In this document: positions 1-64,000 of the stretch, piece by piece
Layout of the letters: every line of letters starts with the position of its first letter
Position numbering within the stretch: position 1 is the stretch's first letter
Source of the DNA: Escherichia coli
Lineage (GTDB): Bacteria > Pseudomonadota > Gammaproteobacteria > Enterobacterales > Enterobacteriaceae
Length of the DNA: 64,000 bases
Strand: one strand, 5' to 3'
Assembly: GCF_044324785.1 (NCBI RefSeq)
Contig: NZ_CP172127.1
The notes under the pieces: model-generated
What the model saw: only the letters and a program-made list of their open reading frames with translations
Told to the model about the DNA's origin: nothing
Databases searched by the model: none
Made by a program: the position numbers and the translations under genes

Positions 1-267
1 TCCTACCTGAAATTGAGCGGAATGACGGTGCAAGGCGCGAAAAAACTGGCGTGGCTGCAAAGTAGCGGGAATATGTCGAATCCACACTATCTCGCCCAAC
101 CTACCAGCCGCAGGACATAAGCTGAAGGTACCGATAGCGGCAATTTTGTTCATCTGAGCCAGGTGGCAAATAGCAATTGCCCCCGAACGCTCCCTGCCAG
201 GCAATTTATACGGCATGGCAGGGAACATTCGGATTAAAAAGCAAAAGATAAATTATTGCTCTTCAGC

Positions 268-1776
<1,509 letters not shown>

Positions 1777-1959
1777 CTAAAGTCTCCAAAAAATTATTAT
1801 CGGCAATGTCGAAACTTGCCGTTATATCTGCCACCGGAACGGGGTAGCAGAGTTTATGTTTTACCAGGGCGACCGTATCCTGCCGGAAGCGCTGGTTATT
1901 CACAATCGATTTAACACACCATTTACATTAAATTTTAGTGCTCAGCGACACTATTTTTC

Positions 1960-2140
1960 ATCAGGTTGCACTCTCTCACATTTTTTGCGGTTGCACCTTT
2001 CAAAAATGTTAACTGCCGCAGAGAAAAAGTCTGAGTTATTTTTTTAACCCCTGTCATATCGATTTCTTTTATTAACATTTCATTCATTTTTAAGCTTGCT
2101 ACGCAAGTCACATTTAACATGGTTGCACAAAGTTGCAACA
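1960..2140. promoter_or_regulatory. put control region with PutA operator motifs (GTTGCA at 1965, 1990, 2122, 2132)
   Basis: Four GTTGCA hexamers seen in the putP-putA divergent intergenic region; PutA is known to bind GTTGCA sites. Confidence 0.6.
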
Positions 2141-2198
2141 TCATGGATATTTCACGATAACGTTAAGTTGTACCTTTCAGAACAACAGGAGTAATGGC

Positions 2199-5100
2199 AT
2201 GGGAACCACCACCATGGGGGTTAAGCTGGACGACGCGACGCGTGAGCGTATTAAGTCTGCCGCGACACGTATCGATCGCACGCCACACTGGTTAATTAAG
2301 CAGGCGATTTTTTCTTATCTCGAACAACTGGAAAACAGCGATACTCTGCCGGAGCTACCTGCGCTGCTTTCTGGCGCGGCCAATGAGAGCGATGAAGCAC
2401 CGACTCCGGCAGAGGAACCACACCAGCCTTTCCTCGACTTTGCCGAGCAAATATTGCCCCAGTCGGTTTCCCGCGCCGCGATCACCGCGGCCTATCGCCG
2501 CCCGGAAACCGAAGCGGTTTCTATGCTGTTGGAACAAGCTCGCCTGCCGCAGCCAGTTGCTGAACAGGCGCACAAACTGGCGTATCAACTGGCCGATAAA
2601 CTGCGTAATCAAAAAAATGCCAGTGGCCGCGCAGGTATGGTCCAGGGGTTATTGCAGGAGTTTTCGCTGTCATCGCAGGAAGGCGTGGCGCTGATGTGTC
2701 TGGCGGAAGCGTTGTTGCGTATTCCCGACAAAGCCACCCGGGATGCATTAATTCGCGACAAAATCAGCAACGGTAACTGGCAGTCACACATTGGTCGTAG
2801 CCCGTCCCTGTTTGTTAATGCCGCTACCTGGGGGCTGCTGTTTACCGGCAAACTGGTTTCCACCCATAACGAAGCCAGCCTCTCCCGCTCGCTGAACCGC
2901 ATTATCGGTAAGAGCGGTGAACCGCTGATCCGCAAAGGTGTGGATATGGCGATGCGCCTGATGGGCGAGCAGTTCGTCACTGGCGAAACCATCGCGGAAG
3001 CGTTAGCCAATGCCCGCAAGCTGGAAGAGAAAGGTTTCCGTTACTCTTACGATATGCTGGGCGAAGCTGCACTGACTGCCGCAGATGCACAAGCGTATAT
3101 GGTTTCCTATCAACAGGCGATTCACGCCATTGGTAAAGCGTCCAATGGTCGTGGCATCTATGAAGGTCCGGGCATTTCAATCAAGCTGTCGGCACTGCAT
3201 CCGCGTTACAGCCGCGCCCAGTATGATCGGGTAATGGAAGAGCTTTACCCGCGTCTGAAATCACTCACCCTGCTGGCGCGTCAGTACGATATTGGTATTA
3301 ACATCGATGCCGAAGAGGCCGATCGTCTGGAGATCTCCCTCGATCTGCTGGAAAAACTTTGTTTCGAGCCGGAACTGGCAGGCTGGAACGGCATCGGTTT
3401 TGTTATTCAGGCTTATCAAAAACGCTGTCCGTTGGTGATCGATTACCTGATTGATCTCGCCACCCGCAGCCGTCGCCGTCTGATGATTCGCCTGGTGAAA
3501 GGCGCGTACTGGGATAGTGAAATCAAGCGTGCACAGATGGACGGCCTTGAAGGTTATCCGGTTTATACCCGCAAGGTGTATACCGACGTTTCTTATCTTG
3601 CCTGTGCGAAAAAGCTGCTGGCAGTGCCAAATCTAATCTACCCGCAGTTCGCGACGCACAACGCCCATACGCTGGCGGCAATTTATCAACTGGCGGGTCA
3701 AAACTACTATCCGGGTCAGTACGAGTTCCAGTGCCTGCATGGTATGGGCGAGCCACTGTATGAGCAGGTCACCGGGAAAGTTGCCGACGGCAAACTTAAC
3801 CGTCCGTGTCGTATTTATGCTCCGGTCGGTACCCATGAAACGCTGCTGGCGTATCTGGTGCGTCGCCTGCTGGAAAACGGTGCTAACACCTCGTTTGTTA
3901 ACCGTATTGCTGACACCTCTTTGCCCCTGGATGAACTGGTTGCCGATCCGGTCACTGCTGTAGAAAAACTGGCGCAACAGGAAGGGCAAACTGGATTACC
4001 GCATCCGAAAATTCCCCTGCCGCGCGATCTTTACGGTCACGGGCGCGACAACTCGGCAGGGCTGGATCTCGCTAACGAACACCGTCTGGCCTCGCTCTCT
4101 TCTGCCCTGCTCAATAGTGCACTGCAAAAATGGCAGGCCTTGCCAATGCTGGAACAACCGGTCACGGCTGGTGAGATGTCGCCCGTTATTAACCCTGCGG
4201 AACCGAAAGATATTGTGGGCTATGTGCGTGAAGCCACGCCGCGTGAAGTAGAACAGGCGCTGGAAAGTGCGGTTAATAACGCGCCAATCTGGTTTGCCAC
4301 TCCTCCGGCTGAACGCGCGGCGATTTTGCATCGCGCTGCCGTGCTAATGGAAAGCCAGATGCAGCAACTGATTGGTATTCTGGTGCGTGAAGCCGGAAAA
4401 ACCTTCAGTAACGCCATTGCCGAAGTGCGCGAAGCGGTCGATTTTCTCCACTACTACGCCGGACAGGTGCGGGATGATTTCGCTAACGAAACCCACCGTC
4501 CATTAGGGCCTGTGGTGTGTATCAGTCCGTGGAACTTCCCGCTGGCTATTTTCACCGGGCAGATCGCCGCCGCACTGGCGGCAGGTAACAGCGTGCTGGC
4601 AAAACCGGCAGAACAAACGCCGCTGATTGCCGCGCAAGGGATCGCCATTTTGCTGGAAGCGGGTGTACCGCCAGGCGTGGTGCAATTGCTGCCAGGTCAG
4701 GGTGAAACCGTGGGCGCGCAACTGACGGGTGATGATCGCGTGCGCGGGGTGATGTTTACCGGATCAACCGAAGTCGCTACGTTACTGCAACGCAATATCG
4801 CCAGCCGCCTGGACGCTCAGGGTCGCCCTATTCCGCTCATCGCTGAAACCGGCGGCATGAACGCGATGATTGTCGATTCTTCAGCACTGACCGAACAAGT
4901 CGTAATAGATGTGCTGGCCTCGGCGTTCGACAGTGCGGGTCAGCGTTGTTCGGCACTGCGCGTGCTGTGCCTGCAAGATGAGATTGCCGACCACACGTTG
5001 AAAATGCTGCGCGGCGCAATGGCCGAATGCCGGATGGGTAATCCGGGTCGCCTGACCACCGATATCGGTCCGGTGATTGATAGCGAAGCGAAAGCCAATA

Positions 5101-6161
5101 TCGAGCGTCATATTCAGACCATGCATAGCAAAGGCCGTCCGGTGTTCCAGGCGGTGCGGGAAAACAGCGAAGATGCCCGTGAATGGCAAAGCGGCACCTT
5201 TGTCGCCCCGACGCTGATCGAACTGGATGACTTTGCCGAATTGCAAAAAGAGGTCTTTGGTCCGGTGCTGCATGTGGTGCGTTACAACCGTAACCAGCTG
5301 CCGGAGCTGATCGAGCAGATTAACGCTTCCGGTTATGGCCTGACGCTTGGCGTTCATACGCGTATTGATGAAACCATCGCCCAGGTCACTGGCTCGGCGC
5401 ATGTCGGTAACCTGTACGTTAACCGTAATATGGTGGGCGCAGTGGTGGGTGTGCAGCCATTCGGCGGCGAAGGGTTGTCCGGCACCGGGCCGAAAGCAGG
5501 CGGTCCGCTCTATCTCTACCGTCTGCTGGCGAATCGCCCGGAAAGTGCACTGGCAGTGACGCTCGCGCGTCAGGATGCAGAGTATCCGGTCGATGCGCAG
5601 TTGAAAGCCGCATTGACTCAGCCGCTAAATGCACTGCGGGAATGGGCGGCAAACCGTCCAGAATTGCAGGCGTTATGTACGCAATATGGCGAGCTGGCGC
5701 AGGCAGGAACACAACGATTGTTGCCAGGGCCGACGGGTGAACGCAACACCTGGACGCTGCTGCCGCGTGAGCGCGTGTTGTGTATTGCGGATGATGAACA
5801 GGATGCGCTGACTCAGCTCGCCGCCGTGCTGGCGGTGGGTAGCCAGGTGCTGTGGCCGGATGATGCGCTGCATCGTCAGTTAGTGAAGGCATTGCCATCG
5901 GCAGTCAGCGAACGTATTCAACTGGCGAAAGTGGAAAATATAACCGCTCAACCCTTTGATGCGGTGATCTTCCACGGTGATTCGGATCAGCTTCGCGCAT
6001 TGTGTGAAGCCGTTGCCGCGCGGGATGGCGCAATTGTTTCGGTGCAGGGTTTTGCCCGAGGCGAAAGCAATATCCTTCTGGAACGGCTGTATATCGAACG
6101 CTCGCTGAGTGTGAATACCGCTGCCGCTGGCGGTAACGCCAGTTTAATGACGATCGGTTAA
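2199..6161 (+). CDS. putA: Bifunctional proline dehydrogenase / P5C dehydrogenase and transcriptional repressor PutA, 1320 aa
   Basis: ORF 2133..6161; start trimmed to the ATG at 2199 (MGTTTMGVKLDD...), which matches the PutA N-terminus I recall. Confidence 0.93.
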   Translation: MGTTTMGVKLDDATRERIKSAATRIDRTPHWLIKQAIFSYLEQLENSDTLPELPALLSGAANESDEAPTPAEEPHQPFLDFAEQILPQSVSRAAITAAYRRPETEAVSMLLEQARLPQPVAEQAHKLAYQLADKLRNQKNASGRAGMVQGLLQEFSLSSQEGVALMCLAEALLRIPDKATRDALIRDKISNGNWQSHIGRSPSLFVNAATWGLLFTGKLVSTHNEASLSRSLNRIIGKSGEPLIRKGVDMAMRLMGEQFVTGETIAEALANARKLEEKGFRYSYDMLGEAALTAADAQAYMVSYQQAIHAIGKASNGRGIYEGPGISIKLSALHPRYSRAQYDRVMEELYPRLKSLTLLARQYDIGINIDAEEADRLEISLDLLEKLCFEPELAGWNGIGFVIQAYQKRCPLVIDYLIDLATRSRRRLMIRLVKGAYWDSEIKRAQMDGLEGYPVYTRKVYTDVSYLACAKKLLAVPNLIYPQFATHNAHTLAAIYQLAGQNYYPGQYEFQCLHGMGEPLYEQVTGKVADGKLNRPCRIYAPVGTHETLLAYLVRRLLENGANTSFVNRIADTSLPLDELVADPVTAVEKLAQQEGQTGLPHPKIPLPRDLYGHGRDNSAGLDLANEHRLASLSSALLNSALQKWQALPMLEQPVTAGEMSPVINPAEPKDIVGYVREATPREVEQALESAVNNAPIWFATPPAERAAILHRAAVLMESQMQQLIGILVREAGKTFSNAIAEVREAVDFLHYYAGQVRDDFANETHRPLGPVVCISPWNFPLAIFTGQIAAALAAGNSVLAKPAEQTPLIAAQGIAILLEAGVPPGVVQLLPGQGETVGAQLTGDDRVRGVMFTGSTEVATLLQRNIASRLDAQGRPIPLIAETGGMNAMIVDSSALTEQVVIDVLASAFDSAGQRCSALRVLCLQDEIADHTLKMLRGAMAECRMGNPGRLTTDIGPVIDSEAKANIERHIQTMHSKGRPVFQAVRENSEDAREWQSGTFVAPTLIELDDFAELQKEVFGPVLHVVRYNRNQLPELIEQINASGYGLTLGVHTRIDETIAQVTGSAHVGNLYVNRNMVGAVVGVQPFGGEGLSGTGPKAGGPLYLYRLLANRPESALAVTLARQDAEYPVDAQLKAALTQPLNALREWAANRPELQALCTQYGELAQAGTQRLLPGPTGERNTWTLLPRERVLCIADDEQDALTQLAAVLAVGSQVLWPDDALHRQLVKALPSAVSERIQLAKVENITAQPFDAVIFHGDSDQLRALCEAVAARDGAIVSVQGFARGESNILLERLYIERSLSVNTAAAGGNASLMTIG

Positions 6162-6168
6162 ACTGGAA

Positions 6169-6203
6169 GCCGGAGGATGTTACAACCTCCTCCGGCATCT
6201 TTA
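6169..6203. terminator. Hairpin between convergent putA and rutR (GCCGGAGGA-N10-TCCTCCGGC)
   Basis: 9-bp perfect inverted repeat immediately after the putA stop and overlapping the rutR stop; no strong T-run. Confidence 0.45.
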
Positions 6204-6839
6204 ACGTGGTCGAATCCCCTCAATAATAATCCGCTGCACGTTTTCAACCGTTTGATTGAAAAATACCTCATCGCGCAACGTCGCGCCTGTCACCGCCTCC
6301 ACCTGAGGGGCGAAATCGGCGTAATGTTGAGTGGAAGCCCAAATCATAAAAATCAAATGCTGCGGGTCAATCGGCGCGAGTTTGCCGCTTTTTACCCAAC
6401 CGGCAATCAGCGCCGATTTCTCATCAATTAATACCTTCAAATCGCCCGTCAGTTCATCCATTAACAACGGCGCGCCTGCCAGCATCTCCATACAGAACAG
6501 GCGCGAAGCCTGCGGATAATCGCGTGAGACTTCCAGCTTCAGACGGATGTACTCTTTGATCGCCGCCAGCGGGGCGAAATCTTCACGAAACGCTTTTAAC
6601 GGTGCCAGCCAGATATCGAGAATCTGCCGCAGTACGGCTATATACAGCGCCTCTTTTGACGGGAAGTAATACAGCAGATTGGTTTTTGAAACACCCGCCA
6701 ACTCTGCGATCTGCTCCAGCCTTGTGCCGTGAAAACCGAATTGTGAAAAAGTGTCCAGTGCTGCGCTAAGAATCGCTTTTTTCTTCGCGCTCACTGCGCG
6801 CGAACGTTTACCCGTTGTTTTCACTGCGCCTTGCGTCAT
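6201..6839 (-). CDS. rutR: TetR-family regulator of pyrimidine utilisation RutR, 212 aa
   Basis: ORF 6201..6866; start trimmed to MTQGAVKTTGKRSR...; TetR-like HTH region near the N-terminus. Confidence 0.9.
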   Translation of the reverse strand: MTQGAVKTTGKRSRAVSAKKKAILSAALDTFSQFGFHGTRLEQIAELAGVSKTNLLYYFPSKEALYIAVLRQILDIWLAPLKAFREDFAPLAAIKEYIRLKLEVSRDYPQASRLFCMEMLAGAPLLMDELTGDLKVLIDEKSALIAGWVKSGKLAPIDPQHLIFMIWASTQHYADFAPQVEAVTGATLRDEVFFNQTVENVQRIIIEGIRPR

Positions 6840-6945
6840 GCGCTCTCCCCTCTTGTAGATTGGCAACAGGATAGCAAAACCCCTGCCCGGCCACGACCTT
6901 CTGCACTTTCATCGCGCACGGATGCATGTTTTATGTGCAACTGTT

Positions 6946-6961
6946 TTGACCGTTTAGTCCA
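6946..6961. promoter_or_regulatory. RutR-box-like site TTGACCGTTTAGTCCA
   Basis: Partial match to the RutR consensus TTGACCANNTGGTCAA in the rutR-rutA divergent region. Confidence 0.4.
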
Positions 6962-7025
6962 CTTTTTTCCAGATATTTTAGACAACTTAACATTAACACA
7001 TTAATAACATTCACTTTTTAAAAAC

Positions 7026-7041
7026 TGGCATCCGCTTTGCA
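7026..7041 (+). promoter_or_regulatory. Sigma-54 promoter for the rut operon (TGGCAT-N5-TTGCA)
   Basis: Near-perfect -24 GG / -12 GC element about 30 nt upstream of the rutA start; the rut operon is known to be NtrC/sigma-54 dependent. Confidence 0.65.
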
Positions 7042-7069
7042 AACAAACCATTACGCGGCTGAAAAGGAT

Positions 7070-8910
<1,841 letters not shown>

Positions 8911-8921
8911 GGAGTTTAACG

Positions 8922-9308
8922 ATGCCAAAATCCGTAATTATTCCCGCTGGCAGCAGCGCACCGCTGGCCCCCTTCGTTCCCGGCACGCTGGCTGATGGCG
9001 TGGTGTATGTCTCCGGTACGCTGGCTTTTGATCAACATAATAACGTGCTGTTTGCCGATGACCCAAAGGCGCAAACCCGCCACGTTCTGGAAACCATCCG
9101 CAAGGTGATCGAGACGGCGGGTGGCACGATGGCGGATGTGACCTTCAACAGCATCTTTATTACCGACTGGAAAAATTACGCCGCGATTAACGAAATCTAC
9201 GCCGAGTTTTTTCCGGGTGATAAACCGGCGCGATTCTGCATTCAGTGCGGACTGGTAAAACCTGACGCGCTGGTGGAAATCGCCACAATTGCGCATATCG
9301 CCAAGTGA
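8922..9308 (+). CDS. rutC: Aminoacrylate peracid reductase RutC (RidA/YjgF family), 128 aa
   Basis: Full ORF; RidA-like translation. Confidence 0.9.
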
Positions 9309-9315
9309 GGCCGCG

Positions 9316-10116
9316 ATGAAACTTTCACTCTCACCTCCCCCTTATGCTGATGCGCCCGTAGTGGTGTTGATTTCGGGTCTTGGCGGTAGCGGCAGTTACT
9401 GGTTACCGCAACTGGCGGTACTGGAGCAGGAGTATCAGGTAGTCTGTTACGACCAGCGCGGCACCGGCAATAATCCCGACACGCTGGAAGAAGATTACAG
9501 TATCGCCCAGATGGCAGCGGAACTGCATCAGGCGCTGGTAGCCGCAGGGATTGAGCGTTACGCGGTGGTCGGCCATGCGCTCGGTGCGCTGGTGGGAATG
9601 CAGCTGGCGCTGGATTATCCCGCGTCGGTAACTGTGCTGGTCAGCGTTAACGGCTGGCTACGAATAAACGCCCATACGCGCCGCTGTTTTCAGGTTCGCG
9701 AGCAGTTACTACATAGCGGCGGCGCGCAGGCATGGGTGGAAGCTCAGCCATTGTTCCTCTATCCCGCCGACTGGATGGCGGCCCGCGCACCTCGCCTGGA
9801 AGCTGAAGACGCGCTGGCACTGGCGCATTTTCAGGGCAAAAATAATTTACTGCGTCGACTTAACGCCCTCAAACGCGCTGACTTTAGTCGCCATGCGGAT
9901 CGCATTCGCTGCCCGGTGCAAATCATCTGCGCCAGTGATGATCTGCTGGTGCCAACAGCATGTTCCAGTGAACTTCATGCCGCCCTGCCCGATAGCCAGA
10001 AAATGGTGATGCGCTATGGCGGACACGCCTGCAACGTGACCGATCCCGAAACGTTTAATGCTCTGTTACTCAACGGGCTTGCCAGCCTGTTACATCACCG
10101 TGAAGCCGCCCTGTAA
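9316..10116 (+). CDS. rutD: Aminoacrylate hydrolase RutD (alpha/beta hydrolase), 266 aa
   Basis: ORF 9289..10116 trimmed to [14 protein letters not shown]...; HALGA nucleophile-elbow motif (GxSxG variant). Confidence 0.88.
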
Positions 10117-10125
10117 GGAATTGCT

Positions 10126-10716
10126 ATGAACGAAGCCATTAGCCCAGGTGCGCTTAGCACCTTGTTCACCGATGCCCGCACTCACAACGGCTGGCGGGAG
10201 ACACCCGTCAGCGATGAGACATTACGGGAGATTTATGCCCTGATGAAATGGGGGCCGACATCAGCTAACTGTTCTCCGGCACGGATCGTGTTTATCCGCA
10301 CTGCAGAAGGAAAAGAACGTCTGCGCCCGGCGCTTTCCAACGGCAATCTGCAAAAAACCCTGACCGCGCCCGTCACCGCGATCGTCGCCTGGGACAGTGA
10401 ATTTTATGAACGGTTACCACAGCTGTTTCCTCACGGCGATGCCCGCAGTTGGTTTACCTCCAGCCCACAACTTGCCGAAGAAACAGCGTTTCGCAACAGT
10501 TCCATGCAGGCGGCCTATCTGATCGTCGCCTGCCGGGCGCTGGGGCTGGATACCGGCCCGATGTCGGGTTTTGACCGTCAACACGTAGACGACGCTTTTT
10601 TTGCAGGCAGCACGCTGAAGAGCAACCTGCTGATTAATATCGGCTATGGCGATAGCTGCAAACTTTTTGCGCGCCTGCCACGTCTGTCCTTTGAGGAAGC
10701 CTGCGGGCTGTTGTAA
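10126..10716 (+). CDS. rutE: Malonic semialdehyde reductase RutE (nitroreductase family), 196 aa
   Basis: Full ORF in operon order. Confidence 0.9.
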
Positions 10717-10726
10717 GGAGCAAACT

Positions 10727-11221
10727 ATGAACATCGTCGATCAACAAACTTTTCGCGATGCGATGTCCTGCATGGGCGCGGCGGTCAATATTATCACCAC
10801 GGACGGTCCAGCCGGGCGCGCCGGGTTCACCGCCAGCGCCGTCTGCAGCGTGACCGATACGCCGCCCACATTACTGGTGTGCCTGAATCGTGGGGCGTCC
10901 GTCTGGCCGGTATTCAATGAAAATCGAACGCTGTGTGTAAATACACTTAGCGCCGGGCAGGAGCCGCTTTCAAACCTTTTTGGCGGCAAAACGCCCATGG
11001 AACACCGCTTTGCCGCCGCCCGCTGGCAGACTGGTGTGACCGGATGCCCGCAACTGGAAGAGGCACTGGTTTCGTTTGACTGCCGTATCAGCCAGGTGAT
11101 GAGCGTCGGCACCCACGACATTTTGTTTTGCGCCATCGAAGCGATTCATCGTCACGCCACACCCTACGGGCTGGTGTGGTTCGATCGCAGTTATCACGCG
11201 CTGATGCGCCCTGCTTGTTAA
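10727..11221 (+). CDS. rutF: Flavin reductase RutF, 164 aa
   Basis: ORF 10646..11221 trimmed to [13 protein letters not shown]... Confidence 0.88.
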
Positions 11222-11241
11222 CCTCCTTAAGGAGACAGCTG

Positions 11242-12570
11242 ATGGCAATGTTCGGTTTTCCTCACTGGCAGTTAAAATCGACCTCTACAGAGAGCGGCGT
11301 GGTCGCGCCGGATGAACGATTGCCGTTTGCTCAGACGGCAGTAATGGGCGTTCAACACGCGGTGGCGATGTTTGGCGCGACGGTGTTAATGCCGATTCTG
11401 ATGGGGCTGGATCCCAATCTTTCCATTTTAATGTCGGGGATCGGCACGTTACTGTTTTTCTTTATTACCGGCGGGCGCGTCCCCAGTTATCTCGGTTCCA
11501 GCGCGGCTTTTGTCGGCGTGGTGATTGCCGCGACGGGCTTTAATGGTCAGGGAATTAATCCGAATATCAGCATCGCGCTGGGCGGGATTATCGCCTGTGG
11601 GCTGGTTTATACCGTCATTGGCCTGGTGGTGATGAAAATCGGTACGCGCTGGATTGAACGGCTGATGCCGCCGGTGGTGACGGGTGCGGTGGTGATGGCG
11701 ATTGGCCTGAACTTAGCGCCTATCGCAGTGAAAAGTGTATCGGCTTCGGCCTTTGATAGCTGGATGGCGGTAATGACGGTGCTGTGTATTGGGCTAGTGG
11801 CGGTGTTTACCCGTGGCATGATCCAGCGATTATTGATTCTCGTAGGATTAATTGTCGCCTGTCTGCTGTATGGCGTGATGACCAACGTTTTAGGGCTGGG
11901 AAAAGCCGTTGATTTTACTCTCGTCAGCCATGCTGCCTGGTTCGGTTTGCCACATTTTTCCACTCCTGCTTTTAATGGTCAGGCAATGATGCTGATTGCG
12001 CCCGTGGCGGTGATTCTGGTGGCAGAAAACTTAGGTCATCTCAAGGCGGTCGCCGGGATGACCGGACGCAATATGGATCCATATATGAGGCGGGCATTCG
12101 TGGGCGATGGGCTGGCAACGATGCTTTCCGGCTCTGTCGGCGGTAGCGGCGTGACCACCTACGCCGAGAATATCGGTGTGATGGCCGTGACCAAAGTCTA
12201 CTCGACGCTGGTGTTTGTTGCTGCTGCCGTCATCGCCATGCTGTTGGGCTTTTCGCCGAAATTTGGCGCGCTGATCCATACCATTCCTGCACCGGTGATT
12301 GGTGGTGCTTCAATTGTTGTGTTCGGGCTGATTGCCGTCGCAGGCGTAAGGATCTGGGTACAAAACCGTGTCGATTTAAGCCAGAACGGTAATTTGATTA
12401 TGGTCGCAGTAACCTTAGTGCTGGGCGCGGGTGATTTTGCTCTCACGCTGGGCGGTTTTACGTTGGGAGGGATCGGTACAGCAACCTTTGGCGCGATTTT
12501 ACTCAATGCGTTGTTAAGCAGAAGGTTGGTTGACGTTCCACCGCCAGAAGTTGTTCATCAGGAGCCATAA
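11242..12570 (+). CDS. rutG: Pyrimidine permease RutG (NCS2 family), 442 aa
   Basis: ORF 11128..12570 trimmed to MAMFGFPHWQ... at ATG 11242, preceded by GGAGACAG; polytopic membrane protein. Confidence 0.88.
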   Translation: MAMFGFPHWQLKSTSTESGVVAPDERLPFAQTAVMGVQHAVAMFGATVLMPILMGLDPNLSILMSGIGTLLFFFITGGRVPSYLGSSAAFVGVVIAATGFNGQGINPNISIALGGIIACGLVYTVIGLVVMKIGTRWIERLMPPVVTGAVVMAIGLNLAPIAVKSVSASAFDSWMAVMTVLCIGLVAVFTRGMIQRLLILVGLIVACLLYGVMTNVLGLGKAVDFTLVSHAAWFGLPHFSTPAFNGQAMMLIAPVAVILVAENLGHLKAVAGMTGRNMDPYMRRAFVGDGLATMLSGSVGGSGVTTYAENIGVMAVTKVYSTLVFVAAAVIAMLLGFSPKFGALIHTIPAPVIGGASIVVFGLIAVAGVRIWVQNRVDLSQNGNLIMVAVTLVLGAGDFALTLGGFTLGGIGTATFGAILLNALLSRRLVDVPPPEVVHQEP

Positions 12571-12577
12571 ACAGAAA

Positions 12578-12610
12578 ACCGCCGGGGTAACCGGCGGTGA
12601 TGACTTTTTG
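12578..12610. terminator. Hairpin ACCGCCGG-GGTA-ACCGGCGGT between convergent rutG and ymdF
   Basis: 8-bp stem; on the minus strand it is followed by TTTTCTGTTT, so it is most convincing as the ymdF terminator. Confidence 0.5.
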
Positions 12611-12652
12611 ACGAGCTTCAGACAAAAATGCATTCGTCACTGATTAGTCCGG

Positions 12653-12760
12653 CTAGTTGTCACTTTTGCCGTGACTGCTCTTGCCACCTTTTTTACCTGC
12701 TTCTGATGCTCTTTCGCGGTCTTCTGCAAAATTACCGGAACCGCCTCGATGGTTTGCCAT
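12653..12760 (-). CDS. ymdF: KGG-repeat stress protein YmdF-like, 35 aa as encoded here
   Basis: ATG preceded by GGAGG; translation MANHRGGSGNFAEDRERASEAGKKGGKSSHGKSDN; embedded in the longer ORF 12653..12934. Confidence 0.7.
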   Translation of the reverse strand: MANHRGGSGNFAEDRERASEAGKKGGKSSHGKSDN

Positions 12761-13119
12761 TACTGACCTCCGTCTTGATGTAAACATCATATTGCATTGC
12801 ATAGAATTAACGCGGCGTATGGCGGTTGCCATATTTTCGCTACGTGGGACTAAGCTTAGTGAACTGACGAGGGCAGACCCGCGTTTGGTAATATCCTGCA
12901 ACAGCTTCTTAGCGAGAATAGATATCATCTCCAATAATTATCCATAAGCCGCTCTTATGATTAAAAAAACGCGATGAGATAAAAATGTATCATTTTGCGA
13001 CAAATTTACGCGCTTGTGAAAGTTGTTATAAATCAAATAAGTGGTTGTGAAATTTGCACTCTGAAAAGGACGTCTTATCTTTAAATAAGTGGTAGCGAAT
13101 CGCTACGGAATAGAGATAA

Positions 13120-13734
<615 letters not shown>

Positions 13735-13754
13735 TCTTCAACAGGAGGATACGC

Positions 13755-13982
13755 ATGCCAACTCAAGAAGCGAAAGCTCATCACGTCGGTGAATGGGCAT
13801 CTCTGCGCAATACGTCGCCGGAAATAGCCGAGGCCATTTTCGAAGTCGCCGGGTACGACGAAAAAATGGCGGAAAAGATTTGGGAAGAAGGTAGCGATGA
13901 AGTGTTAGTCAAAGCCTTTGCTAAAACCGATAAAGATTCGCTTTTTTGGGGCGAACAGACCATCGAACGTAAAAACGTTTAA
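13755..13982 (+). CDS. yccJ: Small protein YccJ, 75 aa
   Basis: ORF directly downstream of wrbA with a 20-nt gap. Confidence 0.85.
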
Positions 13983-13987
13983 TCCGC

Positions 13988-14020
13988 GACTCCCCCGCTT
14001 CACGCGGGGGAGTTTTCTGT
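13988..14020 (+). terminator. Rho-independent terminator after yccJ (CTCCCCCGC-TTCAC-GCGGGGGAG + TTTT)
   Basis: 9-bp GC-rich stem followed by a T-run; abuts the agp stop. Confidence 0.7.
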
Positions 14021-24605: not shown

Positions 24606-27350
24606 GTGAATTTAACCCTGACCCGAAGACTCTGGATGGGCTTTGCCCTGATGGCGCTGTTAACCCTGACCAGTACCCTGGTGGGATGGTACAACCTGCG
24701 CTTTATCAGCCAGGTGGAAAAAGACAACACTCAGGCATTGATTCCTACCATGAATATGGCGCGCCAGTTGAGCGAAGCCAGCGCCTGGGAACTTTTCGCC
24801 GCGCAGAACCTGACCAGTGCCGATAACGAAAAGATGTGGCAGGCGCAGGGGCGAATGCTCACCGCACAAAGCCTGAAGATTAATGCGTTGCTGCAAGCGT
24901 TACGGGAACAAGGTTTTGATACCACCGCTATTGAACAACAGGAGCAGGAGATCTCCCGTTCGTTACGTCAGCAAGGGGAACTGGTGGGACAGCGTTTGCA
25001 ACTGCGCCAGCAACAACAGCAACTCAGTCAGCAGATAGTCGCCGCCGCCGATGAAATCGCACGCCTGGCGCAAGGTCAGGCGAATAATGCGGCAACCTCC
25101 GCCGGAGCGACCCAGGCCGGGATTTACGATTTGATCGAACAACATCAGCGTCAGGCCGCAGAAAGTGCACTCGATCGGCTGATTGATATCGATCTTGAGT
25201 ATGTTAACCAGATGAATGAACTGCGCCTTAGCGCCCTGCGGGTGCAGCAAATGGTGATGAATCTGGGGCTGGAACAGATCCAGAAAAATGCGCCAACGCT
25301 GGAAAAGCAGCTCAATAATGCGGTGAAAATTCTGCAACGTCGGCAAATACGCATTGAAGATCCGGGAGTTCGTGCTCAGGTCGCAACAACGTTAACTACC
25401 GTTAGCCAATATAACGATTTGCTGGCGCTGTATCAGCAGGACAGTGAAATCAGCAATCGCCTGCAAACTCTCGCCCAAAATAACATCGCCCAGTTCGCGC
25501 AGTTTAGTAGCGAAGTCAGTCAGCTGGTCGACACTATTGAGCTGCGCAATCAGCACGGGCTGGCACATCTGGAAAAAGCCAGTGCACGCGGGCAATACAG
25601 CCTGTTATTACTGGGGATAGTTTCACTTTGTGCATTGATTCTGATCCTCTGGCGCGTGGTTTATCGCTCAGTCACGCGTCCACTTGCCGAACAAACGCAG
25701 GCGCTGCAACGCTTACTGGACGGTGATATCGACTCCCCTTTCCCGGAAACCGCTGGCGTACGGGAACTGGATACCATCGGGCGGCTGATGGATGCGTTTC
25801 GCAGCAGTGTTCATGCACTGAATCGCCACCGCGAACAGCTGGCGGCGCAGGTCAAAGCGCGTACAGCTGAATTGCAGGAACTGGTGATAGAACACCGACA
25901 GGCACGGGCGGAAGCAGAAAAAGCCAGCCAGGCAAAATCGGCGTTTCTGGCGGCGATGAGCCATGAGATCCGCACACCGCTGTACGGTATTCTCGGCACC
26001 GCACAGCTGCTGGCAGATAACCCCGCACTTAACGCCCAGCGCGATGATTTGCGGGCGATTACCGACTCTGGTGAATCGTTGCTGACCATCCTCAACGATA
26101 TTCTCGATTATTCGGCTATCGAAGCAGGCGGCAAGAATGTTTCGGTCAGCGATGAACCCTTTGAACCGCGACCGCTGCTGGAAAGTACCCTGCAATTAAT
26201 GAGTGGACGGGTGAAAGGTCGCCCGATTCGCCTGGCAACGGCAATTGCCGACGATGTACCGACTGCGTTAATGGGCGATCCGCGGCGTATTCGTCAGGTC
26301 ATTACCAACCTGTTGAGCAACGCCCTGCGTTTTACTGACGAAGGGCAGATCGTTTTACGTAGCCGTACTGATGGTGAGCAATGGCTGGTCGAAGTGGAAG
26401 ACAGCGGCTGCGGTATTGATCCCGCGAAACTGGCAGAAATCTTCCAGCCATTTATTCAGGTAAGTGGCAAACGCGGCGGCACCGGGCTGGGGCTGACTAT
26501 CAGTAGCCGTCTGGCCCAGGCGATGAGCGGCGAACTGAGCGCCACCAGCACGCCGGAGGTTGGAAGCTGTTTTTGTTTACGCTTGCCGTTACGTGTTGCC
26601 ACTGCACCCGTGCCAAAAACAGTCAATCAGGCGGTGCATCTGGACGGTTTACGTTTGCTGTTAATTGAAGATAACCCGCTAACCCAGCGAATTACCGTTG
26701 AGATGCTGAACAACAGTGGTGCGCAGGTCGTTGCTGTTGGCAATGCCGCGCACGCGATAGAGACGTTGCAAAATAGCGAACCGTTTGCTGCCGCACTGGT
26801 GGATTTTGATCTGCCGGATATCGACGGTATTACCCTTGCCCGACAACTGGTACAGCAATATCCGTCGCTGGTTTTGATTGGCTTTAGCGCCCATGTCATC
26901 GACGAAACGTTGCGCCAGCGTACCAGTTCGCTATTTCGCGGGATTATCCCTAAACCGGTGCCGCGTGAAGTGCTCGGTCAGTTACTGGCGCACTATCTCC
27001 AACTGCAAGTCAATAACGATCAACCGCTGGATGTATCGCAACTCAATGAAGATGCTCAGTTGATGGGGACGGAGAAGATCCACGAATGGCTGATATTATT
27101 TAAACAACATGCCCTGCCGCTTCTCGATGAAATCGACATTGCCCGCGCCAGTCAGGAAAGCGAGAAAATAAAGCGTGCCGCACATCAGCTAAAAAGCAGT
27201 TGCTCGAGTCTGGGAATGCGTAGCGCCAGCCAGCTTTGCGCACAACTGGAGCAGCAGCCATTATCTGCCCCCCTTCCACACGAAGAAATTACACGCAGTG
27301 TTGCCGCTCTGAAAGCATGGTTAAATAAGAAAGACCTGAACGCGATTTGA
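24606..27350 (+). CDS. torS: Hybrid sensor kinase TorS, 914 aa, GTG start
   Basis: ORF 24378..27350 trimmed to the GTG at 24606 ([16 protein letters not shown]...); H-box SHEIRTP, receiver and HPt domains. Confidence 0.85.
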
Positions 27351-27421
27351 ATCAATATCAGCCAGTTAAGAACAACTAGAATAATGGCATTTGGTATGCA
27401 ACTTAACGGACTGGCAAAATC

Positions 27422-28495
27422 ATGACAGAGAAAAGAAGAACCCGCTGGCAGCGGCGGCCAGGCACGACGGGCGGCAAATTACCGTGGAATGACTGGCGCA
27501 ATGCCACGACCTGGCGTAAAGCGACGCAATTATTACTGTTGGCAATTAATATTTATATTGCCATCACGTTCTGGTATTGGGTGCGCTATTACGAAACGGC
27601 AGGTAGTACGACATTTGTCGCCAGGCCAGGAGGCATCGAAGGCTGGCTACCGATTGCCGGTCTGATGAATCTGAAATATAGCCTTGCAATAGGCCAGTTA
27701 CCGTCCGTCCACGCCGCCGCGATGCTGTTATTGGTCGCTTTTATCGTCATCAGTCTATTACTAAAAAAGGCCTTTTGTTCATGGTTATGCCCGGTTGGTA
27801 CGCTTTCTGAATTAATCGGCGATCTCGGTAACAAACTGTTTGGTCGGCAATGTGTCCTTCCCCGCTGGCTGGATATTCCCCTGCGCGGCGTGAAGTATTT
27901 GCTGTTGAGTTTTTTTCTCTATATCGCGTTATTGATGCCCGCTCAGGCGATTCACTATTTTATGTTGTCGCCCTACAGCGTGGTGATGGACGTTAAAATG
28001 CTCGATTTCTTTCGTCATATGGGGACCGCGACATTAATCAGCGTGACCGTTTTGCTGATTGCCAGCCTGTTTATTCGCCATGCCTGGTGTCGTTATCTTT
28101 GCCCATATGGCGCGCTGATGGGCGTGATTTCGCTATTATCGCCGTTTAAGATTCGTCGCAATGCCGAAAGTTGTATCGACTGTGGCAAATGCGCAAAAAA
28201 TTGCCCATCACGGATCCCGGTCGATAAATTAATTCAGGTACGAACAGTGGAATGTACCGGCTGTATGACTTGCGTAGAGTCATGTCCGGTAGCCTCAACA
28301 TTGACCTTTTCACTGCAAAAACCTGCAGCAAATAAAAAAGCCTTTGCGTTGTCTGGCTGGTTAATGACGCTACTGGTTCTGGGGATTATGTTTGCGGTGA
28401 TTGGTTACGCAATGTATGCGGGAGTATGGCAAAGCCCGGTGCCGGAGGAATTGTACCGACGCTTAATTCCGCAAGCGCCAATGATTGGTCACTAA
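27422..28495 (+). CDS. yccM: Membrane polyferredoxin YccM (NapH/MauN-like), 357 aa
   Basis: Two CxxxCP and two CxxCxxCxxxCP motifs plus transmembrane segments. Confidence 0.85.
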   Translation: MTEKRRTRWQRRPGTTGGKLPWNDWRNATTWRKATQLLLLAINIYIAITFWYWVRYYETAGSTTFVARPGGIEGWLPIAGLMNLKYSLAIGQLPSVHAAAMLLLVAFIVISLLLKKAFCSWLCPVGTLSELIGDLGNKLFGRQCVLPRWLDIPLRGVKYLLLSFFLYIALLMPAQAIHYFMLSPYSVVMDVKMLDFFRHMGTATLISVTVLLIASLFIRHAWCRYLCPYGALMGVISLLSPFKIRRNAESCIDCGKCAKNCPSRIPVDKLIQVRTVECTGCMTCVESCPVASTLTFSLQKPAANKKAFALSGWLMTLLVLGIMFAVIGYAMYAGVWQSPVPEELYRRLIPQAPMIGH

Positions 28496-28509
28496 ATTAG
28501 CAACAAGCG

Positions 28510-28537
28510 GAACATCACCTCGCACGGGGTGATGTTC
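28510..28537. terminator. Hairpin GAACATCACC-N8-GGTGATGTTC between convergent yccM and gnsA
   Basis: 10-bp perfect inverted repeat; no clean T-run. Confidence 0.4.
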
Positions 28538-28543
28538 ACAAAA

Positions 28544-28717
28544 TCACATTATTTTGATTTTGACATCATAACTTTCAAGCCCGGTCATTTTTTCTCGTGC
28601 GGTGAAGCGAATTTCAGAGACTTCTTTCCCTGTATTCTTGTTCAGCTCGGCGATTTTTTGCGCGATAAAGTCGGCGATTTCCGTTTCGGCTTGTTTTTTT
28701 AACTCTTCAATATTCAC
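28544..28717 (-). CDS. gnsA: GnsA (secG-null suppressor), 57 aa, GTG start
   Basis: Hand-translated from the minus strand: VNIEELKKQAETEIADFIAQKIAELNKNTGKEVSEIRFTAREKMTGLESYDVKIKIM; below the ORF-track length cut-off. Confidence 0.8.
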   Translation of the reverse strand: MNIEELKKQAETEIADFIAQKIAELNKNTGKEVSEIRFTAREKMTGLESYDVKIKIM

Positions 28718-28937
28718 TGTTAACCTCTTCTGGTCTTAAAAGACAGCAACACGCCAGTAAGGTGTTGGTTCCCGGTACCCTGGTCAGGTAAGAAATGTTA
28801 TAAGCCATCTCCCCGAAAGATTCAATAATCAACAGGTTATCGCTTACTATACATACAGCGTTGAAGAAAAATAAGGCAGATATAAAAAAGGCTCCACGAG
28901 GGAGCCTGATATTATTTTGTGAAATCCAGCGGCGCAT
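28707..28937 (-). CDS. ymcE: Small protein YmcE (Sfa), 76 aa
   Basis: ORF 28707..28970 trimmed to MRRWISQNNIRLPRGAFF...; 3' end overlaps the gnsA start by 11 bp. Confidence 0.65.
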   Translation of the reverse strand: MRRWISQNNIRLPRGAFFISALFFFNAVCIVSDNLLIIESFGEMAYNISYLTRVPGTNTLLACCCLLRPEEVNSEY

Positions 28938-29110
28938 GGTCAGTGCGTATTTGCAGCGCGACGTTATCAAAGGTGATCATCGTCGATTTACAAAAAATAC
29001 ACTTAGCGCCCAAAGGGTTTCGCTCCGTCACATCGAATGCCGATGTGCGGTACTGTGAACCATGACAACATGGACAGCGGAAATGGAGATGTTGAGTAAT
29101 AACGGCAACC

Positions 29111-29323
29111 TTAGAGCGTAACAACGTTCGCTGCCGCGGGACCACGTTGCCCCTGCTCAATAGAAAATTCAACTTTCTGATTTTCGTTCAGCGTGCGGAA
29201 TTCATTGCTCTGGATGGCGGTGAAATGGACGAAAACGTCTTTGCTGCCATCATCAGGAGTGATAAAGCCAAAACCTTTATCTGCGTTAAACCATTTTACT
29301 AAACCAGTCATTTTATTAGACAT
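29111..29323 (-). CDS. cspG: Cold-shock protein CspG, 70 aa
   Basis: Cold-shock domain with RNP motifs KGFGFI and VFVHF. Confidence 0.92.
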
Positions 29324-29608
29324 ATTTTACTTCCTTCATTTTGGGCCTTTCGGCAAACAGGGCTTTAATACAGAAACTACTTAGTGTTCAGGAGAGAGAC
29401 TCAAAAGAAGGGGATAATGCCTGATAATGAGAACTGCTTTAGTAAACTACTTTGTATGCTGTCTGTCTTTCAAACCGACGCAGCTATTAACGCATGATAA
29501 TTGAGATTAAGCAAATTTTATTTTAGCCGTCCGGCGGTCTTAAATATCGCTGGCTTTATTTTATTAACCCCGTATAGTGCAGCGCAGTATTTTCAGTAAG
29601 GAATTTGT

Positions 29609-29821
29609 TTGTCCCGTAAAATGACAGGAATTGTCAAAACCTTTGATCGCAAAAGCGGCAAAGGATTCATTATCCCCTCCGACGGTCGTAAAGAAGTCCA
29701 GGTCCATATTTCCGCATTCACTCCCCGCGACGCAGAAGTGCTTATACCAGGATTACGCGTGGAATTTTGCCGCGTAAATGGCCTGCGAGGACCAACAGCG
29801 GCAAATGTTTATTTGTCTTGA
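29609..29821 (+). CDS. cspH: Cold-shock-like protein CspH, 70 aa
   Basis: Csp-fold translation [37 protein letters not shown]...; divergent from cspG. Confidence 0.85.
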
Positions 29822-31119
29822 TGGAGAGCGCACGCCGGTATGCGTGCTTCATTCACGATTTGCGTAAAACCGGCCAACGAACACATGCCCTGCGCGTTTC
29901 GCTCTTCACATCCTGCCAGGGTCAGTTTCACCTCTCCGGGCGGCGTATTTAATGATAGCGGCGTTTTATCACGCATCTGCTGTAAAGTCTGGAAGACCAG
30001 CGAAACCTGAATCCAATGGCTGTTATCGCTTAGCCGACGCCAGCGTTCAAACACCAGTTCACCACCTGGCGGTGTGTTATCCGGCTGACCTGGAAGCGTC
30101 CAGTTGAGCTCCAGTGCGCCGCCGAGATTTGCCAGATTAGTATCGTGTCCGGCAATAAACAGCACTGAAGTGGGTAATGTCACACCATACGCCTGTTTTT
30201 GCGGTGGATGGGGCGTCAACGCTGCCATGATCAAATCCAACAACGGGGTGGCGCGGCTGCGGGCAACCTCTGGCGTGCGTTGTAGCAAATAAAACTGCGC
30301 GTTATGCAAACTTAGCAAGGTGTTCCACTGGTGTGAATCGGTAATCCTTCCCCACCCCGGCTCCGGCATTCCCTGTGCCTGTTGCAGGAGAAATATCTCC
30401 GTCAGCATTGACGCGAGGCTTACCGCACCGGTTAATGAGACATTGTCGGCGCTCACCTTGAGTTCCGATGGTAATGCCTGCGTTAATGAACAGCTTTCGT
30501 CCTGTTTCTCACGGTTAAGGCACAAGTTTGATTGCGGAAAATTAAGCACTCGTTCCAGTTCGCGAAACGCCGTTTGCCGATGCCCGGTAAAGTCAGCAAT
30601 TGACCCTCCTGCCCTGCTGAGGATCGCGTCAGTCACGTTCGCGTTATCCAGTTGGCAAACGCCAGTTTTTAGAGGATTAAATAACGGATCGGGACTGGAC
30701 GTATCTGCCTGGGCATGTACGGTTATTGCACAGTCAGGTGCCAGCCCGGCGGCGAAGGCTTCGCCTGTTTTACGGGTACGCTCGTCGACATCAGCAATAA
30801 TCGCGACCTGACCAGGCTGCGGGCAGCCCTTTTTCGCCAGCAATCCGTCAGCCACCAGACGCTGGCGTTGGTAATGTCCGAGATAGGCGATCAGCTCACC
30901 ACCGCGCGGTGTCAGCCAACCCAGTTTTACCGGCCAGGTTGGCCATGCGTCTGGGGTGACATCCTGCATCAGTTGCGTGGCCTTGGTTGGTGCACGCACA
31001 CCATGACGACTGACAATCACCACACTTTCCAGCTTCAGCTCCGGCTCACTCTGAGCGAATGCAGATTGCGGGGTGAACGGAATCAGAAGAGATAAGAATG
31101 GGATCAAGATCGCTTTCAT
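29809..31119 (-). CDS. appA: Periplasmic acid phosphatase / phytase AppA, with a variant C-terminus
   Basis: ORF 29809..31149 trimmed to [14 protein letters not shown]...; RHGVRAP motif; ends ...[10 protein letters not shown] where I recall ...IPACSL in K-12. Confidence 0.88.
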
Positions 31120-31158
31120 CGATATGTTTCCGCTTTTCATATCCGACATTATTGATTG

Positions 31159-31189
31159 CCTGATGCGACGCTAATGCGCCTCATCAGGC
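31159..31189. repeat. REP-like palindrome GCCTGATGCG...CCTCATCAGGC
   Basis: 8-bp inverted arms between appA and appX. Confidence 0.5.
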
Positions 31190-31198
31190 TTACGTTCG

Positions 31199-31291
31199 TT
31201 AACTTTTCAGACGCGGGTCCAGCCATACCAACACAAGGGTGGAGAGCGAACACATCAACAAAATGCCGACGAACCAAAGTAAATACCACAT
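31199..31291 (-). CDS. appX: Cytochrome bd-II accessory small subunit AppX (YccB), 30 aa
   Basis: Hand-translated: MWYLLWFVGILLMCSLSTLVLVWLDPRLKS, a single transmembrane helix, directly downstream of appB. Confidence 0.75.
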   Translation of the reverse strand: MWYLLWFVGILLMCSLSTLVLVWLDPRLKS

Positions 31292-31303
31292 TGTTCCTGC
31301 TCC

Positions 31304-32440
31304 TTAGTACAGCTCGTTTTCGTTACGGCGGAGAGTTTCTGTCGTCATGCGTCCCCACATTTTGTAGTAGCTCCAGAGAGTGTAGAGCAACACAATGGGC
31401 AAAAATATCAGCACGATTACCAACATAATGCTCAGCGTCAGCTGACTGGAAGTGCTGTCCCACAACGTCAGGCTGGAGATTGGACTCACGCTTGACGGCA
31501 TGACAAAGGGGAACAGCGTGATGCCTGCCGTGAAAATCACGCCAAATTGCATCAATGACGCCATCAAAAATCCCCAACCCGGGCGACCACGATAAATCGC
31601 CATCACCGTCAGCAATGGGCAGAAGAACCCCAGCAGCGGGAAGATCCACAAAACGGGCGACTCGACAAAATTATTCATCCAGGCACCAGGTAGCACTGCC
31701 ACCAGTTTCATTAACGGATTGGAAGGACCGTTAGCATCCTGGGCGAGCAGTACAAAGCCATCAATACCGACCCATAGCCAGTAACCCGCCAGCAAAAAGC
31801 ACAGCATCACCAACAGTGCAGCGCGTTTAGTCGCCAGCTGTGAACGCAGATGAATCACACCAACAGTTTTCAGTTGTAACCAGACGCCACCTTGCAAAAT
31901 CACCATCCCAAGGCTGAGCAATCCGCACAATAAAGGGAATGGCGTCAGCAGTTGCCAGAAGCTGCCGAGATACTCCACGCGTAATTGCGGTGTGAAGGCA
32001 AACGGCACGCCGAGCAGCAAGTTGCCGAAGGCAATACCGAAGACTACCGGCGGCACCAGACTGCCGATGACCAGTCCGGCATCCCACATTTTACGCCAGC
32101 GTGCATCGGCGATTTTTCCGCGATAATCAAAGGCCAGCGGGCGGAAGAACAGCGAGCACAGCACCAGAATCATCGCCACATAAAAGCCGGAAAACGCCGC
32201 TGCATAAACTCTGGGCCAGGCGGCAAATAATGCCCCACCTGCGAGGATCAACCAGACCTGATTGCCTTCCCAGTGCGCACCAACGCTATTAATCACTATC
32301 CGGCGTTCATCATCATCACGCGCCACCAGCGGCAGCAAACAGCCAATCCCCATGTCAAATCCGTCGGAGATCATAAAGACCACCAGGATCACGCCAATCA
32401 GCAGCCACCAGATGAAGCGCAATGTTTCATAATCAAACAT
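31304..32440 (-). CDS. appB: Cytochrome bd-II ubiquinol oxidase subunit II AppB, 378 aa
   Basis: CydB-like polytopic membrane protein, [17 protein letters not shown]... Confidence 0.95.
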
Positions 32441-32451
32441 GATTTTCTCCT

Positions 32452-33996
32452 TTACCCCTGTTGCTGCGTCGGTTGTTCACTCTGCATCGCGCTCGGCCCC
32501 AGACGGGCATATTTCTGCATCAGGTAGACTTCGGCGATTAAGAACAGGGTGTAAAGCCCTACGATCATGATCAGTGAGAAAGCCAGTTGTCCTGTGGTTA
32601 AGGCGGAGTGCGCGGAGTATGTCGGTAAGATGTCCTGTATCGCCCACGGCTGACGACCAAACTCGGTCATAAACCACCCGGCTTCAATCGCAATCCACGG
32701 CAGCGGCAAACTCCAGAGCGCCATTTTCAGCACCCAGCGATGCTGGTCGATTTTGCCACGCAGCGTCTGGACAAGCGCAATCAGCATCACCAGTAGCAGC
32801 AGAGAACCACAGCCCACCATGATGCGGAAACTCCAGAATACCGGCGCAACCTGAGGTATCGCGCCACGCATCGCCGCCTGGTACTGTGCAGCTGTGACAT
32901 GGTTCATATCCGGCGCATAGCGGGAGAGCAACATGCCGTAACCAAGGTCGCCTTCCAGCTCCCGGAATGCCTGCAACACATGCGGCTCTCGATTGCCTTG
33001 CGATATTTCCTGCATTAACAGCCAGGCCATACGTCCGCGTTGCAAGCGTGGGTAGGTTTCAGCCATCAAATTCTTCAGACCCGGCACGGGTTTATCTAAT
33101 GAGTGAGTGGCGAGGATCCCTAGCAGCGCGGGAATTTTGATGGCAAAGGCGTTACGCTCTTGATCCTGTTCCGGCCAGGCAACCACATGGAACGGTGCAG
33201 GTGCAGGTTCCGTTTGCCACTCCCCTTCCATCGCCGCCAGTTTTACCGGTTGTACTTGCGCGACTTCATACGCCGAACTGTCTCCGAGTTGCAGCGTACC
33301 GATAATCGCCAGAGTACCGAAGACGGAACCGATGGCAAACGAGCGTAATGCAACATCGCGCTCCCGTCCGCGCAGTAAATACCAGGCGCTGATCGCCATA
33401 ATAAACATGGCCCCGGTCACGTAGCCCGCCATTACGGTGTGTACAAATTTCACCTGGCTGACCGGGTTAAAGACCAGCTCGCTGAAGCTGGTCATTTCCA
33501 TGCGCAGGGTGTCGATATCAAAATGCGCACCGGTCGGGTATTGCATCCAACCGTTGGCATTCAATATCCACAATGCAGAGAGATTTGAACCGAACGCCAC
33601 CAGCCACGTCACCAGCAGGTGCTGGTATTTATTCAGCCGTTGCCAGCCGAAGAAGAACAGCCCGACAAAAGTGGATTCGAGGAAGAAGGCCATTAATGCT
33701 TCCATCGCCAGCGGTGCGCCAAAAATATCGCCCACATAGTTGGAATAGAATGACCAGTTAGTACCAAACTGAAACTCCATGGTCAGGCCGGTAGCCACGC
33801 CAAGAGCAAAGTTGATACCGAAGAGCTTACCCCAGAAGCGCGTCATATCGCGGTAGATTGTTTTGCCGGTGACCACGTAAATGGTTTCCATGATAGCCAG
33901 CAAAAAAATCAGCCCCAGGGTAAGGGGTACAAATAAAAAGTGATACAGCGCGGTCAGAGCAAACTGCCAGCGCGATAAATCAATGACATCCCACAT
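32452..33996 (-). CDS. appC: Cytochrome bd-II ubiquinol oxidase subunit I AppC, 514 aa
   Basis: ORF 32452..34002 trimmed by two codons to [16 protein letters not shown]... Confidence 0.9.
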
Positions 33997-34129
33997 GCGC
34001 ACTCCTGTAGGCGAAGAGAGAAAAATAACCCGTTAATGGTAGATCTCCCTCTTTATCCTGAAACTCTACGACCAGAGGTATTCGCCGATTGCGATATTCA
34101 TAAGCCTGAAAGCGATACTTACCGTCTTT

Positions 34130-34987
34130 TTACGACGGTGCCCCTTCCGCCAGCCACTGACATACCTCACTAAGCCGCTGCGCAGAGTCGACCAAATCTT
34201 CTGGCGCTGCCAGAACCACTTCCGGTATCGGGCAGATTTCATAACTTTCCAGTAACGGGCCTTTTAAGGTGTCCGTACAGCGTAAATGCCAGACATGGCG
34301 TAACCCCGTGGCGTTGATATAGCTCTCGCCATAGCCAATGGTACGAATCTGAATATTTCCCGGCCCACAGAGACGTGAGAGAAAAAGCCGATCAGCCTCG
34401 CTGATGGGTAATTGCGTCAGATTAATGCTGTGCGGCTGCGCGTCGGGGTTACGTACATGCGCCAGTAACTCATGCGCCAACGGTAGGCCATTCATCAGGC
34501 CATCAATGGGCGGCGGTAACAGCGAATCTGTCGGCAAGAGATTTTGCGTTGCCGCCTGCCACAACGCCAGCGGCGCGCAGCCAGCCTCCAGTTTGTCCTC
34601 CAGCAACTTTTCGCCGCGACGTCTGCGCACCCGCCATAATCCGCAGAAGATCGCCTCCTGTATTTCACTTTCACTGTCGTCAGCCTGCTGAATGCGCACT
34701 GACACTTCCCCTTCCCCGAGAAGCGTATTGATAAAGTGACGATCGTCGGCGTTGAGATTTAACAGATCGACTGCCAGCACCTCGCCCAACGGCGGCTGGC
34801 GTTCGCTTAGTTGATGTTGTAACTCGTTTAACAGCGCAATCACCTGCGGGCTGTGAGCACATTGCTCCAGGGCCGCCATACTCGGTTCATCATTCACCTG
34901 ACAGGTGATCGGCAGTGGATTCATGCTGAAACTGTCATCGTTCGGTTGCGTTCCTGGCCCCAGCAAATGGAAAAAAGTTTCGCTCAT
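34130..34987 (-). CDS. hyaF: Hydrogenase-1 operon protein HyaF, 285 aa
   Basis: ORF 34130..35047 trimmed to [12 protein letters not shown]...; start overlaps the hyaE stop. Confidence 0.88.
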
Positions 34988-35382
34988 GAGGCACGCTCCT
35001 GTTGTGGTTCGACAAGCCCACGCATCAGGTTTATCAGTTCCGCCCACGGGTGGATACCATTCAGCACGCCGCGATAATTACCGCTGGTAAATACTAATGT
35101 GGCGGGAAAGCGAAAGACGCCAAAGCGATCGCCGATGGCTTCGCTCTGCTCAAGGTCAGCTATCGCTACCTGCCATGTATAGTCGGGAAACTCGCGCAGT
35201 AATTCGCTAATCATTACCGGATTATCGCTGACCTCTGGCGTACGTTTCGGGTCACTGCTTAATAACACCACGCCGTCTGGCGCTTGCGTAAGCCAGTCGT
35301 CAAGACGGGATTCACTGACCGGCGTCCAGCCGCGCGCCAGCATTCGTTGCCACAACGCATCAAATGGCGTGTCGTTGCTCAT
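34984..35382 (-). CDS. hyaE: Hydrogenase-1 operon protein HyaE, 132 aa
   Basis: Full ORF; overlapping stop/start with neighbours. Confidence 0.9.
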
Positions 35383-35966
35383 CTCTGCTCCTCCTGTGTC
35401 ATCCGGTACTGGCGCAAGCGAACGCCTTCGTAATTTTCCATCGACAGACAGTCATAATTGAGACAACGCGATTCATTAGCCGGTTGCGGCACAATTCCCC
35501 ACGCAGCCAGCTGCGCCAGCGCCGCCTGTTCCGCAGCGGGCAGTTGCTCCCGCGCCAGTTCGCTCAGGCTGCCGCCGTAGTCGTCGAGCATTGCGGGTTG
35601 CAGACCGACGAGGGCAATATGTGCTGGCAGATGTCCGCGGATATCTGCCAGCGCCAGCACTTCGGAGAAACTGTTCTGATGCAGGCTCATTTTCTTCGCG
35701 CTGAGATAAGCCGGAATGCGTTCTCCGGCATATGTTCGCAGCGTTCCGGGTTCCAGCCCGTAATCAATGGCATCGAGGATCAACAAGTGACTGGCGCTTT
35801 CGACATACCCCAGCAAGTTCAGTCCCTGAGTACCGCCATCGACAATCTCCACATCCTCGGGCCAGTGGTAATGGGCATACAGCCGTTCCGCCACCCGCAC
35901 GCCGAAGCCTTCATCGGCCCACAGCAGATTGCCCAGCCCCATTACCACCACGCGTTGATCGCTCAT
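35379..35966 (-). CDS. hyaD: Hydrogenase-1 maturation endopeptidase HyaD, 195 aa
   Basis: Full [25 protein letters not shown]... Confidence 0.9.
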
Positions 35967-36670
35967 GAACGCTCCTTGTTACTTATTTTGCCAAATTTGT
36001 GGCTACGGTAGCCGTTGACCATGGTGGAGATCACTGTGTCGTCGGACATGATGTCTTCACGCAGCGCCATGTAGACATGACCGATCACAAACGCGCCAAT
36101 CAGCCACATCCCCAGCCGATGCCAGCTGTGAATGTCCATTGAGTTGCCACCCGTCCAGTAGAAAAATTCCACCACATAACGGAACGGCGCAAAAATAGCG
36201 TACTGGCTGTGTTCGCTGTACAGCGCAAAGCCGGTGATGATCATAAAAACTGACATCAGGAAATAGCCGAACATCGCCGCCTGGGCGATGGGGTTATGGC
36301 CTATATCGGCACTCGGACGTTTTGCCAGAAACAGATACCAGCGGATTTCATACCACACGCCCTGCCACCAGCTTTTACGCCATACCGGCACGATAAACAG
36401 CTCGCGGGAGTATCGATTGCCAACAAAAGCCCAGTAGATCCGCATCAGCAAGACCACGGTAAAAACCATCCCGGCGCTGAAGTGAATTAACCTGATGTAG
36501 CCCATATAGAACAGATACGTCGCCTCGCCGCTGACGGAAGGTAGCGGCTTGCCGATAAAGTAACCGGTGACCATCAACACCGCCATGCATAACACCGTCA
36601 GCCAGTGCCAGATACGCACTGGCGCTTCAAAGACATAGTGGCTGACAACGTTGTCGCTTTTCTGTTGCAT
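35963..36670 (-). CDS. hyaC: Hydrogenase-1 b-type cytochrome subunit HyaC, 235 aa
   Basis: Full ORF; membrane cytochrome b. Confidence 0.9.
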
Positions 36671-36688
36671 GATGATTCTCCTTCGCTG

Positions 36689-38482
36689 TTAACGCACCTG
36701 CACGGAGATCAGCTCGCTACCGTCGTCGCCCAGCACGTGTGTTGAACAGGCGAGGCACGGATCAAAGCTGTGCAGAGTACGCAGGATCTCCAGCGGTTGC
36801 TCGGGGATCGCCATTTTGGTGTTCATCAGCGCCGCTTCATAAGCGCCAATCTGCCCTTTGGGATCGCGCGGGCTGGCGTTCCAGGTGGTCGGCACCACGC
36901 ACTGGTAGAGATCAATCTTGCCATCGCGAATGGCGGCCCAGTGGCCTAACGCTCCGCGCGGCGCTTCGGTAAAACCGACACCACGGCACTCTGTCGGCCA
37001 GGTTGTGGGTTCCCATTTTTCCGTGGAGGCGGTGGCAAGATTGCCGTTTTTCAGGTTAGTCATCAGCTTGTTGAAGAAATACTGCAACTTACCTGCGGCC
37101 CACTGTGCTTCGTGTGCGCGGCACAAAATGCGGCCCAATGTTGACTGGATACCGGAAAGCGGCAGGTTCAGCGCCGACATCATGCGATCGACCGACTCAA
37201 CGGTCGCCGCATCGCCTTTGTGATAAGCGATTAACGTGCGTGCCAGCGGCCCCACTTCCATCGCGTTACCGCGCCAGCGTGGCGCTTTGATCCACGAGTA
37301 GCGTTCCTGTTCATTCAGCTGCTGAATGTTGGTATCGCTGCCTTTGACATCGCCGGGGTTGTACCACGGGTCGGTAATGCCATCGAACGGATGACGCCCG
37401 ACCTGATCGTTGGGATAACGATACCAGGCGTGGTCGACAAACTCCTGCACCTGCTGCGGATCAACCAAATCCACTGGCAGCACATTGTTGAAGTCGCCGT
37501 TAATCACCGCGCCGCCAGGCATCAGCAGACTTTTCTCGCCAAAGTCGTTGGCGATATCCGGGAACGCGCCGTAACTGAGAACGCATTTATCCGAAAGGCC
37601 AGTGCCGATTTCGCTCCACGGTTTGTTGAACTGACCGATGGCTAAGGCGTCGGGGATCATCACGTTGTTAATGAAATCCGCCGTGCGGGTGATAATCGAC
37701 TGCACCAGGTTCAGGCGTTCCATATTGACCGCCCCGACCGCGCCGCTTTCGTCAATGTTAATGGCGCAAGGCATCCCACCGACAATCCAGTTTGGATGCG
37801 GGTTTTTACCGCCAAAAACCGCGTGGATTTTGACAATTTCACGCTGGAAATCGAGAGCTTCGAGATAGTGGGCAAAGCCCATCAGATTGGCTTCTGGCGG
37901 CAGTTTGTACTGCGGGTGCCCCCAGTAGCCATTGCGGAAGATCCCCAACTGCCCACCTTCAACGAATTTCTTCAGGCGGTTTTGTACGTCGAAGAAATAG
38001 CCAGGGGATGATTTCGGCCAAGAGGAGAGACTTTGCGCCAGTTCGGAGGTTTTCCGCGGATCGGCTTTCAGCGCATCTAACACATCGATCCAGTCCATCC
38101 CGGCAAGCTGATAGAAGTGCACCAGATGATCGTGGCACCAGAGCGTTGCCAGCATAATGTTGCGGATGATATTGGCGTTGTCCGGCACTTTAATACCGAT
38201 GGCATCTTCGATGGCGTAAACCGAAGCCAGGGCGTGTACGCCAGTACAGACACCGCAGATACGTTCAACGAACGCCCACGCATCGCGCGGGTCGCGCCCT
38301 TGCAGGATGATCTCCAGCCCGCGAAACATGGTGCCGCAGGAGACGGCATTGGTGATCACATTCTGATCGTTAATATTCACTTCGCAGCGCATGTGGCCTT
38401 CGATGCGCGTAATCGGGTCGACCACCAGGCGGCGTCCGGCATTGTTGATGGTGTATCCCTGAGTTTCGTACTGAGTGCTCAT
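36689..38482 (-). CDS. hyaB: [NiFe] hydrogenase-1 large subunit HyaB, 597 aa
   Basis: N-terminal [10 protein letters not shown] and C-terminal DPCLACSTH Ni-Fe ligand motifs. Confidence 0.95.
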
Positions 38483-39597
38483 GCCTGTTTATCCTCATTG
38501 CCTGGCTGATGTTCGGTTTCTGTAGGTTGCTGGTTATGACGTCTGCGCTGGTCAACGGCGCTGGCAACTGCGTGCACACCAACAGCCGCTGCCACCACGC
38601 CAAGCGCGGTTAAACCGACGGTGTCGGCGGTGGAATGAGTACCCATTTGCGGAATATCGACTACGCGGCTGTAGAACGAACCGCGATCCCAGAAACCATT
38701 TTCCGCGCAGCCCAGGCAGCCGTGACCAGACTGGATTGGGAAAGAAACGCCATCATTCCAGCGGGTGGAGGAACAGGCGTTATAGGTGGTAGGCCCTTTG
38801 CAGCCCATTTTGTACAGGCAGTAACCTTTGCGGGCAGCGTCATCATCCCAACTCTGGACGAACTCTCCGGCGTCGAAGTGAGCGCGGCGATAACATTTAT
38901 CGTGGATACGCTGACCATAAAACATCAGTGGACGGCCCATTCTGTCGACATCTGGCAAGCGATCAAAGGTCACCATGTAAGTAATGATGGCGCTCATCAC
39001 ATCCGGGATCGGCGGGCAGCCAGGTACTTTGATAATAGGTTTGTCGGTGATGACTTTGTCGATAGGCGTTGCCTGCGTCGGATTGGGTCGCGCGGCCTGC
39101 ACGCAGCCCCAGGACGCGCAGGTTCCCCAGGCGATAATCGCGCTGGCTCCGGCAGCGGCACGTTTGAGTTTCTCAATAAACGGTCGACCGCTGCTGATAC
39201 AGAACATCCCCTGCTCGCCCAGCGGCGGATTACCTTCTACTGCGAGGATATATTTGCCATTGTATTGCGTGATGATGTCTTCAAAGACTTCTTCCGCCTG
39301 GGTTCCGGCGGCAGCCATCAAAGTATCGTCGTAATCGAGGGAAATCAGGGAAAGGATGACGTCCTTTGCCAGCGGGTGAGCGGAGCGGATAAAAGATTCG
39401 GTACAGCAGGTGCATTCCAGACCGTGGATCCATACCACCGGAATGCGCGGTTTGTTCTCCAGCGCCCAGGCAATCTTTGGTGCCATTCCCGCGCCTAATC
39501 CCAGCGACGTGGCAGCCAGACTACAATATTTGAGAAAGCTGCGCCGGGTAACGCCCTGACGCCGCATGGCCTGGTAAAATGTTTCCTCGTTATTCAT
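38479..39597 (-). CDS. hyaA: [NiFe] hydrogenase-1 small subunit HyaA, 372 aa
   Basis: ORF 38479..39624 trimmed to [25 protein letters not shown]... (twin-arginine signal). Confidence 0.9.
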
Positions 39598-39982
39598 ATC
39601 GCACGTCTCTTCTCCTTGCGACACCGGCAGGACACCGGGCGCTTATGGTCGGCAAGCGACGTCCCTGTAGCAAGGCAAACCATCGCTTCACGTGAGATGC
39701 TGAAAACGAAAGCTCATCCTTCTGCACTGGCGCACGTCGCCAGAAAGTATTGTTAATAAAGCGTAGTGAAACTTTTGCACAAAACAATACAAACTGTATG
39801 GATTTATCTTTTAGCGATAAAAATGGACCTATTTTTCTTTTTGCCGGGCAGTGGGGATGTTTAGCCGGTTGCTAAACGAGTAAAAGAGAAGGAATTCATG
39901 GTGATGAAATGATCAATCTGCTGTTATTTCACGCTATCAATGCACTTTTGGCTGTTTTTCAGGCAAACAAACAAATTAGGGG

Positions 39983-40011
39983 TTTACACGCCGCATCGGG
40001 ATGTTTATAGT
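39983..40011 (+). promoter_or_regulatory. Putative serT promoter (TTTACA-N17-TATAGT, GC-rich discriminator)
   Basis: -35/-10 hexamers with 17-nt spacing ending about 12 nt before the mature tRNA 5' end. Confidence 0.5.
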
Positions 40012-40022
40012 GCGCGTCATTC

Positions 40023-40110
40023 CGGAAGTGTGGCCGAGCGGTTGAAGGCACCGGTCTTGAAAACCGGCGACCCGAAAGGGTTCCAGAGTTCGAATCTCTG
40101 CGCTTCCGCC
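40023..40110 (+). tRNA. serT: tRNA-Ser (anticodon UGA)
   Basis: GGAAGTGTGGCCGAGCGG...TTCGAATCTCTGCGCTTCCGCCA with anticodon loop CTTGAAA, long variable arm and encoded CCA. Confidence 0.95.
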
Positions 40111-40118
40111 AAATAAGA

Positions 40119-40153
40119 TAAGGGGTTAGCTAAATGCTAACCCCTTTTTCTTT
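40119..40153 (+). terminator. Rho-independent terminator after serT
   Basis: AAGGGGTTAGC-TAAAT-GCTAACCCCTT followed by TTTTCTTTT. Confidence 0.8.
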
Positions 40154-40317
40154 TGCCTGTCGAAATTCTCAGGGCGTTATATTTGCTTAATGACCTGATA
40201 ATCCGTTGTTAAACCTGTTCCAGATCAAATGCGTAAAGATGGGTAAAACTTCTGGGTGCCCTTACGCATTATCATTATGCTGCTTAATTAATTACATCTG
40301 TCATAGAGAGTGACTCA

Positions 40318-40977
40318 ATGGATCGTATTGTTAGTTCTTCACATGACCGTACATCGCTGCTTAGCACCCATAAGGTGCTGCGTAATACCTATTTTCTGCT
40401 GAGCCTGACGCTGGCCTTTTCGGCGATTACCGCAACTGCCAGTACGGTGCTGATGCTGCCATCTCCGGGTCTGATTCTGACGCTGGTGGGTATGTATGGT
40501 TTGATGTTCCTGACCTATAAAACGGCGAATAAGCCGACCGGAATTATCTCCGCATTCGCCTTTACCGGTTTTCTGGGTTATATCCTCGGACCAATTCTGA
40601 ACACCTATCTGTCTGCCGGAATGGGTGACGTAATCGCTATGGCACTGGGCGGAACGGCGTTAGTGTTCTTCTGCTGCTCTGCATATGTGCTGACCACCCG
40701 CAAAGATATGTCGTTCCTCGGCGGTATGCTGATGGCGGGTATTGTGGTGGTGCTGATTGGTATGGTTGCTAATATCTTCCTGCAGCTGCCCGCTCTGCAT
40801 CTGGCGATCAGCGCGGTCTTCATTCTGATCTCCTCTGGCGCTATTTTGTTTGAAACCAGCAACATCATTCATGGCGGTGAAACGAACTATATTCGTGCCA
40901 CGGTTAGCCTGTATGTTTCGCTGTACAACATCTTCGTCAGCCTGCTGAGCATTCTGGGCTTCGCCAGCCGCGATTAA
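40318..40977 (+). CDS. yccA: Inner-membrane FtsH modulator YccA (BAX-inhibitor-1 family), 219 aa
   Basis: Seven-transmembrane BI-1-like ORF. Confidence 0.9.
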
Positions 40978-41067
40978 TCTCACCCGCTAACACTGTCATA
41001 GCCTCGCTTTATGCGGGGCTTTGTTTTTTGTTACACTGCCGGCAGTCTGATTAAGGTAGTAATAATT

Positions 41068-41397
41068 ATGCTGATCTTCGAAGGTAAAGAGATAGAAACG
41101 GATACCGAAGGCTATCTCAAAGAAAGCAGCCAGTGGAGTGAGCCGCTGGCAGTGGTGATTGCAGAGAACGAAGGGATTTCGCTGTCGCCAGAACACTGGG
41201 AAGTGGTGCGTTTTGTGCGTGATTTCTATCTGGAATTCAATACTTCTCCGGCGATTCGTATGCTGGTAAAAGCGATGGCGAATAAATTTGGCGAAGAAAA
41301 AGGTAACAGCCGCTATTTATACCGACTGTTTCCGAAAGGTCCGGCTAAGCAAGCCACCAAAATTGCTGGCCTGCCAAAACCGGTAAAATGTATTTAA
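41068..41397 (+). CDS. tusE: Sulfur-relay protein TusE (DsrC-like), 109 aa
   Basis: ORF 41011..41397 trimmed to [17 protein letters not shown]...; ends in a conserved Cys (...PKPVKCI). Confidence 0.88.
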
Positions 41398-41672
41398 CGG
41401 ATACGAAAATCGGTTAATTCACCCGAGGGATGATGCGGCTCGCTGAGCACCCGTTCTACACGCGCAGAACGCGGGCCGCCACTCTTTAACCACTGCATTA
41501 ATTTTTCTACCTGCCCTTCTTCACCGCAAGCAACCACTTCCACGCTGCCATCGTCAAGATTTTTGGCGTACCCGGTTAAACCCAGTCTTTTCGCTTCGTA
41601 CTGTGTGGTGTAGCGAAATCCTACGCCCTGAACTCGCCCGTAAACCCAGGCAATTATGCAGACTTTCGACAT
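41394..41672 (-). CDS. yccX: Acylphosphatase YccX, 92 aa
   Basis: C-terminal part of ORF 41394..41885 from [21 protein letters not shown] (acylphosphatase signature). Confidence 0.85.
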
Positions 41673-41766
41673 TGCTGCTCTCCTTATCCTTAATGGACGC
41701 GTTGCAAATCCATGGAAAACTCCGGACAATGACGCCCATTTCTTTGCATCGACAGAAAAGTAAATT

Positions 41767-42957
41767 ATGAGTGTACGTTTAGTGTTAGCCAAAGGGCGCG
41801 AAAAATCATTACTTCGTCGCCATCCGTGGGTCTTTTCCGGGGCCGTTGCCCGCATGGAAGGTAAAGCCAGCCTCGGGGAAACCATCGATATTGTTGATCA
41901 TCAGGGAAAATGGTTAGCACGCGGCGCTTATTCGCCAGCTTCGCAAATCCGGGCGCGCGTCTGGACGTTTGACCCGTCTGAGTCTATCGACATTGCTTTT
42001 TTTTCCCGCCGTTTGCAACAAGCACAAAAATGGCGTGACTGGCTGGCGCAAAAAGATGGCCTCGACAGCTATCGTTTAATCGCCGGTGAATCTGATGGCC
42101 TGCCGGGTATTACTATCGATCGTTTCGGTAATTTTCTGGTGCTGCAATTGCTGAGTGCTGGCGCAGAATATCAGCGCGCAGCATTAATTAGTGCCCTGCA
42201 AACGCTGTACCCGGAATGTGCGATTTACGATCGCAGCGACGTTACGGTACGTAAAAAAGAAGGGATGGAACTGACCCAGGGCCCCGTTACCGGAGAGCTA
42301 CCGCCTGCCCTGCTGCCGATTGAAGAACACGGCATGAAGCTGCTGGTGGACATACAGCACGGGCACAAAACGGGCTACTACCTGGACCAGCGTGACAGCC
42401 GCCTGGCTACCCGCCGCTACGTTGAAAATAAACGCGTACTGAACTGTTTCTCCTATACCGGTGGTTTCGCCGTATCGGCACTGATGGGCGGTTGCAGCCA
42501 GGTTGTCAGCGTTGATACCTCCCAGGAAGCCCTGGATATTGCACGGCAGAACGTTGAGCTGAACAAACTGGATCTGAGCAAGGCTGAGTTTGTCCGTGAT
42601 GATGTCTTTAAATTGCTGCGTACTTATCGCGATCGCGGTGAAAAATTTGACGTTATCGTGATGGACCCGCCGAAGTTTGTTGAGAATAAAAGCCAGTTGA
42701 TGGGCGCGTGTCGTGGCTATAAAGATATCAATATGCTGGCGATTCAGTTGCTGAATGAAGGCGGTATTCTCCTGACTTTCTCCTGTTCCGGTCTGATGAC
42801 CAGCGATTTATTTCAGAAAATCATCGCGGATGCCGCAATTGATGCCGGTCGTGATGTACAATTTATAGAGCAGTTCCGTCAGGCAGCCGATCATCCGGTG
42901 ATCGCTACCTACCCGGAAGGGCTATATCTGAAAGGGTTTGCCTGTCGCGTCATGTAA
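41767..42957 (+). CDS. rlmI: 23S rRNA m5C1962 methyltransferase RlmI, 396 aa
   Basis: PUA plus SAM-dependent methyltransferase ORF. Confidence 0.9.
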
Positions 42958-43332
<375 letters not shown>

Positions 43333-43341
43333 TCCCTGAAC

Positions 43342-43380
43342 AAATCCCCGGAAGGTTTTGGCCTTCCGGGGATTTTTTAT
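43342..43380. terminator. Terminator hairpin between convergent hspQ and yccU
   Basis: ATCCCCGGAAGG-N7-CCTTCCGGGGAT followed by TTTTTT. Confidence 0.75.
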
Positions 43381-43790
43381 TTGGCCAGGCCCAGGCGAGG
43401 GATCTCAATAGCCGGGCAGCGATCCATCACCACATTTAATCCGGCATCCCGTGCCAGTACTGCCGCTTGCTCATTAATCACCCCCAGTTGCATCCAGAGG
43501 GTTTTCGCGCCGATGGCGATCGCTTCCTGCGCTACGCCCCACGCCGCTTCTGAATTCCGGAAAACATCGACCATATCGACTTTTTCAGGAACTTCTGCCA
43601 GCGTGCCATACCCCTGCTGGCCCAGCAGTGTTTTGCCAGCAACTTTTGGCGAAACCGGAATGACGTGATACCCCTGGTCGAGTAGATATTTCATCACGCG
43701 ATAGCTGGGACGATCGGGTTTGTCGCTTGCCCCCACCAGCGCAATGGTGTGAGTGGACGTTAAAATGCCTGCAATATCGGTTTCTTTCAT
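43377..43790 (-). CDS. yccU: CoA-binding protein YccU, 137 aa
   Basis: ORF 43377..43871 trimmed to [24 protein letters not shown]..., preceded by GGAGG. Confidence 0.85.
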
Positions 43791-43962
43791 TATTTCCTCC
43801 AGACTGTTTAACAAAGTGTACGACAAAGCCGACATGCCAACCATGCAGCTAATACGAATGAATGAGAGCAAAAGCGGGAAATATGTCTATATGTTAGTAA
43901 GTATGATTAAAGAAAAATTTTGACACATTATTATTCGGGCGGTCTTTTGACAGGAGCTACCT

Positions 43963-44625
43963 ATGAAAACCGGCATCGTGACCACCTTGATTGCATTATG
44001 TTTGCCGGTATCCGTTTTTGCCACCACGCTGCGGCTTTCAACCGATGTCGATCTTCTGGTACTCGACGGCAAGAAGGTTTCCAGCTCTCTGCTGCGCGGT
44101 GCGGACAGCATTGAACTGGATAACGGACCGCATCAGTTAGTGTTTCGCGTTGAGAAGACGATTCATCTTTCCAATAGTGAAGAACGGCTGTATATCTCCC
44201 CACCGCTGGTGGTCAGTTTTAATACCCAGCTCATCAACCAGGTCAATTTTCGCCTGCCTCGCCTGGAGAATGAGCGGGAAGCTAACCATTTTGATGCCGC
44301 GCCGCGCCTTGAATTGTTGGATGGCGATGCGACGCCGATTCCGGTAAAGCTGGATATTCTCGCCATTACCTCAACGGCAAAAACGATTGATTATGAGGTC
44401 GAGGTTGAACGCTATAACAAATCCGCGAAACGCGCTTCACTACCGCAATTTGCCACGATGATGGCAGATGACAGTACGCTGCTTTCGGGTGTTTCCGAGC
44501 TGGATGCTATTCCACCGCAGTCTCAGGTGCTCACAGAACAACGGCTGAAGTATTGGTTTAAACTGGCTGACCCACAAACGCGAAATACTTTCCTGCAATG
44601 GGCGGAAAAACAACCATCTTCCTGA
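43963..44625 (+). CDS. yccT: Periplasmic protein YccT (DUF2057), 220 aa
   Basis: Signal peptide [20 protein letters not shown]. Confidence 0.85.
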
Positions 44626-44720
44626 GATTTTTGTGCCTGTGCGCAGGCTTTTTCGGTCTTTCTCTTGCAGCGATAAGTGCTTACAGTAATCTGTAGGAAA
44701 GTTAACTACGGATGTACATT

Positions 44721-45179
44721 ATGGAACTGACGACACGTACTTTACCTGCGCGGAAACATATTGCGCTGGTGGCACACGATCACTGCAAACAAATGCTGAT
44801 GAGCTGGGTGGAACGGCATCAACCGTTACTGGAACAACACGTACTGTATGCAACAGGCACTACCGGTAACTTGATTTCCCGTGCAACCGGCATGAACGTC
44901 AACGCGATGTTGAGTGGCCCAATGGGGGGTGACCAGCAGGTTGGCGCATTGATCTCAGAAGGGAAAATTGATGTATTGATTTTCTTCTGGGACCCACTAA
45001 ATGCCGTTCCGCACGATCCTGACGTGAAAGCCTTGCTGCGTCTGGCGACGGTATGGAACATTCCGGTCGCCACCAACGTGGCAACGGCAGACTTCATTAT
45101 CCAGTCGCCGCATTTCAACGACGCGGTCGATATTCTGATCCCCGATTATCAGCGTTATCTCGCGGACCGTCTGAAGTAA
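44721..45179 (+). CDS. mgsA: Methylglyoxal synthase MgsA, 152 aa
   Basis: ORF 44712..45179 trimmed to [23 protein letters not shown]... Confidence 0.9.
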
Positions 45180-45185
45180 TATTGC

Positions 45186-45212
45186 ACAGGTGGCAAACGC
45201 CACCTGTTTCTT
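45186..45212 (+). terminator. Hairpin after mgsA (ACAGGTGGC-AAAC-GCCACCTGT + TTCTT)
   Basis: 9-bp stem followed by a T-rich tract; abuts the helD stop. Confidence 0.55.
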
Positions 45213-47265
45213 ACGGTTTTCTCGCCACCGGCACATCCAGATTTTTCAGTATTTCGACAAATGGAGAGGGATTCTCTTTGTTAAACAGTGCCCATACCCG
45301 ATGGCGTGCCCGGGTCAGCGCCACGTACATTAACCGCCGTTCTTCAGCGTCCGGGAAATCCTCAACCGGTGGCAGTAGCGCCTCTTCCATAATCGACTCC
45401 CGCGCCGCAGCCGGAAAACCATCACTCCCCTCCTGCAAGCCAACGATGATGACGTAATCCGCCTGTTGCCCTTTGCTGGCATGAATGGTCATAAAGTCGA
45501 TTTGCAACTTCGGCCAGCGTGTTGCCGCTTTTTCCAGGCTGGCAGGCCTCATGTGATGGTAACGCGCCAGGATCAGAATGCGCTCTTCCGGTTTGGCATA
45601 ACCAGAGAGCTTATCCAGCAAAGCGTCAAGATGGCTCTCATCCAATAACGTGACGGCTTTTTTGTCTCCATTGGTTAAGCTGTTTAGCGGCTTTTTCAGC
45701 TGGCCTGGGTTCTGCTGAATAAACCGGTTTGCCACCTCACCGATACGACTGTTAAAACGGTAAGTCGTGTCTAAATCACAGCGATCGCCTTCTCCAAAGT
45801 TTTCATGGAAAGCGGTGGTGAGCGACATTTGCGCACCGCTGAAACGGTAAATCGCCTGCCAGTCATCACCAACAGCGAACAACGTCGTTTGACTGTTTTG
45901 CTTGCGTAATGCCGCTAACAACGCTGCGCGCTGCGGCGAGATATCCTGAAATTCATCAACCAGAATATGCTTCCACGGGCTGATAAAGCGACCTTTCTCC
46001 AGAATCACAATCGCCTGGTGAATAAGGCCCGAAAAATCGACAGCGTTTTCTGCCTTCAGCGCACCTTTCCAGGCTTTTAATAACGGGGCCATCAACTTGA
46101 TACGTTTACTGAACAGATCGCGAATCTCTTCGGGTGCACTGGCAATCATTTCTGCCTGTGCACCGCCGTGCATCCGCATCAGACTTACCCAGCGATCGAG
46201 GCGTGATGCAAGACGACGCTGTAATTTTTCATCATCCCAGAAATTACCTTCTGGCACTGACCACTGCATTTCTTCAGTCAGCCATTGCCGCCAGCCCTTC
46301 GCCTGCGCTTTCTTTTCGCTGCATTGCTTGCACCACTCAGCAATAAAAAGTTCATGACGGGCAGCGGTATCATTTTCCAGTTTGCTGACTATCGGAACTT
46401 TTTTGCTACCCTGCTGAATAATATGCAGCGCCAGCGCATGAAATGTGCGTGCGGTAATGTCTTCGGTATGTAGTCGTTCTCGAATACGCTCGTCCATCTC
46501 TTCAGCGGCTTTGCGACCAAACGCCAGCAATAAAATTTGCTCAGGGGACGCTTCACCACGCGCCAGCAACCAGCCTGCACGGGCCACCAGCACCGACGTT
46601 TTTCCGCTTCCTGCACCAGCCAGCACTAACAAAGAATGCTCGCCATTAACGACTGCCCGGGCCTGCGCCGGATTCAGCGGTGAAGACTCGACCTGGCGGA
46701 AAAAATCCGCATACTCGGTAAGCATGGCTTCGGTATACGCCTGATTATGCTGCAACCGAGCGCTTTCAATATCTTTCAACCAGGCCTGACATTTACGCCA
46801 CGCCTCACGGCAGTTATCGAATTCTTCCAGTCGGTTAACCGGCAACGGCAACGCCGACAAAGCCTGGCGGATTTGTTGCTGCACGCCAGAGGTTTGCTCA
46901 CGCGTCAGCCATTTATTTTCTCCGGTGCGCGTGGCAATTAAATCCAGTTGCTGGCGTAAAACACCAGACGCAATTTCGCTCATCTCGCTACTCCACCGCC
47001 GCCAGTGAGCATCAAGATGATGGTAAAAACGCTGCGTCTCGCCCCATTCGGTACCGTGCAGACGCACCACTTTTTCGCCCGGCAGTACAAATTCCAGCTC
47101 GCCCCATACCAGACCGCGCTTACAGTGAATAGCCAGTAATTGATTGAAAGGAATAAGGTATTCGTGGCGATCGCCGGAGACTTTAATCCCGGCATTGAGG
47201 ATCACCGCCCGATCGTAAGGGTGCTGTGCCAGACGTTTTCCAAGCGTTGTCGCTTTCAGTTCCAT
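45211..47265 (-). CDS. helD: DNA helicase IV HelD, 684 aa
   Basis: ORF 45211..47358 trimmed to MELKATTLGKRLAQ...; Walker A GAGSGKTS. Confidence 0.9.
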   Translation of the reverse strand: MELKATTLGKRLAQHPYDRAVILNAGIKVSGDRHEYLIPFNQLLAIHCKRGLVWGELEFVLPGEKVVRLHGTEWGETQRFYHHLDAHWRRWSSEMSEIASGVLRQQLDLIATRTGENKWLTREQTSGVQQQIRQALSALPLPVNRLEEFDNCREAWRKCQAWLKDIESARLQHNQAYTEAMLTEYADFFRQVESSPLNPAQARAVVNGEHSLLVLAGAGSGKTSVLVARAGWLLARGEASPEQILLLAFGRKAAEEMDERIRERLHTEDITARTFHALALHIIQQGSKKVPIVSKLENDTAARHELFIAEWCKQCSEKKAQAKGWRQWLTEEMQWSVPEGNFWDDEKLQRRLASRLDRWVSLMRMHGGAQAEMIASAPEEIRDLFSKRIKLMAPLLKAWKGALKAENAVDFSGLIHQAIVILEKGRFISPWKHILVDEFQDISPQRAALLAALRKQNSQTTLFAVGDDWQAIYRFSGAQMSLTTAFHENFGEGDRCDLDTTYRFNSRIGEVANRFIQQNPGQLKKPLNSLTNGDKKAVTLLDESHLDALLDKLSGYAKPEERILILARYHHMRPASLEKAATRWPKLQIDFMTIHASKGQQADYVIIVGLQEGSDGFPAAARESIMEEALLPPVEDFPDAEERRLMYVALTRARHRVWALFNKENPSPFVEILKNLDVPVARKP

Positions 47266-47387
47266 GACTCTGTAGATCCACACGAAATGATTTCTTATCA
47301 GTGTAACCGTCAGAGAAAACGTGCTCCAGCCCAAAAAAACGTTACAATTGCCGCCCATTACTGAAAACCACAGTAAAGCGAGGTTTT

Positions 47388-47834
47388 ATGCGTACCGTTT
47401 TGAACATTCTGAACTTTGTGCTTGGCGGATTTGCCACCACTCTGGGCTGGCTGTTGGCGACTCTGGTCAGTATTGTGCTGATTTTTACCTTACCGCTGAC
47501 ACGATCCTGCTGGGAGATCACTAAACTGTCTCTGGTGCCTTATGGCAATGAAGCTATTCATGTCGATGAACTGAACCCGGCTGGCAAAAATGTGCTGCTA
47601 AATACTGGCGGTACGGTATTGAATATTTTCTGGCTGATTTTCTTTGGCTGGTGGTTATGCCTGATGCACATTGCAACGGGCATCGCACAATGTATTTCAA
47701 TCATTGGCATTCCTGTCGGCATTGCGAACTTTAAAATTGCCGCTATTGCACTATGGCCGGTTGGTCGTCGCGTGGTATCGGTAGAAACAGCGCAAGCTGC
47801 GCGTGAAGCCAATGCACGTCGTCGTTTTGAATAA
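47388..47834 (+). CDS. yccF: Inner-membrane protein YccF, 148 aa
   Basis: Hydrophobic full ORF. Confidence 0.85.
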   Translation: MRTVLNILNFVLGGFATTLGWLLATLVSIVLIFTLPLTRSCWEITKLSLVPYGNEAIHVDELNPAGKNVLLNTGGTVLNIFWLIFFGWWLCLMHIATGIAQCISIIGIPVGIANFKIAAIALWPVGRRVVSVETAQAAREANARRRFE

Positions 47835-47852
47835 TCCACTAATATGGCCTTT

Positions 47853-50006
47853 ATGCTAAGTCCTTTGCTCAAACGCTATACCTGGAACAGCGCCTGGCTG
47901 TATTACGCGCGTATTTTTATTGCGCTTTGTGGAACCACAGCGTTTCCGTGGTGGCTGGGTGATGTAAAACTGACGATTCCGCTGACGCTGGGGATGGTGG
48001 CAGCGGCGCTGACCGATCTCGATGACCGACTGGCGGGACGTTTGCGTAACCTCATCATTACGCTGTTCTGCTTTTTTATCGCCTCGGCCTCAGTAGAATT
48101 GCTGTTTCCCTGGCCCTGGCTATTTGCGATTGGCCTAACGCTCTCTACCAGCGGCTTCATTTTGCTCGGCGGTCTGGGTCAACGCTATGCAACAATTGCC
48201 TTCGGTGCATTGCTGATCGCCATTTACACTATGTTGGGAACATCACTGTATGAGCACTGGTATCAGCAGCCGATGTATCTGCTGGCCGGTGCCGTCTGGT
48301 ACAACGTCCTGACACTTATTGGTCATCTGCTGTTCCCGGTCCGCCCGCTGCAGGACAACCTGGCGCGTTGCTATGAACAACTGGCGCGTTATCTTGAGCT
48401 CAAGTCGCGCATGTTTGATCCTGATATTGAAGATGAAAGCCAGGCACCGCTGTACGATTTGGCTCTCGCCAACGGTCAGCTGATGGCGACATTGAATCAG
48501 ACGAAACTCTCGCTGCTTACCCGCTTACGTGGCGATCGTGGTCAACGGGGAACGCGTCGCACGCTGCATTATTACTTTGTCGCACAGGATATTCACGAGC
48601 GTGCCAGCTCTTCTCATATTCAGTATCAAACATTGCGTGAACATTTTCGCCACAGCGACGTACTGTTCCGTTTTCAGCGGCTGATGTCGATGCAGGGCCA
48701 GGCGTGCCAGCAACTGTCACGCTGTATTTTGCTGCGCCAGCCTTATCAACATGATCAGCATTTTGAGCGCGCTTTTACGCATATTGATGCTGCGCTGGAG
48801 CGGATGCGCGATAACGGCGCGCCTGCCGATTTACTCAAAACACTGGGATTTTTGCTGAACAATTTACGCGCTATTGATGCCCAACTGGCAACAATTGAAT
48901 CAGAACAGGCCCAGGCACTGCCCCATAATAATGACGAAAATGAGCTCGCTGATGACAGCCCGCACGGATTAAGTGATATCTGGCTGCGTCTTAGCCGTCA
49001 CTTCACGCCGGAATCCGCCCTCTTCCGTCATGCGGTAAGAATGTCGCTGGTGTTGTGCTTCGGCTACGCCATCATTCAGATAACCGGAATGCATCACGGG
49101 TATTGGATCTTGCTGACAAGTTTGTTTGTCTGCCAGCCAAACTATAACGCCACGCGCCACCGCCTGAAGTTAAGGATTATTGGGACGCTGGTAGGTATCG
49201 CCATTGGCATTCCTGTGCTGTGGTTTGTGCCGTCACTGGAAGGGCAACTGGTGCTACTGGTTATTACCGGCGTGCTCTTTTTTGCCTTCCGTAACGTGCA
49301 ATACGCCCATGCAACGATGTTCATCACACTTTTGGTGCTACTTTGTTTTAACTTACTGGGTGAAGGTTTTGAAGTGGCGTTACCTCGCGTAATTGATACG
49401 CTGATTGGTTGTGCCATTGCGTGGGCGGCAGTGAGCTACATCTGGCCTGACTGGAAGTTTCGCAATCTGCCGCGCATGCTCGAACGCGCCACAGAGGCCA
49501 ACTGTCGGTATCTCGACGCCATACTGGAGCAATACCATCAGGGACGTGATAACCGTCTGGCGTATCGTATTGCCCGCCGCGATGCACACAACCGTGATGC
49601 TGAACTGGCGTCGGTGGTATCAAATATGTCCAGCGAGCCGAACGTTACCCCGCAAATTCGCGAGGCCGCGTTTCGGTTGCTGTGCCTTAACCATACGTTT
49701 ACCAGCTATATCTCAGCCCTCGGTGCTCACCGGGAGCAGTTAACTAATCCTGATATTCTGGCGTTTCTTGATGACGCAGTTTGCTATGTTGATGACGCGC
49801 TACATCATCAACCTGCTGATGAAGAACGCGTCAATCAGGCATTAGCTGGCCTGAAACAGCGGATGCAGCAACTTGAACCGCGGGCAGACAGCAAAGAACC
49901 TCTGGTCGTACAACAAGTCGGGTTATTGATTGCATTACTGCCAGAGATTGGTCGTCTGCAACGCCAGATTACTCAAGTTCCGCAGGAAACTCCTGTTTCG
50001 GCGTAA
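47853..50006 (+). CDS. yccS: Inner-membrane protein YccS (YccS/YhfK family), 717 aa
   Basis: ORF 47844..50006 trimmed to MLSPLLKRYTWNS... Confidence 0.85.
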   Translation: MLSPLLKRYTWNSAWLYYARIFIALCGTTAFPWWLGDVKLTIPLTLGMVAAALTDLDDRLAGRLRNLIITLFCFFIASASVELLFPWPWLFAIGLTLSTSGFILLGGLGQRYATIAFGALLIAIYTMLGTSLYEHWYQQPMYLLAGAVWYNVLTLIGHLLFPVRPLQDNLARCYEQLARYLELKSRMFDPDIEDESQAPLYDLALANGQLMATLNQTKLSLLTRLRGDRGQRGTRRTLHYYFVAQDIHERASSSHIQYQTLREHFRHSDVLFRFQRLMSMQGQACQQLSRCILLRQPYQHDQHFERAFTHIDAALERMRDNGAPADLLKTLGFLLNNLRAIDAQLATIESEQAQALPHNNDENELADDSPHGLSDIWLRLSRHFTPESALFRHAVRMSLVLCFGYAIIQITGMHHGYWILLTSLFVCQPNYNATRHRLKLRIIGTLVGIAIGIPVLWFVPSLEGQLVLLVITGVLFFAFRNVQYAHATMFITLLVLLCFNLLGEGFEVALPRVIDTLIGCAIAWAAVSYIWPDWKFRNLPRMLERATEANCRYLDAILEQYHQGRDNRLAYRIARRDAHNRDAELASVVSNMSSEPNVTPQIREAAFRLLCLNHTFTSYISALGAHREQLTNPDILAFLDDAVCYVDDALHHQPADEERVNQALAGLKQRMQQLEPRADSKEPLVVQQVGLLIALLPEIGRLQRQITQVPQETPVSA

Positions 50007-50598
50007 GAGAGTCAGCCCATTCTGCAAGCTCCTGGCGGCGTGCCACCGGGAGCGCAGCTTCATGAATGCCGATAATGGCCCCTTCAAGCATAAACAGAAT
50101 CTTTTCTGTCACCAGACTGTTTTGCTGCCGCAGTCGCAACCAACACATTTTTGCCCCAAGTATACGTAACGCCCGTACATCCTTAATCCCCACCTCCCCG
50201 AGAATCGCTTCCAGATGAAAAGACATATTGGGCAAATCTTTCAGTCTTTCCCGGGTATTGCGCGTGCTTTTCTCTTTCAGCGCTGCATCGAGAGAATATT
50301 TCGACAGACGCACCAGCTTCAGTTGATTTCGCCATAGACTTTCATCAACCCGATAGTAATTGAGGGTAACGGATCGGCCACACTTTTTATATGTCAGCCA
50401 GACAGGCGGATGTTTTACACAGTACTGTGCACTTTGCTCACAAGCCCGAAGATACAACTCACCATCAGAAACCATCGCAAACACCGTGTCGTCAACGGTC
50501 AGGCTGTAACTACCAAACAATGATCGGTATTCAATTGTGCCCAACGTTGCCAGGTATTCTTGTGATTTATAGATCCGCTTATAGGAGAGGCTTTTCAT
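49969..50598 (-). CDS. sxy: Competence regulator Sxy (TfoX), 209 aa
   Basis: Full ORF; 3' end overlaps yccS by 38 bp. Confidence 0.9.
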   Translation of the reverse strand: MKSLSYKRIYKSQEYLATLGTIEYRSLFGSYSLTVDDTVFAMVSDGELYLRACEQSAQYCVKHPPVWLTYKKCGRSVTLNYYRVDESLWRNQLKLVRLSKYSLDAALKEKSTRNTRERLKDLPNMSFHLEAILGEVGIKDVRALRILGAKMCWLRLRQQNSLVTEKILFMLEGAIIGIHEAALPVARRQELAEWADSLTPKQEFPAELE

Positions 50599-50774
50599 AA
50601 AATTCCTTTTAAAATCATAACATAAAAGAATGATTCACATTAACGGATCCGTTAACTACGAAAATAGGCAACTTATTCTTAAGGGGCAAGATTAATTTAT
50701 GTTTTCCCGTCACCAACGACAAAATTTGCGAGGCTCTTTCCGAAAATAGGGTTGATCTTTGTTGTCACTGGATG

Positions 50775-50794
50775 TACTGTACATCCATACAGTA
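50775..50794. promoter_or_regulatory. LexA SOS box TACTGTACATCCATACAGTA
   Basis: Perfect CTGT-N8-ACAG palindrome 22 nt upstream of the sulA start. Confidence 0.85.
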
Positions 50795-50816
50795 ACTCAC
50801 AGGGGCTGGATTGATT

Positions 50817-51326
50817 ATGTACACTTCAGGCTATGCACATCGTTCTTCGTCGTTCTCATCCGCAGCAAGTAAAATTGCGCGTGTCTCTACGGAAAACACT
50901 ACAGCCGGGCTTATCAGTGAAGTTGTCTATCGCGAAGATCAGCCCATGATGACGCAACTTCTACTGTTGCCATTGTTACAGCAACTCGGTCAGCAATCGC
51001 GCTGGCAACTCTGGTTAACACCGCAACAAAAACTGAGTCGCGAATGGGTTCAGGCATCTGGGCTACCCTTAACGAAAGTAATGCAGATTAGCCAGCTCTC
51101 CCCTTGCCACACCGTGGAGTCAATGGTTCGCGCTTTACGCACGGGCAATTACAGCGTGGTGATCGGTTGGTTGGCAGATGATTTGACTGAAGAAGAGCAT
51201 GCTGAACTTGTTGATGCGGCAAATGAAGGTAACGCTATGGGGTTTATTATGCGTCCGGTAAGTGCATCCTCTCACGCCACGAGACAACTTTCCGGGCTAA
51301 AAATTCACTCTAATTTGTATCATTAA
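50817..51326 (+). CDS. sulA: SOS cell-division inhibitor SulA, 169 aa
   Basis: ORF 50811..51326 (TTG) trimmed to ATG 50817, [12 protein letters not shown]... Confidence 0.9.
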
Positions 51327-51335
51327 GTAAATTTA

Positions 51336-51367
51336 GGATTAATCCTGGAACTTTTTTTGTCGCCCAG
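51336..51367 (+). terminator. Putative sulA terminator (AGGATTAATCCT hairpin + T-run)
   Basis: Palindrome followed by TTTTTTTG shortly after the sulA stop. Confidence 0.45.
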
Positions 51368-51548
51368 CCAATGCTTTCAGTCGTGACTAATTTTCCTTGC
51401 GGAGGCTTGTCTGAAGCGGTTTCCGCGATTTTCTTCTGTAAATTGTCGCTGACAAAAAAGATTAAACGTACCTTATACAAGACTTTTTTTTCATATGCCT
51501 GACGGAGTTCACACTTGTAAGTTTTCAACTACGTTGTAGACTTTACAT

Positions 51549-51681
51549 CGCCAGGGGTGCTCGGCATAAGCCGAAGATATCGGTAGAGTTAATATTGAGC
51601 AGATCCCCGGTGAAGGATTTAACCGTGTTATCTCGTTGGAGATATTCATGGCGTATTTTGGATGATAACGAGGCGCAAAAA
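51549..51681 (+). promoter_or_regulatory. ompA long 5' UTR (stability determinant; MicA/RseX target region)
   Basis: Sequence GCCAGGGGTGCTCGGCATAAGCC...GATGATAACGAGGCGCAAAAA preceding the ompA ATG matches the ompA leader as I recall it. Confidence 0.7.
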
Positions 51682-52722
51682 ATGAAAAAGACAGCTATCG
51701 CGATTGCAGTGGCACTGGCTGGTTTCGCTACCGTAGCGCAGGCCGCTCCGAAAGATAACACCTGGTACACTGGTGCTAAACTGGGCTGGTCCCAGTACCA
51801 TGACACTGGTTTCATCAACAACAATGGTCCGACCCATGAAAACCAACTGGGCGCTGGTGCTTTTGGTGGTTACCAGGTTAACCCGTATGTTGGCTTTGAA
51901 ATGGGTTATGACTGGTTAGGTCGTATGCCATACAAAGGCAGCGTTGAAAACGGTGCATATAAAGCTCAGGGCGTTCAGCTGACCGCTAAACTGGGTTACC
52001 CAATCACTGACGATCTGGACGTATACACTCGTCTGGGTGGTATGGTATGGCGTGCAGACACTAAATCCAACGTTTATGGTAAAAACCATGACACCGGCGT
52101 TTCTCCGGTCTTCGCTGGCGGTGTTGAGTATGCGATCACTCCTGAAATCGCTACCCGTCTGGAATACCAGTGGACCAACAACATCGGTGACGCACACACC
52201 ATCGGTACTCGTCCGGACAACGGCATGCTGAGCCTGGGTGTTTCCTACCGTTTCGGTCAGGGCGAAGCAGCTCCAGTAGTTGCTCCGGCTCCAGCTCCGG
52301 CACCGGAAGTACAGACCAAGCACTTCACTCTGAAGTCTGACGTTCTGTTCACCTTCAACAAAGCAACCCTGAAACCGGAAGGTCAGGCTGCTCTGGATCA
52401 GCTGTACAGCCAGCTGAGCAACCTGGATCCGAAAGACGGTTCCGTAGTTGTTCTGGGTTACACTGACCGCATCGGTTCTGACGCTTACAACCAGGGTCTG
52501 TCCGAGCGCCGTGCTCAGTCTGTTGTTGATTACCTGATCTCCAAAGGTATCCCGGCAGACAAGATCTCCGCACGTGGTATGGGCGAATCCAACCCGGTTA
52601 CTGGCAACACCTGTGACAACGTGAAACAGCGTGCTGCACTGATCGACTGCCTGGCTCCGGATCGTCGCGTAGAGATCGAAGTTAAAGGCATCAAAGACGT
52701 TGTAACTCAGCCGCAGGCTTAA
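51682..52722 (+). CDS. ompA: Outer-membrane protein A OmpA, 346 aa
   Basis: ORF 51595..52722 trimmed to [21 protein letters not shown] (signal peptide); APAPAP hinge and C-terminal OmpA domain. Confidence 0.95.
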
Positions 52723-52735
52723 GTTCTCGTCTGGT

Positions 52736-52768
52736 AAAAAACCCCGCTGCTGCGGGGTTTTTTTTCGT
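52736..52768 (+). terminator. ompA rho-independent terminator
   Basis: AAAAAACCCCGC-TGC-TGCGGGGTTTTTTTT. Confidence 0.85.
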
Positions 52769-52797
52769 CTTTAGAAAATTGAACTGACTTTCGTCAG

Positions 52798-53250
52798 TTA
52801 TTCCTTACCCAGCAATGCCTGCAGATCCTGCTTCAAAGAAGACATTTTATTCGCGTATTTCTCTTTGTTTTCCGCATCTTCAATCAGCTGAACAATCGTT
52901 TCAGAAAGCGTTTTACCGCGACGCTGCGCAAGACCAGCCAGACGTTGCCAGACAATAAATTCCAGATCGATCGATTTTTTGCGCGTATGCTGGTGTTCCG
53001 CATTAAAATGGCGCTTCCGTCTGGCCCGAATGGTCTGCTTCATGCGATTGACCAGTTCCGGATTCATATGCTTATCAATCCAGTTATTTACCAGCACGGG
53101 TTCATTTTCCAGCGAGAGCAACACATCGACGGCTTCCTGGGCGGCACTGGCTTCTATGTAACGGGTGATTAACTCCCCTTCGCGATGCTTCTTCACCAGA
53201 TACTTCCATTTCCAACCGCTTTCAAGATTTTCAAGTTGTTGATATTTCAT
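52798..53250 (-). CDS. matP: Ter macrodomain organiser MatP, 150 aa
   Basis: Full [25 protein letters not shown]... Confidence 0.9.
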
Positions 53251-53435
53251 AGCGATCTCAATGTTACCGTGTAACTCTTTACAGAATATCAGCTTTTTGG
53301 GCCAGTGAAGAAAAGAATCTCCATCCTGTGAGCTTTAACGCCCATGCCAAGAGTATTGTCGGTGCTTTCTACGTGTGCTGTAGTGCCGGTTACGGTATAA
53401 TCGCGGCTTTGACAACAGACTAAAAAACATCAACT

Positions 53436-55196
53436 TTGACCATTACGAAACTTGCATGGCGTGACCTGGTTCCTGATACCGATAGCTATCAGGAAATATT
53501 TGCTCAGCCACATTTGATTGACGAAAACGATCCTTTATTCAGTGATACTCAACCGCGACTGCAATTTGCGCTGGAGCAGTTGCTGCATACGCGAGCATCC
53601 TCCTCTTTTATGCTGGCGAAGGCCCCGGAAGAGTCTGAGTATCTGAATCTTATTGCCGATGCCGCGCGTGCGCTACAAAGTGATGCAGGCCAACTGGTGG
53701 GCGGTCACTATGAGGTTTCCGGCCACACCATCCGCTTACGTCACGCAGTGAGTGCAGATGATAATTTTGCGACTTTAACGCAAGTTGTCGCTGCCGACTG
53801 GGTAGAAGCAGAGCAACTCTTTGGCTGCCTGCGCCAGTTTAATGGCGACATTACCCTGCAGCCAGGTCTGGTGCATCAGGCAAATGGCGGTATTCTCATC
53901 ATCTCTTTGCGTACACTGCTGGCGCAACCTCTGCTGTGGATGCGGCTGAAAAATATCGTTAACCGCGAGCGTTTTGACTGGGTTGCGTTTGATGAGTCGC
54001 GCCCTCTCCCCGTCTCTGTGCCTTCGATGCCATTGAAGCTGAAAGTCATTCTGGTAGGCGAACGCGAATCATTGGCTGATTTCCAGGAGATGGAACCAGA
54101 GCTTTCAGAGCAGGCTATTTATAGCGAATTTGAAGACACTCTGCAGATTGTCGATGCGGAGTCAGTAAGCCAGTGGTGTCGCTGGGTGACATTGACCGCC
54201 AGACATAATCACTTACCTGCACCAGGAGCGGATGCCTGGCCGGTACTTATCCGCGAAGCAGCCCGCTACACCGGTGAACAAGAAACACTTCCGCTTAGCC
54301 CGCAGTGGATCCTCCGCCAGTGTAAAGAGGTCGCCTCCCTGTGCGATGGCGACACCTTCTCCGGCGAGCAGCTAAACTTAATGCTGCAGCAGCGTGAATG
54401 GCGTGAAGGTTTCCTCGCTGAACGCATGCAGGATGAGATCCTTCAGGAGCAAATCCTGATTGAAACCGAAGGCGAACGCATCGGGCAAATTAACGCCCTT
54501 TCGGTCATTGAATTTCCGGGTCATCCACGCGCTTTTGGCGAACCTTCTCGCATTAGCTGCGTTGTGCATATTGGCGATGGTGAATTCACCGACATCGAAC
54601 GCAAAGCGGAGCTTGGCGGCAATATCCATGCGAAAGGGATGATGATCATGCAGGCGTTCCTGATGTCGGAACTACAGCTTGAGCAACAGATCCCCTTCTC
54701 AGCATCGCTGACATTTGAGCAGTCATACAGTGAAGTGGATGGCGATAGTGCCTCGATGGCTGAACTCTGCGCCCTGATAAGCGCCCTCGCCGATGTGCCG
54801 GTGAATCAGAGTATCGCTATCACAGGTTCAGTCGATCAGTTCGGTCGTGCCCAGCCGGTCGGTGGTTTAAATGAGAAAATCGAAGGCTTCTTTGCTATTT
54901 GCCAGCAACGTGAGTTAACCGGGAAACAAGGTGTCATTATCCCCACTGCTAACATTCGCCATTTAAGTCTTCACAGTGAACTGGTGAAAGCGGTAGAAGA
55001 AGGCAAATTCACCATCTGGGCAGTAGACGATGTGACTGACGCACTGCCGTTATTATTAAATCTGATGTGGGATGGCGAAGGCCAAACGACGCTGATGCAA
55101 ACCATCCAGGAACGTATCGCGCAAGCATCGCAACAGGAAGGACGTCACCGTTTTCCATGGCCATTACGTTGGCTGAACTGGTTTATTCCGAACTGA
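53436..55196 (+). CDS. ycbZ: Lon-like protease YcbZ (LonH), 586 aa
   Basis: C-terminal Lon protease domain with DGDSAS serine box (Ser438); no canonical Walker A seen. Confidence 0.88.
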
Positions 55197-55228
55197 TCGG
55201 ACTTGTTCAGCGTACACGTGTTAGCTAT
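55191..55228. promoter_or_regulatory. fabA promoter operators: FadR site AACTGATCGGACTTGTT and FabR palindrome AGCGTACACGTGTTAGCT
   Basis: Matches to the FadR consensus (ANCTGGTCNGANNTGTT) and the FabR inverted repeat about 40-70 nt upstream of the fabA ATG. Confidence 0.6.
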
Positions 55229-55264
55229 CCTGCGTGCTTCAATAAAATAAGGCTTACAGAGAAC

Positions 55265-55783
55265 ATGGTAGATAAACGCGAATCCTATACAAAAGAAGAC
55301 CTTCTTGCCTCTGGTCGCGGTGAACTGTTTGGCGCTAAAGGCCCGCAATTGCCAGCACCGAACATGCTGATGATGGACCGTGTGGTCAAAATGACCGAAA
55401 CGGGTGGTAACTTCGACAAAGGGTATGTTGAAGCAGAACTGGATATCAATCCGGATCTGTGGTTCTTCGGATGCCACTTCATTGGCGATCCGGTTATGCC
55501 GGGATGCCTGGGCCTGGACGCAATGTGGCAGCTGGTAGGGTTCTACCTCGGCTGGCTGGGCGGCGAAGGTAAAGGCCGCGCGCTGGGCGTTGGCGAAGTG
55601 AAATTCACTGGTCAGGTACTGCCAACAGCGAAAAAAGTGACCTACCGTATTCACTTTAAACGCATTGTTAACCGTCGTCTGATTATGGGCCTGGCGGATG
55701 GCGAAGTGCTGGTTGATGGTCGTTTGATCTATACCGCCAGCGACCTGAAAGTCGGTCTGTTCCAGGATACGTCTGCCTTCTGA
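55265..55783 (+). CDS. fabA: 3-hydroxydecanoyl-ACP dehydratase/isomerase FabA, 172 aa
   Basis: Internal ATG of ORF 55067..55783; [23 protein letters not shown]... Confidence 0.95.
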
Positions 55784-55810
55784 TTATAATCAGACAGAGT
55801 ATCAAAAGGC

Positions 55811-55840
55811 GAAACCTCCGCAATGCGGAGGTTTCTTTTT
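55811..55840. terminator. Bidirectional terminator between convergent fabA and rmf
   Basis: GAAACCTCCGC-AAT-GCGGAGGTTTC followed by TTTTT. Confidence 0.75.
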
Positions 55841-55852
55841 AAAGAGACAGAA

Positions 55853-56020
55853 TCAGGCCATTACTACCCTGTCCGCCATGGCTTCTCGCCAGCCTCCCAG
55901 CCATTGTGACCTTTGATTCAGCGTCTGATAGGGACACATTTCTTTTGAGCGTCCGGCGATGCCGGCCTGATAACCACGTTGATGTGCCCGTTCCAGGCGA
56001 TCTCGTTTTTGTCTCTTCAT
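55853..56020 (-). CDS. rmf: Ribosome modulation factor Rmf, 55 aa
   Basis: Hand-translated: MKRQKRDRLERAHQRGYQAGIAGRSKEMCPYQTLNQRSQWLGGWREAMADRVVMA; below the ORF-track cut-off. Confidence 0.85.
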   Translation of the reverse strand: MKRQKRDRLERAHQRGYQAGIAGRSKEMCPYQTLNQRSQWLGGWREAMADRVVMA

Positions 56021-56275
56021 GCCTCGTTTCCCTCATACTGGTTTCTGGTGGAAAAGAAAACAGTGATTACTAAATGTGCAATCACAGTTAAGCAATACCG
56101 CGAATCATAACTGCCGTCAATGCGCAAAATTCACGCCACTGTCATATTTGTGAGCTACACGGGCATGTCGGTTGTACAAAAAATGTGAAGAGGAACAACT
56201 TTTTCCGCAAGTTAGAAACAAAAAAACCGCCTCAGGCAACATACCGGAGACGGTTATATTTACAAATCTTTATGA

Positions 56276-56839
56276 TTACGGTAGACGCTTTATCTCTTGC
56301 GCAATAGAAGCGGCTTCCTGACTCCAGACACTGGCCAGCACTTTAACCATTTCATCGTAACCATCCTGAGTTTGCACCCCTTCCAGACGGAACGGACGTT
56401 TGATCAGTTGTCCCTGGTGGTTCAACAGCCACTCACCACTGACAATGACCTTGCCATCATATCGCCCGTTAAACTCCGTTACGGTAACATTGAGCGTATC
56501 CTGGGCGCTTCCCAGAGGCTGGGAGGCAACCACCCAGCCGGGCAGTTGCGTGCTCAGGTTGGCAACCAGAGTGTTGCGCAACTGTTGATCCAACGGGCTG
56601 GCCCACAAGTTGTTGTTGGCAATCACATACTTCACATCACTGGTTTGATAAACCACACCATTTCCGGCCAGATAGTCAGGAACAGCGACCTGCTCTACCC
56701 ATAACAGGCGATTACCCTGGCTGGCGGTACTTTGTGTACCGCTCTGCACCACAGGTAACTGGTAATAGTTTTTATTAATTTCGCCGGAGCTGCATCCGGC
56801 CAGCCACAGTGCTGCAATCGTCACTAGCCACTTTTTCAT
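56276..56839 (-). CDS. pqiC: Outer-membrane lipoprotein PqiC (YmbA), 187 aa
   Basis: Lipobox LAGCSS; last gene of the pqiABC operon. Confidence 0.88.
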   Translation of the reverse strand: MKKWLVTIAALWLAGCSSGEINKNYYQLPVVQSGTQSTASQGNRLLWVEQVAVPDYLAGNGVVYQTSDVKYVIANNNLWASPLDQQLRNTLVANLSTQLPGWVVASQPLGSAQDTLNVTVTEFNGRYDGKVIVSGEWLLNHQGQLIKRPFRLEGVQTQDGYDEMVKVLASVWSQEAASIAQEIKRLP

Positions 56840-58476
56840 TGTTTCGCCCTCTTCGGCTCTGGATCTTTTTTGTCCTTCGCTTCAAATACCAGCGCGTTAC
56901 TCTTCTCATTGAGCGTTTTCAGCACCGGTTGCAGTTCTCGCAACACCTGATCAAGGCGCTGCATATCCGCCACCATCTTGTTGTAGGCTGCGGAGCCAGG
57001 CTGGAAGCCCTGCATGCTGCGATTCAATTCACGCAACGTTGACTGCATATCCGTCGGCAGCTGCTGCATCGACTGGCTGGCGAGGATCTTGTTCATGCTA
57101 TCCAGCGTCGTTTGCAGGTTTTTCATTGTGCGCTGACTTTCAGAAAGCGTACTGGTTGCCTGTTCAATCATCGGATTCAATGGCAGTTTGTTGATCTTAT
57201 CCAACGCTTCCATCAGTCGTTGCTGGATTTGCGCCAGGCCGCCGCTAACGGTCGGGATAATCTGATAACCATTAAATTCACGAATACCGGTTATTGCAGG
57301 CGTATTTGGATAGAAATCGAGATCAACATACAGTGCGCCAGTGACCAGGTTTCCGGTTTTCAGCGATCCGCGTAAACCACGTTTCAACAATTCGCCAAGG
57401 TGCTCAACAACATCCGCATTTTCGCCAAGCTGCATTTTCAGCCGCTCTGGCTCGATACGAATCAGTACCGGAATACGGTAATCATCGTTAAATGTCTGAC
57501 GCATATTCGGCGCAAAGAATGGCACTTTGCTTACGGTACCCAGGCGAATCCCCCGGAATTCTACCGGAGCTCCCGGTTGCAGACCGCGTACCGAATCTTT
57601 AAAGAACATCAGATAATCAATGTGATCGGTGTACAACGAATCCTGAATGCTCTTCTGATCATCATACAAAACGAAAGCTGTTTTCGGTGCCACTGGCTGC
57701 CCTAAATCCAGACCTTCCGGCACATCAAAGCTGACACCGCCACTAAGCAGCGTTGTCAATGAGCCCATCTCCACACGCATTCCCGCTGACGTCAAATCAA
57801 CCGCAATGCCACTATCTTTCCAGAAGCGAACATTGCTGGTCACCAGTCGGTCATAAGGTGCATTGATGAACAGTTGATAGCTGATATTGCGTTTTTGCGT
57901 ATCGAAGGTGCTGGTTTCAACCGAACCTACCCGATAGCCACGGAACAGCACGGGATCTCCTGGCGAGAGCTGCCCGGCTTTTTTGCTATCGAGAATCACA
58001 CGGATACCTTTCGCATCAGGCGGGGCCAACGGTGGCGAGTCCAGCAAATCGTATTTATCCATTTTGCTGCCTTTCGCGCCTGGCTGCAGTTCGATATAAA
58101 CCCCAGACAGCAGCGTTCCCAGGCCGCTAATCCCTTCTCGACCAATCTGCGGTTTCACCACCCAAAAGACGGTATCTTTATGCAGCAATTTTTCCATACC
58201 GGAATTCAGCCGCGCTTTGATTTCAACGTGCGTCAAATCATCAGCCAGTGTGGCGCTTTCAACCACGCCGACGTCAACGCTACGGCTTTTAATGGTGGTT
58301 TTACCACCTTCAATTCCTTCCGCATTCGCGGTGATCAGGGTCACTTCCGGCCCCTGATGGCTGTAATGATAAAAAAGAACCCAGGCCCCAATGAGCGCCG
58401 TGACGATAGGAAATATCCACACGGGAGACCAGTTCTTCACTTTCTGGATTTTGGCTTCCCCATTATTAGATTCCAT
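56836..58476 (-). CDS. pqiB: MCE-domain periplasmic protein PqiB, 546 aa
   Basis: ORF 56836..58536 trimmed to MESNNGEAKIQKVKNWSPVWIFP... Confidence 0.9.
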   Translation of the reverse strand: MESNNGEAKIQKVKNWSPVWIFPIVTALIGAWVLFYHYSHQGPEVTLITANAEGIEGGKTTIKSRSVDVGVVESATLADDLTHVEIKARLNSGMEKLLHKDTVFWVVKPQIGREGISGLGTLLSGVYIELQPGAKGSKMDKYDLLDSPPLAPPDAKGIRVILDSKKAGQLSPGDPVLFRGYRVGSVETSTFDTQKRNISYQLFINAPYDRLVTSNVRFWKDSGIAVDLTSAGMRVEMGSLTTLLSGGVSFDVPEGLDLGQPVAPKTAFVLYDDQKSIQDSLYTDHIDYLMFFKDSVRGLQPGAPVEFRGIRLGTVSKVPFFAPNMRQTFNDDYRIPVLIRIEPERLKMQLGENADVVEHLGELLKRGLRGSLKTGNLVTGALYVDLDFYPNTPAITGIREFNGYQIIPTVSGGLAQIQQRLMEALDKINKLPLNPMIEQATSTLSESQRTMKNLQTTLDSMNKILASQSMQQLPTDMQSTLRELNRSMQGFQPGSAAYNKMVADMQRLDQVLRELQPVLKTLNEKSNALVFEAKDKKDPEPKRAKQ

Positions 58477-58480
58477 ACTG

Positions 58481-64000: not shown

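Follow-up and report, generated by a model that had tools for sequence, protein, structure and literature searches.

Several small proteins related to YmdF have been described. PA2146 of Pseudomonas aeruginosa and the ymdF paralogues of Klebsiella pneumoniae are, like YmdF, small KGG-repeat proteins (PMC9262955). Deletion of ymdF from Escherichia coli K-12 leads to thin biofilms, an approximately 100-fold greater killing by peroxide and increased sensitivity to tobramycin and ciprofloxacin, and E. coli ymdF cross-complements the biofilm and tolerance phenotypes of a P. aeruginosa ΔPA2146 mutant, the protein used being the two-unit K-12 form (PMC9262955). Salmonella ymdF is a σS-dependent small open reading frame (ORF), paralogous to the gene for the hydrophilin YciG, and its product has been detected by mass spectrometry (PMC5437024). 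YmdF, YciG and STM14_1829 are also among the acid-induced stress response proteins studied in S. Typhimurium in a 2026 preprint (10.64898/2026.04.09.717482). A search of the literature found no account of a length polymorphism in ymdF or of a short allele.

The DNA analysed here is a stretch of 64,000 nucleotides from E. coli (contig NZ_CP172127.1 of RefSeq assembly GCF_044324785.1), referred to as the window. A preliminary description made from the sequence had placed in it a 35-aa KGG-repeat protein under the name ymdF, and the exact sequence quoted there, MANHRGGSGNFAEDRERASEAGKKGGKSSHGKSDN, is recovered on the minus strand between the ATG at 12760..12758 and the TAG at 12655..12653. The name also stands, because the gene is flanked by wrbA and rutG and because the N- and C-termini of its product are identical to those of K-12 YmdF. 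Comparison with annotated relatives shows that the wrbA-ymdF-rutG order is that found at the K-12 ymdF position, and the convergent rutG gene fixes the identity of the locus, which was matched in 5,416 of 5,426 complete E. coli genomes. The rutG ORF itself spans 11128..12570, and starting at the MAMFGF sequence at codon 39 it predicts a protein of 442 aa; a rutG gene of 1329 nt is annotated at the same position in relatives of the window. The annotation given to rutG in a B2/ST95-like group is 'solute carrier family 23 protein', with the gene frameshifted in E. coli 19AR0253 (L008 991-1677), and in one genome with the short ymdF allele (L026) it is broken into several small ORFs. The features of the locus are listed in Table 1.

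Table 1. Features of the ymdF locus, with positions in the window.
Feature	Position	Strand	Details	Basis
rutG, pyrimidine permease	11242..12570	+	442 aa; convergent downstream neighbour	ORF list, relatives
GC-rich hairpin followed by a minus-strand T-run	12578..12598		8 pairs, 7 of them G-C	consensus scan, both strands
ymdF CDS, contracted one-unit allele	12653..12760	-	108 nt; 35 codons and TAG	sequence, translation
Sole remaining copy of the 26-bp core, GCATCAGAAGCAGGTAAAAAAGGTGG	12684..12709	-	contains the deletion junction; long alleles have a second copy at a distance of 66 bp	
In-frame open stretch upstream of the ymdF ATG (mechanical 93-codon ORF)	12761..12934	-	non-coding 5' region	
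Shine-Dalgarno sequence GGAGG	12767..12771	-	6-nt spacer to the ymdF ATG; kept in all aligned strains	
wrbA, NAD(P)H:quinone oxidoreductase	13138..13734	+	198 aa; divergent upstream neighbour	ORF list, relatives

The 35-aa product matches Pfam PF10685 (KGG, stress-induced bacterial acidophilic repeat motif) with a score of 39 bits (cut-off 20.4; E = 9.8e-10), and the match covers a single KGG unit at residues 10-30. Neither the 35-aa nor the 57-aa form of YmdF matched any NCBIfam model at E ≤ 0.01, and the name 'con-10 family general stress protein' given by PGAP must come from a rule other than an NCBIfam model. The hairpin lies approximately 55 nt past the ymdF stop codon, just beyond the end of the convergent rutG gene, and is one of 4 sites found in a scan for the terminator consensus, compared with 0.7 expected in shuffled sequences. 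It is likely to be the intrinsic terminator of ymdF, used also by rutG. A separate Rfam scan of 12300..13300 gave an sroD-like RNA at 12573-12644 on the minus strand, overlapping the 3' untranslated region of ymdF and the hairpin, scoring 25.6 bits where the gathering score is 50 (E = 0.015), which is probably a chance match. K-12-type strains carry a 174-bp insertion, perhaps a REP-type element, between ymdF and rutG (at about 12575-12600 of the window, with match spans of 636 nt), and this insertion is absent from the window, from strain N3, from O157:H7 and from the B1 and B2 haplotypes.

In K-12 (NCM3722), ymdF is 174 nt long and predicts a protein of 57 aa with two KGG units, in line with the preliminary description. 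The K-12 protein reads MANHRGGSGNFAEDRERASEAGKKGG-QHSGGNFKNDPQRASEAGKKGG-KSSHGKSDN, and the window lacks exactly the middle 22 codons, i.e. 66 nt encoding QHSGGNFKNDPQRASEAGKKGG, where a loss of about 22 codons had been suspected. All 35 residues encoded in the window are identical to the corresponding K-12 residues. Among the 5,426 complete E. coli genomes, the window has its closest relative in strain N3 (99.3% identity over 14 kb; next best 98.1%), and N3 carries the long, 57-aa allele. A 401-nt query from the window matches N3 with 100% identity in two pieces, with 66 extra bases between them. The N3 gene contains a perfect direct repeat of 26 bp, GCATCAGAAGCAGGTAAAAAAGGTGG (26/26 positions), with a period of 66 bp, whereas the K-12 core agrees at 25/26 positions and the longest perfect repeat at this period in K-12 ymdF is 20 bp. 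This core encodes ASEAGKKGG. When one period is removed from the N3 sequence in silico, the result is identical to the window over 641 nt (12348..12988), and all 27 placements of the deletion inside the N3 repeat give the same product. Both end-points therefore fall inside the ASEAGKKGG-coding core, in agreement with the earlier proposal that the loss occurred between these repeated segments. The ymdF gene of the window is thus a derived allele that has lost one of two 22-residue units through an in-frame deletion of 66 bp, reducing the product from 57 to 35 aa. Taking all of the comparisons together, the best explanation, and one that we consider very probably correct, is that a one-unit ymdF was produced by a 66-bp deletion between 26-bp repeats, most likely through slippage, in an independent event on an N3-like background.

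Elsewhere in the surrounding region, the segment of N3 (NZ_CP031609.1 3875843-3891318) that corresponds to 6000-20000 of the window is 15,476 nt rather than 14,001 nt long and aligns in three pieces. In addition to those 66 bp of ymdF, approximately 1.4 kb present in N3 is absent from the window somewhere in this interval. The matching interval of strain PCP07014 contains an insertion of the IS1397 family.

A length polymorphism in ymdF, suspected from the window, is evident among the 5,426 complete E. coli genomes. Because BLAST joins two pieces across the indel, coverage by a long query does not distinguish the alleles, and short junction-centred queries were used for this reason. One-piece coverage of a 65-nt junction-centred query identified the contracted junction in 345 genomes (6.4%), and the K-12 CDS used as query found full-length ymdF in 5,067. 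A synthetic expansion-junction query, representing a three-unit ymdF, matched none of the 5,426 genomes. There was likewise no three-unit E. coli YmdF among the best 120 homologue clusters, in which the longer entries were start-codon extensions or C-terminal frameshifts. The 35-aa protein corresponds to RefSeq WP_001273654.1, annotated in O157:H7 and other strains, and its exact sequence is indexed in approximately 30,000 blocks of a large assembly collection, though the RefSeq records for the short form lack a gene name. The short protein is therefore already catalogued and common, and represents an ordinary recurring polymorphism. O157:H7 accounts for most of the carriers among complete genomes; the four short-allele genomes sampled from the junction search all had this serotype, and 364 records have the O157-type flanking haplotype (≥99% identity). 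In the O157:H7 short-allele genomes, prophage genes (AntA / P22_AR_C) are found approximately 1 kb upstream of ymdF, at the usual place of wrbA, which is consistent with the known integration of Stx phages in wrbA.

An error of sequencing or assembly would require that the source genome carries the 174-nt allele and that its two 66-bp units were collapsed into one. The exact nucleotide allele of the window (short, with GGT and AGT codons) was seen in no other genome examined, and the nearest relative, N3, has the long allele, as this explanation would predict. However, tens of thousands of assemblies, as well as the 345 complete genomes, show the same contraction, which is hence a genuine biological allele. 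The junction is also clean and in-frame. Collapse of the repeat is unlikely in any case, because the shared core of 26 bp is shorter than the k-mers and reads normally used. An artefact is accordingly a very unlikely source of the short gene in the window.

The short allele is found on at least 6 different flanking haplotypes. These include a B1-like haplotype (21 genomes), a B2/ST95-like haplotype (4 genomes) and two K-12-like haplotypes that have the 174-bp insertion between ymdF and rutG, one of which keeps the K-12 second-copy marker GGTGGT. The flanks of four haplotypes (window/N3-like, O157, B1-like and B2-like) are 34-51 substitutions apart per 1.4 kb. For both the B1-like and the B2-like groups there are also many genomes, among them O104:H4, UTI89, S88 and ATCC 11775, that carry the long allele on flanks 99.9% identical to theirs. 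Outside E. coli, E. albertii and E. fergusonii also have one-unit ymdF alleles at this locus, and relative to the two copies of the E. albertii type strain, the junctions of two short variants in that species lie in different 8-bp microhomologies, GAAGCAGG and AAAAAAGG. Because the short allele sits on distinct flanks and with differing crossover points, the contraction has arisen many times, with separate events in O157:H7, several further E. coli backgrounds, Shigella flexneri and E. fergusonii, and two in E. albertii.

For the window itself, the main alternative to a new deletion is that the short allele was imported by homologous recombination from another short-allele strain. E. coli recombines frequently, and the protein is identical to that of O157:H7. 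However, the window CDS contains two synonymous variants, GGT at codon 9 and AGT at codon 32, at which it differs from the other short alleles seen and matches the long allele of N3. Once the 66 bp are removed, N3 and the window are the same for 641 nt around the gene, but the flanks of O157:H7 and the other short-allele strains are 41-51 substitutions off per 1.4 kb. None of the one-piece, i.e. short-allele, matches to the window CDS exceeded 98.1% identity among the best 60, and the complete E. coli genomes, the GTDB species representatives and the 10 places listed for the exact protein yielded no short allele with the same nucleotide sequence. Import is thus hardly credible, with about the same small chance as an artefact. 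The deletion seen in the window occurred on an N3-like chromosome, independently of O157:H7 and the other lineages.

The direction of change follows from the wider distribution of the two forms. Two-unit homologues of 55-58 aa are found in Salmonella, Klebsiella, Citrobacter, Enterobacter and Pluralibacter, and all six Escherichia species representatives that match the 5' pattern of ymdF, among them E. whittamii and the type strain of E. albertii, encode 57 aa. Since the Escherichia representatives and other Enterobacteriaceae keep two units, this arrangement is ancestral and the 35-aa form derived. The two units of ymdF differ at about half of the positions outside the core, and the duplication that produced them is therefore old. 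The reverse order, with the one-unit form ancestral and the 57-aa form produced by tandem duplication, could draw on the presence of one-unit forms in three Escherichia species, but with two-unit forms throughout the Enterobacteriaceae, near-identical long-allele relatives for each short haplotype examined and such divergence between the units, it has practically no chance of being correct. The rutABCDEFG operon, which in E. coli separates ymdF from rutR (TetR family) and putA, is missing from the E. albertii and E. fergusonii loci, where rutR and putA come immediately after ymdF.

The short length could also be questioned from the other end of the gene, as the frame remains open upstream of the ATG. 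A mechanical ORF of 93 codons starts at TTG 12934, and the preliminary description had already reported it to be free of KGG repeats ahead of the ATG. In the 93-aa translation, the Pfam match is confined to residues 68-88, and the KGG unit is absent from the upstream 58 codons. The open frame ahead of the ATG extends over 58-59 codons in the window, 59 in N3, 36 in O157:H7 and 28 in K-12 and others. In E. albertii and E. fergusonii it is just 4 codons long, and the residues encoded ahead of the ATG differ between strains and species. The upstream ORF is, because of this variation in length, not a conserved product; the ATG is the start of ymdF, and the sequence ahead of it is a non-coding 5' region. 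Though the frame is indeed open for 58 codons in the window, the 93-codon ORF is almost certainly not the true product, given that neither its length nor its residues are conserved, that no family matches it upstream of the ATG, that GGAGG is placed 6 nt ahead of the ATG and that RefSeq annotates the ATG start everywhere. The presence of GGAGG near the ATG had been recorded earlier, but the 7-nt distance given for it had counted in the A of the ATG.

In E. coli, deletions between direct repeats that are short and close together classically arise through slipped misalignment, and work on repeat instability in this species by Lovett and colleagues reportedly describes misalignment deletions that are independent of RecA. 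In the ymdF locus, exactly one period is lost, the end-points fall in the repeated core and the two-copy parental allele is present in the close relative N3. Slipped misalignment of the 26-bp repeats during replication would produce precisely this in-frame loss of 66 bp, and a deletion between direct repeats this short and close would be expected to proceed independently of RecA. Judged solely by the length and spacing of the repeats, replication slippage is the most likely mechanism, rather than RecA-dependent recombination. The varied crossover points and short microhomologies of the other lineages fit slippage as well, and the recurrence of the contraction is unsurprising for a 26-bp direct repeat.

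The recurrence might instead reflect repeated selection for a change in the number of hydrophilin units, and not merely neutral slippage. This reading is prompted by the parallel and one-directional nature of the change, as a contraction is seen also in yciG and no expansion in the 5,426 complete genomes. It is improbable. If it were true, there would be selection to weaken or re-tune a σS-dependent biofilm and acid-stress protein in particular niches.

The deletion leaves the expression signals intact and does not affect the start codon, the ribosome-binding site, the terminator or either terminus of the protein, so that a one-unit product of 35 aa (~3.6 kDa; calculated mass 3630.8 Da with the initiator Met) should still be made. 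Under the criteria of Garay-Arroyo et al., hydrophilins have more than 6% glycine and a mean hydrophilicity above 1 (cited via PMC5437024). With 20.0% glycine and a GRAVY of -1.67, the 35-aa YmdF is a hydrophilin by this definition; the values for the 57-aa form are 21.1% and -1.71. YmdF is a small, glycine-rich and highly hydrophilic stress protein of the KGG-repeat family, and to judge from the literature it would be a σS-dependent hydrophilin. A sequence search of the PDB with YmdF returned no solved relative. Our best guess is that the 35-aa form is expressed as a one-unit version of the protein, possibly a weaker one, and may retain the stress and biofilm function.

Upstream of ymdF, a scan for the σ70 consensus gave one weak site approximately 230 nt from the gene, no better than in shuffled sequences. 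The window and N3 share a tandem duplication of GCAAT at 12781-12800 (minus strand), between 20 and 45 nt ahead of the ymdF start codon, where they read GTTTACATCAAG and K-12, O157:H7 and others read GTCTATACCCAG. The K-12 version, GTCTATACCCAG, contains CTATAC, which resembles a σS-type -10 element. It may be that the promoter-proximal region of the window/N3 lineage behaves differently from that of K-12.

On its own the allele in the window is of little consequence, as the 35-aa protein is catalogued, very common and the standard ymdF allele of O157:H7. For annotation, the short form is a genuine ymdF allele and yet its gene name is missing, and one genome has the equivalent form of yciG marked as a partial pseudogene. 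The functional work on YmdF used the two-unit K-12 protein, and the one-unit form of O157:H7 offers a ready-made natural test of unit number. For typing, the ymdF locus offers a neat small case in which deletion between 26-bp repeats has recurred. Because the deletion recurs, ymdF length is homoplasious and is a poor phylogenetic marker.

Of the known counterparts, K-12 YmdF (b1005; WP_001273658.1; 57 aa) is encoded by the orthologous gene at the orthologous position. The two proteins agree fully over residues 1-26 and over the last 9 residues, and the ribosome-binding site and terminator region are kept in the window, but K-12 has two KGG units and the window only one. The WP_001273654.1 protein of O157:H7, annotated as 'general stress protein' or 'con-10 family general stress protein', has the same amino acid sequence, locus and junction; the window DNA differs from that of its carriers at two synonymous sites and in the flanks. 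As a deletion between direct repeats, the change in the window likewise removes exactly one period, with a perfect repeat of 26 bp and units 66 bp apart, whereas the other ymdF lineages show microhomologies of 8-20 bp. The paralogous σS-dependent hydrophilin YciG (59 aa in K-12; reference at 7857-8036 of locus L031) has the same two-unit KGG architecture with a 66-nt period, but its gene belongs to the yciGFE locus, outside the window, and its C-terminus is different. A one-unit contraction of yciG (66 bp; 37 aa, MAEHRGGSGNFAEDREKASDAGRKGGQQSGGNKSGKS) is present in at least 7 complete E. coli genomes, and in E. coli KFu019 the one-unit yciG (362-475 of locus L032) is the copy annotated by PGAP as a partial pseudogene. 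At the 66-nt period, K-12 yciG has a perfect repeat of just 11 bp, compared with 20-26 bp in ymdF, which is consistent with an influence of repeat length on how often the contraction appears in the two genes.

Follow-up and report, generated by a model that had tools for sequence, protein, structure and literature searches.

The gene yccM of Escherichia coli can be assigned to the NsrR (nitric-oxide stress) regulon on the strength of an operator sequence in its upstream region and of published ChIP binding. It encodes a stand-alone iron-sulfur protein of the inner membrane, a member of the Fer4_5 (NapH-like) superfamily. The operator lies directly upstream of the gene and thus points to the response to nitric oxide (NO; nitrosative stress) and not to the neighboring Tor system. 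The gene is already known, its function being uncharacterised; it is near-universal in E. coli, yet counts among the genes without an assigned function. The operator, together with the company of RIC, hemerythrin, Hcp, Nrf, NirK and qNor genes that relatives of yccM keep, turns an "orphan polyferredoxin" into a testable NO-stress candidate.

The yccM gene and its occurrence

The window analyzed here is a stretch of 64,000 nucleotides of the E. coli contig NZ_CP172127.1, and the features discussed in the following are listed in Table 1. A sequence-only reading of this DNA had described a membrane protein of 357 residues with two CxxxCP and two 4Fe-4S motifs, which the listing of open reading frames and Pfam confirmed. 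It had also placed the gene between torS and the cold-shock cluster, in line with the RefSeq annotation, where torS and gnsA flank yccM, the cluster gnsA-ymcE-ymcF-cspG/cspH forms its downstream side, and the product is labeled "4Fe-4S binding protein".

Table 1. Features of yccM and its upstream region, in positions of the window.
Feature	Position	Strand	Basis and remarks
torS, upstream neighbor (context gene)	24606..27350	+	RefSeq annotation transferred from locus L001; 71 bp between torS end and yccM
NsrR-type 11-1-11 operator TAATGGCATTTGGTATGCAACTT	27382..27404	.	18-40 bp 5' of the yccM ATG, within the 71-bp torS-yccM spacer
yccM CDS, 357 aa and stop	27422..28495	+	ATG-started intact ORF; RefSeq annotation; Pfam and NCBIfam; AlphaFold2 model
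Transmembrane helix 1, about aa 36-58	27527..27595	+	Hydropathy, positive-inside count; model helix 28-58
Periplasmic helical hairpin 1, aa 68-97	27623..27712	+	Signature RPxG(I/V)E(G/A)(W/F)LPI and His97; model helices 70-75, 77-90
CxxxCP motif 1, C119-P124 (CSWLCPVG, C119/C123), cytoplasmic end of helix 2	27776..27793	+	Sequence
CxxxCP motif 2, C223-P228 (CRYLCPYG, C223/C227), cytoplasmic end of helix 4	28088..28105	+	Sequence
4Fe-4S motif 1 CIDCGKCAKNCP, C251-P262 (C251-C261), cytoplasmic	28172..28207	+	Pfam
4Fe-4S motif 2 CTGCMTCVESCP, C278-P289 (C278-C288), cytoplasmic	28253..28288	+	Pfam
Helix 5 (aa 312-333) and 24-aa periplasmic tail with W336 and C-terminal H357	28355..28492	+	Model helices 312-333, 342-354

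Of 5426 complete E. coli genomes, 5414 contain the yccM stretch according to a megablast search. The best 120 matches, which reach down to 53% identity, include none from Salmonella, Klebsiella or Enterobacter. Since these genera cope with NO and lie outside the best 120 matches, any role of YccM would be accessory. A plasmid-borne yccM was also considered; the matching PLSDB records are non-mobilizable, 0.09-4.9 Mb long and probably mislabelled pieces of chromosomes, for which reason the idea of plasmid mobility was dropped.

The NsrR operator

The operator in the promoter region of yccM has the 11-1-11 layout of the NsrR regulon and agrees with the NsrR consensus at 15 of 22 positions. In strain CFT073 the same yccM site, with a G at position 3, is an NsrR ChIP-seq peak with an 11-1-11 site (PMC5320621), and according to a citation in that paper yccM of K-12 is an NsrR ChIP-chip target. 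The published yccM data concern NsrR binding, and the CFT073 authors point out that a large number of NsrR sites have hardly any or no regulatory effect (PMC5320621). If a site is required to match at least 15 of the 22 consensus positions and to lie at most about 100 bp upstream of yccM, 12 of 13 gammaproteobacterial loci possess one, compared to 0.027 expected per locus. The operator accompanies the gene in these loci though the flanking genes differ.

A link to the Tor system had been implied by the sequence-only reading and was not borne out. Among the loci compared the torS-yccM adjacency is confined to Escherichia (L011 and L012), and yccM is placed elsewhere in Citrobacter, Providencia, Pragia/Budvicia and Pectobacterium. 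TorR boxes were found only at positions 22749-22811, 4.6 kb from yccM, and none near the gene. The position beside torS looks incidental, and the Tor neighborhood appears irrelevant to yccM. A promoter scan gave no sigma-70 consensus on the plus strand upstream of yccM, and a simple scan gave no terminator-like site between torS and yccM; transcription may read through from torS into yccM.

Domain organization and topology

Pfam assigns two copies of Fer4_5 (PF12801; 80.1 bits compared to a gathering score of 22, E 1e-22) and a 4Fe-4S dicluster domain to YccM. The two halves of the membrane part, each consisting of helix, hairpin, helix and CxxxCP motif, form an internal repeat (z = 7.7 against shuffled sequences) in which the CxxxCP motifs align. 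The AlphaFold2 model has a pLDDT of 93.8 and a pTM of 0.90. Positively charged residues (Lys, Arg) occur 10 times in the N-terminus, 5 times in loop 2 and 12 times in loop 4, compared to two each in loop 1, loop 3 and the C-terminal tail. The directly predicted topology comprises five helices, with the N-terminus (residues 1-35, rich in Arg and Lys), both CxxxCP motifs and the 2x[4Fe-4S] domain in the cytoplasm. The periplasmic face is predicted to consist of two conserved helical hairpins and a short tail ending in His. According to the model, helix 5 and this tail are what sets YccM apart from the four-helix NapH.

The conservation of the cysteine motifs, on which the sequence-only reading depended, held up. 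In 15 orthologues none of the 12 motif cysteines varies. Among 58 full-length homologues with 28-77% identity the same holds for 11 of the 12, including C119, C123, C223, C227, C278, C281 and C284, and 57 of the 58 retain C288. R224 and P228 of the second CxxxCP motif are likewise invariant. In hairpin 1 the residues R68, P69, E73, L76, P77, I78 and H97 are kept in 45-58 of the 58 homologues; 56 of them retain W336, and 42 have a His in the terminal column. A purely cytoplasmic electron acceptor would leave the conserved periplasm-side residues H97, D190, W336 and terminal His unexplained.

Relation to known families

The architecture of NapH, MauN and CcoG proteins, proposed by the sequence-only reading, is found in YccM at the level of the superfamily, as judged by PF12801, the five helices, the invariant CxxxCP motifs and the curated models, but not at the level of family membership. 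The best curated matches are NapH (NF007013, an equivalog model; 91.2 bits, cut-off 234) and NapH/MauN (TIGR02163; 89.3 bits, cut-off 213.05), both covering residues 31-299 and both scoring less than half of the cut-off. YccM shares with these proteins the duplicated core of helix, hairpin, helix and CxxxCP, the two Fer4_5 copies and the C-terminal 2x[4Fe-4S] domain. It differs from NapH by its fifth helix and conserved periplasmic tail, its monocistronic gene with an NsrR operator, and the lack of a nap operon or NapG partner; no nap genes were found up to 12 kb on either side, nor in 77 related loci.

CcoG/FixG/RdxA, the cupric reductase for cbb3 oxidase assembly, has in common with YccM the CxxxCP motifs, a pair of [4Fe-4S] clusters and the helix that follows the ferredoxin domain. 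The corresponding model (TIGR02745) reaches 34.4 bits compared to a cut-off of 316.7, and matches residues 100-234 only. YccM has 24 residues after helix 5 and lacks the C-terminal periplasmic Ig-like domain of CcoG as well as a ccoGHIS context; E. coli has no cbb3 oxidase (PMC7558416). NosR, and similarly PceC/RdhC, resembles YccM in the Fer4_5 membrane core with C-terminal ferredoxin (NosR model positions 481-661), and both NosR and YccM are tied to N-oxide metabolism. These flavinylated proteins support N2O reductase or reductive dehalogenases and carry an N-terminal periplasmic FMN-binding domain that is absent from YccM: the NosR model (NF046105) scores 74.2 bits compared to 1000, for the C-terminal core only, and Pfam gives no FMN_bind match. 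The criterion of Meheust et al for flavinylation-associated NapH-like proteins, published in 2021, asks for an FMN-binding domain fused to the protein, or for a gene cluster that includes an ApbE gene or one for an FMN-binding protein (PMC8238504). YccM has no such domain and no such gene nearby. For the membrane part of the superfamily (NapH, NosR, CcoG, MauN, PceC) no solved structure was found.

All 58 relatives behave like YccM against the curated NapH, NapH/MauN, CcoG and NosR models. Every one of them matches NF007013, with a best E-value of 3.8e-28 that is of the same order as that of YccM; for TIGR02163 the best E-value among the 58 is 6.4e-30, and TIGR02745 is matched by 22. YccM-type proteins are a subfamily of their own, marked by five helices and by a short tail in the periplasm, in most cases with His as its last residue.

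Gene neighborhoods of YccM relatives

The sequence-only reading had called yccM an orphan with no adjoining partner oxidoreductase, and this stood: none lies beside it in E. coli or in 12 Enterobacterales loci, and none of 16 proteobacterial loci has an oxidoreductase neighbor. The Enterobacterales loci show six distinct neighborhoods with no common neighbor. The comparison of neighborhoods, suggested there as a check for one consistent known partner of the homologues, brought out no single partner. The view that context says little about the partner, in turn, has to be revised, given the NsrR operator in the spacer and neighbors related to NO or N-oxide stress in five other phyla.

Full-length homologues of 43-52% identity occur in Acidobacteria, Ignavibacteria, Bacteroidota, Zixibacteria and Desulfobacterota, and their neighbors are Rrf2 or Crp/Fnr regulators, RIC/YtfE, hemerythrins, Hcp, NrfHA, NirK or qNor. 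In Ignavibacteria the order is Rrf2, YccM, (hemerythrin), NrfH, NrfA; in Bacteroidota it is Rrf2, YccM, NirK, an FGE-like protein, SCO1, RIC, hemerythrin. Zixibacteria possess either Crp, Fer4, YccM, Hcp or YccM followed by DUF438-hemerythrin-PAS, and Acidobacteria show combinations of Crp/Fnr, RIC, hemerythrin, qNorB, cytochrome bd and CysE/CysK. The recurrent neighbors represent a functional theme, not one enzyme.

At least one NO-linked neighbor within 3 kb of the homologue was counted in 27 of 77 loci, that is in about a third, and many of these loci come from related Acidobacteria and are therefore not independent events. Across 60 non-proteobacterial loci, NO-linked genes make up 19.8% of the genes at 0-1 kb but about 2% of those at 4-6 kb. 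Distant homologues (31-40% identity) lie either on a contig of 1.2 kb or in contexts free of NO-related genes, the latter being seen at 31-34% identity. Two closer assignments of neighbors were considered and rejected. The polytopic protein that follows RIC in Acidobacteria was a candidate for NnrS and has no Pfam or NCBIfam match. The Rrf2 regulators beside YccM cannot be named NsrR, because they score 45.6 bits compared to a cut-off of 182 and match the superfamily model only. A pairing of YecH and YccM appeared in only two related lineages of betaproteobacteria among all loci, and for this reason has little weight.

A possible role in the NO response and its alternatives

We consider it about an even chance that YccM is an NO-stress-induced membrane redox relay feeding cytoplasmic metalloproteins of repair or detoxification. 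NO would inactivate NsrR, and YccM would then be made. Like NapH, NosR and CcoG, it could link the quinone pool, or another donor on the membrane side, to an acceptor at the cytoplasmic face, with electrons passing from the paired CxxxCP site to the two [4Fe-4S] clusters and on to the acceptor. The likeliest acceptors would be soluble proteins of NO repair and detoxification, namely the di-iron protein RIC/YtfE, hemerythrin-like proteins and Hcp, as these are the genes that recur beside the homologues. Against such a relay speaks that electron transfer from quinol to low-potential [4Fe-4S] clusters would be uphill unless the cluster potentials were unusually high. A parallel may be seen in the electron donors FrdX and Hcr, which keep the same gene company (hcp, nrfHA, hemerythrin, and NO-responsive Crp/Fnr or Rrf2 regulators). 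Unlike the integral membrane protein YccM, both donors are soluble, and the likeness in sequence considered here is that of the ferredoxin motif. Rodionov et al reported in 2005 that ferredoxin-like proteins of the FrdX/Hcr type recur in HcpR, NsrR and DNR regulons; yccM, NapH and polyferredoxin are not mentioned there (PMC1274295).

The main rival to the relay, to which we give a distinctly smaller but still appreciable chance, is a metal reductase of the CcoG type that converts Cu(II) to Cu(I) or Fe(III) to Fe(II). The metal would be bound at the CxxxCP motifs or at a periplasm-side His/Asp/Met site and be reduced by the cytoplasmic [4Fe-4S] clusters, the reduced metal would serve chaperones, exporters or the repair of metal centers, and control by NsrR would mean metal handling under NO. 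A review of copper homeostasis lists E. coli YccM among the CcoG homologues, the Ig-like domain being the only part it lacks (PMC7558416), and in the part on CcoG describes two [4Fe-4S] clusters, two Cu sites and a reduction of Cu(II) but not of Fe(III). The fifth helix predicted after the ferredoxin domain recalls CcoG and not NapH, and the conserved residues H97, D190, M193, W336 and terminal His could form a metal site. Some neighbors agree with a metal function as well: a metal-binding protein of the YecH family encoded directly upstream in two lineages of betaproteobacteria, NirK and SCO1 downstream in Bacteroidota, nosD/F/Y upstream in Ignavibacteria, and a ferritin gene 3 kb away in L007 and L008. 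The similarity to the CcoG model, however, is lower than to the NapH models and extends to fewer than half of the relatives; the Ig-like domain and any ccoGHIS or cbb3 context are missing. In addition copA, copZ, cue and cus types are absent among the annotated recurrent neighbor families, the haem-based NrfHA, Hcp and the di-iron neighbors have no copper link, and inspection of the 71-bp spacer by eye gave no CueR-like box.

An improbable reading, closest to the framing of the sequence-only one, is that YccM acts as a NapH-like quinol dehydrogenase that serves a respiratory reductase of the periplasm whose genes lie elsewhere (Tor, Nap, Nrf or another). The ranking of the NapH and NapH/MauN models would fit, as would the location of yccM 71 bp 3' of torS, in the same orientation and without a terminator-like site in between. 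So would the genes nrfH-nrfA that follow the homologue in seven loci, with nrfA also in L085 (Ignavibacteria, Melioribacter, Desulfobacterales), and the modular pairing of NapH-like proteins with different oxidoreductases (PMC8238504). The scores below half of the NapH cut-offs, the lack of a NapG-like periplasmic Fe-S partner and of an FMN-binding or other periplasmic cofactor domain, the restriction of the torS adjacency to Escherichia with TorR boxes 4.6 kb away, and the 16 proteobacterial loci free of oxidoreductase neighbors all speak against it. TorC and NrfH are moreover the quinol dehydrogenases of their own systems, which also counts against this reading. Very improbable is a part in the Tus sulfur relay of tRNA 2-thiolation, as classified in one thermotolerance screen in which the yccM mutant was heat-sensitive like tusA-E mutants; tusC (yheM) and yccM mutants are also both hypersensitive to blue light. 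That assignment is a label from annotation and not an experimental result, and the overlap in phenotype extends to dozens of mutants in unrelated envelope and energy functions. Neither Pfam nor NCBIfam matches YccM to Tus, DsrE or MnmA families, and the annotated recurrent neighbor families of the 77 loci contain no tus or tRNA-modification gene.

If the NO link holds, the NO-stress relay would extend a stress response relevant to enteric and urinary pathogens by a component in the membrane; if it fails, YccM would be an ordinary uncharacterised paralogue of NapH. More speculatively, and somewhat less probable than the metal reductase, the YccM family could be an unrecognised membrane arm of NO defence across phyla, a quinone-linked Fe-S reductase that returns di-iron repair proteins of the RIC/YtfE type, hemerythrin-like proteins or Hcp to the reduced state. 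YccM would in that case be the missing physiological reductant for the repair of Fe-S clusters after NO damage. A point in favor of the NO-stress relay is the behavior of the yccM mutant of the Keio collection, which reacts hypersensitively to blue light and to several oxidative stressors and is heat-sensitive, the latter defect having been partly complemented (PMC5828445, PMC10782963, PMC11673782).

Genomic placement of yccM

yccM is a known, annotated gene of E. coli that is functionally uncharacterised. Since the open reading frame listing, the four motifs (CSWLCPVG, CRYLCPYG, CIDCGKCAKNCP and CTGCMTCVESCP, all present in the frame) and the annotated neighbourhood match, the description of sequence and position given by the sequence-only reading holds. 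A megablast search with nucleotides 27300-28600 against 5426 complete E. coli genomes had matches in 5414 of them, with 95-99% identity; the match was absent from 12 genomes, and in five the identity was 80-90%. Plasmid-borne copies were considered and rejected, as the 12 PLSDB "plasmid" records with yccM (all non-mobilizable, 0.09-4.9 Mb, 97.7-98.5% identity, e.g. NZ_CP141089.1 with 4.9 Mb) are probably mislabelled chromosomes or pieces thereof.

Features around yccM (window coordinates unless a locus of a homologue is named)
Feature	Position	Strand	Remark
torD, torA, torC		minus
Three perfect TorR boxes (CTGTTCATAT)	22749-22811	minus	torC-torR spacer
torR		plus
torT		minus
torS	24378-27350	plus	mechanical frame, GTG at 24378, 990 aa; RefSeq start 24606, 914 aa
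NsrR-type site (TAATGGCATTTGGTATGCAACTT)	27382-27404		inside the 71-bp torS-yccM spacer
yccM	27422-28495	plus	ATG start, 357 aa; annotated "4Fe-4S binding protein", between torS and gnsA
gnsA, ymcE, ymcF, cspG		minus
cspH	29609-29821	plus	13-bp tail-to-tail overlap with appA
appA	29809-31149	minus
cbdX		minus
appB, appC	31304-32440 onward	minus	cytochrome bd-II
hyaF to hyaA		minus
YecH-family gene	L006:7627-7872		upstream of yccM homologue
YecH-family gene	L009:7581-7829		upstream of yccM homologue
YecH-family gene	L010:1302-1553		upstream of yccM homologue

Translation probably does not include the 76 codons upstream of the RefSeq start of torS, which overlap the divergent region between torT and torS.

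Among the best 120 matches, the close orthologues, with 53-98% identity, come from Escherichia, Citrobacter, Providencia, Pragia, Leminorella, Limnobaculum and Pectobacterium/Samsonia as well as from some Burkholderiales-type MAGs, and the genome scan added one from Budvicia. No protein of Salmonella, Klebsiella or Enterobacter was among these 120 matches, which reach down to 53% identity. The placement of the gene differs from genus to genus: it is flanked by torS and gnsA in Escherichia, by a nucleoside phosphorylase and a LacI-type regulator in C. amalonaticus, by another gene pair in C. youngae and C. werkmanii, by rsmI and KDPG aldolase in Providencia, by mgtE and uxaC in Pragia/Budvicia, and by other genes again in Pectobacterium. 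In none of 12 Enterobacterales loci does a redox enzyme adjoin yccM, which bears out the claim that it is an orphan lacking a partner oxidoreductase. The Tor neighbourhood, which had been regarded as its context, has to be given up: in the loci compared the torS-yccM adjacency is confined to Escherichia, and a scan of the whole window found no TorR box near yccM (seven matches with at most one mismatch in total, 3.2 expected). Read-through from torS into yccM may occur.

NsrR operator upstream of yccM

The site in the torS-yccM spacer agrees at 15 of 22 positions with the 11-1-11 consensus, the operator form of the NO-responsive regulator NsrR. Binding of NsrR at the yccM promoter is already published: the CFT073 counterpart of the site in the window, with G as third base, is listed as a ChIP-seq peak and 11-1-11 site, and yccM is named in the account of K-12 as one of 19 promoters bound in ChIP-chip (PMC5320621). 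Regulation at many NsrR sites was described as weak by the CFT073 authors. The third base, position 27384, is A in the window and G in E. coli N3, E. albertii, CFT073 and a cryptic-clade Escherichia locus (L012); the site in the window is therefore one step further from the consensus half-site AAGATGCATTT.

What the present analysis adds is the conservation of this operator across genera. A site that agrees at 15 or more of the 22 positions is found approximately 100 bp or less upstream of yccM in 12 out of 13 gammaproteobacterial loci, compared to 0.027 expected per locus from a background of 0.074 per kb, and its offset from the ATG is nearly equal in E. coli, E. albertii, C. amalonaticus and Providencia. 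The operator thus moves along with yccM across at least six genomic contexts. We are highly confident that yccM belongs to the NO-stress regulon and not to Tor.

Protein architecture and family membership

Pfam assigns two Fer4_5 domains (PF12801, 80.1 bits, E 1e-22) and a 4Fe-4S dicluster domain to YccM, and hydropathy together with the charge count gives five membrane helices. Lysine and arginine residues number 10 in the N-terminus, 5 in loop 2 and 12 in loop 4, with 2 each in loop 1, loop 3 and the C-terminal tail; the positive-inside rule therefore predicts a cytoplasmic location for the ferredoxin domain and the CxxxCP motifs and a periplasmic one for both hairpins and the tail. The halves of the membrane part (helix, hairpin, helix, CxxxCP) form an internal repeat (z = 7.7). 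A confident AlphaFold2 model from 58 homologues (pLDDT 93.8, pTM 0.90) contains the same elements as the hydropathy count. The membrane part resembles no solved structure: a sequence profile search of the PDB matched the ferredoxin domains and left the membrane part without a match, and Foldseek returned no match below E 1e-3.

The cysteine motifs proved to be conserved, with 11 of the 12 cysteines invariant in the 58 full-length relatives, whose identity ranges over 28-77%, and the last one, C288, present in 57. A further signature in these relatives comprises R68, P69, E73, L76, P77, I78 and H97 in periplasmic hairpin 1, D190 and M193 in hairpin 2, and W336 directly past helix 5; 42 of the 58 have a histidine at the C-terminus or adjacent to it. 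When 1.84 billion cluster representatives were searched exhaustively, 319 clusters reached E<1e-30 and 2606 reached E<1e-10.

On the curated NCBIfam models YccM stays below every cut-off, namely NapH (91.2 bits, cut-off 234), NapH/MauN (89.3, 213), NosR (74.2, 1000) and CcoG (34.4, 317), and the 58 relatives score alike (top NapH/MauN E-value 6e-30). In contrast to NapH it has no NapG partner and no nap operon, and it lacks the FMN-binding domain of NosR and the Ig-like domain of CcoG. YccM is therefore a separate subfamily within the NapH-like superfamily, one that lacks a curated model of its own. The sequence-only reading was thus partly right, as the NapH-like architecture stands but membership in NapH/MauN/CcoG does not.

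Gene neighbourhoods of YccM homologues

A genome scan gave 80 homologue loci in which open reading frames were called and clustered and the recurrent clusters annotated; counts refer to 77 loci. No single known partner is consistently encoded with YccM in these loci, the most frequent neighbour family reaching at most 18 of 77, and the recurrent families have a common theme.

Recurrent arrangements around YccM homologues
Group	Arrangement
Ignavibacteria	Rrf2>YccM>(hemerythrin)>NrfH>NrfA, downstream of nosD/F/Y
Melioribacter	YccM>NrfH>NrfA
Bacteroidota	Rrf2>YccM>NirK>FGE-sulfatase-like>SCO1>RIC>hemerythrin
Zixibacteria	Crp>Fer4>YccM>Hcp>multihaem cytochromes; YccM>DUF438-hemerythrin-PAS
Desulfobacterales	YccM, then NrfA
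Acidobacteria (several arrangements)	Crp/Fnr, RIC (TIGR03652, 237 bits), hemerythrin, TIGR04053 radical-SAM protein, qNorB, cytochrome bd I/II, CysE/CysK

At least one NO-theme gene lies within 3 kb in 27 of 77 loci, counts that are not independent events because related Acidobacteria make up most of the loci. In 60 non-proteobacterial loci 19.8% of the genes less than 1 kb away are NO-linked, and at 4-6 kb this share has dropped to about 2%; around more distant homologues (31-34% identity) no NO-linked context was seen. The neighbour set corresponds in essence to the NO-responsive regulons, core and extended, of Rodionov et al. 2005 (hcp, dnrN/RIC, nrfHA, hemerythrin- and ferredoxin-like genes, Rrf2 and Crp/Fnr regulators), where polyferredoxin and NapH are not mentioned (PMC1274295). 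This cross-phylum association of YccM homologues with NO-stress genes is likewise new.

A gene for a YecH-family metal-binding protein (82-83 aa; TIGR03853, 107 bits, cut-off 65.7; Pfam DUF2492) stands 125-170 bp upstream of the yccM homologue, between parB and the atp operon, in two lineages of betaproteobacterial MAGs from termite guts (also in L018 and L019); it was seen nowhere else among the loci examined. In three Acidobacteria loci (L033, L040, L054) a hemerythrin-domain gene and a TIGR04053 radical SAM/SPASM gene (484 bits, cut-off 395) converge on the homologue approximately 100-1900 bp downstream; the genes after them encode Crp/Fnr, RIC and a polytopic protein of 445-452 aa that has no Pfam or NCBIfam match. 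Cytochrome bd is an NO-tolerant oxidase; its subunit I and II genes adjoin the Crp<YccM pair in one group of Acidobacteria (L024, L025, L042, L056), and E. coli appCB starts about 3 kb downstream of yccM, which may be coincidence.

Proposed function

Anatomy, topology, cofactor motifs, the NsrR operator and the absence of a conserved respiratory partner are either observed or directly predicted. In the reading we propose, NO would inactivate NsrR and YccM would be made; it could then pass electrons between the quinone pool of the membrane and the cytoplasmic face via the CxxxCP pair and two [4Fe-4S] clusters. The acceptors might be the NO repair or detoxification metalloproteins encoded beside its homologues, i.e. 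RIC/YtfE (di-iron repair protein), hemerythrins and Hcp, and here our confidence in any specific one is low. For an NO-induced membrane redox relay as a whole we see even chances.

The conserved periplasmic residues are not accounted for by a relay to the cytoplasm. A CcoG-like metal reductase is a possible but rather unlikely alternative: homology of YccM to CcoG is stated in the literature (PMC7558416), and the fifth helix, the conserved His, Asp and Met on the periplasmic side and some metal-related neighbours of homologues (YecH, SCO1/NirK, nosDFY, ferritin) point to it, whereas the CcoG score is very low and genes of the cop/cue/cus type are absent from the recurrent neighbour families. 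That YccM is a classical NapH-type feeder of a periplasmic reductase seems improbable, and a sulfur-relay component, a label from one screen that neither sequence nor context supports, very much more so. For the NO-induced relay, weak backing comes from the Keio yccM mutant, which is heat-sensitive at the critical high temperature (partly complemented) and hypersensitive to blue light and four single stressors (PMC5828445, PMC10782963, PMC11673782).

Follow-up and report, generated by a model that had tools for sequence, protein, structure and literature searches.

Small genes of the Escherichia coli cspG-ymcF-ymcE-gnsA cold-shock cluster, and a ymcE reading frame that is probably not a constrained gene

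Positions 28,544 to 29,110 of the window analyzed here (a stretch of 64,000 nucleotides from the Escherichia coli contig NZ_CP172127.1, assembly GCF_044324785.1) correspond to the known E. coli cold-shock cluster cspG-ymcF-ymcE-gnsA, which lies on the minus strand. Within this cluster gnsA is a separate conserved gene of 57 codons with its own Shine-Dalgarno sequence, GTG start and terminator, and cspG and ymcF form a single unit headed by a cspA-type thermoregulatory leader. The fourth member, ymcE, is probably not a constrained protein-coding gene, and comparison of related sequences suggests that its frame simply runs over a terminator and the sequence that precedes gnsA. Because ymcE does not behave as a constrained gene, the overlap between its end and the start of gnsA is probably incidental, and we consider it unlikely that it couples a toxin-antitoxin pair. 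Taken as a whole, a known cold-shock cluster in which the ymcE frame is non-constrained provides the best explanation of the data, and we regard it as likely to be correct.

The segment from 28300 to 29500 is 99.7% identical to the chromosome of E. coli K-12 MG1655 in reverse orientation, with four single-base differences located in yccM, cspG, and the cspG-ymcF spacer, and none in gnsA, ymcE, or ymcF. The gene order, lengths, start codons and overlaps are identical to those of the K-12 cluster (b0990, ymcF, b0991 and b4517), and the RefSeq annotation of MG1655 has the small genes of the window at matching relative positions and under the same names, with appX there called cbdX. This strain does differ from K-12 in that cspH abuts appA, without the IS1/gfc/etp/etk block present in K-12. 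The locus was found in 5393 of 5426 complete E. coli genomes, and the exact GnsA, YmcE, and YmcF proteins are each present, under those names, on at least 1000 public contigs. Six proteins encoded in the window match Pfam families over their full length (GnsAB_toxin, YmcE_antitoxin, YmcF-like, CSD, YbgT_YccB and RMF). The features discussed here are listed in Table 1.

Table 1. Positions of small genes and regulatory features in the 64,000-nucleotide window
Feature	Position	Strand	Description
ymdG	1935..2057		40 aa, experimentally reported
ymdF	12653..12760		35 aa in this window
gnsA terminator hairpin and RNA 3' end	28505..28537	-	Fold -15.6 kcal/mol, z = -3.5; 3' end at 28505
gnsA CDS	28544..28717	-	57 aa, GTG start 28715..28717, GnsA/GnsB family; ORF, and RefSeq gnsA at the same place
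A7 run in gnsA	28694..28700	-	Codons 6-8 (TTA AAA AAA); site of the O157:H7 A6 frameshift allele
ymcE stop / gnsA start overlap	28707..28717	-	11 bp
Annotated ymcE ORF	28707..28937	-	76 aa, ATG start, no Shine-Dalgarno
gnsA Shine-Dalgarno	28724..28727	-	GAGG, 6 nt 5' of the GTG
Conserved element upstream of gnsA/gnsB	28797..28832	-	TTGATTATTGAA ... TTATAAC; Escherichia and Citrobacter alignment
cspG-ymcF intrinsic terminator	28883..28907	-	AGGCTCC-CTCGT-GGAGCCT, then T-run; inside ymcE codons 11-19
ymcF CDS	28912..29100	-	62 aa, ATT start 29098..29100, four-cysteine motif CPCC...CIFC; RefSeq 'cold shock small protein YmcF'
cspA-type thermoregulator	29057..29479	-	cspG mRNA leader and coding region; Rfam RF01766
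cspG CDS	29111..29323	-	70 aa; ORF, Pfam CSD, RefSeq cspG
appX (cbdX)	31199..31291	-	30 aa, cytochrome bd-II small subunit, directly 3' of appB (31304..32440); RefSeq cbdX
rmf	55853..56020	-	55 aa, ribosome modulation factor; ORF, RefSeq rmf

The initial annotation had reported gnsA, appX, and rmf as small genes recovered by hand translation and absent from the list of open reading frames, and in this it was accurate: the length and GTG start of gnsA agree with ORF prediction, translation and RefSeq, the 11-bp overlap with the ymcE stop is as described, the positions given for appX and rmf are those of genuine genes, and all four sequences, ymcE included, align with their K-12 RefSeq counterparts and with curated families. 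AppX matches PF08173 (YbgT_YccB; 8.5e-12, 45.4 bits), the NCBIfam equivalog NF011333 (80.8 bits), and PDB entries 7OSE and 7OY2, and these matches above cut-off, together with the position following appB, identify it as CbdX/AppX. RMF is likewise placed among the ribosome modulation factors by above-cut-off matches to PF04957 (1.7e-22, 79.6 bits) and to the equivalog NF011162 (92.1 bits), and it matches ribosome structures 6H4N and 4V8G. Both proteins thus match curated equivalog models and solved structures, with no notable difference from the known proteins. The genes gnsA, appX, and rmf are therefore real and well known, and neither they nor ymcE as annotated represent anything new, because RefSeq gives the same names in K-12, the curated families match, and structures of GnsA, AppX, and RMF have been solved. 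Their absence from an ORF track is plausible with a cut-off of 60 aa, which is the default of the ORF lister and lies above the lengths of all three products. The list of missed genes was nonetheless incomplete, omitting ymdF, ymdG, and also ymcF, which is within the interval itself; RefSeq lists four coding sequences shorter than 60 aa in the part of the K-12 chromosome that corresponds to the whole window, namely ymdF, gnsA, cbdX (appX), and rmf. That such cut-offs hide small proteins is well known, and as these small genes are already present in every E. coli annotation the finding as first written changes nothing.

The Rfam match to RF01766 scores 157.1 bits against a gathering score of 78 and extends over model positions 1-428, placing the cspG leader and coding region among the cspA-type thermoregulators. 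YmcF matches PF23641 (YmcF-like) over residues 1-62 of 62 (1.6e-49, 166.4 bits, cut-off 27), and this full-length match is accompanied by conservation of both its cysteine motif and its start. The CPCC...CIFC motif is found in nearly all of 14 sequences, with single substitutions in two of them (L014 and L019), and the ATT start, with a Shine-Dalgarno sequence that overlaps the upstream csp stop codon, is present in all 14, which come from Escherichia, Citrobacter and phage. In the window the ATT lies 10 nt past the cspG stop. Because the annotated start is ATT, a list of open reading frames based on ATG, GTG, and TTG shows ymcF only as an 86-aa frame with a TTG start.

Relatives of the cluster were collected by a scan with GnsA using one genome per species, which yielded six further Escherichia loci, six from Citrobacter, and one distant match. 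The genes cspG, ymcF, and gnsA are intact in all 12 Enterobacteriaceae loci insofar as they are covered by the contig and readable, cspG being cut by a contig end in L014 and its N-terminal part unrecoverable in L019. Measured against the window in the other Escherichia, pN/pS is 0-0.10 for cspG, and 0-0.14 for ymcF, whose ORF and ATT start are intact in all of those compared. Among seven E. coli alleles ymcF has about 11 synonymous differences and one non-synonymous difference. Thus ymcF is real, and as the best-conserved partner of cspG it merits more attention than ymcE. Weaver et al. (2019) make no mention of ymcF, ymcE or cspG.

GnsA matches PF08178 (GnsAB_toxin) over residues 1-54 of 54 (7.6e-36, 122.3 bits, cut-off 27), a full-length match above the gathering score that assigns it to the GnsA/GnsB family, and it matches PDB entries 4XO1 and 4XO2 ('Protein GnsA') at about 1e-31. 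It is intact in all 12 of the Escherichia and Citrobacter genomes examined, pN/pS against the window is 0-0.11 among the other Escherichia, a GTG or ATG is retained at the start position in Citrobacter, and the AGAGG preceding the start is invariant in the alignment of both genera. Folding of the gnsA leader reveals no more structure than in shuffled sequence (z = +1.4). At its other end, published Term-seq data place the primary 3' end of gnsA at K-12 position 1052279, which is the window position given with the gnsA hairpin in Table 1. In terms of function, overproduction of gnsA or gnsB is reported to raise unsaturated fatty acid content and to suppress fabA6 and secG-null defects (Rock 1996; Sugai 2001; both as cited in a preprint that adds ASKA clone data of its own), and in preprint data plasmid-expressed gnsA or gnsB rescues growth of certain mutants without killing.

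The one exception to the integrity of gnsA is within E. coli itself. In the O157:H7 allele the A7 run is reduced to A6 in the alignment, and the gene carries the label 'frameshifted' in RefSeq. Exact matches to the A6 allele were found in 295 complete genomes, as against 3970 for A7; the 40 A6 genomes among the matches listed all seem to be members of the O157:H7 lineage (EDL933 and Sakai are among them), and of the alleles inspected only this O157:H7-type A6 breaks the gene. Because gnsA is frameshifted in the O157:H7 lineage, it is dispensable in at least one successful lineage. The A6 run was considered as a possible programmed -1 frameshift site, as A_AAA_AAC is in frame there, but no stimulatory element accompanies it and we include it as a remark only. 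We also suspected a more widespread coding frameshift, since the locus was one base short in about one in four E. coli genomes of a spread sample; in three such genomes outside O157:H7, however, the missing base is in the yccM-gnsA intergenic region and all of the coding sequences are intact.

The behavior of ymcE is quite different from that of its neighbors. Its start codon is lost in four of the six other Escherichia genomes (AGG in L012, L013, and L015; ATA in L014), and the frame is broken in four, through an in-frame stop following a 9-nt deletion in L012, a 1-nt deletion in each of L015 and L017, and scrambling of the sequence in L016, such that one or the other is lost in all six. The pN/pS for ymcE is 0.85-1.4, as compared with values no higher than 0.14 for ymcF, gnsA, and cspG. 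Synonymous divergence in ymcE is 0-0.09 in five of the six other Escherichia and 0.20 in L016, values mostly below those of the neighboring genes (mostly 0.1-0.35), which suggests that constraint acts at the nucleotide level (DNA or RNA) rather than on the protein. No full-length ymcE is present in any of the six Citrobacter loci, YmcE has no match among 50,697 phage records, and inspection of the sequence preceding the ymcE ATG shows no Shine-Dalgarno. Frame disruption in close relatives had been named in the initial annotation as evidence that would count against these small genes; gnsA withstands that comparison except in the O157:H7 lineage, and ymcE does not. The suggestion that ymcE is a small gene equivalent to gnsA is thus not supported, given the loss of its start and frame, a pN/pS near one, and the mapped terminator within it.

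That ymcE is listed as a protein by RefSeq, UniProt, Pfam, and NCBIfam is a counterpoint to viewing it as a non-gene. YmcE matches PF15939 (YmcE_antitoxin; 1.6e-56, 188.9 bits) and the NCBIfam equivalog NF007379 (187 bits, cut-off 163), and these full-length matches establish membership of the families as defined, although this is not proof of translation.

The terminator lying beneath the ymcE frame has both sequence and transcript evidence. The hairpin begins 4 nt past the ymcF stop and 54 nt into the ymcE ORF, the start of which overlaps the end of ymcF by 26 bp. A terminator scan identifies a seven-pair stem followed by a T-run, with a fold of -12 kcal/mol (z = -3.8). Published K-12 Term-seq data include 3' ends at 1051900 and 1051901, classed as "internal, ymcE", with a Rho score of 0.51, meaning that they are not Rho-dependent, and a terminator score of 8.09, where a score above 3 predicts intrinsic termination. 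These ends map to window positions 28884 and 28883, within the U-run of the hairpin, and the GC-rich hairpin, the U-run, and a 3' end insensitive to inhibition of Rho together identify an intrinsic terminator. The hairpin after ymcF is retained in all of the Escherichia loci, in most of those from Citrobacter, and in phage PhiR42_1, with differences confined to the loop or to G-U pairs in the stem.

A second conserved feature under the ymcE frame lies between this terminator and gnsA, and the same TTGATTATTGAA...TTATAAC motif is found upstream of gnsB in phage PhiR42_1. From its sequence the element may be read as a sigma-70-like promoter, with a TTGAAT hexamer (28820..28825), a spacing of 17 nt, and a TATAAC hexamer (28797..28802). 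A scan for consensus promoters did not flag this candidate gnsA promoter because the second hexamer ends in C, and no transcription starts for the gnsA region were found in the supplements to the Cappable-seq and SMRT-Cappable-seq studies.

One alternative is that ymcE is a young gene specific to E. coli, which arose over regulatory DNA and whose product is now a small membrane protein with its own role. The frame is indeed intact in every E. coli allele inspected and the exact protein is widespread, but divergence within the species is so low that an intact frame means little, and the seven alleles differ by six non-synonymous and two synonymous changes, an approximately neutral ratio. YmcE has a hydrophobic central stretch, although the residues concerned are encoded by the T-run of the terminator and the AT-rich spacer. 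Overexpression from the ASKA ymcE clone has been reported to raise butanol tolerance slightly. The native frame lacks a Shine-Dalgarno. We consider it improbable that ymcE is a young gene of this kind.

Comparison with Citrobacter and with phages suggests how the ymcE frame may have come about. In five of the six Citrobacter loci a different gene, also of 76 aa, is present between ymcF and gnsA, and is homologous to ynfN of phages and of the Qin prophage; likeness to ymcE in Citrobacter is limited to the nucleotides just upstream of gnsA. The lambdoid phages similarly have ynfN in place of ymcE between ymcF and gns, and YmcF and GnsB co-occur in seven Escherichia phages. These YnfN-like 76-aa proteins are not recognized by Pfam or NCBIfam. 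Where ynfN is upstream of gns, as in the phages and in most Citrobacter loci, the two genes are separated by about 170-210 nt and do not overlap. One further candidate was dropped from this comparison: ynfQ had been taken as a paralogue of ymcF, but the published description is of a different 37-aa protein near ydfK, and the neighbor of cspI is ynfR.

We therefore favor, as fairly likely, the view that ymcE is an open frame left on regulatory DNA after loss of ynfN. The locus would then most likely work as follows. A single cold-inducible transcript, about 600 nt long, would carry cspG and ymcF, starting near 29479, where the Rfam thermoregulator match begins, and ending at the terminator inside "ymcE", with ymcF translated from the conserved AUU next to the cspG stop. 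As a separate cistron, gnsA would probably be expressed from the conserved upstream element, through read-through of the terminator in the cold, or both. Once the ynfN gene of an ancestral module had been lost, the ymcE frame would run by chance across the end of ymcF, the cspG-ymcF terminator, the spacer, the promoter-like element and the gnsA leader.

A variant with a role for translation is that ymcE is a leader-like regulatory frame, in which ribosomes moving over the hairpin tune read-through and then reach the gnsA start, the peptide itself being irrelevant. Such a frame does not require amino-acid conservation and so fits a pN/pS near one, and the ymcE frame both includes the hairpin and extends to a point 8 nt past the gnsA GTG. 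The Qin counterpart of this frame, ynfR, is a short frame next to cspI that crosses the equivalent terminator of that prophage, and its tagged product has been detected and is cold-induced; because ynfR has been detected as a protein, translation across such a hairpin is possible. However, four of the six other Escherichia lack the ymcE ATG and in four the frame no longer reaches gnsA, a Shine-Dalgarno is again lacking, and in most of the Citrobacter loci a whole gene, ynfN, intervenes between the hairpin and gnsA. We thus think it unlikely that ymcE acts as a translated leader, and it is a little more doubtful still that ymcE and the Qin ynfR are both leader-like ORFs in which ribosome traffic over the csp-ymcF hairpin sets cold read-through into gns. 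If this were true, it would amount to a translation-coupled attenuator common to chromosomal and prophage cold-shock modules.

Another reading takes ymcE and gnsA to be a true type II toxin-antitoxin operon, with YmcE as the upstream antitoxin, GnsA as the toxin, and translation of the two coupled by their overlap. The Pfam families are named accordingly, RefSeq labels GnsA an 'addiction module toxin', a modelling paper that cites the GnsA structure paper lists the pair among the type II systems of E. coli, and a slight overlap between two small genes is typical of systems of this kind. The antitoxin would nonetheless be expected to be conserved beside its toxin and to be under purifying selection, and neither is observed, with ymcE having lost its start or frame in each of the six other Escherichia, where gnsA is intact, and being absent at full length from Citrobacter and the phages, and with its pN/pS values lying far outside the range seen for gnsA. 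For most gns genes of Citrobacter and phages the preceding gene is ynfN, and the two do not overlap; an intrinsic terminator lies inside the proposed antitoxin gene, and this gene has no Shine-Dalgarno; the plasmid-expressed gns genes rescue growth and do not kill; and the PDB contains neither a YmcE chain nor a YmcE-GnsA complex. A functional toxin-antitoxin pair therefore seems to us a poor prospect. The label "YmcE antitoxin / GnsA toxin" is weakly supported, because the ymcE frame is unconstrained and spans a terminator, a promoter-like element, and the gnsA leader.

The useful by-product of this analysis is thus a point of curation. The frame behind the toxin-antitoxin label, which is repeated in Pfam, in RefSeq, and in modelling papers, is unconstrained and has been disrupted in sister species, and it coincides with a mapped terminator and with the conserved sequence that precedes gnsA. 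Counts and models of E. coli toxin-antitoxin systems should therefore treat ymcE-gnsA with caution.

The ymcE-gnsA pair shares with type II toxin-antitoxin operons such as relBE and mazEF the arrangement of two small adjacent genes on the same strand, a short overlap, and toxin and antitoxin labels in the databases. It is unlike them in that the proposed antitoxin is not conserved with the toxin, a terminator is present inside ymcE, and there is no known complex. A further parallel is with the csp-ymcF-like-ynfR/terminator-ynfN-gnsB module of lambdoid prophages, as seen in Qin and PhiR42_1, which has in common with the chromosomal cluster a csp gene, a ymcF homologue with an ATT start, the terminator hairpin, the conserved element, and a gns gene. 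The phage module and most of the Citrobacter loci have the 76-aa ynfN between the terminator and the gns gene, whereas the Escherichia chromosomes lack ynfN at this position, and it is the shortened spacer there that is annotated as ymcE.

The gnsA gene carries a run of seven adenines (A7) in the window, whereas in the O157:H7 lineage the run is shortened to six (A6), an allele present in 295 complete genomes. This change renders gnsA a pseudogene in the O157:H7 lineage. Because the A6 allele contains in frame the sequence A_AAA_AAC, a classic −1 slippery heptamer, rescue by frameshifting at a low level is conceivable. A separate 1-nt length difference lies in the yccM-gnsA intergenic region of about one in four E. 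coli genomes from a spread sample, and leaves the coding sequences untouched in all three such genomes checked.

Features described in this part, with window coordinates unless a locus is named
Feature	Position	Strand	Remarks
ymdG	1935..2057	-	40 aa; putP-putA intergenic region
ymdF	12653..12760	-	35 aa in window
yccM-gnsA 1-nt length difference	about 28538..28543		intergenic
gnsA A7 run	28694..28700	-	
ymcF	28912..29100	-	ATT start, 10 nt past cspG stop
cspH	29609..29821	+	within 29324..29830
YnfN-type protein (MKKVIVFFNSE...)	L018, L020-L023 (Citrobacter loci); L025:1599-1829 (phage PhiR42_1)		76 aa

The Shine-Dalgarno sequence of ymcF overlaps the cspG stop, and its ATT start is conserved in all 14 sequences from Escherichia, Citrobacter and phage, nearly all of which also have the four-cysteine motif CPCC...CIFC. 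Several phage records leave the ymcF homologue without annotation. The interval between ymcF and the gns gene is occupied in Citrobacter and lambdoid phages by a conserved YnfN-type protein, to which no Pfam or NCBIfam model matched; the Escherichia chromosomal ymcF-gnsA locus lacks it.

Two other small genes are present elsewhere in the window. The ymdG product differs by one substitution (I4V) from the 40-aa protein YmdG reported by VanOrsdel et al. (2018), and the only RefSeq entry at this position is a 69-aa hypothetical protein. The ymdF product is shorter than the 57-aa K-12 protein, reflecting a 66-nt in-frame deletion between two copies of a RASEAGKKGG repeat. All eight matches listed retain the 66 nt, and one of them, from strain N3, shows 100% identity to the window here apart from that segment; the short allele therefore looks either rare or an assembly artefact.

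Finally, cspH directly adjoins and overlaps the end of appA in the window. Among 5426 complete genomes, 1669 gave a match that spans this junction and covers 80% or more of the query, and strain AST215 is 100% identical across it. K-12 differs in having a block of IS1, gfcABCDE, etp and etk, which is absent from this interval of the window.

Follow-up and report, generated by a model that had tools for sequence, protein, structure and literature searches.

The Escherichia coli cold-shock genes cspG and cspH are divergently transcribed and separated by a long AT-rich region. We asked how much of this region is transcribed as leader, on which strand, and whether it holds regulatory structure at the RNA level. 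The analysis was done on a window of 64,000 nucleotides (the whole stretch of DNA that was studied), and all positions below refer to this window unless stated otherwise. CspG is of physiological interest, as cspA, cspB, cspE and cspG are the four csp genes that have to be deleted together to obtain a cold-sensitive E. coli.

Results and discussion

The intergenic region between cspG and cspH

According to the list of open reading frames, the intergenic region (29324..29608, 285 bp) lies between cspG on the minus strand and cspH on the plus strand, and its bounds are set by where these two reading frames end and begin (Table 1). RefSeq annotation of matching E. coli genomes gives the same gene names and the same geometry, with cspG, cspH, ymcF and appA as flanks. 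A 901-bp query around the region had matches in 5,422 of the 5,426 complete E. coli genomes, most records being at least 99% identical, and the identity to K-12 MG1655 was 100% (311 bases aligned). The GC content was 38.2%, where the window as a whole has 51.9%, and this puts the region among the most AT-rich 2.8% of 285-bp segments. The initial annotation, an AT-rich spacer of 285 bp between divergent cspG and cspH, was thereby borne out in every detail by the reading frames, RefSeq and the GC content. The lowest GC of the window was found at about 16000-16800 (285-bp minimum 29.5% GC).

The cspG leader of 156 nt takes up 55% of the region, the predicted cspH leader of about 24 nt 8%, and the two promoters (about 105 bp) 37%. 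The mapped start site of cspG and the predicted one of cspH are about 106 bp apart, and the 129 bp outside the cspG leader are mostly two back-to-back sigma-70 promoters. The expectation that most of the region is transcribed leader was therefore right numerically (about 63%), but nearly all of this leader comes from one strand and about 37% of the region is promoter DNA.

Two short plus-strand reading frames inside the region (29384..29497 and 29501..29599) were rejected as coding because the indels of the region across taxa are not multiples of three. Between the promoters, and overlapping the predicted cspH -35, the plus strand has a terminator-like hairpin (29531..29553), which consists of the inverted repeat CCGGCG..CGCTGG with a T-rich run behind it. 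It was treated as a probable chance repeat; it is kept neither in the cspB-cspF paralogue nor in other taxa, and some other taxa have at the equivalent place a CCAG..CTGG repeat with other spacing.

At the far side of cspH, appA (minus strand) ends within the 3' end of cspH (29809-29830). In comparison to K-12 at this junction, the etk-etp-gfcE..A cluster, IS1D and the downstream flank of cspH are absent, and the last two codons of appA (..CSL in K-12) are replaced by ..CALHQDK. The appA-cspH junction was present in 8 of 25 rows of an evenly spaced sample of E. coli matches.

Table 1. Features of the cspG-cspH locus, with window coordinates. Leader nt are counted from the cspG start at 29479.
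Feature	Position	Strand	Evidence or remark
cspG CDS, 70 aa, ATG start	29111..29323	-	Reading frame list; RefSeq annotation of identical loci
cspG 5'UTR, 156 nt, start G 29479 (GUCGGUUUGAAAG...)	29324..29479	-	RF01766 match start; Cappable-seq start; UTR primer
cspG SD core GAAGG, leader nt 143-147	29333..29337	-	Sequence; pair table
GCC-GAAA-GGC mini-hairpin, leader nt 126-135	29345..29354	-	Common to cspA and cspB; in fold A only
Anti-SD CCUUC, leader nt 69-73	29407..29411	-	Pair table
CAU pairing with AUG in fold B, adjacent to anti-SD	29417..29419	-	Pair table
Cold-box-like element UGAAAGACAGA, leader nt 8-18	29462..29472	-	Aligns with cspA UGACGUACAGA and cspB UGAAGAACAGA
Fold A, hairpin wholly within the 5'UTR, leader nt 4-119	29361..29476	-	MFE of UTR alone; SD and AUG free
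Fold B, long-range stem-loop, leader nt 34-185, mid-UTR to SD, AUG and codons 1-10	29295..29446	-	MFE with at least 30 nt of CDS
cspG extended -10 TGcGTTAAT	29486..29494	-	Read from sequence; ends 7 nt upstream of mapped start
cspG -35 TTGCTT, 17-bp spacer	29509..29514	-	Sequence and alignment with csp promoters; block identity 0.93
AT-rich UP-element-like block, minus strand GGACGGCTAAAATAAAAT / GGCTAAAATAAAAT	29515..29535		-39 to -59 from cspG start; block identity 0.78
Predicted cspH -35 CTGGCT (TTGGCT or TTAGCT in other taxa)	29550..29555	+	Inferred; block identity 0.81
Predicted cspH -10 TATAGT, within near-invariant GTATAGT (29572..29578)	29573..29578	+	Identity 0.97, 16 taxa and cspB-cspF paralogue
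Predicted cspH leader, about 24 nt, start about 29585 (+/- 2 nt)	29585..29608	+	Inferred from -10 position
cspH SD AAGGA	29598..29602	+	Unpaired in predicted fold; block identity 0.86
cspH CDS, TTG start	29609..29821	+	Reading frame list; RefSeq annotation

Transcription start and promoter of cspG

Three independent published lines agree on the cspG start site. The Cappable-seq start at U00096.2 1050528(+) converts to window position 29479 (window position p is 1080784 minus the NC_000913.3 coordinate, and at this locus.3 equals.2 plus 777), the '5'UTR + ORF' cloning primer of Adams 2021 for cspG starts at the same base with GTCGGTTTGAAAGACAGAC, and a review gives the length of the cspG 5'UTR as 155 nt. 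Start mapping, which had been suggested as the way to verify long leaders, thus puts the published cspG start 156 nt from the ATG. Cappable-seq also contains a minor second cspG start at U00096.2 1050548, corresponding to 29459 (-), 20 nt downstream of the main one and just past the cold box.

The regions on either side of the start were compared in a spacer alignment of 19 sequences, with block identities calculated over 16 non-redundant rows. The cspG -10 aligns with those of cspA, cspB and cspI and had a block identity of 0.92, as compared to 0.40 in the adjacent promoter spacer; on the cspH side the spacer between the hexamers reached 0.44. As judged from the alignment, the hexamers are kept and the promoter spacers are not, which is the pattern of a classical promoter footprint for both genes. 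Upstream of the cspG -35, the motif AAAATAA was invariant in the cspA, cspB, cspG and cspI promoters (four-way alignment), and by analogy to cspA the block at 29515..29535 would act as an UP element. A scan with consensus promoter models missed both real promoters and proposed a minus-strand TTAAGA...TAAAAT site at 29543..29515. It was rejected because transcription from it would begin some 30 nt further upstream than at the mapped site of cspG, and it had no support from conservation.

The cspG leader belongs to the cspA thermoregulator family

Scanning the window against all Rfam families gave a full-length match to RF01766, the cspA thermoregulator (model 1-428 of 428, 29479..29057 (-), 157.1 bits, E = 1.8e-42; gathering threshold 78 bits). 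Apart from tRNA, no other family passed its threshold anywhere in the window. A single tRNA gene, tRNA-Ser with anticodon TGA, is located at 40024-40111 (+). The RF01766 match spans the 156-nt UTR and cspG, and its 5' end coincides with the Cappable-seq start and the UTR primer. The block that contains the cold box (29461-29479) had a mean identity of 0.79 across taxa, and in the mini-hairpin near the SD (helix 5) pairing reached 87% and CG pairs had changed to UA. All defining features of the family that could be tested were present, and the cspG leader is one of the cspA-type cold-shock RNA thermometers.

Folding of the leader with ViennaRNA gave two structures, which have zero base pairs in common in the pair table. 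Fold A, obtained with the 156-nt UTR alone, also contains the GCC-GAAA-GGC mini-hairpin and leaves the SD accessible, with a probability of being unpaired of 0.82. When at least 30 nt of the coding sequence were added, fold B was obtained. In this structure the SD GAAGG (29337..29333) is base-paired to CCUUC (29411..29407) and the AUG to CAU, and the probability of being unpaired drops to 0.27 (SD) and 0.14 (AUG); fold B was more stable than shuffled controls (z = -2.67). Fold A is the translation-competent cold form and fold B the translation-incompetent form at 37 °C.

The same sequence was described in 2025 as an RNA thermometer on the basis of DMS probing, covariation and reporter assays (PMC13271884). 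In that study, a large stem-loop at 37 °C sequesters the RBS of cspG together with its start codon, a shorter and register-shifted stem-loop at 10 °C involves only the cspG UTR, and R-scape covariation backs both forms. The cspG 5'UTR conferred cold-dependent translation, and its deletion abolished the cold regulation of FLAG-CspG expressed from a tac promoter (sequence identical, K-12/DH5alpha). The cspG leader shows direct temperature sensing by an mRNA.

With equilibrium folding between 10 and 37 °C the preferred structure never flipped, and fold B was favoured at every temperature tested. A purely thermodynamic model thus falls short of reproducing the switch, as the MFE gives no temperature dependence. 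We infer a kinetic or co-transcriptional component, in which slow refolding would keep the open form in the cold.

Comparative support for the two folds

Relatives of CspH were searched for in one genome per species, giving 32 loci. A divergent cspG/cspB-like gene was located 270-303 bp upstream of cspH in 20 of them, including loci of Escherichia, Citrobacter, Raoultella, Kluyvera, Lelliottia, Enterobacter and Superficieibacter, and 19 of the 20 paired loci reached the RF01766 threshold. The leaders of 18 sequences were aligned with MAFFT, fitted to neither structure. RNAalifold gave a weak consensus on this alignment (19 pairs, -2.4 kcal/mol), and therefore folds A and B were tested as explicit structures, with controls in which the pairing partners were slid by 1-3 columns. 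The share of paired cells was 82.4% for fold A (slid controls 34-47%) and 77.5% for fold B (slid controls 40-50%), percentages that are inflated by the relatedness of the sequences and by the derivation of both structures from the window sequence. Changes to both partners were seen at 13 pairs of fold A, of which nine belong to the main hairpin, and at eight of the 16 pairs in the SD/anti-SD helix of fold B. Covariance analysis, proposed initially together with start mapping, accordingly favours structured RNA in the cspG leader, both by the RF01766 score and by the compensatory changes in the two folds.

When the orthologues were folded singly, the open-then-closed pattern was obtained in Escherichia, most Citrobacter, Raoultella and Superficieibacter. 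It was not as distinct in Kluyvera, Lelliottia and Enterobacter, the most remote of the taxa, where the SD was predicted to be paired even in the fold of the UTR alone.

A predicted short leader for cspH

The two hexamers of the predicted cspH promoter are exactly 17 bp apart. A cold-shock-type long leader was taken as a 5'UTR of roughly at least 100 nt, and the footprint of the cspH promoter predicts about 24 nt. The cspH promoter has been described as sigma-70 dependent in vitro. An experimental start site for cspH was not found in the literature searched, i.e. the plus-strand entries of Cappable-seq, SMRT-Cappable-seq, Romero 2014 and the sigma-54 paper; the Romero 2014 supplement covers only sRNA-like transcripts and the sigma-54 paper only read counts.

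The initial annotation had expected long structured leaders for both genes, in which case cspH would carry a cold-shock leader of its own and the leaders would overlap on both strands. The cspH RNA is indeed increased along with those of cspA, cspB and cspG in cells harvested in the cold, recent literature lists cspH as cold-inducible, and RF01766 has a weak plus-strand match upstream of and into cspH (29537..29640). However, this match scores 11.8 bits (E = 4), far under the threshold of 78, and folding of the predicted 5' region gave nothing unusual (z = -1.27). The part that such a leader would have to cover, 29536-29571, is the least conserved of the spacer and has a 10-bp indel relative to the cspB-cspF paralogue. 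A hexamer resembling a -35 is conserved 17 bp before the near-invariant GTATAGT, and this arrangement suits a promoter with transcription beginning about 24 nt ahead of the TTG. Also the Klebsiella loci with cspH but no cspG argue against a long leader: in them a terminator-like structure, a GC-rich hairpin with a T-run, comes to within about 45 nt of the cspH -10 on its upstream side. It presumably belongs to the upstream gene, and its position suggests that cspH needs only about 80 bp of upstream sequence. We therefore consider a second long leader improbable. The cspH leader appears, from its sequence features, to be short and plain, about 24 nt, and to carry no thermometer. Long structured 5'UTRs, and with them RNA-level regulation, were thus found for cspG (mapped start, RF01766, two folds, published thermometer), and the same expectation is most likely wrong for cspH.

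The TTG start of cspH (29609-29611) follows the AAGGA SD by 6 nt, and an in-frame ATG is present at codon 5. Each of the 20 paired loci has the TTG, as do cspF and almost every locus in which cspH lacks a cspG partner, and this conserved weak start may be a point of translational control. Such solo loci mostly keep the -10, SD and TTG; the -10 is divergent in Raoultella terrigena and Enterobacter sp. 10-1. In Salmonella enterica subsp. diarizonae (locus L016) and subsp. arizonae (locus L027), at positions 1265-2500 of the loci, cspH is present without cspG, and upstream of it the other strand carries an 807-nt match to STnc510. Of the cspG promoter the hexamers are gone there, but part of the UP-like block (TTTTAGCCGTCCAG) persists.

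Proposed regulation at the locus

Taken as a whole, a model with two back-to-back sigma-70 promoters, one long regulatory leader on the cspG side and a short leader on the cspH side is very likely in our judgement. The -35 TTGCTT, the 17-bp spacer, the extended -10 TGcGTTAAT and the UP-like block would direct synthesis of cspG mRNA from G 29479. As it emerges from the polymerase, the nascent leader would fold into the hairpin of the UTR alone (nt 4-119), in which SD and AUG remain accessible. With about the first 30 nt of coding sequence transcribed, the more stable long-range stem-loop (nt 34-185) would be able to form. At 37 °C the RNA would settle in this closed form and be poorly translated; in the cold the open form would persist and CspG would be made. 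The cspH gene would be transcribed from a separate weak promoter (CTGGCT, 17 bp, TATAGT), probably starting near 29585, and translated from the TTG behind the AAGGA SD.

Decay of the mRNA is a layer of control for cspA, and by analogy it is probably another one for cspG. Rho-dependent termination inside the cspG reading frame adds a further layer. Term-seq by Adams 2021 placed a 3' end at NC_000913.3 1051591(+), i.e. window position 29193 (-), 130 nt into the cspG reading frame, and attributed it to Rho-dependent premature termination; a cspG fusion was more than two-fold higher in the rho R66S mutant in the same study.

The region could alternatively serve mainly for protein-bound transcriptional control by H-NS, FIS or alternative sigma factors, with the RNA structure being incidental. 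Its low GC (38%) would suit this, FIS and H-NS regulate the paralogous cspA promoter (PMC4877382), genomic SELEX found binding of the sigma-32 and sigma-E holoenzymes in the cspH/cspG spacer, and ChIP-seq a sigma-54 site at cspH. Such control would nevertheless apply only to the promoter DNA of about 105 bp, whereas for the 156-nt leader a role as an RNA element is backed by the high covariance-model score, by the comparative evidence for its base pairs and by published functional data, and cold regulation of CspG has already been reported with the leader under a foreign tac promoter (PMC13271884). As an account of the whole region we regard it as highly improbable. Binding of proteins to the promoters and an RNA leader are compatible, not exclusive, and the reports of sigma-32, sigma-E and sigma-54 binding are left unexplained by the model of two sigma-70 promoters and one thermometer.

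A more speculative extension is that cspG/cspH, and likewise cspB/cspF, form a conserved bidirectional unit, in which the AT-rich block of about 20 bp (GGACGGCTAAAATAAA) couples transcription in both directions and the TTG start ties CspH synthesis to the status of initiation factors in stress. Counted from the cspG start the block covers -39 to -59, and counted from the predicted start of cspH about -47 to -67. We think this rather unlikely; if true, it could explain why cold, urea and AZT induce cspH along with cspG even though cspH lacks a thermometer.

The regulatory feature of the region is real and already known, and nothing in it is new in kind: the thermometer was established on the identical K-12 sequence, and therefore no new biology is claimed for it. 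What is added here is a map of the leader and promoters at base level, the comparative argument that cspH lacks a thermometer, and the conservation of the divergent pair, its spacing and the cspH TTG start across Enterobacteriaceae. Neither the conserved divergent pair with its spacing nor the conserved TTG was found discussed in the literature searched.

Relatives of the locus

The cspA gene, also a member of RF01766, shares with cspG a TTGC-type -35, a TGn-extended [C/G]TTAAT -10 and the AAAATAA UP block, and in the leader (about 156-160 nt) the cold box at the 5' end, the GCC-GAAA-GGC hairpin and the logic of being open in the cold and closed in the warm. The middle of the leader diverges between the two (mean column identity 70% in the four-way leader alignment), and unlike cspG the K-12 cspA locus has no divergent cspH partner.

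The closest relative is cspB-cspF on the Qin prophage of K-12, a paralogous copy of the whole divergent module. In a three-way alignment with the cspB-cspF spacer, 226 of 311 window positions were invariant. The copy has the cold box, both promoters, the GTATAGTGC -10 and TAAGGAATTTnTTTG with the TTG start, and the cspB leader was reported to behave as the same kind of thermometer (PMC13271884). It differs from cspG-cspH by its location on a prophage, a 10-bp insertion between the promoters and a leader of 161 nt. For cspB a short 82-nt leader transcript has been listed as an 'intergenic small transcript' (U00096.2 1639658-1639740, minus). By coordinate estimate it corresponds to the 5' half of the cspB leader (about 5635-5716 in the Qin locus, L005) and hints that truncated leader RNAs accumulate.

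The third relative, cspI, is likewise a cold-induced gene of the cspA family on the Qin prophage, and its 5'UTR was reported as a thermometer (PMC13271884). Its leader is strongly diverged from that of cspG and has no cspG-type cold box in the alignment, and it has no divergent cspH-like partner. Downstream of cspI, ynfQ and gnsB parallel ymcF and gnsA downstream of cspG. The chromosomal order cspH-cspG-ymcF-ymcE-gnsA (28544-29821) is mirrored on Qin (L005, 2456-6068) by cspF-cspB and cspI-ynfQ-ynfR-ynfN-gnsB, which suggests a common origin of the chromosomal locus and the prophage cargo.

Outside the csp family, ROSE and fourU zipper thermometers also make access to the SD and AUG temperature-dependent. 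These melt open with rising temperature, whereas the cspG leader is open in the cold and switches between two folds instead of melting.

Downstream of cspG the minus strand has a strong intrinsic-terminator-like hairpin at 28889-28907 (AGGCUCCCUCGUGGAGCCU) with a U-run behind it, right past the stop of ymcF and within the reading frame annotated as ymcE. The hairpin is overlapped by a match to the Salmonella sRNA STnc220 (28874-28954 (-)) that stays below threshold (34 bits as compared to 60). The hairpin may end the cspG-ymcF transcript, which would question the expression of ymcE.

Follow-up and report, generated by a model that had tools for sequence, protein, structure and literature searches.

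The cspH-appA site of an Escherichia coli without group 4 capsule genes is probably an empty allele that was never occupied

The group 4 capsule (G4C) operon of E. coli, gfcABCDE-etp-etk, was formerly named ymcDCBA-yccZ-etp-etk. In K-12, the stop codons of cspH and appA lie 9047 bp apart, and the interval holds etk, etp, gfcE-A and IS1D, the last being an additional element upstream of gfcA. The EPEC O127:H6 strain E2348/69 carries the operon at the same position, with 8277 bp between the two stops and no IS1. Pan-genome work has described the seven G4C genes as lineage-specific and opposed to kps, the G4C set being reported as specific to bovine-associated E. coli lineages while kps group 2/3 capsule genes mark human-associated ones (PMC6724679). 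Other studies regard G4C as a fitness factor whose presence varies (bioRxiv 10.1101/096479; PMC6678207).

Here, we analyze a 64-kb stretch of E. coli DNA, hereafter the window, in which the cspH-appA site is empty. Such an empty site is an already known gene-content polymorphism, and its common allele is annotated by RefSeq. What is likely to be mildly new is the probable never-occupied state of the site, a 12-nt origin for the gene overlap and for the AppA tail, and the occurrence of the two alleles together in more than one species of Escherichia. The locus has little importance beyond strain typing.

The cspH-appA locus of the window

The window has the same chromosomal position as the G4C-bearing alleles of K-12 and E2348/69, with flanking genes that are 97-99% identical. 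It differs from them in lacking all seven genes, their promoter region and their terminator hairpin. The features of the locus are as follows.

29609..29821, plus strand: cspH, intact, 70 aa, CspA family, with the stop TGA at 29819..29821 (open reading frame, and annotation of identical RefSeq genomes).
29809..31119, minus strand: appA, periplasmic acid phosphatase/phytase, 436 aa, tail ...PACALHQDK, with the stop at 29809..29811 (TTA on the plus strand).
29809..29821: convergent overlap of cspH and appA, 13 bp (open reading frame coordinates).
29822..29829: TGGAGAGC, putatively what is left of the non-coding spacer that ancestrally separated cspH and appA (alignment with L012 and L015, both distant relatives, and offset scan).

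Within the overlap, the AppA codons for K, D, Q and part of H, together with the stop, run antisense to Val-Tyr-Leu-Ser-stop of cspH. On the minus strand, TGGAGAGC now codes for part of the His and for the Leu and Ala of the AppA tail. In identical RefSeq genomes, appA is annotated at 1311 nt and overlaps cspH. The annotated overlap and the length of AppA (13 bp and 436 aa) are real, and the gene model should not be "corrected" to that of K-12.

None of the seven K-12 gfc, etp and etk proteins was matched by tblastn in the 64-kb window, whether between cspH and appA or elsewhere. The only extra match was agp, a 33%-identical paralogue of AppA. This is a strain without the G4C (O-antigen capsule) export machinery at the cspH-appA locus, and it would be unable to export such a capsule through that locus. 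An earlier note on this DNA, made from the sequence alone, had described the convergent genes with their 13-bp 3' overlap, the absence of gfc-etp-etk, an AppA C terminus that departs from the IPACSL of K-12, and a non-K-12 lineage. All of these are borne out, and the gene order it gave for K-12 (cspH-IS1-gfc-etp-etk-appA) is right.

Both proteins are typical members of their families. CspH is a 70-aa cold-shock-domain protein of the CspA family, identical to K-12 CspH over 100% of its residues, and cspG lies divergently upstream on the other strand. The cspG leader contains the Rfam cspA thermoregulator RF01766 (29057-29479, minus strand; 157 bits, E 3.5e-42), as expected for cspG; the Rfam search of the window returned no RF01766-like match upstream of cspH. 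AppA is 98.3% identical to K-12 AppA over 415 aa. It belongs to the histidine acid phosphatase/phytase family (His_Phos_2, PF00328): RHGVRAP and GHDTN are readable in the translation, PF00328 is precomputed for close AppA homologues, and the C-terminal Cys is retained. The appA open reading frame reaches an in-frame upstream ATG at 31149, and the RefSeq start is at MKAIL (436 aa). The upstream ATG (31120-31149, minus strand) would add MSDMKSGNIS to AppA, an extension that is also kept in cryptic-clade loci and in some 446-aa database entries.

The AppA tail is where the window departs from K-12, ending ...PACALHQDK rather than ...PACSL followed by a stop (TGC AGT TTG TAA). Distant AppA homologues, for example from Kosakonia, terminate in C[SGA]L, as do those of L012 and L015, which end CGL or CSL. 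The four-residue HQDK extension is therefore the derived state. It is probably harmless or neutral, because the C-terminal cysteine is kept.

The junction in relatives and a candidate 12-nt deletion

We find the same gene neighborhood in more distant relatives, L012/L013 and L015, recovered from Logan assemblies (SRR26188688 and SRR33454298), whose AppA is 78-81% and whose CspH is 83-84% identical to that of K-12. The appCBX-appA-cspH synteny is kept, both genes are intact and convergent, and there is neither gfc nor overlap. The spacer from cspH stop to appA stop is 12 or 8 nt long in these relatives, the junctions reading cspH-TGA ATGAAGAGAGCG TTA-appA in L012 and cspH-TAA AGAGTGCA TTA-appA in L015. 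The empty-site junction, TGA-TGGAGAGC-GCACGCC, is that of the window.

Closer to E. coli, the same convergent overlap occurs in representatives of four other Escherichia species (L004-L007), including E. whittamii and Escherichia sp. E1V33. These four loci came from an AppA search of GTDB representative genomes with peptide patterns that were specific to the window, which gave no E. fergusonii locus; E. albertii was reached via the protein database. A cryptic-clade contig, L016, also has the empty architecture. In all of these empty sites, the overlap has the same length as in the window and AppA shares the tail pattern C-x-L-[H/Y]-Q-D-K. They differ in the codons that precede the shared end: L005, L006 and L016 retain the original Ser-Leu codons (type 2), whereas the window, L004 and L007 read former spacer (type 1). 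In the sense of appA, the junctions are as follows.

L015: TGC AGT TTG TAA TGC ACT CTT TAA GAT AGA TAA
L012: TGC GGC TTG TAA CGC TCT CTT CAT T CAG GAA AGA TAA
Window: TGC GCT CTC CAT CAA GAC AAA TAA
L007: TGC TCT CTC CAT CAG...
L004: TGC ACT CTC TAT CAG...
L005, L006 and L016: TGY AGY TTA YAT CAG

We ran an unbiased offset scan of these junctions, in which the 9 nt after the AppA Cys codon were matched against the outgroups L012 and L015. For the window, L007 and L004, the best offset is +12 nt, inside the non-coding spacer, with 7/9, 8/9 and 7/9 matches, respectively; at offset 0, the three give just 2-5/9. The type 2 junctions, TGA-T[GA]-TAAACT in the sense of cspH, match best at offset 0 (5-7/9). 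A MAFFT alignment of eight junctions gave a single common gap and treated the difference between the types as substitutions. It could not split the two types and was replaced by the scan.

This pattern leads us to infer two alternative 12-nt deletions. The type 1 deletion, that of the window, would have removed Ser-Leu-stop and three further nucleotides, so that old spacer is read as Ala/Ser/Thr-Leu-His/Tyr. The type 2 deletion would have kept Ser-Leu and removed the stop and spacer. In the window, the appA frame would then cross the former spacer (Ala-Leu-His) and the antisense of the cspH end (Gln-Asp-Lys) to reach a new stop inside cspH, creating the 13-bp overlap. The AppA tail of about a third of E. 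coli would in this way be coded by former spacer and antisense cspH sequence. The deletion point appears to be the right edge of TGGAGAGC, at about 29829/29833, and is ambiguous there because GCA is repeated.

Replication slippage is a plausible cause. In L015, the stretch deleted in the window has a short direct repeat, TGCA(T), on each side, a hint that the deletion arose by slippage between the copies. L015 also contains a 12-nt imperfect tandem repeat, TGCAGTTTGTAA / TGCACTCTTTAA, that is identical at 9/12 positions. As an explanation of the two alternative deletions it is a suggestion only, being absent from L012, where the equivalent stretches agree at 4/12.

Homology between the window junction and the spacer is probable, and rests on about 9-11 nt of low-complexity, GA-rich sequence of the GAGAG type. 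The deletion predicts an intermediate, an empty site with intact spacer and appA stop. We did not find it in the E. coli or cryptic clades examined, and JGI metagenome contigs, scanned for empty sites without the overlap, gave 0 matches.

Three genomes filed under E. coli, EC596 (L019, NZ_CP156718.1), SCPM-O-B-8794 and E69 (L004/L005), have an appA that is about 84-89% identical in nucleotides to that of K-12. The junctions of EC596 and SCPM-O-B-8794 are identical to each other and different from those of E. coli proper. All three are probably cryptic-clade Escherichia.

Distribution of empty and occupied alleles

The empty site is a common allele in E. coli. Using 501 nt across the window junction as a query that had to align as one piece, we found the contiguous cspH-appA junction in 1674 of 5426 complete E. 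coli genomes, at 98.2-100% identity. The K-12-type appA/etk junction is present in 3739, and only 13 have neither, giving a site that is 31% empty and 69% occupied. The junction of the window is base-for-base identical to those of ABU 83972, B2.3, ST648 and AST215. RefSeq gfc-less genomes (e.g., ABU 83972, ST648, N3 and AST215) share this junction, the 13-bp overlap and the 436-aa AppA, and in them cspH and appA are annotated as two intact genes.

Site state is not strictly bound to phylogroup. E2348/69 and 042 are occupied; ABU 83972, PCN033 and an O7:H15 ST70 strain are empty. We take ABU 83972, B2.3 and E2348/69 to be phylogroup B2, ST648 to be F, and 042, PCN033 and the O7:H15 ST70 strain to be D.

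The lineage of the window itself is rare. Over 24 kb, N3 is the only strain to reach 99% identity (99.7%), the next genomes being at 98.3%. Along 42.9 kb, the window and N3 are collinear and 99.6% identical. One difference lies between yccJ and agp, where N3 carries a 1.4-kb insert that holds three hypothetical genes (L014, 5491-6921); in the window, as in K-12, yccJ and agp are joined directly (13998-14020). Another difference in gene content concerns E2348/69, where a lambdoid prophage (integrase, excisionase, kil, ssb) lies directly upstream of a torS that is annotated as frameshifted (L003, 5684-9791); in the window, torT and torS are adjacent and intact.

Among E. coli genomes with and without gfc, we found no fixed differences in the 255 nt of cspH or the 430 nt of appA beside the junction. 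The phylogeny of the flanks therefore cannot date the alleles. Recombination has apparently homogenized the flanks, all but the junction itself.

The polymorphism of the capsule operon extends outside E. coli. E. albertii carries a full gfc operon at the same site, with 81-93% nucleotide identity to K-12, compared with 82-92% for the flanks. One cryptic Escherichia species has both alleles in Logan assemblies: L009 (SRR31021684) is occupied and L016 (SRR31284072) is empty, with a type 2 junction. The hya-app flanks of these two contigs are 99.75% identical over 11.3 kb.

The complete seven-gene cassette is also found in other genera, at sites unrelated to cspH-appA. In Enterobacter hormaechei it lies between ligB and yicG-type genes, and in Citrobacter freundii it lies beside dcuSR. 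The order of the seven genes is the same as in K-12, and GfcD is 80-81% identical to K-12 GfcD. The cassette thus behaves as a transferable unit.

Origin of the empty site and readings of the overlap

We consider it probable that the window carries an empty-site allele that was never occupied by gfcABCDE-etp-etk, and that its overlap and AppA tail arose from a later 12-nt deletion. The ancestor would have had cspH and appA as convergent neighbors about 8-12 nt apart, with AppA ending in Cys-Ser/Gly-Leu-stop. The occupied allele would have arisen by a single insertion into this same spacer of a capsule cassette, 8.3 kb long, that brought along a promoter region and a strong terminator hairpin. 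The other allele would have stayed empty and then acquired the micro-deletion.

Ancestral absence of the operon is favored because an uninterrupted spacer is still readable and because the junction is common to other Escherichia species. The insertion would be about as old as the crown of the genus, because the divergence of E. albertii gfc resembles that of its flanks. Both alleles are old, and each of them is found in E. coli as well as in one or more cryptic Escherichia clades. They coexist across species boundaries, and the empty state looks like the primitive condition, not like a loss. Against this reading, the empty allele would have to have persisted for a long time or been re-introduced. 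Of the two origins between which the earlier note did not choose, ancestral absence and a deletion scar, the first is favored for the operon; the micro-deletion behind the overlap and tail had not been foreseen there.

More tentatively, the presence and absence of the G4C operon might form an ancient polymorphism that is kept, or repeatedly exchanged, across several Escherichia species, pointing to long-term balancing selection on capsule state, with the window as a never-occupied relic marked by a 12-nt slippage deletion. We regard this as possible but doubtful. If true, the selective pressure could be, for example, phage or host.

Alternatively, about 8.3 kb could have been lost in one deletion, with one end point close behind the cspH stop and the other within the final appA codons, and the resulting allele could have spread through Escherichia. 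Among the named outgroups sampled, E. albertii is the deepest, and it is consistent with this, having gfc at the site with a divergence equal to that of the flanks. So is the near identity of the flanks of L009, with gfc, and L016, without it. In addition, TAT/TA microhomology at both junctions of occupied alleles would give exactly the type 2 junction of L016, L005 and L006. Because the type 2 junction could equally have arisen by deletion through TAT microhomology, some lineages may have lost gfc.

The junction of the window is harder to explain in this way. Occupied alleles were examined in K-12, E2348/69, E. albertii and L009. In all four, TGCA, which is the spacer's right end, comes after the appA stop, ahead of the A-tract and hairpin of the cassette. 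On the other side, cassette sequence follows the cspH stop, with nothing left of the CTCT/GAGAG part of the spacer. A simple deletion therefore cannot yield the window junction, which contains GGAGAGC. This motif is absent from both flanks in all four occupied alleles, and it matches gfc-less spacers at the in-frame +12 offset. The window junction is thus not made only of flank sequence from occupied alleles, although the basis for this comparison is short (9-11 nt). The end of cspH also separates the alleles: all empty alleles examined read ...TCY TGA, as does L012, whereas all occupied ones read ...TCT TAA, as does L015. Furthermore, two independent distant relatives are gfc-less with both genes intact 8-12 nt apart, and the cassette is mobile between genera, as its sites in E. 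hormaechei and C. freundii attest. We therefore judge a deletion scar to be an unlikely origin for the window allele, and retain the never-occupied site as the preferred reading.

The overlap also bears on transcription. A scan of 29780-29900 detected no terminator-like site between the convergent stops, and terminator and promoter scans, RNA folding and Rfam search at the junction all gave nothing significant. Folding of the junction is no better than that of shuffled sequence (z -0.6 and -0.9), and no Rfam family matches there. A structured regulatory element at the junction was dropped as a candidate on these results. The hairpin at the K-12 appA/etk junction, in contrast, is strong (z -3.9 and -4.6), with A and U tracts on either side of its 11-bp stem, and is part of the insert. 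Because no intrinsic terminator separates the convergent genes, we infer that cspH and appA transcripts must overlap in empty-site strains.

It is very improbable that the 13-bp overlap, instead of being a neutral by-product, is a selected device by which cspH and appA exert mutual antisense control through their 3' ends. Its conservation across several species and the lack of an intergenic terminator would fit such a device, as would an 8-nt inverted repeat inside cspH that is kept in L012 and L015. However, this repeat is conserved coding sequence without a U-tract, and the junction neither folds better than shuffled sequence nor matches an Rfam family. The overlap is also absent from two thirds of E. 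coli, and two different deletions of the same 12-nt length fit frame constraints as well as they fit selection. Misassembly, a possibility raised in the earlier note, in which contig collapse or a false join would have removed the capsule locus, is ruled out with near certainty: 1674 independently finished genomes, and other Escherichia species too, show the identical junction as a single alignment without interruption, and the window is collinear with N3.

The inverted repeat in cspH (TTTGCCGC / GCGGCAAA; 29766-29773 and 29798-29805) is a perfect 8-nt match with a 24-nt loop, and in RNA of the appA sense its hairpin would form shortly after the appA stop. At the other end of appA, sub-threshold Rfam matches to naRNA4, a REP-derived nucleoid-associated RNA, lie on both strands at 31100-31190 (31.5 and 22.3 bits; the gathering threshold is 59.5). 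They cover the appA 5' end and the appA-appX spacer, and probably represent a REP-like palindrome.

Follow-up and report, generated by a model that had tools for sequence, protein, structure and literature searches.

YcbZ of Escherichia coli, a probable ATP-independent peptidase related to LonC and fused to a degenerate AAA+ module

The closest described relatives of YcbZ are the LonC peptidases MtaLonC and TTC1975, which have no ATPase activity and assemble into hexamers; they need neither ATP nor divalent cations for the processive degradation of unfolded proteins and peptides (PMC3391209). MtaLonC binds ATP-gamma-S through a Walker A-like motif, GPPSLGKHE (PMC3391209); binding of nucleotide, inhibitor or substrate drives it into a closed hexamer, and its heptamer has chaperone activity (PMC13069640). 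LonC is separated from LonB by a helical-hairpin extension (HHE), a type-specific insertion that serves substrate recognition and chaperone activity (PMC13069640), and is also defined by two insertions, CX3GLX(G/E) after the catalytic-lysine helix and hydrophobic-X2-A-hydrophobic (PMC3391209). The residue preceding the catalytic serine is an aspartate in LonB and LonC, and a proline in LonA (PMC9569914). According to PMC3391209, homologues of LonC also occur in Klebsiella, Salmonella, Vibrio and Yersinia, and the Lon proteins of E. coli belong to more than one subfamily; the title of one paper gives the name LonC to a Lon homologue of Pasteurellaceae.

The function of YcbZ is described in the literature as uncharacterised, and the literature that we searched contains no report of the purified protein, its biochemistry or its substrates. 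According to the accounts of Gagarinova 2016 given in PMC9508795 and PMC8848927, stop codons are read through more often in a ycbZ mutant, and a complementing plasmid rescues this defect. Inactivating ycbZ mutations arise convergently under erythromycin, and a reconstructed knockout resists erythromycin, chloramphenicol, tetracycline, puromycin, blasticidin S and several unrelated compounds (PMC7686311, PMC4079197); a Lon-like effect on acrAB regulation has been suggested (PMC4079197). In addition, the YcbZ protein is more abundant in a queuosine-deficient tgt mutant (PMC9508795).

The window analysed here is a stretch of 64,000 nucleotides of an E. coli chromosome, in which ycbZ and its neighbours are arranged as follows.

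52798..53250, minus strand: matP
53436..55196, plus strand: ycbZ coding sequence, 586 codons plus TGA, with the same boundaries in RefSeq strain 042
55265..55783, plus strand: fabA

The open reading frame at 53436..55196 encodes 586 amino acids from a TTG start and is E. coli ycbZ. It is divergent from matP and lies immediately upstream of fabA, just as a previous model-made reading of the sequence alone (hereafter the sequence-only reading) had described it; the gap to fabA is 68 nt. In the RefSeq record of strain 042, matP (-), ycbZ (+) and fabA (+) occupy identical coordinates at a DNA identity of 99.6%, and bases 53000-55800 were matched in 5,425 of 5,426 complete E. coli genomes. Conservation of the YcbZ clade begins at residue 1, which agrees with the TTG start. 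No obvious Shine-Dalgarno sequence precedes this start (AAAAAACATCAAC). A perfect TATAAT, seen by eye, is located at 53396-53401 (+), 34 nt 5' of the start, and a sigma-70 consensus scan of 52700-56100 reported no full promoter. The hairpin TTCCTGATACCGATAGCTATCAGGAA, with a 9-bp stem, occurs at 53470-53495 (+) within codons 12-20; the scan labelled it terminator-like, yet it is inside the coding sequence.

Database and structure searches place YcbZ among the Lon proteases, and its predicted domains are the following.

53436..54146, plus strand: degenerate AAA+ alpha/beta subdomain, about residues 1-237
54156..54443, plus strand: alpha-helical lid subdomain, about residues 241-336 (model helices 241-257, 265-279, 289-300 and 310-336; whole-length alignment to MtaLonC and TonLonB)
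54465..55079, plus strand: Lon (S16) protease domain, about residues 344-548

Pfam recognises AAA_32 ('LonB-like, AAA domain') at residues 140-225 (E 6e-14) and Lon_C at residues 435-539 (E 4e-10), so that the proteolytic domain fold that defines the Lon protease family (MEROPS S16) is present. The NCBIfam models give partial matches far below their cutoffs, both for LonB (86 bits, cutoff 517) and for endopeptidase La (29-31 bits, cutoffs 608-891). The BrxL model scores 9.5 bits (cutoff 628); a BREX or defence role through likeness to BrxL was ruled out on this score, on the lack of any defence gene context, and on the finding that the two share the generic Lon fold alone.

A search of PDB sequences with the single YcbZ sequence returned the MtaLonC/TTC1975 peptidase as the top match by a wide margin (E 1e-57; YcbZ 140-547 against residues 296-691 of the MtaLonC chain), and a profile of the YcbZ clade found it at E 7e-90. 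These local HMMER alignments, single and profile, reach MtaLonC only from residue 113 or 140 of YcbZ onwards and leave the N-terminal 112 residues unplaced; an hhalign comparison of profiles for those 112 residues is colinear and in register, as a weak match (P 0.0026, probability 11-11.5%). The AlphaFold2 model of the monomer, computed with 142 homologues, has a pLDDT of 95.1 and a pTM of 0.91. With Foldseek the whole model superposes on MtaLonC crystal structures with a TM of 0.82-0.83 and on LonB of Thermococcus onnurineus (TonLonB) with 0.71, while the whole-chain TM to LonA is only 0.3-0.4. The MtaLonC crystal models on which full-length YcbZ superposes comprise 581-603 of 732 residues.

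Because the Pfam assignments, the PDB sequence matches, the AlphaFold2 model and the Foldseek superposition agree, residues 1 to about 340 are assigned, as modelled, to a true AAA+ fold with an alpha/beta subdomain and a helical lid, and residues from about 344 to 548 are a Lon protease domain. The sequence-only reading had described a Lon-like protease without a P-loop; it was right about the motifs, and it overlooked the degenerate AAA+ module seen by Pfam AAA_32, the model and Foldseek. No transmembrane segment was found in YcbZ: the highest 19-residue Kyte-Doolittle window reaches 1.54 and falls within core secondary-structure elements, and the model has no extra hydrophobic segment, as for a soluble protein without a transmembrane insertion.

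The protease domain carries a complete Lon-type active site together with both insertions that define LonC.

54738..54755, plus strand: serine box DGDSAS, with catalytic Ser438 at 54747-54749 preceded by Asp437 (LonB/LonC type)
54861..54887, plus strand: lysine box GGLNEKIEG, with catalytic Lys481 at 54876-54878, aligned with the catalytic-lysine helix of MtaLonC
54900..54923, plus strand: LonC-specific insertion 1, CQQRELTG, residues 489-496, with C489 nearly invariant, from the alignment to MtaLonC
54981..54995, plus strand: LonC-specific insertion 2, LVKAV, residues 516-520, with A519 nearly invariant, aligned to VLEAV of MtaLonC

Both active-site boxes had been pointed out from the sequence, and both stand: DGDSAS occupies residues 435-440 with Ser438 encoded by AGT at 54747..54749, and the lysine candidate in GGLNEKIEG (residues 476-484) is Lys481. 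The sequence-only reading had also named loss of the Ser-Lys dyad in orthologues as evidence that would speak against it; Ser438 and Lys481 are instead 100% conserved (n=142). Invariant in all 142 sequences are G436, D437, S438, Q458, T463, G470 and K481, and the surrounding boxes are 90-100% conserved. Asp437-Ser438 matches the LonB-like active-site consensus. The family consensus of insertion 1 is CxxRGLTG, and E. coli YcbZ has a glutamate at the first glycine.

This degree of conservation bears on the possibility that YcbZ is mainly a chaperone, scaffold or regulator of, say, RNase E or the ribosome, and that its Lon-like domain, like those of RadA, ComM or BrxL, is a module for binding. 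A link to RNase E comes from a two-hybrid screen in which a YcbZ fragment was recovered as prey (PMC13232886); this prey comprises just the last 22 residues (565-586), and the screen was dominated by membrane proteins. The invariance or near-invariance of Ser438, Lys481 and the DGDSAS and NEKIEGF boxes across the 142 aligned sequences argues for retained catalysis, and the chaperone activity of MtaLonC needs the helical-hairpin extension, which is absent from YcbZ. We consider a non-proteolytic main function improbable, and we favour the reading of YcbZ as a peptidase.

The AAA+ module, on the other hand, has lost the residues expected of an ATPase.

53619..53642, plus strand: P-loop-equivalent site KAPEESEY, residues 62-69, located in the alignment of 142 sequences; in the model, the loop between strand 58-62 and helix 67-80
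53673..53705, plus strand: site of the LonC helical-hairpin extension, about residues 80-90, where the extension is absent in the same alignment
53889..53909, plus strand: degenerate Walker B strand GILIISL, residues 152-158, with Ser157 in place of aspartate; model strand 153-157

A regular-expression scan of all 586 residues found no GxxxxGK[ST], which agrees with what had been claimed from the sequence, and likewise no [AG]xxxxGK[ST] and no GK[ST]. Such an absence would be uninformative for an arbitrary protein; here it is meaningful because YcbZ has an AAA+ fold and many of its longer homologues carry such a motif. An exhaustive search collected 3,095 YcbZ homologues, which group by length at about 540-600 aa (YcbZ type), about 650 aa, about 710 aa (MtaLonC type) and about 800 aa. 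A motif [AG]xxxxGK near residue 60, within the first 130 residues, is present in 36 of 71 representatives of at least 700 aa versus none of the 38 YcbZ-sized ones. A MAFFT alignment of 142 sequences, reaching down to about 29% identity and including 44 of YcbZ size, locates the change. The P-loop columns of the long homologues read G-x-x-G-x-G-K/R after a hydrophobic strand (glycines 87, 88 and 87%, lysine 52%, arginine 37%); there the 44 sequences of YcbZ size read K-A-P-E-E-S-E-Y and conserve neither glycine nor lysine. In the model this segment occupies the classical beta1/P-loop/alpha1 position, so that the equivalence is based on the 142-sequence alignment, the predicted strand-loop-helix topology and the whole-chain structural superposition.

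The Walker B columns tell the same story. Long forms have aspartate (72%) or glutamate (17%) followed by alanine (80%); YcbZ-type sequences have serine (52), proline (15) or glycine (11) followed by leucine, and the position of the catalytic glutamate next to Walker B is a leucine in YcbZ. LonC is characterised by an AAA-like module in which Walker A, Walker B and sensor motifs do not work; YcbZ agrees with this in that its P-loop and Walker B residues are replaced, and the loss is more complete than in MtaLonC. The LonC helical-hairpin extension, in contrast, is missing from YcbZ: in the alignment a gap of about 130-230 residues, filled in homologues of 700-830 aa, falls between YcbZ residues about 84 and 85.

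A genuinely ATP-dependent YcbZ, whose retained AAA+ fold binds nucleotide at some non-canonical site, might be expected from the intact fold, from the binding of ATP-gamma-S by MtaLonC (PMC3391209) and from current names, 'AAA family ATPase' for the RefSeq ycbZ orthologue (L001, 3437-5197) and 'putative ATP-dependent protease' in PMC13232886 and PMC9508795. Against it, the P-loop glycines and lysine are replaced by the acidic KAPEESEY, the Walker B aspartate by serine and the catalytic glutamate by leucine, with the motifs lost across all 44 YcbZ-sized sequences, and relatives that keep a partial P-loop are also without ATPase activity (PMC3391209). Such an enzyme is very unlikely, and both names are probably misnomers, because the Walker A and B residues are wholly lost in the YcbZ clade. 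Our preferred reading is thus of a peptidase that works without ATP.

Gene order around ycbZ is conserved well beyond E. coli. The order matP(-)/ycbZ(+)/fabA(+)/rmf(-) is kept on two metagenomic contigs, L004 (3456-6564) and L006 (3369-6604), whose YcbZ homologues are 38-39% identical, and fabA is directly 3' of two other remote YcbZ-type representatives (among the L002, L003 and L005 loci). At L005, a YcbZ homologue of 662 aa is intermediate in that it retains part of the insertion, and the downstream ORF translates to the N-terminus of FabA. This intermediate and its conserved fabA neighbour suggest, from sequence comparison, a stepwise reduction inside one fabA-linked lineage. Between the convergent fabA and rmf, an 11-bp GC-rich hairpin with T-runs on both strands (55811-55835) looks like a bidirectional intrinsic terminator, and a strong hairpin of similar kind occurs 3' of ompA (52736-52763).

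No linked unfoldase or adaptor gene was found at the ycbZ loci examined, where the conserved neighbours are matP, fabA and rmf. This matters for the suggestion, which takes up the unfoldase partner mentioned in the sequence-only reading, that YcbZ is a proteolytic chamber to which folded substrates must be brought by another protein, an unfoldase or adaptor. With no motor and no substrate-recognition extension, it may be reasoned that folded substrates would need help. The suggestion found no support, however: a candidate partner gene is missing from these loci, the degenerate AAA ring would already fill the docking position of an unfoldase, and characterised LonC enzymes act alone on unfolded chains (PMC3391209). 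A dedicated partner consequently seems quite improbable, and we return to an enzyme that would act by itself.

The end of the protein is distinctive in its own right.

55092..55196, plus strand: clade-specific C-terminal tail, residues 553-586, with a Trp-rich end and the clade consensus WxLRWLxxF

The pLDDT of the model drops to 63-71 at this end. Ribosome profiling, reporter assays and cryo-EM have revealed a strong ribosome stall with Pro585 in the P site and Asn586 in the A site, one codon before the stop (PMC8848927). The last ycbZ codons in the window (55170-55196, +) encode WLNWFIPN and the stop, the same Trp579/Leu580 and Pro585/Asn586 context as in the published stall. The clade conserves the WxLRWL core of the tail; the Pro-Asn end is not conserved. 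The idea that the Trp-rich tail is a membrane-binding amphipathic helix, raised by the bias of the RNase E screen to membrane proteins, was dropped since the hydrophobic moment is unremarkable (0.3-0.5).

The same 3' end meets what may be regulatory DNA of the next gene. A 15-mer, CTGATCGGACTTGTT, overlaps the ycbZ stop codon TGA (55194-55196), and a near-palindrome, AGCGTACACGTGTTAGCT, follows directly (55193-55226, +); this pattern is unique in the window. The primer table of PMC4537474 contains an E. coli fabB promoter probe, fabB_ec-BD-F, with the same 15-mer as its reverse complement beside a similar palindrome, and according to its footnote the table uses highlighting for putative FadR sites and for palindromes predicted to be FabR sites. 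A putative fabA control region thus appears, as judged from these motifs, to adjoin the ribosome-arrest site and 3' end of ycbZ and to overlap them.

In our view YcbZ is likely to be an ATP-independent, ring-forming Ser-Lys peptidase of unfolded or unstructured chains, whose dead AAA ring would serve passively, as a scaffold or as a gate. The sequence-only reading had already proposed a Lon-like protease that keeps its Ser-Lys dyad and works without ATP, and the loss of the Walker A-like motif together with the invariant dyad (142 sequences) supports it. In this view YcbZ is a soluble Ser-Lys peptidase that belongs to the LonB/LonC lineage and carries a degenerate AAA+ module. By analogy with MtaLonC and TTC1975, it would assemble into a ring, probably a hexamer, enclosing the proteolytic sites, and would neither bind nor hydrolyse ATP while cleaving peptides as well as unfolded or intrinsically unstructured polypeptides; its AAA ring would not act as a motor. 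Protease activity, oligomeric state and ATP independence are in this case transferred from a relative that is 25-29% identical. Both assembly and substrate selection may differ from those of MtaLonC, because MtaLonC uses its Walker A-like site and HHE for these, and YcbZ is without both. The published genetics lead us to infer that its physiological targets could be tied to translation output or to regulators of drug tolerance.

A more specific and more tentative version, which we regard as possible although rather doubtful, sees the YcbZ clade as a separate and minimal branch of LonC, restricted to matP-bearing Gammaproteobacteria and always 5' of fabA, that supplies an ATP-independent peptidase for translation quality control. 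This branch would have lost the P-loop, the acidic residue of Walker B and the helical hairpin, and acquired a Trp-rich tail that also halts the ribosome translating it on the last sense codon. Its tasks could be to clear readthrough or aberrant products, or to control a factor that sets macrolide tolerance, and the arrest or the tail might couple the synthesis or location of YcbZ to the state of the ribosome. Whichever way YcbZ is used by the cell, with no extension and no nucleotide site it is a good minimal model for chamber assembly and substrate selection in ATP-independent Lon proteases. Because loss of ycbZ is repeatedly selected under erythromycin and alters readthrough, its substrates, once identified, would explain a reproducible route to antibiotic tolerance.

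Comparison with the described Lon-fold proteins places YcbZ as follows. LonA (E. coli Lon, mitochondrial LONP1) shares with it the S16 protease fold, the Ser-Lys dyad and an AAA+ module fused upstream; however, LonA has a proline before the catalytic serine, a large N-terminal domain for substrate binding and a functional ATPase, where YcbZ has Asp437 and a degenerate AAA+ module, and YcbZ does not fit the definition of LonA (endopeptidase La). Archaeal LonB (Thermococcus onnurineus, PDB 3k1j, 4zpx) is ATP-dependent with working Walker A and B motifs and a transmembrane insertion; of the LonB features looked for in YcbZ, namely Walker A (GxxxxGK[ST]), Walker B (hhhhDE) and the transmembrane insertion, none was found. 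With neither Walker motifs nor a membrane anchor, YcbZ is not a LonB, and it is not a LonA either. In BrxL, RadA/Sms and ComM the Lon-like fold is carried on active ATPases or helicases of DNA-related systems, whereas the AAA+ module of YcbZ is degenerate.

The nearest system remains LonC (MtaLonC, Meiothermus taiwanensis, PDB 4fw9, 4fwd, 7euy, 8k8v; TTC1975, Thermus thermophilus), to which YcbZ is only 25-29% identical. MtaLonC has the HHE, a Walker A-like motif (GPPSLGKHE) as its binding site for ATP-gamma-S or phosphate, and the Walker B aspartate, and YcbZ is without all three; the Trp-rich C-terminal tail, conversely, is specific to the YcbZ clade and differs from MtaLonC. In large part our observation restates known matter, as ycbZ is an annotated gene, Lon proteases of the LonC type with a dead AAA module have already been described, and this subfamily has been extended to Gammaproteobacteria in the literature. 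The one new point is that the clade of YcbZ is reduced, having neither extension nor P-loop, and YcbZ is best described as related to LonC by descent rather than as a canonical LonC.
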